64,000 bases of DNA from Trichoplax adhaerens (Eukaryota > Animalia > Placozoa), in the NCBI RefSeq assembly GCF_000150275.1, contig NW_002060976.1, positions 191,626 through 255,625 on the forward strand, in the 5' to 3' direction. Positions 1 through 64,000 of the stretch are shown piece after piece. Position 1 is the stretch's first letter, and each line of letters starts with the position of its first letter. Under the pieces are notes generated by a model, which was not told the DNA's origin, did no database searches, and worked only from the letters and a program-made list of their open reading frames with translations. The translations under genes were made by a program, and so were the position numbers.

Positions 1-1299
1 AATAGATTTCCATGATTCCGCCGTTCTTTTTCGCCTATTTAATAATCAATACTGCTGCAATGTTTCCGTCCGTAAATAAAAAGGCGATAGCTGAATATAA
101 ACTGATTTCAATAATATTGATTAAACAAATATATTCTTAATGAAAAGTAAAAAAGTTTAAGGAAGCACCTTATGTAATATAATATTAATGAATACAATTT
201 TTAGTCTGGCAAAATACTGTTCTTAAGAGGTTAAAATAAAATTGCCCTTATCTTGTAATGCATTTAGCTAAAGATAATTTTCTATTTATATTCTTAAATT
301 TGCTTTTTACTGTTCTTAATTTATTAATATATTAATACCACATTTCCCCTTTAAGCTTATGATTGAACTATTACATTCTGATCATGATGCATAAGTAATC
401 AAGCAGTTTTAAAGCACTCGATCGTCAGTATTTTATAGCGAAGTCTGTCGTCATAAAACTAGATGCACTAAGCAAACGAATATTCTATAACCGATGCTTC
501 ATTACGAATATCATTCTACTTAGTAGAAATAGAATCAAGTCGTACGCTTCCTCAAAATGGCAGAGTAGAAATTCTTATAAGATGATTCACCTATTTCACT
601 GTCTGACGCCAAGTTCAGAAATGTATAACGAAATATTTATATTGACATTGCCGGACTTGAGCAATGCACTCTTCCAGATTTCTTCTCCTTAGATTTGTAG
701 GATGCTGAAAGTTGCAATCCAATATTCTACCCACCGCTTTTTCAATTACAATACTGCATAGTAGAAAGGATCAACCTTATGTGTAGTAAGTTAGAATAGT
801 AATAGCTACGATAGAGCCATGTTAAAGATATCTAAAATATAAATTGCATGGTAGCTTCAACATTTTCTTCCAGACTGGAAAGCAGTACATGATTTATTGA
901 TCTTTATTGAGAGCCACTGATGAAATTTGTTATGTAGGTGGTACAATGCGCTTAAAATAGTGTTAGTACACATTGAAGCTGCGAGGAGACTCTTATAACT
1001 AGTTTTCTACGTAATTCCTTCCGTTGACCCAGTTTAGTAAGCAAAAGCTTTCAGTACGAGTCTAATTGCTTGCAATGAGGATAATGAATGATGTGGGAAA
1101 GATAGCCCTCTTATTACGCTACAAGAGAAATAGATATAACTTAGAATAAAATGAAGGATGTGAAGTGATCAAACGAATGGTCATTTCTTTTTTCCGTTTT
1201 TTGATTAATTGAAGATTAACTATGAAAAGAAGAACTAGTGTAGTACGGTCTTAATATCACATACTCGTATATCAATGCACTATGATGGTTGATTATCAT

Positions 1300-1928
1300 T
1301 GTGACAGTGTTATATACTGTATTACAGTAGAAATATCTATGCTAGGATTATTCTGTTAGCCTATCCTATTTAGTTAACTTCTAATTTGGATATACTGTGT
1401 TTTAATATAGCACTGACTTTTTATGACAGTGATACATATACTTATACTGAAATTAACGGTTATAATACGGAATGCAAATCATCTACATACAGTTCCAATC
1501 ATTGTGATTGTAATTTACTTATGGTAGATTGCAAATTATCGTGGAAATGTTCCGTGATAGGACATATCGTGATCTGACTATTCTGTATTAGTCACCAGAT
1601 GTCTATGTTCGTAAATACTGTTGTCTGCATTAAGGGAGCAGTAGCTAAAATTAATATCTAATTCAGTAAATAATTCCAAACTTAATCCTACTAACTATGA
1701 CTCATAAACTATTGAGGAAGAGTATATAAATGCAGTATATCGTGTAATAAAGTGGATTCTTAAACTTAGCGTTTAACGTAAAATACGAGGCGTTTAAGTC
1801 TTTGTGTAGTCTGCTAATAGAGCAAAAGTGTTTCCGATAGTGCAGATATCGTTCCTTGATACGTGGTTCAAGGAATTGACTTATTGATCGTACATTACGT
1901 TTTCTTGTTGCAAAGCTGTTTTGTGACA
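1300..1928 (+). mobile_element. Solo LTR, family A (Ty3/Gypsy), copy 1
   Basis: TGTGACA...TGTGACA termini; flanks ATCAT/GTCAT (5-bp TSD, 1 mismatch); TATA-like GTATATAAA ~1722 then AATAAA ~1746; near-identical to 20641-21273 (rc) and 39995-40624. Confidence 0.9.
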
Positions 1929-3181
1929 GTCATAAATCAATATTACTCAAGTAACATTCACGCCTTCGAATAGAGTTGATAATTCGTTCAGGAACAAAAC
2001 TCGATGTGAATCACAACTGCAGCCATGCTTGATTAATTATTTATAGCTTATTTATATTATCAATATCAGTCTTTGGCGTACATATATACGCATTCCACAG
2101 CGTCCTTGCATTCACAAGATAAAATCGAATAGTGTCCAAAAAGATAGCATAAATAAAGGTTACAGATCTATTATAAAAGTTTGCCAAAGATCTTTCCATA
2201 AAAATCTTGAATTTAGTTAAAATAAATAAAAACGAAGTAGTCTATATTTTCTCCACTGTATCAAAAAGAGTAAAACTTTTTAAGCAATGTGTAAATAAAT
2301 AGTTTATAATTACGTTGAAGAAGCCATTTACAATTAAATATTCCCGATAAAGATTAAGGTTAAGACGTTTGATATGAAATTATATCAATTTGATACTTTG
2401 CTAGATTGAATATCAATCAGTATTTTGCGTGATTTATTCAGTTATATCAGTTAGCTAAATTTATTTTAATATTAATAAAAATAGAAGAGTCACGTTAGCT
2501 CTACTACCATCAAGTAGAATAGCTTTTTTCAAGTAATATATAAATAAACCGTTTAGACTAGTGTAAAAATTATCATCTGCAACTTAATATCATCCTTTAT
2601 AAAGTTTAGGGCTACCGACCTGAAACTCCTTCGATTTTATTTTTCTTTGCTAAGATGAATGTCAATCTGTATTTCAAATTATTTATTCAATTATATCAGT
2701 TTCCATCTCACTACAGCCTTTTCTCTTCGTACAAAACTGTTCTAGATTGGTTTGTTTTAATTACAGCCTATTTTAAGTGCTGAAACTATTGCTGCTACTC
2801 AAGCAATCAAACCTTACTTGCTTTTAGGCGAATACTTATGTAGAAATTTTCATATTCCATTAAACGTATGAAGTAGTAATCAAAACAGATAGAAATATGA
2901 TTATAGAATTAGTCATTAGTTTCTATTAAATTATTTAGCTAGAAATAAATCGCTCATTTTTTACTTATCATTTTAATGCATTTCTGGGCACCGTTTTTAG
3001 TTACAATCACATTAAAATAGGAAATTACTACAACGCTCGTGATGAACGTCTATTATAAAACTACGGTAAAGCCATAATCCAAAATTATCAAAAATGTACA
3101 ATTACATGTCATTAACTAAAAGTTCATTGTGCAAGATAGCTATTCATAGGGATTACTTAGATTAAATCGATAAGTGACAAA

Positions 3182-3231
3182 NNNNNNNNNNNNNNNNNNN
3201 NNNNNNNNNNNNNNNNNNNNNNNNNNNNNNN
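3182..3231. other. Assembly gap (50 N)
   Basis: Run of N in the sequence. Confidence 1.
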
Positions 3232-6200
3232 AATGATGTTAAAACTACTTCTGTCTGCTTTAATTTGTTATATTAATGAACTAATGATAAGAAGTAGCTG
3301 TTAGCGAATGGGAATCACAAATATTAAGGACAAATCTATAGCAGAAACATGATAATATTAAATAACTAAAATCTCTAAAAGCTGGAATAATTTCATATTT
3401 AACTCTCTTTTAGTACTATCTTCTATCTAAAAATCAGTAAGTAGTATCAACCTAGTAGCCTAAATTAATTCAATTATCATCTCTCAAGAAGTCTAAATTT
3501 TAAATTAATTATAATTCTGTACCATGTATGTAACGAATATCACTATTCACAACATTAATCTTACCTTTAATGGCGGCTAACTATTTTTAATCTAGGTCTG
3601 CTGAATGTTTTTCCAACCTTGGAAGTAACCGCAATTAGAAGTGCTACTCTAAACGTAAAATTTGTGCTATTAAATCAGCTAGCAGTAGCATTTAAAACTA
3701 AGATTGATCTTTAAATTATACACGAAGCCAGCACTTGTTGACATTTCTATTTAGTAATGTAGAAATCATAGCAAGTTATAGTTTGTGAAATCATGGTAAA
3801 CTAGCATCGGTAGCAAACGTACTGGAACTTTGTCGCATTTGATCAGTCCAGACAGACTGTCATCATTAAGTATGCAAAGATATTTTGATTTAGTATCTGT
3901 TACTATGCCATATTGTTTTCCCTACATCCAATCAAAATAGATCAGAAATTATACCCGATAATGACGTAATAGCTAACAAATTGTAAAGGAAGCCATACAT
4001 CATTACTATTATCAAACCATTATTTAGGAGTTCTTTTATTAACTTTTTGTTTTGAATGAGATGATGCGTCTTTATGCTATGAAAACAGAACAAATAGTAC
4101 AGCCTTTGTTTCTTTTAAATAAATAACGTTTGTAATAAATCTTGCAGTAAAACTAGATGTCTGAATCATTATGATATCATGAAGATGTAGAATATTGATT
4201 ATAAAGGTCTAATTTATTTCATCACTAGTCCTTTTTATGCCCAGGTTTATATCATGAAATGGGCCTATTTAAATGATAAAATTCATAATTTAAGTGAAAT
4301 TGATCAAGAAAAGCTTTCAGGCTTGCTATTAAAACCCAATCTTGCTTTGGTAGTACTCTATGCGTTATATTAGGAGTGGCCAATATCGCAGCAATGACAT
4401 CATTAAAGACGGTATTTTGTATAATATTTATTTACATCAATTAGCAGCTATTTTAAACATTAAATTTGATATAGGGTGGACAATAGATTACAAATTTGCT
4501 TTAAGATAAAACTCAAACTTCATGAAATTCGTAGAATTTATATTATTAGGAGTAGACTGGTACAGGGACTAAAATAGTTGAAGCTATATCAACTGTAGTA
4601 TAATAGTAAGTACCATACGATGCTATTACCAATACTTACTTCTTAATGCACTGTAATCTAAACGTTTCAAAATACCAAAAGAAACTTTCAGATTAGATTT
4701 GTAATATCAAATTAGCATTTAAAAAAGTTCCACTGGAAAACCTAACGTTATCGGTATTAATTAATTAAATAGCTAATAAAAAATAACCTCTAAAGTATAC
4801 ATTACTCTAAGTCTATTGATGGCTTCCGTTTCTCAATGAGGTCTTGCGATAATTTCAGTTTCAGAATAAATTATACCATGTAAACTATGAAATCGTTTTA
4901 GTATCTAGCTCGCATGTGGTCAAGTCGTATCCATCTTCCTATCGAGCATGCATCTTAAAGAAAGTTACAGTAACAACCTCTAAACTATAAATTATTTCTA
5001 GTTTACTAATTACTTCAGTGTTGCAATGAGATCTTACAGTAACTCTAGCATAAGAAATAATTTAAGCAACACAAACTAACTGATGAGCATATTACTCAAC
5101 TAACATCCCATCAAGTCATTTCCATCTTAAAATCAACCTTAACATACTACGGTAATTTAAAAAAATTTCTGTAAAAACCCTTAAACCATGCTTCATTCCT
5201 ATATTATTAATTGCTTTCGTTTTACAATAATGTCTTACAGTAACTCCAGCTTAAGGAATAAGTTAGGTTATGCAAAATATATCAACGTTATAGTATCTTA
5301 CTTATATGTATTAAAATACTACCCATTTTATGTCATACATGCTACTTTAAGAAAAATTATTTCAACAAGTTCTAAGGCATGCCTTAATTTTAGTCTATTA
5401 GACGTTTTTATGTCGCTTTGAAGTCTTATGGCAACCTTAGCTAAAGAAATGAATTAGACTATGCAAACTATTGCACTAGCTTAGTGCCTTACTTATATCT
5501 AATTGAACCATTTCTGTCTTAATAGCAAGCATACTACCTTAAGAAAATTATAATATTCAGACATGGTTTCATAAATTACAGATTTGGCCATGCTTCGACA
5601 ATGCAAACAGCTAGAATTTACAGTGTGATGTAAACTAAGCCTATAAATTCATTTAAATTAATACTTAAAAGCTATGATATTTTAAATATAGTATGAAGCA
5701 TCGGTTTTTCTTACTTTACTTCTAGTGGCGCAATTGGCCACGCTAACAATTTTTTAGTATGGTGAAGGCTATTTGGCGAGTTTCGACAATATTCATATTG
5801 AATTCGAGATGGAAATCTACGTAGTAACGATAAAGCTGATATTTAGCATAGGTAAATAGTAATTCATGATTTTAAACTAATATTTGTTATTAGATCTGAT
5901 CTAATTTTGAAATTTATGAAGTATTCGAAAAGGAAAAATAAATCACCGATATTTAATCTAATTGCCGTAATTAATTCATTTTGCTCCTCGTAAATACTAT
6001 AGCAAATTCGCTAAATACCCCTAGCAATTGCACTGGCAATCAACTTATAAATTCAGGTAGAAATGCTTCGAAATTAACAAACGCGTATATCATGAAAATA
6101 GTTTGAAAATCGTGGTCAAGGTTTGTCGCTATGAAATACAGTCAAGGTAGCTAATAACAAGCTAAAGATAGTATCAAAAATATGCTTTTAGACATCATAT

Positions 6201-6332
6201 GTCAATTAGTATAGCAATGATAAATTTTGAAATAAGAGGATGTGGCGATCGACTGTGCTTGGTTGAAATATACAACATTTTGGTTGAAGAAATACGTGCT
6301 TTGAACATAGTATTAACAGTTGTTCATATCAG

Positions 6333-6745
6333 TGTTACGGTATGAACTACCGTGAAGAAATAGCTATCTAAATTTGGTTAATATAATATAATATAGTGAT
6401 AATATATTACATCTAGTTCCTTACAATAGGAATTACTCTAATTATAAATGTGTTACAGTAAATTTAGTGCTGTGCTGTAATGTGTACTGAAATGATTCTG
6501 TGAATGGACATTTTGTAGTCCGACTGTGAAATATAAGATGACTTGTGAATGTTAGCTGCTGTAGAAGGGTATATAAGTCCGTCAGATATTTGAATAAAGC
6601 TTTTTCTCAATTGTATAGTTGTTTTAACGTAGAAGCAAAGGCATCTAAATTCTTTTGAGGTAGTTAAGGGATACTGAATCCCGGAAGACTATAGTAATTT
6701 CGAGATTTGTTTTACGTTATCCTTTCACGGAGCTGGTTTGTGACA
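6333..6745 (+). mobile_element. Solo LTR, family B, copy 1
   Basis: TGTTACG...TGTGACA termini; perfect 5-bp TSD ATCAG; GTATATAAG then AATAAA internally; second copy at 46603-47047 (rc). Confidence 0.9.
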
Positions 6746-8648
6746 ATCAGGTACTTTGGACTTTTAGCACCATAAACTCTAATTCTAATTCAGCAACTAC
6801 TTCAACAACCAAGGTAGTATTTACTAATTTGTATTAATTATGATGAAATATACAATGCAATGATCTTCTTTATTAAAATAAATTTAAATAATTAAATAAA
6901 TCTCTAATACTATTCAGCTATAAATAAATTGAAGGATCTATGTAATGGACTAGTAATAATCTTTTGCTATTACTGTTGGTCCGCCTACGTAACGTAAAAT
7001 TTAAGTGAACAAAAATTAAGTAATACCGTAAAGTGGCTACGAAGGTCAACACCGAAAAAATAGCCTTGAATAATAATATTTATTGAAACATCAATTTGTC
7101 GCAGAAGATTTCCAATTTCTTTTCCTCATAAAAGCAATCGAAAATGACTAAAGATAACCGGATAATACCCCTTAGACAGATTTGAACATAAATTACTTCT
7201 ATATAAACTATGCTAATAAATGCTTTTATTATAGTAGTAGACATACAATTAAACACATTAAAAGCTCGATTTATTATCTGGCTAAGATAAACCGAATAAT
7301 TATACTTTAACTCTTATATGGAAGACAGTCTATTTAATCCTATATTTGGCTATCAGATACGGCCTTAACAGGAGAGTCCCGGTCTTGTACTAGAAATAGT
7401 GCGAGTGCGACGTCTCATCCTGTTAGCCATCCTACTGTACCAATACAATTCTTTGAAATCATTACAATCTAATTTAATTGGAAACATTTTACATTTATAT
7501 CAACATTGGATTTACTGGTAAGGCGGTACTTCTCTTAGGTATTAGTAGTTTTAAAGATCTGCAATACATTAAGATATTGATTGTACGAATATGCTCTATT
7601 TTCGTGAAATATATCAGTTTGAATAGCACACACAAATTTCTTTCTATCGTTAGCAGTAATGAAATTAGAATGAATTCATCCTAATCGATATAATTGGATA
7701 ATATTTGCTTAATGATATTAGTTATAACCATTCTATAAAATATGATGGCAGAATATGAATGTAATTAAACTATAAGATTTAAACTCAATAAATATATACT
7801 TTTATTCGAAATCAATGTTGAAACTTAATTCGATAAAACATAAAAGGTAAGATTTGAATTAAGTTCGATAACAATACTATATCATGCTTTAATTAAATAA
7901 GAACAGATAAGTATGAAAGTTGCCAGTCATTTACCTGATCATATTTAAGAATTTCTCCGTTAAAACAGCTTACTCTAGATTTTAAATTGATCTGACATAA
8001 AGTTAAATAAATAAATCATTTTTTTAAGTCGAATTAACAACTGCTATATCCTATACTAAGAATTCTATTAATTCGGTAATTTTACAGGTAATTTTACAGG
8101 CCATGGTTATGCTATACCTATGTTCTATGTTCATATATGCTAAAGACTGCTGTCGTTGTTAATGTATTCAATTAAATATTGGAATTTATTAAGCTTGAGT
8201 TATAATATAGATCAAAAAAGTATTTCGAATTCTTTCCGTCCTCTTTCCAGGATTACTGTATTGATTGAATAGATTATCTATTGATGTAGTAACTTGTGTA
8301 CCGCAAATTTTATTAAATTAGCAATAGTAATTGGATTAAATTTATTTCCATTCTCCCTTCAAAAGGAAAAGATGGCTATTTCGATCTATTTAATCGTTAT
8401 CAAGTGTAAAGAAAAATAGTATATTGCAGACTCCTCTTCTGTTTCCGTAATTTTCTGGTCACATCGAAAAAGATGAAAAAATTACTTATTCTTTATCTTC
8501 CTAATTGGCAATATCTGAAAGATACATAAGTCAATTAATTTTTTTCATGTTGAACTTGCTAACACGATGCCAGCCACGTATCAGTAGCCACATTTTCCTA
8601 TTATGTCTATGTGGCAGCTAAAGTTCCATCTTCTTCTGGAATGGTAGT

Positions 8649-9172
8649 CGTGATATATACCAATCACGAAATTCCAAATTTTAGAAAAATAAGGGCTTTA
8701 TTCAATCTTATACAAAGATTAACTACACACCACTCTACTCTAGCCGAATACTACTACTAAAGACTTCTACAACGAACTAACTGAATAATCTGAAGTTGCA
8801 TGCTTTTATACTTTTCGTAGCATTCGCAGCCACAATCCGCATGGCAACCTTTTACCTTATTTTACACATAGTTAAATTATTCTTAGAAAGACTATTCTAC
8901 TGCGGACTATCATTAATCCAATATGGATACGACTATAGTACTTACGTAGACATTATTCACACTAGCCAAAGTACAATGAATTAATGATATCCTAATATAT
9001 GATTTATAGTTCTATTTTTACCTATAGCCTTATTATTAAATTAACTCAACACCGTACTGCATATAGTCATCTGTACTCTAGCATAGAGTCTCTACCACTA
9101 CAGTCTATAGTTATAGCTACCAAATATCTCTTAGGATAAATATCTACCGTACATTATACTAAACTAGTTACA
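8649..9172 (-). mobile_element. Possible decayed LTR, distantly like family C
   Basis: TTAGAAAAATAAGGGCTTTATTCAA resembles TTAGAAAATTAAGATTTATTGAA of family C at a similar offset; ends ...GTTACA; no TSD found and no second copy. Boundaries approximate. Confidence 0.25.
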
Positions 9173-12100
9173 TTGCAGTAGTGCGAATGTGATAGTTATA
9201 ATTTTGCTTTCATAAGCAAGTGTTAATAGATAAGGAATTTACTGCTTCTTATATCCAGAATTATCGGATTTTACATCTCCGGAGCAATAGATTCTTAGCT
9301 GTTATCATAACTATCAAGCAATCGCCATATCAGAGATGGGTATCTTAATATTATTTTCTAGAAATAATTCACTGCAACCAGTTGAAAAGTTTAATTTGTT
9401 ATCGCTGTATTTTTCTGTTGGTAAAAATTATTCAGAGATAATTTTCTGTGAACAATATTGCATCTAACGTAAGTTTGATTCTTATCTCTAAACACACTTT
9501 ATATTGTTTACTTTCTGTTTTATAGTCCTATTATCTATGCATTAATGCAAATGTATGTACTAAATAAAAATACATATAATATCATAGTGTCATATATAAC
9601 CTCTAATTTCAGCTGGTTTTATATTTTATATTATTTAAATAGTGATAGAACTGTATATATATGAACGACAGAGACGAAAATATATCTAGATATCGGTTAG
9701 AAACACTAATTTAAGGTATGCAAACAGCTTATTAAAGGCACAGATCGCAACAGATACAAGAAACTAATTTACAAAGAGAATCCATTGACATGGTTAAGAA
9801 CCTGACTCCTAAGCTGTATAATTTTAATGAACCAGTTTCAAACCGCAAAGAAATTTAATTACAGGGTGCTAGTACTCTATAATTACGTAGTTTTCTATTG
9901 GCAAAATTGACGCCCAAAAAGGTCCTGATCTGTGAGCCATATAACCTTTACGTTAATACTTAGTAAAAGTAAAAATAATATTCTATACTCAACGATTACC
10001 GTGCATAGAACTTGCTGTTCGAAAGCCGTCGACGATAATGAATTGGATTAAATAATATCCTTTACGGTGTTATTTTAAGTAAAAACTCTATTACCTATTG
10101 TTAAAATAATATTTGTCGAGCAAATCAATTTCCAGGTTAGAAATTTATAATCGGATAAAAAGAGACAATCTTAAAATATATTGCATCTATAAAAACAGAT
10201 ACCTAATTAACTGCATCACGATATAATCGATTAATTTAGTAGTTAAAATCGCCCATTGAATACGATGTGTTTATTTCAAAATACTGTTTTGTAAATAGGC
10301 CAAAATGGGATAGAGTGATGATAATGATATAAAATTTGATACAGCAACTTCGTTAAGCCCCAAAATTTTAAATCAATTACTAGATATATCAGCTAGCTGA
10401 TTTCGATAATTTACTGAAGTTCAGAATCGATTTACTAAGAATCAATTGCTTCTCCCTTGTAACGAATTTTTTACTATAAAATTTGCACCTTGGTGAATGT
10501 AATTAATTAATAAAACACTCAATAAGTAATTTTACTAGACAAAATTGTGAACATTTTTAATATTAGCAGATTATTATGAAATCAAACAGTACAATTTTCA
10601 GTGACATTCATTTTAAGTTATTCTACGTTAGAACAATAGTTATATATAGTTTAGAATAATCTATTTATTCTATATTACAATATTCAATTACAGAAATTCT
10701 GTAGCTAAGGAAGAAAATTGAAATCTTTTTAGTATTTTTGATTCATTCTATATCGATCAATGCATTTTAGTAGCCCCAGATTGATCATTCACAGCAGCAT
10801 ATGATCATTATTCTACTTTACAGGTCTAGGAATTTTTTTGCTATAGAATCATGCACTGGGCATTTTAATCTTTAACGGACCATCTGGATATAGATTTAAT
10901 TTATTATTTATTATAAAATATTATTTTTAATAATATCTACCGGGATGTTAGTAAAATTCTATTTAATTATGCCCTAACTGATCTAAATTTAATACAAATT
11001 AGATTGTAAACATCTACCAAATTTTTTCTTTTCATTTAATTATGAGACAAAGGTGAATAAACAACTACATTCGAAATAAGTCATGCTAATCGTTAATCGG
11101 ATCAATCTATGTCCATTTCGAATGATAGATGATTCAGTTAAAATAGAATATATTATATAAGATTCAGCTTTCTTTTAGACCAAAACTTCAAGAGCAGCTT
11201 ATCTACCAGAAGCGTCATTTCTATATAGAATAACAAACTTTGCTTAAATAAAATATTAAAATTAATACGCATGACCGACCAAAAATATATAGGATGAAAT
11301 TCTAGTAAAATAAACTGATTCTAGCCAAATACGAGATATTGTTTGCATAGCAATCCTATTATAGAAAATTAGCCTTATTTGATTACTTATTTCCTTACCA
11401 AGGTATTGCGCCATAATAAGAAAAATAGGTTAAGTTCATTATATTTCTAACCAATTTTGATTAACTCGTGCTCAATTTTAGTATTTGAAAGGTTATCGTT
11501 TATGTGAATAAATTGAATCCAAAGTGGATAAGCAAATCATGTTCCCGACAGCTACACCTTCTATTGATCGAGAGTTCTCTTTTACTGAATAAAGAGTAAA
11601 CGAAATGGTGTTCTATTATTTCTATAGTTTTATTCTAATAAATTTTAGCATTGAATTTATAAGAAAATAAGCATGATAAACCTAATTTAATAAAAGTAAG
11701 TAAAACCGTATTTGTCTAATTGATATTTTAATACAGATTTTAAACTGATCTGATGAACCAGGCTTGAACTAGACAAAAATAATGAACCAACTAATAATAA
11801 AGTTGTGATAAGATTGATTCAATGATTTCATTAATTTCATCTAGATGATAATAATAAGCTCCAAGCTGAACAAAAGTATCCGGTAAATAGTCAAAAAGTT
11901 AATGATGATAGATAAAAATGTGTACAACTTGCCTGAAGGCGACATTGTTAACTATTGATTTAAATTAAATGAATACTCAACCCTTGGCAAATAGCCAAGT
12001 AGTGATGACGTTAAGCAGACACTTGAGTTATCTACGTTACTATTATCAAAATAAAAGTAAATGGCCTATGGATATTTTCAAAAATTTGAATAGTATGAAC

Positions 12101-12950
12101 ATATCCAAAAAATAATTTCCTCAATTTATGGTACCAACAAATTGGGTTAACCGGGGAGGGGAATTGCCTTAAAAGGTCGCAGCCATAGAAGGCCATAGGT
12201 AATGGATAAGAATACTTTCTTTCACGTGCGTAGGTCATCAATTTATCAACTGATTTAAATAAAGGCAAGAAATTAAAAAAAAATAATTAAAAAAAAAAAT
12301 ATATAGATAGCAATTATTTTATCGAAATTAAAAAATAAAATCTTTAAATGGGTACCTTTAATTATTTGCGATTAGAACAATGGCAGATGATAATTGTTCG
12401 AGAATCGATACCATTTCGATGTGAATTGAGAACTACTGGAATAGCTGATTAGTTTAATATTGTTAACACTTCAATTTTAATCTCATTCTTGCCAAAATTA
12501 TTTTATGATAGCCTTAAAGTGATATCGTGCAATCGATTGTCTAAGTTGATTTGCTACTATTCTTACTGACTGCTACTTATTAATATATATTCAGGTTACT
12601 CAAAAGATTCAAAGTTGGCCTAAACCAAAACTGAATTGGTAATACTTCATCTTTTGCATTTCAATACGTTGAAACTAAAGTATATATCATCGTGTTTATA
12701 GCAGTTACCGATGTCTATTCTTTAGCAATAGCGAGAATTCTAAATAAAATGATTCTATCACAAAAAATCATTCTTGGTCTTTTACTACGATCAATTCTGA
12801 ACACACTCAGATAGAGATAATTTAATTTGTACAAATTATACTTACATAATCATCATATCAGCTTGATCCTTATAGCCGCATTTAGAAATTAATTAAAAAA
12901 GCAGAATTCAATTTGGAAATCGACTAATATCAGTCTGATTGATCATCATC

Positions 12951-14015
12951 ATGGTGATAAACTGTACGCAAGATTGCCTTGTTCGTGCCGAAAGCATGAG
13001 CGAATCTTACGATTACTTACGTATGGTTTATATCATTATCTGTCTTTTCTCATTTTTTGGTAATTGTTTGGTTTGTGTAATTATTTTTACGATTAAACGC
13101 ATCCATTTGCTATCGGCTGAAGTCTTTATTCTAAGCTTAGCCATTACCGACATGTTTACAAGCATTGTGGTGATATTTTTGCCTGGTTTGATCATATCGG
13201 AAAAAAGTTATCCCTATCCTATTAGGTCGGTCATGCCTTTCTTTTGCTCCATCGTTAGTTCCCAATATCTACTCTTCTATTTTGGATTTATATCGCTCTA
13301 CACAGTGACAGCAATTAGCCTAGAGCGATGGTTTGCAATTGCATTCCCATCGCGCTATCGCTACTTATTTAGTCTAAAAAATGTTCAGATTGCAGTTCTT
13401 TTCATCTGGCTACTAGGCTTGCTCTTGCCAATAGACAATCTATTTAAGCAAGTTCCAAGCGAAAATGGAACATTTTGCCGCTGGACTTTCTTGTTCAACG
13501 ATATTAATATCGACCGAATGATTTTTATTATAGTTGAAATCATACGTGTCTTTTTGCCAGCTTTCATAACCCTGTTCTGCTACGCCGATATTGCTCGTCG
13601 TATCTGGTCTCCTTCTGCTTATCAAAGTCAAGAATCTTCAAACCGAAATAGTAAATTTCGTAAGCGCGTTACGATTATGGTTTGTATTTCTGCCATAACA
13701 TTTTTGTTGTGCTGGTTGCCAAATGAAATCTATTTCACTCTTGTTACATTTGGCCTTACGCGAGTAGAATCCGTAGCTCATAGATCGACTAAATCACTGA
13801 TTATCCTTAGCTCTTGTCTAAATCCAATTATTTATGTGGTTACTAATTCCAAATATCGCGTGACATTACTGCAATTTTTTACTCGACGAAATCGTATTAG
13901 CTCATTAGGCACCAAGCAAGGCAGCAAACCATCGAAACCCAAATCCGATGTTATCGTTGTTAAACCACGTAATGGTCCAACATCATATAGCAGATTGCAT
14001 AATACAGCTGTATAG
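12951..14015 (+). CDS. Rhodopsin-family (class A) GPCR, intronless, ~354 aa; paralog 1
   Basis: Seven hydrophobic segments; GN (TM1), LAITD (TM2), ERW (DRY-equivalent), CWLP (TM6), NPIIY (TM7). First ATG at 12951; the ORF track starts at an upstream TTG. Confidence 0.93.
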   Translation: MVINCTQDCLVRAESMSESYDYLRMVYIIICLFSFFGNCLVCVIIFTIKRIHLLSAEVFILSLAITDMFTSIVVIFLPGLIISEKSYPYPIRSVMPFFCSIVSSQYLLFYFGFISLYTVTAISLERWFAIAFPSRYRYLFSLKNVQIAVLFIWLLGLLLPIDNLFKQVPSENGTFCRWTFLFNDINIDRMIFIIVEIIRVFLPAFITLFCYADIARRIWSPSAYQSQESSNRNSKFRKRVTIMVCISAITFLLCWLPNEIYFTLVTFGLTRVESVAHRSTKSLIILSSCLNPIIYVVTNSKYRVTLLQFFTRRNRISSLGTKQGSKPSKPKSDVIVVKPRNGPTSYSRLHNTAV

Positions 14016-15495
14016 CTATATTTTATTTTTACTCTTTATTGTATTAATCCCCTCCTAAAAATCGATTTGTTTAATGGAATGGCTGAACAATTAATGGTAA
14101 TGATTATTATTTAAAATATAATTTTTCATTTCAACTATAAACTTACTGAACGCAAATTTCGATACATTTTTCAGAAGAAAGTAAAGGTCTAATAGCGAAT
14201 TTATTATTTTAATGGTGCAATTACAGAACGGATAAAAAATAATTACTTAATCCAGATAAAATTCAATCGCATTGATACTGGGCTAATTGTTACTACTAGA
14301 ATAAGCTGACTTAACTTGGACACTAGCCTGCTCTGTATAAAGATCGACCTCCTCTTAATATAACTTCTTGTAGAATCAATTTAAATCCTTCGATACAATA
14401 TCTATTCGACCGCTTTATTTTCAATAAATTGTTGTATTATAATTCATTCCTTGCCTATAAATTTCGATAGAGGCGATGCTCTTGTAGGATCTCAATTTAG
14501 TATAGCTCTATCATCTACTGTTTTAGCCTGAGATCGATATATTATAATTGTTTTAATTCAACCACTCTTGCTTTCCCTTGCAAAGATAGATTATTACCAA
14601 ATTTTCAATCTTCATATAAATCTGTATTTCTGTTCCTTATCATGCGCTTATTAGATGTGGCATAGTTATCATTTTCAAAATTTTAATCCTTAAATAAATT
14701 TATATTTCTGTTCTTTTCATAAATTTGAATAGGTATCGGATAATTACAATTTTATTTTTAATGTATAGATTCGAAAATCTAGAGTCACATTTAGTTCACG
14801 AAAAATACTGAATAAAATTAATATAACGATTTGAGACAGCAATTTAATTGCCTCGCTTCTTGATGTGAGAGTAACCTACCACTGATTAGTCTTACAGAAA
14901 GTAGACTTCAACTTAATGGCCTTCAAAAAGCTTCGTTTCAGTGGCCTGATGCACAATTTGATTTAACATATATAAAGTCATTTTTTCTAGCTTTCTAAGC
15001 TTTTACTCGTATAGAAGAAAGCTATTCAATCTTTTATTCATCTACTTATGAAAGAAATCAATGACGGCGCAATGCTATTTTTCCCTACCTGGAAAGATTG
15101 TTTTAGGCCTACTTTTCATGAAACACTGCTACCCATTTTCGAATAAATTGCTCAAAATATGAATCCCTTGCCTGTTTGCAGATAGCATATCAATTTAAAA
15201 TATGGCCAAACGTGCTTGACTGTTGACTGTCCAGACAAGAATGTTACGGTTTAATTGTAAAAGGAATAAAGTTAATCTCAATGAGAATGATGAAAAGGGA
15301 ACTGCTTTTTATCTTATGTATGATTGTAATAACAAAATAGATATCAAGACATCTGATTTTATGAATAACTCAGTCTTGTATTAGATCAATTAATTAATAG
15401 AATCCGAAGACAGCAGTACAACTTGACCGATTCATAATCTGATCATTAATGTCGCTTTATTAATATGCTTTGATGAATAAATTATTCTAACCCAG

Positions 15496-15660
15496 TCAGA
15501 TGCACTCTTGTGCAGATTGTGAATATAATGTTTTTTTTGACAAAGTGGCAAGAATTGTATAATGACGTTTAAGCCTAACAGCAATGCACTTGTGATCTCA
15601 CATACTGCTCCTACCCATTTTAATGTATTTTCCTAAATGGGCACTTAAAGCCTTTACATC
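15496..15660 (+). pseudogene. Possible highly decayed EnSpm/CACTA-like transposase fragment
   Basis: Across frameshifts reads SDALLCRL..FLTKWQELYNDV..PN..AMHL*SHILLLPILMYFPKWALKAF, resembling the AD.LL..F....LYG...PN.H.L.H....I...GP.W...AF motif of this superfamily. Recognised by eye only. Confidence 0.3.
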
Positions 15661-18600
15661 GGTGTTATGCAAACGTTAAAGGAATTTAAAATTACAGGAT
15701 GTAAACTAAATTTATCACTATTATCGTCATGTCAAGAAAAAGATAAACATTATTATTACTGAAACTTTGCCTATAAATACATTGGTCTGTTTTGGTAGAT
15801 TGAATTTCTGCTGTTATCATACCCTACCAATAAATAGATTCATAATCCAAAGTTCAACATTACTTATTCCATGATGGCAAGAATATCCTTGTCTTTAATA
15901 GGAATATTGACGGATAATTCAGTTCTCGTATGTTATTTGAAGGTTGAGGATTGGAAGGAGAAACTTATAATTCTCTATCTTTCGAGATAAACGATAATTA
16001 TATAATGTAAATAGGTCATGGAAAAATCAGAAGATATCCTACGGCATTTTCGTATCCTACCTTTTAAATGCTATTAACTCAAAATCAAACAAATCAACTG
16101 CTGCTTATGAAAGGAATTCAAAGACATACCAGAATCAAATTACCAGATATAAGACATTATAAGCAATTAAGCTGTCAAATGCGTAATGAATTTCAAATTG
16201 AACTTCATATAGATATTTTTCCATTTTATTTACTTGACAATTAATTTAATTATGATTGGCATTGAAATTGTTTCAAATATAATTGCAATCTAAATTTTGG
16301 CCATTATGAAGTTCTTATCTTGCCGATACTGATAACTGAAGGTAAACCAGCGTTTAACAGTATTTAGAGAAAAAATACACAATCTTAATTTTACTCCAAA
16401 TGGCTTAAAGTTTAAGAATTTTCTTTCATCGTACATAACAGAACGGAATAATTTTCAATCTAGTTTTTAAGCATTGTTTTAAACTATAATAGCTAACAGC
16501 TTTCTCATCGACAATACACTAGATATTTAAAGATGTATTTATAGCTCTACTGATTAGGAACTAATTAGCAGAATTCACAAATGAAATTATAAAAGGTCCA
16601 TACTTTCTTAATATTTCAATGTTTTGACCTACTATTCGTTTCTCTTACTATATCAAGTATAGCATTTATTACATTATTCCTTCAAGTCCCAGTTAATGAA
16701 CTCAACTGGATCTTAATTCTCAATAACGGTAACAGAAAATTCGGTGCTAGTATTTTAGAGCAATGTCTATTTCCACCAGAATAAAAATTTCTAAACAAAA
16801 AAATTTCTAACCTTCGGTTTCTTCTGGTGTTTCTATTCACTTTCTTAACGAATGAATATCAATTAAACTTTTCGAACTGAATTAGATGTGGTTAAATGAC
16901 TAAATGTAAAGGGAAGCATATTATTAGTAGTAAGTTATTATTTTAATTGAATGTATAGTAAGATTCATATTGATAACATAAGAATCAGTCAAAGTTGGAA
17001 TACTAAATTCATGAAGAATCCTGCACTAAATTCTATGTAAGGTAAGTACATCCCGCTTACTTTCATGCAAGTGAATTTTATTTACCTAAGTAATGCCTAA
17101 AATCCTTTCAACGCTATGTGAACATATAGCAAATATTATAAATTTATATGAGAAGAAGATGCAATTAAAGGATCACTTTACATCCAAAAATATTGTAACT
17201 AATTGCCAATGCTCAATGATCAAGGGTCAATTAACATGTTAGCAGCCAAAAGATATCGCAAAGAATATTAAATCGAACCTTAGTAAGTTTAAAAAAATGT
17301 GTAAAACGCTTTGACTACTCATTAATAATTTTGAATGCATCGTAAAAGCGAAATATTAGTAAAGTATGGTACTCTCTCACTAGGAATTTTATACCTATTC
17401 TAAAAACTATAGCAGCTCCCATTGTATAAATATTACAATATTTAAAGAAAAGTTTTATTTTATGGCCTGATATTTAGAGAGTTTTAAATACGTTATAAGT
17501 AACTCATGATGGAGAAAATTACAATGCTATGCTGTAGCTTATCGGTTACGAAAGCTATCACGGTATATAGCTATCAAGGTGTATAAGCTGTAACTCTGTA
17601 CGAGTAGTAAATAATAACAAACCTGCTCTTTATTATCTTGATAATATCAGAATAACAGATATTGTTTTTTCAGTCCCATTGGATTTCAAAAGAAAATTTA
17701 TTGAACTATATCAAAGCTGTTTTGCTACAAATGGTATAACGGTAAAACTGAAATATTGACTCTATCTTGAATCAATACAATAAATCATAAATGTTCAATA
17801 ATTTATGATCGTTTTGCTTGCATCTTACTCATAAATAAGATAGCTGCTGAACTAACTGCATATGTTTATGATACTACTTCCTTATTTACTCTAGAACATC
17901 AAAACTATTGGTTCTGGTACATTTTCACCTTCTAAGTTCTTTCTATTTGCGTAGTTGTATAGATCTGATAAAATTTAATCATAAACTATTTCTTAACTAA
18001 CACCTTGTTTACAATCTTAGGCTATCTTAACCCATTTAATTGTAAATTTTGTCGTTTTTTTTAATTCACGATGAGCATATTGATTACTGGGACATTTACA
18101 AATTGTTATTGGCTAATGAAGTAGCAGATACCTTAACGTGCGATAATTTCTTCGTAGACTTATACATAATTAATTTGATATTCTGAAAGCATAGATTACT
18201 TTTAAAAACATAAGTTTTCTCAATTGTCGTGATAAAATTTATAGCACATGCACTGCACCACGATGTTTTACGAAATTCAAAATCAGACCCAATATTAATT
18301 CATATAGGATAAAGTGATTAACTGTTATTATCTCTAATGAACAGTCAATAATTATTAAGTTGTACTAAAAATTTTAGCGTATTTAAACTAATTCAATATA
18401 TTTAAATATTTTGTTTGAACTTCTTTATAGAAAAATTTTTTCCTAGCAAACTGAATTATTGAACTATATTAGTCGAACTTCTTGAAAACGGAACGTATTA
18501 TAATGTTTTACTTACTTTCTTATTAAATTAAATTCGTAAAGTAGTTTATGGCTTTGCCATTTGATCATGCTATTGCTTCAAACCAATTATCATAAAAGTG

Positions 18601-19379
18601 CAGATAGTGATTAAAATTATTAATTATCTATTATAATTATCATATTTACAGTAGGATCAATATAACTCTTTAATTTTTTATTTAATAGTTACTGTAACTT
18701 TTGATCAGTAATAAAGGTAAATATCGATGTTGCAGAGCTTATAATCAGTTCATATTATTGTTTCAATCGCGAAAATACATCAACAGAAGGATGATAAACG
18801 TATCATTCATGACATCAGGTAGACACTAGTGAAAAACAGCTATATGGAAGAGATAGCGATGGCATAAGTAAAGCATCTTAATTTGTGTTGTATGTGCTAG
18901 CTTCTTTAATAACACAGTTATGGTCATGTTGCTTCACTGTATGTCTCATTTGCTAATAAAAAATCAGCTAATAGGAGGTAATTGCAGTCAGATTGCGAGT
19001 TCAATTAAAGACAAAAGTAAAAGTAAAAGTATCAAAAAGCAAGTATTCAATTTTCTCTTATGGTCAGTTTCCATAAGCGTTAATCTAAGATTATTTCTTC
19101 CTCAACAATAAGCGCAAAGAAATCAATTTATCTATACCAAGTCGAATATATAATAATAATATGTATAATATAAAGATGAAAATTATAATTTTTGTAAAAT
19201 TAAGATGCAAGTACTTAAATTTTTCTTCTGATAACGAGACGAGCATGATTTAGATCTTTGCCGGTGCTATAATCTAAAAATAGTTAGTAAGAATGCCATT
19301 TCTATGTTATCATGACCTCGAGATTATCGCTATGCCTAAATAGTCATTCTAAGACTACTAAAAATAACAAACAGTTTGA

Positions 19380-19493
19380 TAGATAGCTTTCACCGAGTAA
19401 CTCTGCAACAATGGACAAGGCAGCAAGTTTTTTCGTTCTCTGACTTTCACCATCTTCGGTTAACAGGTTGAATTCCACCCTTGAGTGAGCCAT
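19380..19493 (-). pseudogene. Possible decayed start of a retrotransposon gag ORF
   Basis: ATG at 19493 lies ~165 nt downstream of the PBS; reads MAHSRVEFNLLTEDGESQRTKKLAALSIVAELLG, loosely like Gypsy gag N-termini (EF...ED / KK.A.L..V). Confidence 0.35.
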
Positions 19494-19656
19494 TTTCACT
19501 TTTTGGCATTTCAACAGATCAGGTTATCATCGTGAGACTACTCTGACCTCTTTAAAAGAACTCAAAAAAGTCTTCTTACCTTTTTCTGCGGTCAGTTAGT
19601 CGGGTGGTAAGGTACCAAGGAGTTCCGATTTCAGGGCAAAGTGGTTTCTTTTTAGG

Positions 19657-19674
19657 ATCCCATCTCTGCCACCA
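19657..19674 (-). promoter_or_regulatory. Primer binding site (tRNA-Leu-like) of an LTR retrotransposon
   Basis: Minus strand reads TGGTGGCAGAGATGGGAT, 1 nt after an LTR-type end (...GCTTTTTTGTGACT); complementary to a tRNA 3' end of the ...TCCCA(CCG)CTGCCACCA type. Confidence 0.7.
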
Positions 19675-19675
19675 A

Positions 19676-19960
19676 AGTCACAAAAAAGCTTTTGTGATCG
19701 TTTCTAAACTAAACTATCTACTCTTAAGGTTCCCTGACTAACTCAGGAGATCCTCAGTCAAGGAAAACTAATATGTTCCTATATTATAGAAAACGAGTCC
19801 AACGATTGGTTCAGGTTGATAAATGTTTTATTACCAGCTATTGTAACTTAGCATCAGTACATTTTAGTAGGGCCTCAGTGGAACTGAGATTAAAAATTGA
19901 TAATCAGGCTTATATACAATCTCGTATGTCACATAAATTCCCCGGTACTAACCTGTCACA
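19676..19960 (-). mobile_element. 5' LTR, family D (single copy; upstream boundary uncertain)
   Basis: 3' end resembles that of families A and B and abuts the PBS; minus strand has GTATATAAG (~19912) and AATAAA (~19830); candidate TGTGACA starts at 19960 or 19933. Confidence 0.55.
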
Positions 19961-20640
19961 TTAAATTATATAATACGCGTTGCAGGCTTGCTATAGGCTA
20001 GACCGAGTGTTATTTAATATATCTCGCTAGTTAATATCAATGAGCAAGTTCAATTATTGATCATACCACAATAGTGCAATATCGCATCTTGAATTAGTTA
20101 TATCGCTGACTTCGGCATAATTAATTGATAACAATCCATATAGTATGACATAATTCAAAAGTCATAAGTAATAATAATAGTCAGTTAACAATTGAGGATT
20201 GCTGTCTACAACTGTCATGGACTACTCTTCTGACAAGGGAAGAAGTAAATTATTCTGTTCCTCTAAGTTGCTAGTGTCAACCACTATTTTACTTTCCGCC
20301 TAGAACTTCCCTTCTAGGATGTAGTTACACAGATAAACTACACAACGTGGAGCTACTTTTACTTTATTTCAACTAATTCGAACAACGCAATGTACTCGTA
20401 AAAGACTACAGAAATCATCTGCTAACGAGCAATATTCGTAATTACAAGTCAAATCGTAAAAGTTTAGTCGACCCAACTTATATAGGTAGAACTATAGGCA
20501 AAAACATCATTCTTTGTTTAATTATAGATAAGAGAAAGATAAGAAGTCTGGAATTCTGTTAATAGACTCCCCACACAGTTCTTTTTAAAGATTAAACATA
20601 CTAATGGGTGTAGCCGGTATGGAAAATATGCAAATGACTT

Positions 20641-21273
20641 TCTCACAAAACAGCTTTGCAACAAGATAACGTAATGTACGATCAATAAGTCAATTCCTTG
20701 AACCACGTATCAAGGAACGATATCTGCACTATCACAAACACTTTTGCTCTACTAGCAGACTACACAAAGACTTATACTCTTCGTATTTTACGTTAACCAC
20801 TAAGTTTGAGAATCCGCTTTATTACATGATATACTGCATTTATATACTATTCCTCAGTAGTTCATGAGTCATAGTTAGTACAATTAACATAGGAATCATT
20901 TACTGAATTAGATATTAATTTTAGTTACTGCTCCCTTAATGCAGACAACAGTATTTACGAACATAGACATGTAATAATGACTAATACAGAATAGTCAGAT
21001 CACGATATGTCCTATCACGGAACATTTCCACGATAATTTACAATCTACCATAAGTAAATTACAATCACAATGATTGAAACTGTAAGTAGATGATTTGCAT
21101 TCCCTATTATAACTATTAATTTCAGTTTGTGTATAAGTGTCACTGTCATAAATAGTCAGCGCTATATTAAAACACAGTATATCCAAAGTAGAAGTTAAAT
21201 AAATAAGGATAGGCTAACAGAATTATCCTAATATAGATATTTCTACTGTAATACAGTATATAAGACTGTAACT
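20641..21273 (-). mobile_element. 3' LTR, family A, copy 2, still attached to internal sequence
   Basis: Reverse-complement match to 1300-1928 over its full length; both terminal dinucleotides mutated; preceded on - by a PPT and a pol remnant. Confidence 0.9.
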
Positions 21274-21285
21274 TTCCCCCACCTT
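21274..21285 (-). promoter_or_regulatory. Polypurine tract
   Basis: AAGGTGGGGGAA on - immediately 5' of LTR A copy 2. Confidence 0.8.
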
Positions 21286-21396
21286 AAACTGTGGTCAGGG
21301 TATCATATTTTTAACATGAAGTACATCACAACATGAAATAATACAGCGCTAAAATAATAATTATTTTGTAGTGTCATTTTAACTATTGCTTAAACG

Positions 21397-21873
21397 TTAC
21401 AATAATCTAGACAAAGTATCAGCAGCACGGTTATCTTTACTGGGGCGATGCTTTATATCGAATCGATATTGGTCCACAGCCAGGGCCTATCGCATCAGTC
21501 TTTGGTTATGATTCTTCATCCGATGTAACCAAAGTAAGGGTTGGTGGTCCGTGTAAAGCATAAAATATTGTTCTTCTAAATAGACTTGGAAGGAGCGTAA
21601 TCCCCGTACCAACGCTAGATATTCTTTTTCAGTTGTTGAATAATTTTTCTCAGCTGCAGTTCATTTTCGACTTGCATAAGCCACAGGGTGTTCGGTATTA
21701 TCGTAAACTTGCATAAGCACAGCGCCTATGCCCAAGTCTGAAGCATCAATTTGCACGGAAAACGGTTGATCTTCATTTACTGCACGCAAAATTGGTTCTT
21801 TAGTTAGACATTGTTTGAGTTCTAGGAAGGCTTGTTCGCAGTCTTTTGTCCATCGGACCTTTGTTGGTAGCGA
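21397..21873 (-). pseudogene. Ty3/Gypsy pol remnant: RT connection and RNase H, two in-frame stops
   Basis: One frame: VRWTKDCEQAFLELKQCL..P...QIDASDLGIGAVL..EHPVAYASRK*TAAEKNYSTTEKE...YTDHQPLLWLHRMKNHNQRLMR*ALAVDQYRFDIKHRPSKDNRAADTLSRLL*. Confidence 0.93.
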
Positions 21874-24800
21874 GTCATACACGAACGAATAAATCATATA
21901 GAATCAATAATATGTATGAAAACCTATCGAGACACAAATACTTAATTTGTGCTGTATCATTCACGGTGTAGTTGCACCGCGACAACAACATAACAATCTC
22001 TAATAATATTTTTAATCACACGATAGTATTTTGCAAGGTGAATTATAATTTTTACAGTTATTCTACTATCTTAGATTACTACTAGCTATTATCAAATAGC
22101 TTCAAGCTCAGTAACACATATATTTAATAAATTTATAAATATAATAATAGCGTGTAAATTTACCGTTGGCATTATGTGAAAACCACCGATTCTATTACTA
22201 GTAGCCGCAGCTAATAAGCTTGCAGATCATCTTATAGCATGATAAAGCAAATTATTAAATTAATGCAGAAGTGGTCAGAAACAAATATCTATAATTCTTC
22301 TCTAACGTTATTAACCAAATAAGGGAAGCGCAGTAGGACCCATCACGCACAAACAGTTCTATTCTTATCGTTGTGTGATACTTTCTTTTTTCCTTGGAGG
22401 TAATATTTGAATTGGATACTATACAGATATTAGCGAGGGACGAAATATTTGAACGAAATATTCATCTAGTCCTCCTTGCTTAATTTTATTAAACTATAGC
22501 ATATTTTGAACCTCAGATCTGAATGGCGTAGTAGAAGTTTATTTACTTTTACTTTATTCTTCTCTAACATTCTACAATTTTTCCAGTCAATATCTGATTA
22601 ATAATAGATACCTTATCGTCAATATCCATCATTAATGATGAACTCTGTCTGAGATAAGTAACTGAGCCATAAATGCCCAGTCTTACAGGTGGAATAAGGA
22701 AAGAATTATTTATCAATCAGAAGCCAAATTTGTAACATTTATTGAAATATTGTGATTGTCATTTAAAAGATGTATAAGAGCCATGGGCTTAATTATGTTA
22801 CATGTCAGCATATTGTGTAAACTTTGATAATTACATCTATTTACATTTCGCGTCTGACAATTGAGCTGACAGAAAGTCAAGCTTAAAATTTGTTGAATTA
22901 TTAATCGAAGCCGGTACAACGCTGAAAATGATAATAGTAGCTTTACGTCAATAAGAACGAAGAATTAGTCATGATATAATAGATTTGTAATTATGTCTAC
23001 TATTTAGAAATGAGAGCGCAGCTGCAACCGTAAATAACTAATATATCTTCTTTCTACTCTGATCTACTCTTTAAATTATTTAACATCCGCAGAAGCTTAC
23101 ACAATCATCGATTGATTATTTAAGCAAACAAAAGTGTTAAACTAATGATGAACTCACGGTCATTAACGAGCTGTTTCAGTTGTGCTTGATGCCGATTTAA
23201 TTCATAAATAAGGTTTGCGCTAATTTCAGCATGTACAATTAATGTTCGTCGATAATAACTGTGATCGTAGATAAATTACTAGGATAACTATGGAGGAAAC
23301 GGGTTCATTGAACGTTAAGAAATAAAACGATCAGTTTCGCTTGATCTTTATCGTTTACAGATTCTAGCTGAATTTGACTAGCTCATTGCTGCTAAAGAAA
23401 CATACAAAAAGTAGTAATTCTCCTCGTAATGAGGTCCATTGATATCCACGTTAATCATTATCATAGTAATTAAAGTAATAGAAATAATAAAATGATGATA
23501 TACTATTTCAAACTATTTAATAATGCTATTATTACTCAAATTTTCCAGTTCTCGTTCCAGCTGCTAAGCTATAAGGTCAATGCCAATTATTCTCAGGCTT
23601 ATACTAACATAAATCATACGTATTAAGAGCAACATATAAATTCAGTAATAAAATTCTTATATGAGTCATTTCTCTATTTATTTCCATTATAGTGCTGTGA
23701 AAATTTCATAATACAAGGTAAAACTCTGAAGTAGGTAGGAAAACTAAAAATTGTGAACGTTTGAGCATTGCGTGTAAGTAAAGATTATGAGGCATATGTA
23801 TATAAAAGATGTAGAGTTAAGATAAGTTTTGAAAATGTTTTGTATCTTATTAATATCAGACTTGCTTGTTAGACAATTTTAACCTAAACCTTCAAATAAA
23901 TCGTCAATTCTTCTATTGATCGAGTCGCATTGTGCGTAGTAAATGCGATTCTGATTCCTAAAAGAATCAGTACGTTCAAGCTTTAAATACTAGCTTATAT
24001 TTTTTTCTAAATTAATAATCAAACCTCTAATTCATATAAAATTCCAGCAATAATATGTACCAAGAAACAAGTTGATATTTGGTTAATTTATTTTATCTTA
24101 GGATTAAATAAACTTATAGTAGCTTCGTCATTCTATTTATGCAAACCTTAAAGACTAGACTTTTAGATATTTAAAGCTTACTATATCATGAACGGGATAG
24201 GTAGTAGCATTTGGATTATGGATCCTGTATAATAAAATTGTATTGATTACTAACAGTCTTCCTTAAGTTTTGGATCAAAAATTAATTTAGATAAAGTGTG
24301 GCATATAAATCGTGTCAAACCATGTTAAACCATGTTATCCTAAAAAGATACATCGTAAACAAGTATCAAATAAACAATATACAGGGAAATGTTATTACTA
24401 TTAGTAAGATTTCTAAAATCCATTGTTGTATCGAAGAATAAGCTGTTCTATTTTCAATTTTTTAAGCAAAACATCCACTGATATTTCTGGTATTTTACTC
24501 CTACTTTTATTTATAGAAATGTTTTAAATTCAGTCGAGAACGTTAAGTAAATTTAATAAATTATCCTCATGTACAAGTATAGCTTTATTTAAGTTTAACA
24601 ATGATCCCTTAAAAGACGCTTTTACTTTAATTCAACTTTTCTTAAACCTAACTAGTCAATAATAAACGATAGTTCTATAATGTATTTTAGATAGTAAAAT
24701 TCTATTTTGAAGAAAGACCAGCTAGTTTGAATAAATGGATAATAGAATCAAATGGCATTCGTAGTACTTACTTCTCAGATAATCAATTTGACAGTAAATA

Positions 24801-27800
24801 TTTGATCAAAGGCTCTATATTTAAATCATCATATTTGATTTTGTAAAATTTTATTTTACTTTGTAGAATATAGATATGCTCGTTCATGAATGAGAAATTA
24901 ATCTCATTCTATTTTATCTTGCGATACTAAAAATAATTCATACCCTTATATTTTACTTTAGCCTATCATTAAATCAATTTAACAGCATTTTGCTACGGCT
25001 TTATAGTCTGACGGAAGTAATGCTACTGCGACTACCATATTAGCAGTTTCAGAGCTGCAAAATCGGTATGAATTCGTAGTAGGATCTTAAAATTTTAAGA
25101 AAAAAAGAAAAAATAGCTAAATATATTAAGTAAATTTACACATTTTCTATTTTGGTAAAATTATAAGTTTAAATATAATAATTAATTGCAGTCTAATATT
25201 TACCTAGTCACAACTTTCAAAGCTAAAAAATATCAAAATAGCATCGTTAACAGAAGGTAGTCATAACTGAACTAGAAGAAGTAAAGATTAGAAAGTTATT
25301 AAAGTTTGTTCGAAAACAGATATTTTACGACCGCATATGATTTATAGCTATCGTTAATAAAAATTGATATTGCAGCTCAATGTTCAAACGCTTAAGATCA
25401 TAAATTAGAAAAATTAATGAATACGTTGTTCATATTGATTTATAAATTAATATTAATTGGACATAAATTATCAACTCATAGAATATTTCATGACTATAAA
25501 GCGTACATCAAAGCGAAAATTTTTTTCTTAACTTATGTATATTTTGAATGTTACTGCACAATTGGTCCTGAGAATTGGCAATCCCATCAAAGACTAAACC
25601 ACGTTATATTACTAGAAGATAATAAACTATTATAAACTATATTTTTTCTGTTATATGAAGACAATTGTGATATCGAATGACTTTCCAAAGCCTATTACGA
25701 ATGGATTCACACTAAATTAATTTTAATCTTTAGTTCTGTTGTTTTCCAACAGGATCATCGCCATTAGAGCTGCATTCGGTCTCTGCATCTCTCACCTTAA
25801 GTCTCAGTTATTAATGTGTATATCAATTTTTATTTAAAATTTTGATTTATATTTAAAACCCACTTTTGATTTATCTTCTTGAATTATAATTATTAATAAC
25901 TCTTTCAGTAACAATAACTCCTGTTGATGTTATTAATCCAAAAATCCTATTTATAGTCACCTAACGAAACCTTTCTACAAGAAGAAAGGACATGATTACC
26001 TTCCAGCTGCCAATTCATCTTATAAATAATAGCAAATATGATTTAAATTGATCTGCCATTATTTGCTAAGCTATTCTAGGCTAGTTCAAAGTAGTTGCAG
26101 CTAAACTCTGATTATACGTAATTAGTCGTACTAAATAGGCACTGAACGTCAATGTAGTAGTTCTGTATGATATTTTCATTCAAGAATTCGGCCAAAACAT
26201 AGCTAAGAATTTCCATGGTAATGTAATTCGGATTTTCAGCGAAGAAAATTATTAAATTAAAATAGTATGACATTTTAAAATGAGCGTTTACATTTTAGGA
26301 CGACAAAAATAATGTTCGTTTAAGGCGTTCCCTATTAAGTAATTGACAGATCTTCTAAAGGAAATTCTATATTTATAAATCAGCTAGCTCTATTACCATT
26401 TCGAGCCATTAGTATCATTTGCATTATAATAGAAAGAATAATAGCGATAAAATCACTGATGTTAATCTGACGTCAATCTCACTCAATAGAACGCTAAATC
26501 AAAAACTGCTTAGAATTGACAGCGAATTAATACCAGAAACTAATGGAATCCATAAAGTTGACGATATTAGAGAATACAGAAGTAATTCGCTGAACTGTAT
26601 TCCAAATTGGAACCAGAAGAACTTTATAAAATCTCAAAAGTTAGGAAGCAAATAAATTAATGCTCTATTCGATAACATACAGTATTATCGCTGACTATAA
26701 TTAAATTTGCAATATCATCAAATCGTCAAGTGTAAGAGAGGAAAATTTTACATTGCTTTTATCATAGTTAAAATGATTGATAAGCAATAAACAAGAAAAG
26801 AGATCTCCAGAATGCTATGCTAACTGTATTGTCTTAGCTATTCTTTCAATAATCATAATGGTTAAGTTTGCATTGAATTTATTCGGAGAATGAAATTGTA
26901 TTTTAGTTTATTCCCGAGAAGAGACCAAAACTGTATCAGTACCGTGCAAGATATTAAATAATTTAGGAAAATTATTATTGCCTTAATTAGGCTATAAATG
27001 TTTATAAGTCCTTCTTAGTTTCAGTTACAGGAGCAAACTTAAGAAGATGAGATATATTTAAAATTTAATTTTAAAAGAGGAAATCAATTGTAATTGATTG
27101 AGGCTAACAACGATTGATAGCCTAAATCTATTTTATATATCATCCCAGTTTAATTATTCAAGATAATATAATATAAATTTAAAATGGGAAATTGGCTTAC
27201 AGGAAGTGTTAAGAAAATAGAGGTGGCAGCTATTATTAATTATTACTCCTGCCTCTGGGGTTTCAAACATGAACTTGTGATTACGTGATTAATTATTTGA
27301 TAAAAATGGATGGCTAAATGTTAATGCAAATCACAAAGTAGTTAGTATGTTACAGATCTGCTAATTAATCTGTAATTACCTCTCAAACCAGTTACAGTAG
27401 CATTACATTAGCTGAACAACATAAACCTAGAAGGCGTGTTCATATTATAATTTTCAACAGATAATCTGATATTAGGCATCGAAGTAAACTACCATATTTA
27501 ATCATCAATTTTTACACAATATCATAGCAAAGCAATACATGATATAAATATCGTTTGATACTTGCCCAGTGCCCACCCAATGAACTTAAATCATGCATTC
27601 GAAACTGAAAGAAGGCCTAGAATGCTCAATAAGACAGTAATTGTGGGTAAATATATAGTGGCTATATTTTTTAGTTCGCTGCACCTTAAATCGATACTGC
27701 AACAACTTAATCCACAAAGATTGCATTCACAACTGTATAGCTAATTAATTTACCTATACACCTAAATTTCTTATCAATGTTTATGTTATCTATACTTACT

Positions 27801-28720
27801 AAATCTATATTCCAGGTAAATCTAAACATACTTTTGAAGGAATCTTTAATTCTACTCCGTAGGCAATACAGCTACCTATTTATTAATAAATATCGATATA
27901 GATACAAATTCCATAATATAGAAAATCATATTGATATGTCAGCTATGGACTATCTGGTATCCAATTATGAACCTATGTTGCTATGATCATGTTCTCGCCA
28001 TAAGTGGACATAATTTAGTTCATTCATTCAGAGGAAATTACGTCTGCTGCCTATTTTCTATATCTGTTTACCAGGGAAACTGATTATTACAAGCCATTAT
28101 TTCTTTCCAAATTTAATTTATTAATTACTTCATTACTTTACAGTATATGAAAGCATTATCTAATAATAACAGATTTTAAATATAACAATTTCACAATTAA
28201 TTGCCTTATCAAGATACCAACTCTGATTTAATAAGCAATAAAATTTACTGTCCTTTTTTGATAGGCCTAACTGCCTTTCTAACCATTTAATTATTTTGAT
28301 TTAATCGCATGGGCGTATACAACTAACAATAGTCCAACTTATATCGCTTATAATATAATCTGAACATATTTAAATAGATTCACATAACTAAATTACATGA
28401 ATTAAAATTTAACATAATATCTAAAAGCAAGTTTCCGTAATTAATATATGAGAAAAAAACTTCATCAACAATGTGCCTTTATATTAGCAATGGCTGTTTC
28501 CAAAGAGTTACATTTCCGTAAATACTTCATTTTTGAAAAACAGTAATCTCTAATAACAGAAATTTCTATTTTATAGACTATACCTTTCATTTACCACTAT
28601 TTTAATTTTCTTAACGAAAATATTTACGGATCAAATTTTCAAATTCGAATTGATTTGGAGATTCCCTTCACGAAATTGGAAACTTCAATACTGCGACTTT
28701 CATATAATACAAGTATCGAG

Positions 28721-29845
28721 ATGGAAAATTGCATTTCTGCAAATTGTTCAAATCATAGCACACTCCAACCAGCAAATGTTTCGTCACGATATGAAATTTA
28801 TAAGATTTTCAATATCCTTTATGCTATTATTTCAGCCTTAGGCATGACAGGTAACGTTCTTGTATGCTGTATTGTTACTAAAACTAGGACCTGTCAATTT
28901 CAATCCACCGAAATGTTTATACTGAGCTTGGGAGTTACTGACATGCTTGCTAATCTGGTCGTTATCTTTTTGCCGGATTTAATAATACCGAATAGTTTAT
29001 ATCCGTATCCTATAAAACATCTTGCATTTTTTTGCCCATTTATTGGTTCTCAATACCTTTTATTTTATTTTGGATTTACATCCCTTTATACGATGATGGC
29101 AATAAGTTTTGAACGCTGGTGTGCTATTGCTTTTCCTTCTCGATATCGGTCTATATTCAAAGCTACCAACGTCAAAATTACAGTGGCTTGCATCTGGATA
29201 TTAGGTTTGCTATTGCCAATTGACAATTTACTTAGATATGTGGAGAATAAAAACGGAAGTACACCATGCCATTTTATCTTGCTAAGTAATGATCAATCTT
29301 TGGATTTAGCAGTTTACTTAACATTGGAAATTACTCGGGTATTTTTACCAGCTGCAATAATTATTCTTATTTATTGTGATTGTGCCAGGCGTATTTGGTC
29401 TACAACAGTTCTTCGTCAGTCGAGCATAAGATCAAACAGGGACGTAAAAATTCGCAAAAGAGTAACATTAATGGTGTGTACATCCGCCATCGTATTCTTA
29501 ATGTGTTGGCTACCAAATGAAATCTACTTCACTTTAATCAATTTTGGTTTGGCAAGATTAGAATCCGTTGGACATCGATCAGCAAAGACGTTGATAATTT
29601 TAAATTCATGTCTTAATCCATTTATCTACTTTGCTACAAATTCCAAATACCGATTGGCTATCAGGCAGGCGTTTACGTGTAAAAAAGGGGTTGCCTCTTC
29701 TCCTACTTCTTTAATAGAAGTAGAATGCAAAGCAGTAACTATCATCAGGTGTAGCCAAAATTCGCCTAAACCAGTAAAGATAACTTCACTTACAAAGATC
29801 AAAACGGACATCGAGCTTCATCTAGCCGATGTTTGTGAATCGTAA
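28721..29845 (+). CDS. Rhodopsin-family GPCR, intronless, ~374 aa; paralog 2
   Basis: 7TM with GN, LGVTD, ERW, CWLP and NPFIY; N-terminal N-glycosylation sequons (NCS, NHS, NVS); first in-frame ATG at 28721; clearly paralogous to 12951 and 43480. Confidence 0.93.
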   Translation: MENCISANCSNHSTLQPANVSSRYEIYKIFNILYAIISALGMTGNVLVCCIVTKTRTCQFQSTEMFILSLGVTDMLANLVVIFLPDLIIPNSLYPYPIKHLAFFCPFIGSQYLLFYFGFTSLYTMMAISFERWCAIAFPSRYRSIFKATNVKITVACIWILGLLLPIDNLLRYVENKNGSTPCHFILLSNDQSLDLAVYLTLEITRVFLPAAIIILIYCDCARRIWSTTVLRQSSIRSNRDVKIRKRVTLMVCTSAIVFLMCWLPNEIYFTLINFGLARLESVGHRSAKTLIILNSCLNPFIYFATNSKYRLAIRQAFTCKKGVASSPTSLIEVECKAVTIIRCSQNSPKPVKITSLTKIKTDIELHLADVCES

Positions 29846-32800
29846 ATATCTGTCATATACAGCAGCAATTTCATCCGAAGTAATGAACTATCACGCTAAA
29901 AGTAATCAGAAATAGAATTATTTTCTTAATTAGCATTACAAAGTTATAGCTATTTTTAATCTCCCTGTGTAAGTTAAAAACTTAGCCTAAGCCATTGCAC
30001 CTTCATTCTATCAGTAATATTATAAAATGTCATGAATGAATGATACCGCATACAGTAAATGAATTATTATCGATAATTTTTAATGTTTAAATCTTAGCTG
30101 CCATTTCACTCATACGAATCGACTATATAAGAAAAGTTAAACTATCTTCGACAATTATTCGGAGTATAGATATTATAATTTCAGACCTAGTCAATGAATA
30201 TTTAAACTATTTATAACTTCCAATTCTTTTTCGCTAGTAGGGTAATCTTATAAAAACGTCCAATTCAAGCGTATGGGATCTTGAAAAGTTAATCTAATTT
30301 TCATTATAACCCAATATTTTGCCATCATAGGATTGAATTTTGATTGTAATAGTCAATTTGATATATTTTTCATTTCGACTTTATGGTTTTCTAAGCGATC
30401 CATAACATTGAATCACAGCATCATAGCAGTATACTTGGAATTTCATCCTCCTTTCTAATATAATATGTCGAGAATAATGCGATAAATTAATGACCATACG
30501 TATTTCTCGATATTTATATTACCTTCTAATTTTATTCCAAAATATGGCTATAAATATAGATTTTATAAGATTATTTAATGAGCTGTACAAGTTCATGTTA
30601 ATAGAGAGAAAAATAAGAATGAAAAGGATCCATAAAGTATATACATCTTATCTTATATCGAGACTATTTCTGTCATGTGCATTATAGAATATATTCTAAT
30701 TTAATGGCTCAGAAATTAAAAAAAAAGATAAATAGATTTCATTGTTTTTACCGCTTTTGCGTACTCTATTATTTACGCTATAAAATGTTCTGTATTACCT
30801 ATCCAAAATTGCTACGCAGTAAAATTCTGAATATTTAATTACAGCTATAAATTAACGGTTAACAATATTTTGGATAAATAAACAAATAATCTGTTAATTA
30901 CCCCCAAATTCCCTTAAGCTTGAATGGGAGAAGTTTACCTTAATTACAGTTCTCGAGCAAATTATGCTGTATCGAAATATTTAAGATCTCATGCATAGTG
31001 ATCCAAAAATATCTTTTACTGGTAAAATAATCTCTTGCCATTTTTATTACAAATAAGGAATGCTACAGTACACATAGAAGCATAATGGCTTATGGTTTGT
31101 GCATTTTTTGCTGCAATCATTTCTTGCATTATTTATTTTAGATTTAATTGACTTTATACATTTATAGTAAAACGGCGATTGTTATGTTCTTCAATAATAA
31201 GTTCACTCCGTGAGTAAGATTGATAACTGCATTTTATTATTAGTTGATCGGTATTTATAGCCACACGAGGTTACACCTCGATACGATTACAGTTTATACT
31301 TCGCTCTACAATTAGAAACTTATCAGTCCGCCTTTTTGCAATGTTATCACCTACTGTATTACAATTACTACCGTACAATCATCACATACGTACATATATA
31401 GTGTTTCCTTTATTTATGCCTTTATGGTTAAGATATCGTATTTAATCTATTACTAACTATATATACAACAGCGATACTTAGAGCAAATTTCATATTGCAC
31501 AGCACGAATGATAGCATTGCTTATTTTTTCCAAATAATAGCATCTACCGGAAATACTATTAGAATCTTGTAAAAAAATATCGATATAAGCTACGTGCACA
31601 ATAAATCTGGGTCTAATTTCTTTAGTATGAACTATTAATCGCGGCACCGTAGAAGCAAAAATGTACCATAAATTAAAATTAATTGTATTAGATAATTTCT
31701 AATAGCTGCTACTATTTCTTGCAATTAACTGTGAAAATAAAAATACTATTAACTGAATGAACTTAATGCAACCGACAATCAAAAGCAACTAATACGATAG
31801 AAGTTTCATTCTTAAAATTACCCTGTAAATGAATTAAGCGATATTTAAATAAATACTACCTCATGAAGTTGTAAAAGCGATAAGTGAATGATTATTTGGA
31901 TGTGTTGCCTTCCGTTAAAATAAATAATGAGAAAAGTTTGCTAAATGAATTCATACCATTGAGGTTAGCATGATTCGGATTCTGGAGTGAACAATGCAAA
32001 TATATATGGATTCTAGGTAAAGGTATTTTAAATTTATTTCTGATTATGGCTTAGCTATGACTTACAACACGATTTTTTAAATTATTTGGGAGTTAGAAAA
32101 ATATTTCTTGCGAAGCAAATGATCATGCAAAGCCGGCAGCAGTTATAATTATCAGTTGATTCCTCAGTTGTTCACTAGCAAAGCATCTACCATAGTCTGT
32201 TACATATAGAATTACTAAGACATCGTTAGCTAAACAAAAAATAGAAATATTAAGTTATTTAGCACTCAATCAAATACTGTATTAAAGATGCTACAGTTCG
32301 TATTTTGACTTCAGCAAGAGAATATCCTGTGTTATTTTGCCATTGGTATTTGATGTAGTGCAATACAATTTATATTGATCTGTTAATTGTTACCTAGTAT
32401 TTATAAATAGTAGTAAGAGCTTAAACATTAGTTTAATGATTCAAATCACGCCGATTTTCACAACAGTATATCTAAATGACACAGACAAGTTATTCAAATG
32501 CCAAAGTTGTGGCAAACATCAGATCCATTTTGTTTTCAACGTCATTGAAGTTAAATACGGCAGGTTTATGCTGACGTACTGATACTGTTTATTGCAAAAT
32601 TTCTCTGCTAAAGTAAAGCTATTTCTTCAACTTAAATATGATAAAAGCAAATTCTCAATATGGCCTGTATATGATCGCCTTAAAATACAATACATATTAG
32701 CTGGCGGAAAACTTTTCCCGGAATTAGTACCCATAAATTATGAATTCAAAATCATATTACTTGCTGATAGATATTAGATTTCATTAATTTTATTTCTCAG

Positions 32801-33466
32801 ATCGACTTCCAAGATTACTTCTCTTTAATTAGACTAATATTTATGCATTAGCTTTATCTAATCCAGTAATCATATATAAAGTAAAGATCAGCAACAACAG
32901 TTTACTGATACCTAAATAACGCTAGTCTAATAATTTTTAGACAATGTCTTTACTGAACTAAGAAAGATCTGTAAGATAAATAACTAAACATTATCGAGCT
33001 ACTTCGTGAATGCGAAATAAATGGTAACGTGCTTTATAACATAGGAATATGAGAACGAAAATAAATTAGTGTTTAGATAGATTGATACCAGCCCTTAATT
33101 ATTATTATTAAGAATTCACCTAGCACAGAATGTATGAGCATCTTACTATCTTGTTGAATTGTAATTATTTCTTAGAAGTACATGCATCCTTCCGGCAATA
33201 ATGCACAATGCCCACTGTGCATGGCTTAATAAAATAATTTAATTAGATAACTTAGGGTAATTTTCAAAAGTAAAATTTAAAAATTATCGGTCAATAATTA
33301 ATTAATCATATCGCTTTAAATAATTTCGCTCATGAAAGTTATTAGATCAAACCATGAAGTAAAGTCTAAATAACTAATATGTGCCATGCAGTAGAATAAA
33401 ATTTAAAATATTTCAGTTATGGTTTTTATGTACCGTTTTCCTGCATTACGTTAAATACATATTCAC

Positions 33467-33882
33467 TGTGAGGTTGATAGATCAAGAATCTTCAAAACGT
33501 TAGAAAATTAAGATTTATTGAACAAAACCTCGTTTACGAAGGTATAACGTAATCGATTAGCTGAGGACCTCTAACGAGAAAGAACTCCCTTACTATACTA
33601 AACTACTCGCTTATATACTTTTCCACGTTTACAGTCTTAGCACCTTTACTTACTACACACTTCAGTATTAGCATCTCAAATACAGGCTAGTTTACACCTT
33701 TCACCTGAAGCTCTAGTGTGAGCACTGTAGCACTCCTCTTCAAAAGGATTACAGTTACTAAGCTAGCTATATTTAATACTTAAGCCTCTAGCGAGAATAT
33801 CAATCCCATGTTGAACACAGCCCTACGGTAGACATTACTAAATATATCATCAACTTAGAATACAATATTACACTGTCTTACA
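33467..33882 (-). mobile_element. Solo LTR, family C, copy 1
   Basis: TGTGAG...CTTACA inverted termini; flanks TTCAC/GTCAC; near-identical to 45740-46151; TATA then AATAAA order indicates - orientation. Confidence 0.88.
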
Positions 33883-36800
33883 GTCACCACTAAATCAGAG
33901 ATCAAGTTAATTTCTTCTTTGTTTAGAAAAAAATTGAGGAGAAACTGATTTTAAGATATCTAAATGCAAAATTTTTATCCTAGATCTCTGTTTTGGAACT
34001 TATCGTGATACCATATGAATTACTATGCTACGATGTAAAAAATTAACGCCCGATAATAAGTCGTAGTATTATCACAGCATATGTTATATATCTTCTTTCG
34101 GAGAGCTCAAATTACGCCAGCGGATCATAACAATTCGTATATTTTCAAAAATGATAAAATTTATCTGCTTGGAAAGTAAATTTGTATAAAATCGACTAGC
34201 TATTAATTAGACATAGCCATAACCTCGTATACTGTAACCATTATTTATTAATAAGTTAAAAATTGAAATTTGTTTTCCAAAAATCCATTTTAATAGCGAA
34301 GATGAAGCGAAGCAACTTTAAGAAAGTATTTATAATCCAATAAAGGAGAGCTATGTTCAATCGCAATATGAGCATGGAGATATATTAATCGGCAGAATTT
34401 TACTAAACATATATTGAGTATTCGATGGTACTGAGAAGAAATTTTGTACCAGATACTCAAAAGGCAAATGGAATTAAATTTATTATGGAAAATGCCTAAT
34501 AATTTAATTTGTCATTTGTAAGATTTAATTTAATTCAATTTAGATTTATTTTATCATTAGATGATTCGTAAAAATTAGGATGGTGTCCCAATCAAATTTT
34601 CTTCAAATGATTCCGAAGAGTGGAGATGCTGTAGTCACAGTAGATTTTCGTGCTGCGTATGATCTTACGTCAGTCTTTGGTAAATAAATCTTGATCTGAT
34701 GATTTAAATCAGTCCTGGTATCAGCCAATTTATTAAATATGAAGATTTACCGTATATTTACATATCCTTGGATATCAGGCAGCGCTACGCATATAGTTAT
34801 GTAAATTAATATCAAAATCATAATATACATTCTATAATATCGGACATAAAAAATTAAAGGTAAAATAGCATGAAGAATAAAAATATTGCATATGCGACAT
34901 CTTACTGGATTATTATTAGACCTGGTGAATCTTATGTTTTCTGTTCAATTTTAAAACAGTGGTAATGTAAAGAAATAGCTGTTGCGGTTTATCCTATATT
35001 TTAGTATTTCAACCTCTATCTTGCGATTTGATTTGATGTCGATATCAGTTAAAAGAAAGAAGCTTTAAACAAAACAAGCTTGAACCATCGGTAAGAAATC
35101 GACTCGTTGTTATTTAGTGGCCTATCTGGGCAGATTGGTTAGGATGCTTTTGTGCTATAAAACATTTCGAAAATACTGATTTAAAATATATTCGAGAACT
35201 CTTGATTTTGTAAGCTTCTTATTAAACTATTCTCCTCCATTTGTAGGAAAATGATATTAGTTAATTAAGCATAAGTATATTAAGAGATTCTATCTCGAAA
35301 TAGTAAAACGATTTACTGAACAATAAGCAATGTATCATAGTTTTCGGGATCAACAAATATTTAGATCATTACAAATGCTCACAAGAGCTATAATAAAAAT
35401 CTGAAAGAATATAAATATATTAAAGATGAACTGTTTATTACGATAAAAGAATGATCGGTGTAAAAGATAAATATTACAGTTGCGCATCAAATGTATCACT
35501 TCGAAAAAAACTAAGGCCCGTAATTAGATCCAATATTCACGATCGCAGAAACCCTAAGATAGCAAATATTAATTTTATTTTTAAGTTCCCTTTGTATATA
35601 GTTACAGATGCATTCGACCATCACTAGCTAGATTGACATTGGATTTCCATCTATTGTATGTAAGAGCTGGTGTTTTGTTAATACTTTTTAAATCATTCTT
35701 TTTATTAATTGTAATATGCTAACAAATTATAATTATCCAAAGATAATTCATCCTTAACAAGCGACTTGATAAAAGTTGGATGGAGATTGGGCAAAAGTAA
35801 GACTTTGAATATCTAGCAACTTGAATGTTCAAAAATTCTTAGAAATGACGGAAAAATTTTTATAGCATAATTTTATTCTTAGTCAGAGTGTTCTGGTATT
35901 AACTTACCCTTATGATAACTTTATAGTACAGCAGTAGCTAATGTAAAAAGTATTCATAGTTGAAGTGCTAGGTAAGATAAGTAATGCATTGACGTGGATA
36001 TTATTTGTGATAGTTTATTACATATTTGATATTGATGTTATTATATGTAGATATTACTAAGATGATTCAAGTTCTAGCTAATGATAGTTTAACTAAACAG
36101 CATAAATGCTGTGATTAAGATTAAGTATGAGCGAGAAATCAAAATACTCATTGACAGAAAAGCTTTATATGGAACATATCATTTCGAGATGCCTCTCTTA
36201 GTGTGGCATAATAATAATACTTTTGATGTTTACAAGTTGGACAATACATATATAAACGGGAACATTCTGAGTTGAGTAGAGTGAGTAGTCACAGATGTAT
36301 CTATGCTAACAAAAGTTTTATCTTTACGGAGTTTGTTGTGTGTGTTTAACGTTTGGCATTAGAGCATTTATGTCAGTAGCTACCAATAGACTTTTACGTT
36401 TCATTTCCGTGTCGCAGAGTTTACATTATGACATAAGGCTAGAATGATTTCGCAACTCAACATGATCCTTAATTAAGTGTTAAACGAGTAAAGTGCCTGG
36501 TCAATAACGTTTCTTTATTCTCCATCTTGATAATTGGATAGTATCATTATAATAGATTTAAACTGTGAATTGATACACACAGCCTACGGATATATACACC
36601 CACTGGTAGACTGTTTAAAAATTTCAGACAGTGAGCTTTGCGTTCATATTGTAATCGTTTTCTTTTCTAGCCACACGTTTCCGTATTCTTCATCTTGATA
36701 GATAGATGCAATAATTATAATAAATTTATATAGAGACTAGTAAACCGCTAAAAAATTTATGCTTAAAAATAAATATACCCCCAACAGCTTCTCGGTTTAA

Positions 36801-36974
36801 TATACTGTATATAAGTGGCAGTAGGCAGCCTCCTGATCCGTAAAGCTGTCAATACTGTACCATTATGCGCTATCAGTATAAATGTTGGTATTCTATCGTA
36901 GTTTACTATATAGCACAATAGTACCGCGTTCTGCGCGTGAAATACTGTTTTTGGATGCGGTGCTCGCACTATAG

Positions 36975-37746
36975 TATGACTAATAGAAACATAAGTCAAT
37001 CACTTACTACGAGTTCGGCCTTCTCAGCCAATCAAATACCATCGTTTATGGACACACATGAGAAATTGGGACCCAATCTTTTCATCATATTGTATGGATA
37101 TGGATATGAACATGTAATAAACTGTCACAAATAATATCTGCTTCAATGCATCACTTATCTTACCTAGCGCTACAAATACGAATACATATTGTATGAATAA
37201 TAGAAAGATAAGCCAATCAGTTACTATGAGTGTGGCCTTCTTTGTCAATCAGATAATATCGTTTGCAGACGCACATGAGAAATTAGGACCCAATCTTTTC
37301 AATATACTGTATTGTATGGATATGGATATATAATAAAATGTCATAAATATTATCCTTGTCAATGCATTACTTATTTTACCTAGCACTAACAATATGAATA
37401 CATATTGTATGAATAATAGAAATATAAGTCAATCGGTTACTATGAGTACGGTCTTCTCAGCCGATCAGATACTATCGTTTGCGGACGCACATGAGAAATT
37501 AGGACCCTATCATTTTAATATACGGTATCGTATGGATATGGATATATAATTATCTGTCAAAATAAAGTTCGCGTCAGTGCTTTATTTATTTTACCTAGTA
37601 CTACAAATATGAATACATATTGTATGAATAATAGAAACATTAGCCAATCACTTACTATAAGTACGGCCTTCTCGGCCAATCAGATGCTATCATTTGTGGA
37701 CGCACATTAGAAATTAGAACTCAATTTTTTTAATATATAGTATGAA
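36975..37746. repeat. Tandem repeat, ~216-bp unit x ~3.6
   Basis: Unit starts (TATGAATAATAGAAA-like) at 36975, 37192, 37408 and 37623. Confidence 0.9.
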
Positions 37747-39209
37747 TGAACTTAAAGGAGCCAATTGATCATGATGTAAAAATTTTATTCAATTTAATCT
37801 CAATTCACTTAAGAAAATTTTTGATAGATTTATAACAATCAATTTACTAATCATTTCTAACTAATAATAACTTTTATTTTATGAACGTACCACAGCTGTC
37901 TACGTAATAGTCACTACCATATTAATGCATAAGTATTTAAACATCAAATCCATTTCCTTGCATATTCTTAATGCAACTGAATTTATTCACCAATTTAAGC
38001 ATCATTTAAGAACTGAAGGATATCTTACATATTATTCACGATTTGCGTGATATTTACTATTTCAGATTTAGAAACAGACTAATGGGTCGTATCTTCAAGA
38101 ATTGGAAAAAAAATCTGAGCATTATAGCTGTTCTTCGCCTCTTTATTTGATATTTATATCTTGTTACGTTCACCATTTCATGCTGTTAGCTTAATTTAAC
38201 TTAAATTCAATAAAGATATGTAATGATAAGCAATACAGTAATAAAATTATAGCATGCTAAGGAAGATAAATTGCTTAATGTTTTAGAATATATTTTAGTT
38301 TAAATCATTCAATATCAAATAATACCTGACATTCATGTGAGTTTGCAATCAATTTACTTCTTCAAATTTTAAAGTTTTGAATTTCAGCTTATAACTTAAG
38401 ATAATGGTGAATGCCCTTTCTTCAGCCTCCAAGTGAAACGTCAGTTTAAAGCACAGTATCTCCTCATAAATTTAAAAGTTCATGCAGTGTAAGAACTTAG
38501 ATACCAGTATGCAAATTGAAATTTCTGCTATTTTAGTGTACATTTCATAACGGAAATATCGTTAATCGCGCCATTTTAGTAGCCGCAATGATGTGAATTA
38601 TAAATTCTACAATTTAATTACACTTTGGAAGTACGATTGTACAATTTCCTTCATTATTTTTTAAGAAAAAAACGAATGGCTAAACAATATTGCAGTTATA
38701 GAAATTGATCTTTTCTTATATTGCTAATCATTATTTTGTTTTGGCTTATGGCATCTATATTATATAATATTTATTTACAGTTCAAAGTGCATTTACTTCT
38801 AAAATGGCACATGTGACAAGAACTAACTTTTTTTTATTTCCTTATAAATAAAGAATTTAGGATAATAAAGCTACCTTTTGTAACACCTTCAAGGGTTGAA
38901 CTATCTTCGTATGTGCAAGAGTCGTAATTTTTTATTTCTGTCCGCGTCCTAAATGACCTCATTTTATTGCCAGTGACTTAAAATTAATTACAATAACTGA
39001 ACAAGTATCATCGCAACAAAATATAAACAAAAATAAATGGAATAATGGATTAATTCTTTGAAAATATGATTTATCATAAAATTGTCCACATATACAAAAA
39101 GCAAGAGTCTAAGTCACACTTCTTTGGAAATTAACTTACAACATACAAATTATATTATTCATTTGAATGGCAATATTGAATATTGGGTGCAAATAATAAA
39201 ATTTTCCGT

Positions 39210-39410
39210 GAAGAAGCAATTGAATAAGCTGATTATACCAGATGCAACAATGTAATCAATTAAATTAGATCATTAATGAATAGCATCACTTCTCTTAATA
39301 TTATGAATGTATTTGATCCTATAAGGAAGCAACTGAACAAGTTCAGTTTGCTCGATACAACAATACAATCAATTAAATTAGATTATTAATAGATAAAGCT
39401 ACTTTTCTTT
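39210..39410. repeat. Diverged tandem duplication, ~113-bp period
   Basis: GAAGCAA.TGAA.AAG...CAACAAT..AATCAATTAAATTAGAT.ATTAAT occurs at ~39213 and ~39326. Confidence 0.7.
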
Positions 39411-39994
39411 AGGTTTTGATTAATTTCATTGAAAATATGATTAAAATTTAAAAAATATCAACTATTGTCAAGTGGCCTGATAATTGTACTTCCTTTTTAT
39501 TTATATTTGTTTCAAAGCAATGAATGTTGTAGCAACTGGTCAATAAAACTAATTGTCTGATGATTGATAAGTTATAACTATGCAATTAAAATCATACGTC
39601 CATCGTCAGATATCTAAATCAATCGATACTTATAACATTTAATTTTAAATTTATCCTGCTATAATAATTGCTGCTACTTTAGTCACCAGTCTTTAGATAG
39701 CCAAAATCATTTAGTAAAAAAGCAAAGAAAAACTTTCAATAAAATCTACAATTTAGATCACTTCATATCGTTATTAAATCGGCATTCGGCCAGGCTTCAG
39801 AGTTAATTAAAAAGGTAAATACGTTCACTTTTTAGACAAATAATGATTTTTTCTTGAATTAGAATGTTTGCACTTATGCTGTATTATACGGTAAGTGATA
39901 GTAATATTTGATCATCATGGCCATAAAATGTTTAATTTAATGCATATCATTACCTCGTTAGATTTTTGTAGCAATCGCAATTATGTTTAACAGG

Positions 39995-40624
39995 TGTTAC
40001 AGTCTTATATACTGTATTACAGTAGAAATATCTATGTTAGGATAATTCTGTTAGCCTATCCTTATTTAGTTAAATTCTAATTTGGATACACTGTGCTTTA
40101 ATATAGCACTGACTTTTTATGACAGTGACACATATACACATACTGAAATTAATAGTTATAATAGGGAATGCAAATCATTCACTTATAGTTCGAATCATTG
40201 TGATTATAACTTACTTATGGTAGATAGTAAATTATCGTGGAAATGTTCCGTGATAGGACATATCGTAATCTGACTATTCTGTATTAGTCATCAGATGTCT
40301 ATGTTCGTAAATACTGTTATCTGCATTAAGGGAAAAGTAGCTAAAATTAATATCTAATTCAGTAAATGATTCCAATGTTAATTGTACTAACTATGACTCA
40401 TGAACTATTGAGGAAGAGTATGTAAATGCAGTATATCGTGTAATAAAGTGGATTCTTAAACTTAGTGTTTAACGTAAAATATGAGGCGTTTAAGTCTTCG
40501 TGTAGTCTGCTAGTAGAGCAAAAAAGTGTTTCTGATAGTGCAGATATCGTTCCTTGATACGTGGTTCAAGGAATTGACTTATTGATCGTATTACATTATC
40601 TTGTTGCAAAGCTGTTTCGTGACA
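39995..40624 (+). mobile_element. Solo LTR, family A, copy 3
   Basis: TGTTACA...CGTGACA termini; flanks ACAGG/ACAGA; full-length match to 1300-1928. Confidence 0.9.
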
Positions 40625-43479
40625 ACAGAATCCCGTAATACTCCTCTATTATAATTACAGGAGATAAAATAATAAAAAGCAAATTACTGTAAGTTTTGAT
40701 ACGTTTTATGAATGCTATATCAAAGATAATTTAAATTTAATCCATTACCTCTGATACAATTGGTCAATAGGCCTTAAGTCCTTTTGTCACTTTCAGACAT
40801 CAAACTGTATAGGAAATTTTGTCTTAATTTATTTTAAAGTAAATCCCAGGCATTTAAGATAAAAAAAATTTTAGTGATCTATTACTCTAGATAACATTAG
40901 GTGATGCAACCAACCATTAAATAAAATACTTAAAATAGAGTAAGTTACAAAAATTCTGAAGACTTAAACTAAAAATAACCTTTAATTGATATTTGAATGA
41001 AACGAATTAAAATAGTAGGAGTTTGGTAAATATCAACTTCTGCTGTAAATCTGCCCGAAAATAATATTAATGATATTTTACAGTAAAAATTTTAGTGGTT
41101 CAGCTTGACAATGTAAATTATAGCGCTTTATTCCATCAACTTCATAGTCAGCTACAATCGATATTGTTTGGATACAATTATTGATAATATAAATAAAAGG
41201 TTTTAATTAAACTTAGATATGGACACTATTTGTAACAAGTACTGAATAGTCTAAATGCTGCAGTAATCAGAAGATAAATTATTACATATACTATATTATT
41301 AGAGCATTGCAGGTAATAAACAATTCTCAAACGGTCGTTTATCATAGGATTATTCACTGCATTTAAATATTTAAAATAATACGATACATCAGATTTAGGA
41401 CTGAAATGCTGACGAATTTGTACACCTGTCGTTAAAGATATAAAGTAATTGAAAGCTATTCTTATCTATTGAATTTCAGAGAGAGAGAGAGATAATATTT
41501 AGTTGCCTCCTATGTAATCGTATTATAAACTATTACTTTCTGATATTCATTGCATTTCCTATCTGTACTTGATTTCTATCTAATAATTATTTTTTGCATA
41601 GAATTAAAAAATTGACCACCTATGATCAATCATACGTATTATTAATAGTCTTAACCTTAGTAATCGCATGTTTAATTTTATGCTGAGTGGCCATTGGTTT
41701 AAAATAGACAAGAAGACAAGAACAAAGTTAGAAATTGTATTTAACATTATTATTATGATGGTTTTTAGGCGCACTATTCATGACATCTTAAACCTGATCT
41801 TCATTGACTATATTAAACGGCATACCGAATTCACTAACTCTAAGTTATGATTACAACTTACAAGATTAAATCGTAAATGACCCTTATTTAATCAGTACCG
41901 TAACTTACTGAAATATTACAACTGACAATTACATCAATTTAACCAGCATTACTGTAGTTGATGCTATCGCTATTTCAACTCTAAGATCGAATCACTTCGA
42001 CAGAATTACTATACCATTCGTAAATATAGTATATAATTAGATTTGATTTAATATTCAAATTTAAAAATTTATTTTTTATCGTTCACTCTGAAATGCATGA
42101 TTTTTCTTCTTTTATATTAACCTTGATCATCCAAGCACTAGCAATGATGCAGTAGAATTTAAAAGGATATAATTAAGCAAGAAGTTTGTTCTAAAGTTTT
42201 AAAATAACTATCAAAGTATTGATTTTATTGCACAAAAGTAGTAGTGTTGGGACTATTACTGTAATGAATTAAATTAGATCTTAACATACTTTGATTTATG
42301 AAATTTAATACCAATCCTTGGTTTATTAATATTAAGATTTTGCATTGTTAATACGAAACTCATTCTATAAGGTGCCCAATGACGTACGTCACCCTATGTT
42401 AGTTTACTATTCAAATCGCTAGAAATATTTTCAAGCAGGAAACAGTATCTTATTTCTGAAATAAATTTGATTATAGTGGATGAATTTACTTATAGGGCGC
42501 TTACCTAATACTAACTTATAAATAATTTGATTCTAAGTCTAAGTATTACTATGGTAATTAGTAACCAATTTAAATTCCATCTTAACTGATTTCGCGTACG
42601 CTGATATCATGAAAAGCTATTATAAATTGCATATATTCGAATCGTGTATTTCTAGTCTATTAATTATACGTGCACTCAACCGATTTTGTATCGTTAATTT
42701 GAATTAAAATGAAGAATTGTAAGTTAACATATCATATCAAAGAACTAATTGCAAAGTAAATTTTAACTAATTAATTCCGTAAGCGTTCCAGGCTACATGG
42801 TAAAAGAGATGGAAAATGTAATTTATCAGTAAATCTATCTACTTTAAAAACGGGATCCTGACATAAGATATAATCGGATTGAATCTTTATTATAATTCTA
42901 ACTTGCATAACCTAATATCTTGTAAACAGTATTTAAGACTCTTATGTCTTCAATGCGTAGCATTAATAGCGCTAATTCTAGCTAGCAGTCGTTATCATTA
43001 TCAGTTATTATAATTAATGAGATATGCAATCCCGTAAAACTCGCTGTTGTCTTTTAGTAGGTCTTCCATAACATCAAAATAATTTTAATGTAATAAGATT
43101 AATATCAGGCTAATCAATATGTTTATCTTATTTACTTTTCATATAAAGAAACTGTAAAATACGTCACAATTTCAAAATCTTAGTCAACGCAAATAGCTTG
43201 ATTAATGATCATTCTGAATTTCGATAGCGGAATTTTTTAACAACATCAGTGCTAGTTAACAATTTAAATTATCAGAAAAATCTAATAATATTTGATTACT
43301 TGATATTTTCAAAGATTTCACATGCAATAAATAGTATCTGTATATCTAAGCTCTTTCATTTATTACGACTATAACATACTGGAAGTAACCATTACTTCTG
43401 CAGCGACGATTTAAATTTCATCTGACATGCTTTTATAATAACTCTTTCTAGTACTAGATATTGTAAGGAGAATTATTAA

Positions 43480-44454
43480 ATGGTACAAAACGATAGCGTT
43501 CTTAATATGATGGACAACTGTTCTGACTACCATAGCTCCCAAAAAATCTCTGGCCTTCATCCTGTTTATGGCATATTATCCATCTTGGGAATTATTGGAA
43601 ATGGGATAGTATATCGAGTGATTAGGCAACAGAAAGGATCTAATGCACAATCAGCTGAAATATTTATCACCAGTTTAGCGGTTGCCGATATGTTAACTGG
43701 ATTGTTCGCTATAGCTGTACCCGATTTTGTTATTCCTTACAAATATTATCATTATCCATCAATAGGTTTACCAGTTTTCTGCGCTATGGTCAGCTCGCAA
43801 TATTTTATATTTTACTTTGGCTTCATATCATTATATACGATAGCAGCTATTAGCTTTGAACGATGGTGCGCTATTGCAGTTCCTTCGAGTTATCGCTGTT
43901 TATTTCAAGCTCATCGCACCAAACGTTATGTCATGATAATCTGGTTAGTCGGGTTAATCTTTCCTATTGACAATATATTTAAACATGTATTGGTCAATAA
44001 AGATGGTTGCGGCCGTTGTAGATGGACCGTGATGTTTAATAATGATAGCATCGAAAGGATTGTCTTTCTGAATTTAGAACTTATTAGAATCTTCCTTCCA
44101 ACTATTTTAATTGTATTTTTCTATAGTGACATTGCTAGACGTATTTGGTCTATAAATTCGCATTTTCAAAATCGTGATACTTTTTGTATCAAAATTACGG
44201 TTATGGCTTTCTTTGCAGCATTCGTTTTCTTATTATGTTGGATACCTAATGAACTATATTTCACATTAGTTATCTTTAAAGTTACCAAAATGGATTCGGT
44301 AATACATCGAACAACGAAATCCATGATTATCTTAAATTCATGCTTAAATCCAATCATTTACATGTCTGCAAATTCAAAATATCGAAAATGCTTTAGGCAA
44401 TGGTTATTGGGTCACAATCGAATTACTTTTGTTGCACCCAAAATGGCAGCTTAA
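43480..44454 (+). CDS. Rhodopsin-family GPCR, intronless, 324 aa; paralog 3
   Basis: 7TM with GN, LAVAD, ERW, CWIP and NPIIY; paralogous to the other two, with shorter ICL3 and C-tail. Confidence 0.93.
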   Translation: MVQNDSVLNMMDNCSDYHSSQKISGLHPVYGILSILGIIGNGIVYRVIRQQKGSNAQSAEIFITSLAVADMLTGLFAIAVPDFVIPYKYYHYPSIGLPVFCAMVSSQYFIFYFGFISLYTIAAISFERWCAIAVPSSYRCLFQAHRTKRYVMIIWLVGLIFPIDNIFKHVLVNKDGCGRCRWTVMFNNDSIERIVFLNLELIRIFLPTILIVFFYSDIARRIWSINSHFQNRDTFCIKITVMAFFAAFVFLLCWIPNELYFTLVIFKVTKMDSVIHRTTKSMIILNSCLNPIIYMSANSKYRKCFRQWLLGHNRITFVAPKMAA

Positions 44455-45120
44455 GCCAATTTTATAATTGGACTAATAGTCACGAGAAGGAGCAAGTCAA
44501 GTTATGCTCTATCAAAGATTGCCAAGAAAGAAACCCCGATTTGGAAGCAATTTTTATAATTTCCCTGACTTAATCAGAGATAGGTAAAATTGCTTTCTCA
44601 TGAAGATGTCATATATACTTTCAAAAATAAAACTTCTTCATCCTTTTGAAAACGGATAATTTGAATTGCTAGCATCTATTATGATAATGATAACACAATT
44701 ATAAGATATTACAAATTTTAACATTAAACTATCAAATTAAAGTAAGCTTTTCTCTCCAGCTGACGTGTACCTACGAGATACTGCAAGGTAAATATACTAT
44801 TAATGCCGTCCAAAGAATGAATAGTGAAAAAGGAATAAATGCACTAAAACAATTCAAATAAAGTCGGTCGTGGTTGACAGTAAATCTCATCAAGTTCAGT
44901 TTCTTCTCTCACTATTAGCTACTCCAAAAATATTTATTCCAACATAAAATTTAAATTTACATACTCTCAATACCCTTCTTATCTATAAAGAGTTTAAGAT
45001 TCATAGTTTTACTACATAGTGATCACCCTTACTTTCCCTTGGGAGGTAAGTAATACTAATCAATGATATATGATTTGAGCTCACTTATTAAAAAAAGGAA
45101 TCGTTAATTTTTCTCAAATT

Positions 45121-45712
45121 AGTATCCCAGATTCTTCGCTACTTCCTTGCTAACTACTACTACAAGCCTTTAAAAGTGATCACAATATGTGGTATAATCA
45201 TATCATTACTTATTTGCGTATGCTAATGATATCACTTATGGTTACGCTATGTCAATAATTATATAAGCAATATGCAAGGAATGTGACAAGTTCATTCAAG
45301 TAGTGAAATTGTTTCGTTGTTGGCATTTTAAGATTTACTGTTAGATACAAATAGATGATAAAATAGAAGCTCCTAAATTAGTGATATCACCCATACGTAA
45401 ATTAAACTCAGTTAAAGATATCATTAATTTATTTAAATAAGAATCCTTGATCCTATGCTACTCCATTGCTTACTTCTACTGGCAGCCTTAAAAAGTGAAG
45501 ATAATGTCTGGCATAATCAAATTATTTCTGCTATGCTCATGCTGACGCTATTACTTTTAAGTTACCGTACGCTAAATAAAAATAATATTGGAAAGATTCA
45601 AAGAATGTAAATTCATTTAAGCATTCAAATTGTTCCGTTGCTGGCAAGTTTAAAGTTTTCACTTAGTAACAAATCCGCGTATGAAATAGAAACTCCCAAA
45701 ATAGACTACATT
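45121..45712. repeat. Old tandem duplication, ~320-bp period
   Basis: Colinear similarity between 45121-45390 and 45441-45712 (e.g. GCCTT.AAAAGTGA, AAATTGTT.CGTTG.TGGCA, AAATAGAA.CTCC.AAA). Confidence 0.7.
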
Positions 45713-45739
45713 TAATATAAAGTATTGAATTTAACTAAC

Positions 45740-46151
45740 TGTGAGGTAGATAGATCAAGAATCTTCAAAACTTTAGAAAATTAAGATTTATTGAAAAAAA
45801 CCTCCATTACGAAGATACAACGTAATCGATTAGCTGAGGACCCCTAACGAGAAAGAACTATCTTACTATACTAAACTACTTGCTTATATACACTTCCTCG
45901 TTTACAGTCTTAGCACCTTACTACACACTTCAGTATTAGCATCTCAAATACAGGCTAGTTTACACCTTTCATGTGAAGCTCTAGTGTGAGCACTGTAGCG
46001 CTCCTCTTCAAAAGGATTACAGTTACTAAGCTAGCTATATTTAATACTTAAGCTTCTAACGAGAATATCTATCACATGTTGAACACAACACCTACGGTAG
46101 ACATTACTAAATATATCATCAACTTAGAATACAATATTACACTGTCTTACA
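45740..46151 (-). mobile_element. Solo LTR, family C, copy 2
   Basis: TGTGAG...CTTACA; flanks CTAAC/TTAAC; matches 33467-33882. Confidence 0.88.
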
Positions 46152-46602
46152 TTAACTCTAAACCCTTCTTGACGAATATTGCTGTCTTTAATGCAGACTT
46201 ATTTTATTATTTAATATCCGCAATTTGCTGTTGAATTATAGGATCGGAAATTCGATGTCCACAAGCATCGAAAAGCACTACTGACGTCAATCTGATTTTC
46301 AGTAATAGGTTCCAAAAATCCAGCGATATAATACTTGTCCTTTGACTCTTTGCTAACGATATCCTTCATTTAAAGTAAGGTACTATATTACAATTCTCGA
46401 ATCTTCAATTCCGATTTCCCAATTGGTTACCGTGCTGTCTCCTAAAAGCTTATTATCTGATCTTCGTGATTTTGTTTCTACCAAATTATTTCTAAAAGTA
46501 ACTTACCAGCAACAAGTTGATTGAAATTTCTTCGATAAAGTAGCCTTACATTTGTTGTTGATGGTAACCTTCCGTTGACTGAAATTAAGCAGGCTATCCT
46601 GC

Positions 46603-47047
46603 TGTCACAAACCAGCTTCGTGACAAGGATAACGTAAAACAAATCTCTAAATTACTATAGTCTCCCAGATTCAGTATCCCTTAACTACCTCACAAGAATT
46701 TAGGCGCCTTTGATTATACGTTAAACTCAACTAAACAATTGAGAACTGCTTTATTCAACTATCTGACGGGCTTATATACCCTTCTACAGCAGTTAACATT
46801 CACGAGTCATCTTATAAAAATACTTAGGTGAGAACATTTACTAACTAATTTTTCACAGTCGGACTACAATATGTCCATTCACAGAATCATTTCAGTACAC
46901 ATTACAGCACAGCATTAAATTTACTGTTACACTTTTATAATTAGAGTAATTCCTATTGTAAGTAACTAGTTGTAATATATTATTATCACTATATTATATT
47001 AACCAAATTTAGATGGCTATTTCTTCATGGTAGTTCGTACCGTGACA
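46603..47047 (-). mobile_element. Solo LTR, family B, copy 2
   Basis: TGTCACA...CGTGACA; perfect 5-bp TSD CCTGC; rc match to 6333-6745 with ~32 extra bp near 46817-46850. Confidence 0.9.
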
Positions 47048-49561
47048 CCTGCATAATTTCTTAACTAATTGATATAAATTTTACGTAACAGCCGTATTTG
47101 CTTTAGTTTAGGCTTTGGCTAATTTTCTTAATTAATGTATGTAGGATCACAGAATTTTATTCAAAATCCTAATAATTATCTTCAATTATTAACAATATAA
47201 ATCAAGCGCACATGGAATGGATTAGAGTAAGCCTTCATTACCACGAAGATATAATCTTATACGATATAAGAAACCATACCCTACAAACGTTAATAGATTT
47301 CTTTAACAGATTTATTTAAAACTTAGCGAGCTGGTGATAATGTTATAATACTATGATATCAGGTTCCACTTTATCGAGAGATGATAGAGATTACCCGGAA
47401 AAACATTGAATATCATGTTAATAGTAGCAGTATTCTTGTATAGACTAGTTATATGAAATTTTATAATCATATTTTTCAAGTTCTAATTCCTTGGGCACGT
47501 GCCCTTTCATTTATATCCCTAATTTATGTCACCTTACCTGTTAATAGCATAGTAGCCCACACGGTAACATATTATCCATATACAAAGGATTCTTTAGCTT
47601 CAATGAAGGTTTCATTTAGTTTTTAGGAGTTACAGCTCGATTTTAAATTATCTAAAGATGATGATTGTTCAAATTACGACCCCATTTTCATTATCATTTT
47701 AATTTTGGAAAAAGCTGAGATCTAATGTAAAATCTTTGCGTAGAAGGTGTTTCAATTATTTGAATATGTATCTTTTCAATAGCTGAACTTACTATATAAT
47801 AAATAAAAAAATTTATAATATCTCAAGGTTTAAAACTTACTCCTAAATAAATAATAATTCTAGATCATAAAATTACTTGCTTTCAGAATAGGACCTTATG
47901 TGCATCGAACTTTTGCGTTTTTTTGCTTAATCAAATTGTTACTTGATACTATTTACTAATGAATATCATTGTGGTTGCTACAAACTAGAGTTGTTGTGAG
48001 GCATTTTGACTAATCAGAAGAGAATATTGAATCTATTTTTATATCCAGACAGTAAAAATCTCATAGCAGAGACGAATTAAATTCTTTTTGTGAAATAGAT
48101 TTAACTTATACCTAAGGCATCTTTCAATAATAAAAGCCAGTAGAGGGAATATGATAAATACTGTATGTTGTAATATAATGACGTAAACAGATCAAAAACT
48201 CATTGCTAGTAGGTCCATGAAAGGATATATCTTTTTTAGCCATGAATACCAGGTGCTTATACTCTAATGATTGAATCAAGTAGAATTGTATGTCTGGATA
48301 GAAATATTTGACCGATACATTTTTAAATCTTAGGCCATTAGTAGATCTATGATATTAATAGGTCAAAGATTCAATCTTAGTCAATCCAGCAATTATCTCA
48401 TCAAGTATCACAGTATTATATCAAGATTCTTCTTTCTATATAGCATTGCCTAAAAATCGTGGAACCATTTATGAAGTAGATATGCTTCAGATAATCAGCA
48501 ATAATCTTATTTCCATCAGTGTCTCCTATGCCGTTATTGAGCGTTCACACTTGCAGTAGTCTGTCTAAGATTGATTTAAATTTAAAGTAGGGTAAAACAT
48601 CCCTTAAAAACCGCATTAGCAAAATTGAAAGAAAAGTGCTGCCTAGAAAGATTCTAATCTCTATTCCTCTCCACTAAAATAATGTATCAGTAAAAGCACC
48701 TTATTCTTATTTTATACAATGAATTAGGAACAAGTAATTGTAATATTGAATCGCCTTAGGCATATCTCTAATAAGGAGTGCGATACGCTACATATTTTCA
48801 TTTATGAATGATTTTATAGGAGTCTGATTTCGGAATATCATAGAATAGATGGTTGATTAATGATGTAATTATTATGCAAACTTTTTCTATATGAGTAATT
48901 AATGAAAATAAATAGAGATTTATGTCGATCTATTTTGTATTAAATATCGTAATTTTATTAAGCAATTGTGCAAAGCTGATGTAACTTAAAATGATTATTA
49001 CGAACCAAATAGAATCAACTAAAAACAGTCATGTTATCAGATATTTATTAATTGATGTTCTGTACAGATTTGAAACAGAGTAGCATAAAAGCAGTTGGAT
49101 TACTATACTTATAGATCAACATGAATTATTGTAATTGTAACAAAATAACTTTTACCCCTATCTTAACTTGTTTATTTGAACGGATAAAGAATCGATTGTA
49201 AAAGTTGGATCATGAAGCTTTTATCGTCTCAAATTTTTAAGGCAAATATCAATAGTCTCCAACTAACGTAAAATAATTTTAATATTAGTTATTGTAATGC
49301 TAAATAAGAGGTAGCCTATAAACATTATAACGTTATTACCACAAAGTATCGATGGGGTATTTAACGGCTAAATATCGGTAAATTTAAATTTAGTAGTGCA
49401 TTAACTTCCTTCTCTATTGATCGACATTAATATGGCTGTCGCATTCGTTTATGCTAACGTGGTCGGATGGTATATAGTTTAAATAAATAAGTAAATTTAG
49501 GATAATTTTCCTCTTTTCGTTATTGTTCTTCATTTTTGAATATTAATTAAAGGTACTAAAA

Positions 49562-52500
49562 TTATTTTATGTGCTTATTATGAAAGTAATTGGCGAATTC
49601 TTCGCGAATTTTGACCGCTTTCACAGAAGCATTACTTCCTTGCTTTTTCAACGGTTTTAGACCAGCAGGTTTATCAAACATTCGCCAATTACCTTGCAGT
49701 GGAACTTTAAAGCCTTGATCCTTTATTACTCTATCAAATGTTCCCTTTGGTGAATAAATTTCCTTGGCTGTAGTATTTCGTCTCATGAAATTATGCAAAA
49801 CAACACACGCTAAAGCTGCTCTTTTAGCGTCTTGCATACTTAAATGAATAGGTTGCTGAAAAATTCGAAATACAGCTGCCATAATTCCAATAGTGTTCTC
49901 AATCACTGCTCTTACCCTAACAATGTGATAATTGAATAATTTCTCTTTTATACTTAGACCACAACGCCGATGATAAGGCTTCATTAGGTGGACATTTAGC
50001 GGAAATGCATCTTCAGCTACAACTACATATGGTACAATATTGTGTCCACCAGGCAATGGTACCTGCTGAGGAAATTGCAATCCATTTCGCGATAGATTTT
50101 GATATAAACTACTGCCTTTAAATGCACCGCCTTCGGAAGGCTTTCCCCAATTGCCGATATCTACTGCCATAAAGTTATAATCGGCATCGATCATGGCCAA
50201 GAATACAAAATTATCAGAATTGTTCGTATTTACACTATTAGCTTTTCCTTCAACATTAGGGTCAACAATAATATGCCTTCCACCAATTGCCCCAATACAG
50301 TGGCAAAATTTCCATTGACGATGAAATTCACTTTCTATCTCCAGCCATTCTCGATCAGTGATAGGAGTCTATAGTTTATTAAATTTATTCAATTCATTAA
50401 TTAGCTAGGTAGATAGCGTTGCGGACCTTCTCGATTGATCAGATAGTCCTATGGACTTTTAGATGCTCAAGCTTTTTAGTAGATTTTAGTATCCGCGTCC
50501 TAGTAATTATATGGTGCACTATAAGGAGGCTAATTACCTTATCTAATTCTTTATTAAATAAATAAATATCAATTTACTGGTATGTGGGTACGGTAACCAA
50601 ATCAAATGTATCACTTAATTATTAGTCGATGAAAATACATAACAATGATTTTGCGGCTAATAATGATAATTATTATAATAAAATAAAACTTGTAAGCGTT
50701 ACTGAGCTAAGCTAACCATCTCACTAAGCGATGTCAGCGATTTATTATCATTATCATCAATGTTTTACTACAATTACGTGTTTATTTATCTTACTAACCC
50801 GAAGATAGCAAGCCAGAACTTTAGGAATAGCCTCACAGACTTTGCTGATTATTTGATACATACTAGTTTGCGATATCTTATATTGATATCGAATACTATC
50901 ATAAGTATCACCAGTGACCAAAAATCGAAGTGTTAACATAACTTGTACAGGTGGGCTGATAGCAATGCCATCTTGATTTGGATTTTCCTGCTCTAATTCA
51001 GGTGCTAACAAAGCCGATAAGTAACGAAAATCTTCAGGCGAAAGTCGCATCATATTTTGAAATGTTGTTTTGTCATCCAATAATAATTGACAGCATGACA
51101 TGTAAGATTCTTCTATACGAGGGTTAGACCTACAATTGTAAATACCCGTGCACGTATCGCATTTAATAAGCAATTTCATCCCTTACTAATAAACAAACCA
51201 AACATTTCAATTCATTCATGCTTTTAAACATAATCGCCATGTTACGTAATCTTTGGAAAGCCTTGAAGAGGCTTACTAAATTATTTTACTATTTAACATA
51301 GATGTAGTTGAAAAATTCTTTAAATATTCTATTTCGTAGGGTTGAGCGCTGAATATATTGGATAAGAAAATTTGTATTATAAATAATTAATTTAAATTTT
51401 ATTAGATTCAGCCAAATTTAAGGTTAATCTGCTATTGTCTATTAAACGCATTACATTGCAGAAATAAGCTAAAGATCATTTACGTTCATTGAGGCTGATG
51501 TCAATATATATATACAGTCTATTGAGCTTATAATAGAACTCAAAATTTTCTTTCTGATGCAATAGTGCTTACAACAACATCTGATTCATTTATCTATTTA
51601 TACAGAGCATTGTCGAGTATATTTTAGTTCGTTAATTAACAAAGGACACTAATTTTCCTGTACGTTGCTTCCTATACCAAAATAAATAACTTAACGTAGA
51701 CAACTCAACTCAAAAAATGCTCATATCTAAACGTAAGGTTTTACATCTTTAAAGAATTAATATGAGCGAATCTTTTGTCTTTAATTAAAGCTATACATAA
51801 GTATTTGCAAGAAAATTACAGTATAATGTTACAAATCTTAAAAGCATTATGTTAAGGAGGTAAAACAGATATAACAGATATATGAATATTAGCAGTTTAG
51901 GATAACAGCTAAAAAGTAATATCATAAGCTTAAATCATATCACCATGACCTACCGTAAAATGTAGGATCCCCCAAAAAAGAAATGTCAGGTTTTAAAATA
52001 ATTGTTAGCTACGCTACTACTAAAGCAATTCTAGGATCAATTTTAAAATTTACTAAATTAATTTACCCAACGTATTAAAATAAAAAAATAGAATAGCGTG
52101 TTGAATTTACTGGTGCCGTTATTAAATGATATCAATACGTAAAATCGATTACCTGGTAGAAATGGTTGCTTGATCTACTGTTTGGCTTGATGATTCGACG
52201 TAAGATTTATTCCTAGCTTCATCATCTACATTGTATTTGATGAAAGCATTAGGATGAGCTATTAGCTATTCTTCGATATGAACATGACAGTACTATACAA
52301 GTCTATAGCACAGACCTAATTCAAGCTTTTTCTTAGCTTTGGTTGGCGTTTGTCGTTTTCTCTTCTTCCCTCGAATTTGACTATTTAAGATGAATAGGTA
52401 TAATAGTAAGACGATTTTAATTTCATAATTGAACATGTTTCCACGAGCCAATATGAAGCTAATTAGCAAAGCATTCAAGATTAAATGGAACAGTAAAGGA

Positions 52501-53122
52501 AAATAATTTCTTCAATAGGCAAGCCAGCTGAATCGACTGATGTAGGATGCTACTCTGTAATAGGATTACCTTCCATCAGTTGAACTACTATCCTGTACCG
52601 CAGATTGCATCCTTTGGCATCGGTCTAGACACTAGTATAGTACAGAACAGGAGCATCTACACAAATTGTGTTTTATTTGTCTGGCTGTATTTGCAGGTAT
52701 AATACGCGTATACTGTACAACTGTATATCTAGTGTACAAGGGTTAACGTAGTGCTAAGATATCCATGCCTTTGCACGGCGAATCAGTATTATTTGGATCA
52801 ATTTACTTTATGTTATAATAACAAGTGGATAAACTGTGCTACAGTACTAAGCAAACTGGATGGCTTGTGAAAATACCGTGGTGAATTGATAAAAGCAGAT
52901 ATACACGTTGGTACATCATCACTGAGAAGGTAAAGAAACCTAGCAAGAGTGCTTCATTCTATTACACAGTGCAGTAATAAAGAGGAAAAAGCTAATTTCC
53001 CACTTTCTCCATGTGATAGTGTATGTACACAGCACAAGCTAAACGACTTCATACAGCTCCCTGTTTATGAGTTAGCATACCTCTGCAGTAACCTCCTCAT
53101 CGTTATCTCCCTTTAGCGCCAT
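49562..53122 (-). CDS. PIF/Harbinger transposase-derived protein (HARBI1/ALP1-like, DDE_Tnp_4 fold), ~495 aa, 7 exons, degenerate catalytic triad
   Basis: Exons 53122-53081, 52958-52877, 52624-52570, 52380-52316, 52258-52153, 51129-50799 and 50368-49562; all GT-AG, phases join into one 1488-nt ORF. Harbinger motifs: FQNMMRLSPEDFRYL, AISPPVQVMLTLRFLVTGDTY (HTH), CIGAIGGRH, AEDAFPL...LMKPY, FNY..VIENTIGIM, ACVVLHNF. The last two exons are more secure than the first five. Confidence 0.85.
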
Positions 53123-53223
53123 TTTATAAGGCTTCATGTTAGTAAAGTCAAGTTATCACCTTTTCGAGACTATAAAACACAAAGATTCTGATAGATAGAT
53201 ACATAGGTACCGTATATAATTGG

Positions 53224-53997
53224 CTAGAACGGACAGTAAATTAAAGCAAGATGATCTCCTATCAAATCGTGCAAAATCAAATCATATCAATGCAAGTATA
53301 GCTTAAAATTGCAGTCTATTCCATTTCTTTTCTTCGGGCTTTGCCAGAATGTGAATGATTCTGCTATAAAATTACTTCCTTGTATCAAATAGTGTAAAAA
53401 TTACATCCTATGAATGCGCAATGTAACTTGAAATTGTACCAAACGTGTATTCCGCGAATTTCCACGGTTTTCTCTAGAACGTGAAAGATGCTGCAGCAAG
53501 ATGAGCTCCTTCTATCAAATCATGTTAATGCGAATGCAACTTAAAACTGCGCTATATTTCATTTCATTCCTACGGATTTCACTGGAACGTGAACGATTCT
53601 GCTTCAAGATGATCTCCTTCTATCAAATAGTGCAATAATCACACCATATTAATGCGATTGTAACTCAAATATGCACTATACAATATTCCCGAATTTTTCC
53701 ATGGGCTTCGCTAGAACGTGAAAGATACTGCTACAAGATGGAGCTCCTTGTATCAAATCATATTAATGCAAATGTAGCTTAAACGTGCACTCTATTCTGC
53801 CGAATTTCTAAGGGTTTCACTAGGATATGAAAGATATTGCTGCAAGATGACCTCCTTCTATCAAATAGTGCATAAATGACATGATATTAGTGCGAATGCA
53901 ACTTAAAATTACTCTGTATTCCGCCGAATTTCCACGGTTGCTAGGACATAAAAGATACCGCTGCAAGATAACCTCCTTCTATCCAAATGATGCAAAA
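53224..53997. repeat. Tandem repeat, ~108-130-bp unit x ~6.5
   Basis: CTAGAACGTGAA.GAT..TGC..CAAGATGA.CTCCTTCTATCAAAT units start at 53224, 53344, 53474, 53582, 53711, 53820 and 53941. Confidence 0.9.
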
Positions 53998-54543
53998 ATA
54001 ATAATCGTTAAAAGTAGAGGAAGCTAATTTACTATTTTCTGAATGTGGTAGGGAATGTGCAGTTGTCATATTTTGTACTATTGCTATATTTAGGATGAGA
54101 TCACTTCTCATTACACGATAGCTTATAAGTTCTACTAATTATGAAAGAGCATACTAAGTCATTCATTTGATTTCTCATAATAATCTGTAGATACTCTAAA
54201 CTTGTTTACTTGTCAACAGGGTAAGAGAAGGCTATATAAATGAGCACATCTCTTACCTTAGATATCTTTCTAGTTGGTCCCTCCGACTATGCGCTATGTG
54301 CTTTGGATTTAAATGAACGTAGTTATTTAATTTCTTGTTTACCCTGTTCTCTGAGTTTATTAACCCTTGTTGCCATGACTGCCTAGTGGCAACAGTTTAT
54401 TCAATCAGCTACAACTTTTTCTTGCGTTAACTCTTGTTCGCTTATCTCTGCCATCATCTCTTCCAAGTTGCACAGCTTGTTTTTGCAGTCCTTGATGTTG
54501 GTCAAAGTAATTCTATTGCTATTTCAAAGCAGCTATGTCTGAA

Positions 54544-54717
54544 ATATATATATATATATGTTATATATATTAAATATATATAATAATATATACATATAAA
54601 TATATATATAATATACATATATAAATATATATATATGTAATAAATATAACCTATATATATATGTACATCATATATAATCTATATAACCTATATATGATAA
54701 TATATATATATATATAA
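54544..54717. repeat. Degenerate (TA)n microsatellite
   Basis: ~170 bp of interrupted TA dinucleotides, lying between a 52-bp direct repeat (54452-54503 and 54766-54817). Confidence 0.9.
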
Positions 54718-55356
54718 TTTCTTAAATATTTCTATTGTATTTCTTCAATTTCTTCATCATTTCTTCATCATCTCTTCCAAGCTGCACAGCTTGTTTTTGC
54801 AGTTCTTAATGCTGGTCCCGTTAGCGTACCTCCGTTACCATATTCATCGCCATGGTAGTTGCAACTTCAACAGTACTTTGACGCTACGTCTGTCCTTGAC
54901 TACTTCTTATTACACCAGTCGTTGTTAGCATATCTTACCTAGAAGGCTGTTAAGGATATAACTCGCCATTGAAGCTTAGATATCATTTCCTCTTAGGCTA
55001 GCTAATGCTTTAGTACTGTATTGAGCGCTTGAAGTTAACTAAGCCTTTGCTCATTGCACCTCTTGTTTAACCTCTCTAAATTATCCAATTGCATACCAAT
55101 TCCTTTAGCATTAAGTAATGTTTACGTACCTCTCCTATCATAGTATCCATACTGCCATCCAGCCGTCCTCCAAGCCATCAGTTATTCGAAGGCGAATTGG
55201 AGTGGTGAGAGGAAATCTTGCAGTTGGCAAATCCAAAAGTGCATGTTAAGGGCCTTTAGTTAGCCTTTCCAACATCGATTAAGCTATGCATCACTAACAG
55301 ACTGTGCACTGGTTATTTTATGAGATTATCACCATCAATTCATGATTGAGGAGAAG

Positions 55357-57394
55357 ATGGGTAAGCCTTATCATCGTCGAAATCGAAATATGAAACATCA
55401 TAAAATGCAAGCAGCAACGGCAGAGGACGAGCCAAGCTATCCCGGCGAAGGTTGTATATTGAAATTGAGCTAAATGACCAATTGTGGCGATAAATGATCT
55501 TAATTGTGCATCAATGTTATCCCTGTAGACGTCGTTGATGAAGAAGAATCAGGATGGAATAAATTCCCGTTTCCTTTAGCCATGTGGGTAAGAGCACTGC
55601 AGCGATGATCAGTTCATGCAACTTGCAAATAGCATGTCACCATCTTCTTTTCTATTGCGTTGATATTATGGTGTTGACTGCTGATGCAATACTAACTGTT
55701 AGTCTGAATTGTCAAGATATAGATACGACTCTTTATTGAGTGTAATTATTTCAATTAAGTAACTTGTACTAGATATACTGTAAGTACATAAGAAAAGAGA
55801 CAGTGTTGAAGGCTGTGCAAACTAGGCTAGAGGAAGAGAGTGAACGATGCGTGATTGCTTAGATCTCATCTTGTTACTCGTTGGTAACAACATATCGCTC
55901 GCTATTGATTGAGTTGATTTAGCTGTTGTTCCCTTACTCATTGGGAACTTTTATTCCCTAACGGAATAAATTAAATATAGCCAGATCTAAAGTCTGCTTG
56001 ATTATTTATGACTACATCCCAGCAGTTTGGATAGACTGTTGATGTGAATTCAAATAGAATATTATCATGGATTTAGTATGCATCATAATGGTGCAAGGAG
56101 TTGATACATTACAATTTCATGCACTCTATTTGATTGCATTACATATAGGATTTTCAACATTGTGATCCGAAGAAATGCTCTGGCAGGAAATTAATGCGAT
56201 TAGGCATAGTTCGCCAACTCAAAGTTTCAACGCGTTTTAATGGGATCGTTCTTAGTCCGGATGCATCACGTTATGTTTCACCAGAAGACGCCACTTTGAT
56301 TGAAAAATTTGGTATTGCTGTCATTGACTGCTCGTGGGCCAAATTGCATGAGGTGCCTTTCACCAGGATGCGTTTTAGTAACTCTCGCCTGTTGCCATAC
56401 TTATTAGCGACCAATCCGATTAACTATGGAAGACCTTGTAAGTTGTCCTGTGTTGAAGCTTTCGCAGCGACAATGTATATTGCAGGTAAACGATTAACCA
56501 ACACATGTAATTATTGACAAGGTTGGACAATAGTTTTTGCATGATAGTCTATTAGGAGGATGATGACTTAAGATAGCTTATATTTGGATAGGATTTAAAG
56601 ATTTTGCAGAAAGAGTACTGATGCCCTTCAAGTGGGGGAAAAACTTTATTGTTTTAAACAAGTATGTTGAATGTAATCATTGTTTATTCATCCGCTGCTA
56701 ATGTTGGTAATATTGCATAAGTAACGGTAGTGGAAAGACCTAGACATGGCTATAGCATGGAATTGAATTTTTGTCGTAATATGATAGAGAATTATTAGAA
56801 CAATATGCAAAATGTAAGACAGAAAAGGAGGTAGTCAAAGTACAGGAAAATTATATCCTGCAATGCGAGCAAGAACGCCGAGAACGGAAGAGTATTGGTA
56901 CGTAAATTTCTCAAAAAGGACTTACAGGGTTATTTCAGTTTCCATTCTTTATTAGTAAAGTGTCTTTTGTTGTTACTTTATCCGTAAGCAGAATTGGCTA
57001 TTTATTAAAATAAATACCCTTTTAAACGACAATAGATCCAATGGATATTGACTTGGATAAAGAATTTTGCAATCCTAACAGACCTGAATTAGGAATGCCA
57101 TCAGCGAGGTAGGCAGTAGATTTACATCTTTCTCGATTGTATTCATTTTAAGGTAGCACCCATTCTGTTATAACTGTATGAATCCCTCTTTTAATCTATA
57201 GTTATGAGCAGATGTAACGATCTTAAAATTGAATTATTTAATTGGTGAAATTATTTTTTTGACATAATCTAATTTACATCAGCTCAAGCAGCGATGAAGA
57301 GATCAATGATGTCGCTGAAAAATTGGAAGGTGTTCTAGGCGAAAATTGTAAAAATGATTTGCCTGGTGCCGAAGCATCTGTAAATGAAAGTTAA
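55357..57394 (+). CDS. TSR3: 18S rRNA aminocarboxypropyltransferase TSR3, ~284 aa, 7 exons
   Basis: Exons 55357-55450, 55529-55587, 56149-56485, 56592-56661, 56788-56897, 57036-57108 and 57283-57394 join in phase. Motifs [64 protein letters not shown]; acidic C-tail. Confidence 0.95.
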
Positions 57395-59028
57395 TAATAC
57401 ATAGCATGCTCTTATGTACATGTATATATCTCAAATTAACAAATTGCTTGGCTAGGAACACATTTTATTGTTGATGTAGCATTCAAGTATGGAATCATAC
57501 TATAATGTAAATTTTTTCTACATTAATCAGTCACACAGACTTTGTATTACCATGTCATAAGTGTTTCCAAGTTGATAAATATGTATCCCTGTCAGACTAC
57601 GAAAAAAAATCACTGCTACGATGCTTCTAAAGATCTAAACTTTCAATAGTTTGTCTAAATTTATTTCAATTCTTTCATTATTTTCCTGAATGATTGATTG
57701 ATCTTGCAAAGATATATCATGCGTAGGACATTCATGGTTGAGAGATGAAACTGCCAGTAACGTATTCGAACTTTAACTAGACTAGCAATAAAACAATATC
57801 GAAAGAAGCTATGCTATGACACTTTTATTTATAGTTTTCACGATTACAATGCTTCCTTAATAACACTACCATTCAAGTCGCATGCATACGTCTTCGTATG
57901 ACATTCCGGAAAAAGACTGTCAAAAGTGCTGCTTAATGTCAAGTCTATCAAGTCTCCTATACTTAAATTAATCATTGAAGCTTGATACGGTTTATTTTAT
58001 TAATTCCCATCAGTATACAGAGCACAACGTAAATTTGTAGTATGGTCTGATTTATTATAAGATAATGAAATAAATTGATTATTATATCACTGCAGATGAC
58101 TCAAGATACAATCCATTTTAATATTCCTGTATAATTTCAATTTATGTAATAACTGAATCAACGGAAGTCTTTCAAGCGTACAACACCAATCATATATATT
58201 ATAGTTCATAGCAACCCGTTTGATATATTATGTTAACATTTCAATGATTAATTAGTACAGTATGATATATGCGCTAACAATCATTTTAGTCTATTACAAT
58301 TTTTAGCTCTATTTGAGTCATCTTGATATAACTTTTTAAGTTACTTTAAATTACTGCATCAAATTAAGGTCAATAAATTTAAGCGGCACTTTTGCTACTG
58401 TCAATTGGAATGGAAGGATTATAATCCAGCTGGCTTGAAATGAAAGATATTAATTATTTTATGAACATATTTAGAAGTCATTGAAACAAGAGAAGCTCGC
58501 TATCAAGGTAACCATTTCATTTTAAATTTTAGATAGATCAAGGCAATGCAATAGCCTTATATGGAGGTAGTGACCTTCCAGTCAGCGTATTTTAAAGTGT
58601 TTGTAAAGCATTTACATAGGTCTAACCATTTCAATTTCTCTGCATAATGTATAATATCTATTACATATGTCATAAAAGGGATGGGATATAACGTACAACT
58701 TTATGTGTTTTGGAAAGTAGTGTACAATACAGAAAATTACGGTGTTAACGCTGAGATGGTAATTTTGTAAGTGTACATTCATGCACGCTAATCGCAAATA
58801 GATGAGATACATTATCAATCGATCGTTGAGTAAAAGGCCGCCAAATTAACTGTAGACGAGGAATAAATGTACTGGAAATCTCAGTTTTCATTCTTCTTAG
58901 TGGTATTGCCAATATTGAAATTGAAATACTCGTATGTACTGCACATAATTGCAAGAAGATGCTACTTGAAAGATCATTCGGAGTGTTTATCATATCTTGT
59001 ACCCAGAAACAGCTAGCATCCCAGCCTT

Positions 59029-60766
59029 CTAATCTATTTTCTGCTTCTTAATACTCAAAGAAGCAAAATCAGCTAGTAACTGATTGACATGACTCACCTA
59101 CAATAAATAGATATTTCGACAAAAGCGAAAACAGTCATTTGAAAAAGTATAAATTAAAAATACGATTTTCGTACAGCATCGCGATGTACTGTACTGTATA
59201 TCTTTCTATATTGTACGCCTTTAGTGAGCAACAAATGTGCAGCATTACCTCTTTCGCTGTCGTTGAAATACTAATACGATTCGTGAGCATTTCAAGGTCA
59301 TCTATATCTTTGTCGGTTGCATCTACATTCTTGGAGCTTTTAAGATAGTGCTTGAGCAATTTAACAACCTAAATTGGCGTGAATTCGTAAAGTATTTAGT
59401 GTTGTATTCCATCAACGCAAATAACATTCTATACTCGTACCTCCGTTAATTTTGCCTTTAATCCAGTTATATCGCATGAACAGCTTTCATCTTCATCTAA
59501 TATACGTAAGTGCGATAATGCCAAATGTAGTGGTGTTATACCGTTAAAATCTGTAGCATCCACGCTAGTTCCTGGAATGACATAGCAAAAGCATAAAACT
59601 GATCGTTTTCTTAGAACTACAGTAAAAATAGGTTTCATCAACTTTAGTATTTCATTGATAAAATTTGACCACGAACCTGCGCCCATCAATGTAGTCAGAA
59701 CTTCAATATTACTAGAGCAGGCAGCTGAAATTAACAATAGTGAGTTGTCTACTGTTCTCTTACATTAGTTATCGAAAGTATTTGACTTTAACAATTCCAA
59801 TGGAGTGTATGATTTACCTAAATGTAAAGGTGTATTTCCGTTGCAATCACGTTGATGGACATCTGCCCCATTTTCGATTAATACCTTGACTGTAAATTTC
59901 ATTTACTGTTAATGTAAGTATAGCACACACCGTACGATAGCAGCTTAAGCATAAAATTGAACAATATCTATTTGATAATGTCGTAAAGTTATTAATACTC
60001 GTACTTTGTACTGTTTCAATCAATAATGTAATTTTAAAATGTAACAAGATGATGAGAGCCCCAAATTGGAGTCTATGAGAAACAATTTGATCACGAATAA
60101 CGTATACAGAGTAGTAGTATGGAAGTGATAGCTTTTCAATTTAGCAAACTAGAGTAACAAGAGTAATTAAGTGAACAGATAGCTACGATCTACAAGCTAC
60201 TACTATAATAACACTTCCTCATATTTATATTACACCAATTTCATCAGCTACATGGTATAAACACAAGCATATTCCACCGCAAAGTTAGGATAAGACGATA
60301 CCAATAGGATAGATTGGTTGCAATAGTCTTACCAATGCCATTATGGCCTAAATTGGCAGCGACGTGGAGGGCAGTTCTGCGTTTATCATCAGCCGCTCTC
60401 ACATTAACACCACGATGAATGAGTTGACAAACTACAGTCAAAGACAGACATATCAAGCAATATTTTAAGCAACTTCGGCTGAAAAGACGTTGGATATACT
60501 GCAGTATAATCCAAAGTGACTATTGCTAATTGTACAATTACTTATAGATGGTTATTTACGGTAGGTTATTGCATTCCCTAATTTTAATTTACTCTAAACT
60601 GAACTACAGAACAACTATTCTAGTCTAAGTTGCCCGAGTTTTAACCGCATCATCACTATCTTTACATTGATTTCTATTTCATCGATGATACGATTCAATA
60701 ACGATGCAATCACTTTACCTAGTTGAATATTTCCTTCAGTTGCAGCTCGTATTAGCCTTCTTTCCA
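59029..60766 (-). CDS. ANKRD54: Ankyrin repeat domain-containing protein 54-like (7 conserved 3' exons; 5' exons unresolved)
   Basis: Exons 60766-60719, 60431-60333, 59889-59818, 59724-59677, 59571-59441, 59368-59249 and 59097-59029 join in phase: ERRLIRAATEGN..AADDKRRTALHVAA..QRDCNGNTPLHLAAC..DFNGITPLHLA..and the ANKRD54-type tail DDLEMLTNRISISTTAKEVSHVNQLLADFASLS. Confidence 0.88.
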
Positions 60767-60974
60767 CTGTCAAAGTAAAAATGAATTCATCTGATCATCT
60801 CTACAATATTGACAACATGTCGTTCAACAATTACTCCAGCAGATGGCTCTTTTACAGCCAATTTGAAATTATCTGCAGTAGTAATGGTAATGTACTGAAA
60901 GCTTTGATACTGATTTTGCAGTCATTTTACATCAGCTATACGAGTATGCTCTTAACTCTGTTCTCTATGACTAC

Positions 60975-62760
60975 ATGGGTATCGCTGATTAGGCTGCTAT
61001 TGACAATTTCGACTATTTGTATACGTAGAATAGCAGTCATGATCCATGATCATGACGCCTTTTACTGAATAAAATGATGGTAAGTGGTACTGATTGCTAA
61101 GGTACGAGCTAGACTAAAGCGATATAAACTATCTACTGCACTTTCTATCAATGCTGTTATCTTGACGAGGAATCCTAGTTGTCGCAGATTAGGCTGTTAT
61201 TGACAATTTTGACTATTTGTACTCGTAGAATAGCGTTGATGATACAAGTTCTCGATGTCTTCTACTCGATAAATAGATGTTATATCGTACTGAAAGTAAG
61301 GGTACAAACTACACTAAAGCTTTACAAAATGTCTACGCCATTTCAATCAAGATTTTGATATAGACGAGGAATGATGGGTGTTGACGATCAGGACGTTATT
61401 GACAATTTTGACAACTGCATTTGTACTCAACATGTAGAATAGCATTCATGATACAAGTTCTTGACGCCTTTTGCTATGTCGTACTGATACAAACTGCCTA
61501 CTTCACGTTCTATCAATAATTTGATATCGATGAGGAATGATGGGCTATTTTTGATTAAGACATTATTGACAATTTTGACTATTTGTACACGTAGAATAGT
61601 ATGGATGCTACTAGCTCTTGACCCTTTTGCTATGTCCAACAGATACAATTGTATGTTCCACTTTCTATCCCTACTTTGATATAGACGAGGAATGATGGTA
61701 TCACTGATTAGGACATTATGGACAATTTTTGACTATTTGTATTCGTAGAATAGCATTCCTGATACAAACTCTTGACGCCTTCTACTAGATAAACGGATGC
61801 TATGTCGTCCTCCACTTCCTATCAATACTTTAATATAGACGAGAAATGATGGGTATTGCTGATTAGGACGCGTTATTGACAATTTTGACTACTTGTACTC
61901 GTAGAATGGCGTTTCAGTCATGATAGAAGTGCTTGACATCTTTTACTGGATAAACGAATGCTATATGGTCCTGCTACAAACTTTCGGCTCCACTTGCCAT
62001 CAATACTTTGATATGGACAAAGCGTGATGGGTATCGCTGATTAGGACGTTATTGACAACTTTGACTATTTGTACTGGTAGAATAATGATACAACTGCTTG
62101 ACATCTTTTACAGGATAAAGGAAGGCTATATCGTGCAGATACAAACTCTCTGCTCCACTTGCTATCAATACTTTGAAGTAGACGAGAAATGATGGGTATT
62201 GCTGATTAGGACGCGTTATTGACAATTTTGACAACTTGTACTCGTAGAATGGCGTTACAGTAATGGTTACTAGTGCTTGACATCTTTTACTGGATAAATC
62301 AAAGCTATATCGTCATGCTACAAGCTCTCTGCTCCACTTACTATCAATACTTTGATATGGACGAGAAATGATGGGTATTGCTGATTAGGACCCGTTATTG
62401 ACAATTTTGACTACTTGTACTCATAGAATGGCATTACAGTCATGATACAAGTGCTTGCCATCTTTTACTGCATAAACGAAACCTATATCGCCCTGCTACA
62501 AACTCTCCGCTCCACTTGCTATCGATACTTTGATATAGACGAAGCATGATAGGTATCGCTGATTAGGACATTATTGACAACTTTGACTATTTGTACTCGT
62601 AGAATGGCATGACAGTCATGATACAAGTGCTTGACATCTTTTACTGGATAAATGGATGTTATATCGTAATGATTGATTGTAAAGGTAGGTGATAGAAGAA
62701 AGCAATCCAAACTATTTCCTCCACTTGCAACTTACTATCAATACTTTTATATGGACGTGG
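60975..62760. repeat. Tandem repeat, ~155-200-bp unit x ~10, probably intronic to the ANKRD54-like gene
   Basis: GATGGGTATTGCTGATTAGGACGTTATTGACAATTTTGACTATTTGTACTCGTAGAAT core recurs at ~60976, 61175, 61375, 61540, 61695, 61849, 62027, 62192, 62371 and 62548. Confidence 0.92.
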
Positions 62761-62978
62761 AATCTTGGATCGGCTGGTGACTTTGTACTTCCTCTTATAA
62801 TATCGATCGTGCACTTGAATTTTGGTCAGGACTTCATAAGCCATATCTTCACCACTTGCCAGTTCGTCCATTCTCTATTATTTCAACTCCTCTAATTCCA
62901 ATTCACTTTTCACACCAATAGCATCTACTCCGATAAGTGTTGAACCCTTCAAGATCTTTTCTCCTTGGCTGTAGACGA
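62680..62978 (-). pseudogene. Possible Gypsy/Ginger-type integrase C-terminal remnant
   Basis: Reads ...ELELEELK**RMDELASGEDMAYEVLTKIQVHDRYYKRKYK...KLQVEEIVW, resembling the A..NL...Q...K.YYD.K....F.VGD.VW helix after the integrase core. By-eye similarity only. Confidence 0.35.
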
Positions 62979-63791
62979 TTAATCTACAATCTACTGTAGA
63001 CTGCCTAAGTGCATCTGCAACAATATCAATCGTTTAAATACAATATTATAATTGCCGTTGAAAACTCATGGCTATAACTGTTGTAATAAGCCGATTTTCA
63101 TCTCTCAATTAGCCCTTGCAGACACGATGACAATTAAGGAAATCAACTTGCAATTTTCTACTCCACATCAAGTCCAAAAAATGCCTAAAATACCCCCCAA
63201 AAGTCGCGACCACTGTCTAGGTCTAGGCGAGCACTGTCGCCATTTCCAGCGTTGCTAGGATAGTTGAAAGGATTGTTGCAGCCTAGTAGGCTATTTTTGA
63301 TGACCCGTTCATGAGTGAGCATCGCATACTAATCCTAGTTGATTTATGATCGGCGGTCGTCGATGGTGGAATTTGTCCTTCGTAGGCAATGGAGCTTTAG
63401 CTTAGGCAAGGTTGTGTATAACTAATGTCGCAAATTGCGGCATAATAGCCAGTGTAAGATTTAGAATAGACATGGTTGTATACGACATCTATTTTACTCG
63501 CTATTTTGCGAGCATAATCCTACATGAATTGTAATAAATTTATCATTCCTAATCATTCCAATCCATCAATATGAATGATACAGTAGGTTATTTAGGATTG
63601 ATTGCAGCCATTGCAATCTTTCTAGCGGTTATACCATCATCATGCGGATTTTAAAGTTTTGCGGTCTGCATGCATGAAGACTGTGAGCTATCTAAGTACA
63701 CTACTGACCACCACCCAGTGTTTCGACCACTATACTGTAGCATGGCCTAAACGACAACAGTTTGCAGGAAGCTGGATAACCTTAAGGTCAA

Positions 63792-63992
63792 CTACCCAAT
63801 CATGACTACTGCCCCTGGTAGATGGCAAGGGAGTAGAGGTTGGATTGCCATTTCAATATGGCGTTTCAGCATCGCTGAAATCATTTGCAAATTTGCAAAC
63901 TTTCTCCCAACTTTTAACTTATTATTGGCAGCCATTGCATCGATGAAAGATGGAGTTTCATTCTCGACGTTCTCCAGATTATCTGTCGCCAT
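63792..63992 (-). CDS. Candidate first coding exon of the ANKRD54-like gene
   Basis: ATG in strong context (CCATGG), natural-looking acidic N-terminus MATDNLENVENETPSF, correct strand and position; splice path to the 60766 exon not resolved. Confidence 0.45.
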   Translation of the reverse strand: MATDNLENVENETPSFIDAMAANNKLKVGRKFANLQMISAMLKRHIEMAIQPLLPCHLPGAVVMIG

Positions 63993-64000
63993 GGATGTGT

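Follow-up and report, generated by a model that had tools for sequence, protein, structure and literature searches.

That Harbinger transposases have been domesticated is well established for vertebrates, insects and plants. Vertebrate HARBI1 (with NAIF1) is an animal Harbinger-derived protein, encoded by a single-copy gene, with an HTH region followed by a DDE_Tnp_4 domain, and it keeps the DDE triad. Arabidopsis ALP1, an accessory component of PRC2 (PMC4671723, PMC7282668), likewise originates from a PIF/Harbinger transposase; it is immobile, occurs in 1–2 copies, has two of its three catalytic residues replaced (DGA) and has kept an ancestral intron. A series of insect PIF transposase genes (DPLG1-7, APLG1/2, LPLG1/2; PMC9710019) are single-copy, lack terminal inverted repeats (TIR) and target site duplications (TSD), and have an intact ORF. 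An NLS is often predicted for the insect genes, and in some of these cases domestication did not involve an adjacent MADF gene (PMC9710019).

The gene described here lies on the minus strand at 49562-52436 of the window, i.e. the stretch of 64,000 nucleotides of Trichoplax adhaerens DNA that was analysed. It resembles ALP1 in origin, immobility, the retained intron and the loss of two catalytic residues (G-E-E), the insect genes in being single-copy with an intact ORF and no TIR or TSD, and HARBI1 in its copy number and domain order. It is probably a further case of the known kind, the domesticated Harbinger transposases, to which ALP1 belongs. ALP1 stands apart in having orthologs throughout the land plants, a phenotype when mutated and a partner protein that is proven, and the two have only the DDE_Tnp_4 domain in common, distantly. 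The insect cases differ in resting on conserved synteny and cross-species dN/dS values of 0.04–0.33. In the literature we found no report of Harbinger domestication in an early-branching animal whose genome is almost free of transposons.

Exon structure and genomic neighbours

A preliminary description of this locus had proposed seven exons encoding about 495 residues, in which five small upstream exons join in perfect phase to two Harbinger-like ORFs on the minus strand (49562-50200 and 50757-51179). The splicing of the two ORFs is supported by the sequence, as the predicted junction (50799|50368) is in phase 0, has GT-AG borders and is collinear with a full-length family member. The K/R-rich exon is also present, both it and the next exon having GT-AG borders and compatible phases. 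The upstream part of the model is not confirmed, and a different one is favoured. An ATG at 52436 is in frame with the K/R-rich exon, leading to a model of four exons and 443 residues (Table 1). Between the proposed first exon and the K/R-rich exon there are 23 different stop-free, phase-compatible chains, so that the sequence does not decide between candidates for the three further upstream exons, and the perfect phase is no proof for this part. The proposed first exon might belong to the 5' UTR or might not be an exon.

Table 1. Features of the Harbinger-derived gene and its TSR3-type neighbour (window coordinates)
Feature	Position	Strand	Remarks
Last coding exon	49562..50368	-	268 codons + TAA stop (49562-49564); whole DDE_Tnp_4 / RNase H-like domain and conserved C-terminal tail
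Catalytic triad codons (last exon)	G 50284-50282, E 50014-50012, E 49900-49898	-	
Intron before DDE exon	50369..50798	-	430 nt; GTTAGT...CTATAG; phase 0
HTH-region exon	50799..51129	-	Predicted N-terminal region (FQNMMRLSPEDF...TLRFLVTGDTY...)
Intron	51130..52152	-	1023 nt; GTAATC...TTGTAG; phase fit AG + G = Arg codon
Small exon	52153..52225	-	73 nt; acidic, Ser-rich (DDEARNKSYVESSSQTVDQATIST)
Intron	52226..52315	-	90 nt; GTCTGT...ATGTAG; in-frame stop inside
Favoured first coding exon	52316..52436	-	ATG 52436-52434; hydrophobic stretch, then basic patch RGKKRKRQTPTKAKKK
Internal K/R exon of the preliminary description	52316-52380	-	Entered via acceptor at 52381
Candidate exon 1 of the preliminary description	53081..53137	-	ATG 53137 or 53122; donor GTATGC at 53080
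TSR3-type exon	56194-56514	+	Ribo_biogen_C, E 5.9e-36

The four 3' exons are separated by GT-AG introns of matching phase, and in three of the four a resemblance to family members is seen. For the 73-nt exon by itself, neither a family nor a Pfam match was found; it was kept in the model on account of its GT-AG borders and fitting phases on both sides, the first base of the HTH-region exon finishing the codon that it opens. The favoured first exon encodes a hydrophobic stretch and then a basic patch. Of 26 full-length relatives, 10 share this layout within their first ~25 residues, as does the paralog on contig C1405 (see below).

The splice junctions stay predictions, as the available sequencing runs gave only DNA-like contigs without splice joints: runs that cover the stretch also cover the introns, and hence behave as DNA. 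Several transcriptome-size runs with the same species label contain only 0.00–0.03 of the words of the stretch, and none of the runs on record as RNA contains it. In protein collections no self-match was found for the gene, though the neighbouring rhodopsin-type GPCR (43480-44454) has one; the gene is apparently missing from the public gene/protein set.

The gene had been described as head-to-head with TSR3. The divergent orientation holds, since the TSR3-type exon (56194-56514) is on the plus strand; the gap between the two is about 3 kb. A related GPCR with 75% identity to the neighbouring one was found on a 5.4 kb contig, which stops short of the gene. No ortholog with more than 44% identity was present among 1.84 billion representatives, nor were orthologs found by word-based protein searches or in a scan of JGI metagenomes.

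Family membership and the catalytic site

From the N-terminus onwards, the predicted protein comprises the hydrophobic stretch and basic patch, the HTH region, the RNase H-like DDE_Tnp_4 domain and a conserved C-terminal tail. Homology searches used single exons as queries rather than the joined spliced protein. The last exon matches Pfam DDE_Tnp_4 (PF13359) with E 3.4e-17 and 63 bits (cut-off 24.8). The HTH region is retained, as had been claimed: its exon is collinear with the N-terminus of the full-length relative P0030 (36% identity, E 2e-19 in BLASTP), and the Pfam HTH_Tnp_4 profile matches it weakly (E 0.024, below cut-off). A representative library contained 9585 homologues, the best of them at 37–44% identity. 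These best matches include active animal Harbingers, for example the beetle and damselfly copies P0003-P0020, which have this identity over the whole DDE exon and share with the gene the C-terminal tail PxGxFD...GxWR...IRxEFxxYF, the N-terminal layout and, in genomic contigs, the intron position. They differ from it in keeping D-D-E and YYNYK and in being multi-copy, whereas the Trichoplax gene is unique, without ends and catalytically degenerate. Judged by its sequence, the gene is a descendant of a PIF/Harbinger transposase. The NCBI label 'ALP1-like' on animal matches reflects automatic naming, not orthology.

An AF2 model of the RNase H-like fold reached pLDDT 92 and pTM 0.89, a confidence largely driven by the family alignment; its weakest block, residues 41-50 (mean pLDDT 56), is at a degenerate motif. 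A sequence search found no solved structure for the family and Foldseek gave nothing significant. The fold became visible only in a wide structural search, in which every top match was a DDE transposase or integrase (best Tn5, Z 7.8).

The degeneration of the catalytic site was read correctly in the preliminary description. The triad is G-E-E instead of D-D-E: the first motif reads GAIGGRH (D to G), the second VAEDAFPL (D to E), and the third residue is kept in VIENT. Near the triad, the YYNYK, SDGG and RLSRAR motifs are degenerate, with VNTNNSDNF in place of YYNYKxxFS and SEGG in place of SDGG. Both D columns of the triad are conserved in at least 95% of 150 relatives. At the 38 columns with at least 90% conservation among these relatives, the gene differs in 11, compared to a family median of 2.7%.

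We infer that the protein can no longer cut DNA. The opposite reading, a still active nuclease or transposase in which the conservative D to E change and another acidic residue would make up for the missing first Asp, draws on the retention of the third residue and most of the fold, and on the capacity of Glu to coordinate metal. It is highly improbable, given the Gly at the first catalytic position and changes in 5 of the 20 most conserved columns; such an enzyme would moreover lack transposon ends as its substrate, and the gene has neither a partner on its contig nor a second copy.

Copy number, transposon hallmarks and phylogeny

The DNA of the gene is unique in the 105.6 Mb genome, and near-identical copies with TIRs and TWA TSDs were not found there. 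In agreement with the preliminary description, no credible inverted repeat flanks the gene and no TSD was found. One candidate TIR pair (48798/53855) matched at 20 of 25 nt, but was rejected, having one arm in a tandem repeat and TTT and CAT as flanks. At the protein level, the only relatives in the genome are one paralog (35–40% identity) and one further locus (23%). The paralog, on contig C1405, has a canonical triad (CIGALDGKH / VVADDAFPL / VENAFG); a locus on C1409 is, like the gene, degenerate and Harbinger-derived. Two DDE_Tnp_4 loci on C1407 and C1400 were set aside, as they look like a different transposon type beside an exonuclease-like ORF; the ORFs may be read as 'ISL2EU-like' and 'YqaJ-like'.

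No Myb/SANT/MADF partner gene was detected on the contig of the gene, and the listed MADF and Myb_DNA-bind_4 matches are on other contigs, with MADF proteins on C1413 and C1414. The Myb_DNA-bind_3 and Myb_DNA-bind_5 profiles had no matches in the genome, and their controls were also silent. Fast-evolving Myb genes can escape Pfam.

Both the canonical C1405 paralog and genomic contigs from other animals have an intron at the position and in the phase of the 430-nt intron before the DDE exon. Being common to all of them, this intron was inherited from the transposon family; the predicted introns are no evidence for domestication. A sister relation of the gene and the C1405 paralog was rejected by both half-trees and is absent from the full tree, despite the one intron position that they have in common.

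In the trees the gene groups with P0015, P0017, P0096, P0055, P0077 and P0123 (SH-like support 0.93). Its terminal branch is long, ranking 3rd of 149 in the catalytic half and 4th of 144 overall. This grouping, rather than one with its own paralog, could indicate an older family of catalytically degenerate Harbinger genes common to other animals, from which D to G would have been inherited, so that domestication would not be lineage-specific. A G at the first catalytic position is found in P0015 and P0055 too, and P0015 shares with the gene EWLxIE, DADYNFM, LPGG, ENTxGI and CVVLHNF as well as the intron position. We nevertheless consider such a family quite improbable, since the identity is only ~36%, the pairing of P0015 with the gene has a support of only 0.09, and the named clade members are from beetles with many transposon copies. 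Moreover, the first catalytic D is still present in three clade members and the complete triad in two. A change from D to G takes just one transition, and degenerate long branches attract each other.

Retention of the reading frame and possible role

Neutral decay was simulated with the C1405 paralog as starting sequence, its two exon pieces being placed end to end. About 0.15 substitutions per site are needed to reach 29% change at near-invariant sites, and at this level the 267-codon exon acquired a stop in every one of 300 runs. At 17% change, which is near a rough estimate, not a computed value, of the lower bound for 11/38, the exon stayed stop-free in 3% of the runs. The simulation is conservative, since it took account of neither indels nor the other exons. 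Single nucleotide polymorphisms (SNPs) in the core exons, taken from other runs, comprise 6 synonymous and 5 non-synonymous changes (pN/pS ~0.22, one-sided P 0.016–0.03), a tiny sample (n=11) that includes some calls from contigs at 2–3x depth. The other haplotype or strain, about 0.7% diverged, has no stop or indel in the coding sequence. In the gene itself, the three introns all keep their GT-AG borders. The simulation and pN/pS indirectly suggest that the frame has been kept open by selection since catalysis was lost.

The main competing explanation is that of a dead relic, i.e. an old, immobile Harbinger insertion that has lost its ends and partner, whose ORF happens not yet to be broken, and which has no role in the host. 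A relic would agree with the failure to find orthologs, expression evidence or public annotation, and relaxed constraint would give the very long branch and degenerate motifs; also, coding and non-coding divergence between the haplotypes is of similar size. Among the 150 nearest relatives, about 10 also have a broken triad and probably represent dead copies; in two of these the same D to G change is present. Yet neutrality accounts poorly for an open ORF with 11 of 38 conserved columns changed (P ≤0.03 for the last exon without indels; 0/300 at the point estimate), for the excess of synonymous SNPs and for the preserved intron borders. A repeat survey of the T. adhaerens genome (PMC2871265) moreover found that most elements identified carry frequent stops or frameshifts, which makes an intact Harbinger-derived gene stand out; the three Harbinger/PIF hits of that survey were counted simply as transposon remains. 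Altogether a relic is possible but rather unlikely.

We favour the reading that the gene descends from that of a PIF/Harbinger transposase and has been retained (domesticated) by the host, to which we assign a probability of roughly 0.55. Of the features used to recognise domestication in insects (PMC9710019), the locus shows a single copy, an intact coding region and loss of transposon hallmarks. The earlier proposal of a domesticated, dead transposase thus stands as far as descent, loss of catalytic residues, copy number and lost hallmarks are concerned; for selection on the frame, the evidence is indirect and comes from the simulation and pN/pS.

If domesticated, the protein would most likely be a non-catalytic DNA- or chromatin-associated adaptor, in which the retained HTH region, basic patch and fold might serve as binding surfaces. 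It could possibly act with a Myb/MADF-type partner encoded elsewhere, as for ALP1 and HDP1 in plants. Of the earlier proposals, an independent domestication in this lineage is a possibility, and the 'nuclear scaffold' role is speculation. Should domestication be real, the few paralogs and few MADF candidates would offer a simple system to study why a dead transposase fold is kept; a mere relic would have no wider consequence.

More broadly, the three unrelated single-copy, intron-bearing Harbinger genes of this small, transposon-poor genome (the G-E-E gene, the degenerate locus on C1409 and the canonical one on C1405) might, together with its few MADF genes, constitute an early-animal set of chromatin or regulatory factors derived from transposases, with the G-E-E gene perhaps in an older, dead D to G clade shared with other animals. 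We regard such a set as improbable. In its triad, the C1405 paralog is closer to HARBI1 than is the G-E-E gene.

Gene model and copy number

The locus holds a genuine Harbinger-derived gene, which is single-copy and apparently unannotated. Both of its Harbinger-like minus-strand open frames, as first described, are present in the ORF list. Carried to the nearest acceptor, the downstream frame gives an exon of 268 open codons with a match to Pfam DDE_Tnp_4 (E 3.4e-17). For the upstream frame the HTH_Tnp_4 signal is weak (Pfam, E 0.024), but the frame is collinear with the N-terminus of the full-length relative P0030 (36% identity, E 2e-19), in line with the proposed retention of the HTH region. 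All searches were queried with single exons, never with the joined spliced protein.

The preliminary description proposed seven exons in perfect phase. Three introns of that model agree in borders and phase; together with an ATG at 52436, in frame with the K/R-rich exon, they give four exons (1332 nt, 443 residues, a normal length for the family). The three further upstream exons are not uniquely defined, as 23 stop-free, phase-compatible chains connect the K/R-rich exon with the proposed exon 1. From the ATG at 52436, the predicted N-terminus runs through a hydrophobic stretch into a basic patch at residue 20, a layout also found in 10 of 26 full-length relatives and in the paralog on contig C1405. 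Another, shorter model would have the ATG at 51179 as its start. The 430-nt intron is identical in place and phase to one in the C1405 paralog, and its position recurs in genomic contigs of other animals (e.g. L017, tttcag/ATGCCT); of the 150 library proteins nearest to the gene, 34 or more begin within 8 residues of this point (count from the match table). Since it is common to the paralog and other animals, this intron was inherited from the transposon family and is uninformative on domestication.

Genome-wide searches covered an assembly of 105,631,681 bases in 1414 contigs. The window itself is AT-rich (G+C about 30%). The 5.3 kb holding the gene is unique, the sole recurring part nearby being a dispersed repeat situated some 0.9 kb 5' of the proposed exon 1. 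Neither terminal inverted repeats nor a target-site duplication were found flanking the gene, in agreement with the preliminary description, and the MADF and Myb-type matches listed sit on other contigs; on these grounds, a transposon copy was rejected. Protein comparison yields one paralog, on C1405, with 35–40% identity.

Features of the locus, its surroundings and related loci (plain coordinates refer to the window; G000 is the organism's own genome)
Feature	Position	Strand	Remarks
DDE_Tnp_4 exon	49562-50368	-
Intron, 430 nt	50798-50369	-	GT-AG borders, matching phase
Intron, 1023 nt	52152-51130	-	GT-AG borders, matching phase
Intron, 90 nt	52315-52226	-	GT-AG borders, matching phase
Rhodopsin-type GPCR (7tm_1)	43480-44454	+	intronless; ~5 kb past 3' end of the gene
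Dispersed repeat, ~250 bp	54063-54392		between the gene and TSR3
Tandem repeat, 238/124-nt units	53346-53999 and 54540-54777		~77% matches; directly upstream of proposed exon 1
Ankyrin-like ORFs	59429-60456	-
Short ORFs sharing peptide motifs	60781-62234	both	…LLLTILTICTRRI…, …ITRPNQQYPSFLVY…
Harbinger paralog	G000:C1405:1599027-1600905		single-copy, multi-exon (L002, L003, L022, L023)
Third intact Harbinger-type locus	G000:C1409:683688-683951 + flanks		L014:1306-2576, minus strand
Remaining DDE_Tnp_4 loci	G000:C1407:1134610-1137596 and C1400:1045620-1046099		L009, L010, L011

Catalytic motifs and retention of the reading frame

Alignment of the exon, first with 18 relatives and then with 150, bears out the described degeneration, and the key codon coordinates were confirmed. 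The first catalytic Asp is replaced by Gly (GAIGGRH) and the second by Glu (VAEDAFPL), while the catalytic Glu is retained (VIENT). SEGG stands in place of SDGG and FNYHIVRVR in place of FNYRLSRAR, and the YYNYKxxFS motif is beyond recognition. Judged from sequence, such a triad is incompatible with catalysis. Of the 38 columns conserved at 90% or more among the 150 relatives, the gene deviates in 11 (family median 2.7%); conserved positions outside the altered motifs are mostly retained. Since an active element cannot bear these motif changes, they postdate the loss of transposition, and the frame is still open.

Neutral decay was simulated from the coding sequence of the C1405 paralog under an AT-biased substitution model. 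An amino-acid change of 29% requires about 0.15 substitutions per site, at which 267 codons stayed stop-free in none of 300 runs; at 17% change, near a rough, uncomputed estimate of the lower bound for 11/38, 3% of runs did. The simulation is conservative, because it took account of neither indels nor the remaining exons. Polymorphism in the core exons, taken from contigs of other runs, comprises 6 synonymous and 5 non-synonymous differences (pN/pS 0.22, one-sided P 0.016–0.03; a small sample of 11 SNPs, part of low depth), and a haplotype or strain diverged by about 0.7% showed neither a stop nor an indel in the coding sequence. For the last exon, AlphaFold gives a confident model (pLDDT 92, pTM 0.89) whose weakest block (residues 41–50, mean pLDDT 56) lies at the degenerate YYNYK motif; DDE transposases and integrases account for all of the model's best structural matches (Tn5, Z 7.8). 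A sequence search found no solved structure for any family member. Simulation, polymorphism and predicted structure all count as indirect evidence that the frame has been retained by selection.

Probable domestication and relationship to other Harbinger-type genes

Standard criteria for domestication are synteny, cross-species dN/dS and expression (PMC9710019). No protein with more than 44% identity was found among 1.84 billion representatives, nor an ortholog in word-based protein searches or a metagenome scan. The gene has no self-hit in the protein collections, although the neighbouring GPCR, which is annotated in the public set, has one (P0152); the gene itself is apparently missing from that set. 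The one view of a related species is a relative of this GPCR (P0153, L004, Logan assembly; 75% identity), whose 5.4-kb contig stops short of the gene. The GPCR would suit as a synteny anchor. Every run that covers the window behaves as DNA; transcriptome-like runs with the same species label contain 0.00–0.03 of the window's words. We put the probability of domestication slightly above even, at about 0.55. If domesticated, the gene is a further case among the known domesticated Harbinger transposases. By analogy, its closest counterpart would be ALP1, which is immobile, present in 1–2 copies and has an altered triad, DGA (PMC4671723), as against GEE in this single-copy gene. The closest animal cases are the insect PLG genes.

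HARBI1 retains the catalytic triad, and in this respect the C1405 paralog, which has a canonical triad and motifs (CIGALDGKH, YYNYKQ, SDGG, VVADDAFPL, VENAFG), resembles it more than our gene does. This paralog has three introns, one in common with our gene, and is 60% identical to the Logan ORF P0004; it may represent either a host gene akin to HARBI1 or the genome's last intact Harbinger. In trees our gene, among the longest terminal branches, does not group with it, but with a few Logan-contig and beetle sequences (support 0.93), several of them also degenerate and two with the same D to G change. At 36% identity and with long branches the grouping may be an artefact, and a true relationship with these sequences is given a low probability.

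The C1409 locus matches DDE_Tnp_4 (E 5.9e-12) and HTH_Tnp_4 (E 0.0017), with only 23% identity to our gene; on visual inspection, positions one and three of its triad look replaced (VIGCMSTCYI, KSAFRLLIG). The three Harbinger-type loci equal in number the exactly three Harbinger/PIF hits of a repeat survey of Trichoplax adhaerens (PMC2871265). The C1407 and C1400 loci look like a different, ISL2EU-like type beside putative YqaJ-like exonuclease ORFs. One has an uninterrupted 483-residue ORF, worthy of note in a genome reported to be without active transposons (PMC2871265).

Neighbouring repeats

The dispersed repeat has at least 20 partial copies (72–91% identity) across many contigs; it may correspond to the low-copy MITE-like family that the survey mentions (PMC2871265). 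The tandem repeat is followed by an AT microsatellite and an 11-nt repeat. The shared peptide motifs of the short ORFs suggest a local tandem or dispersed repeat.
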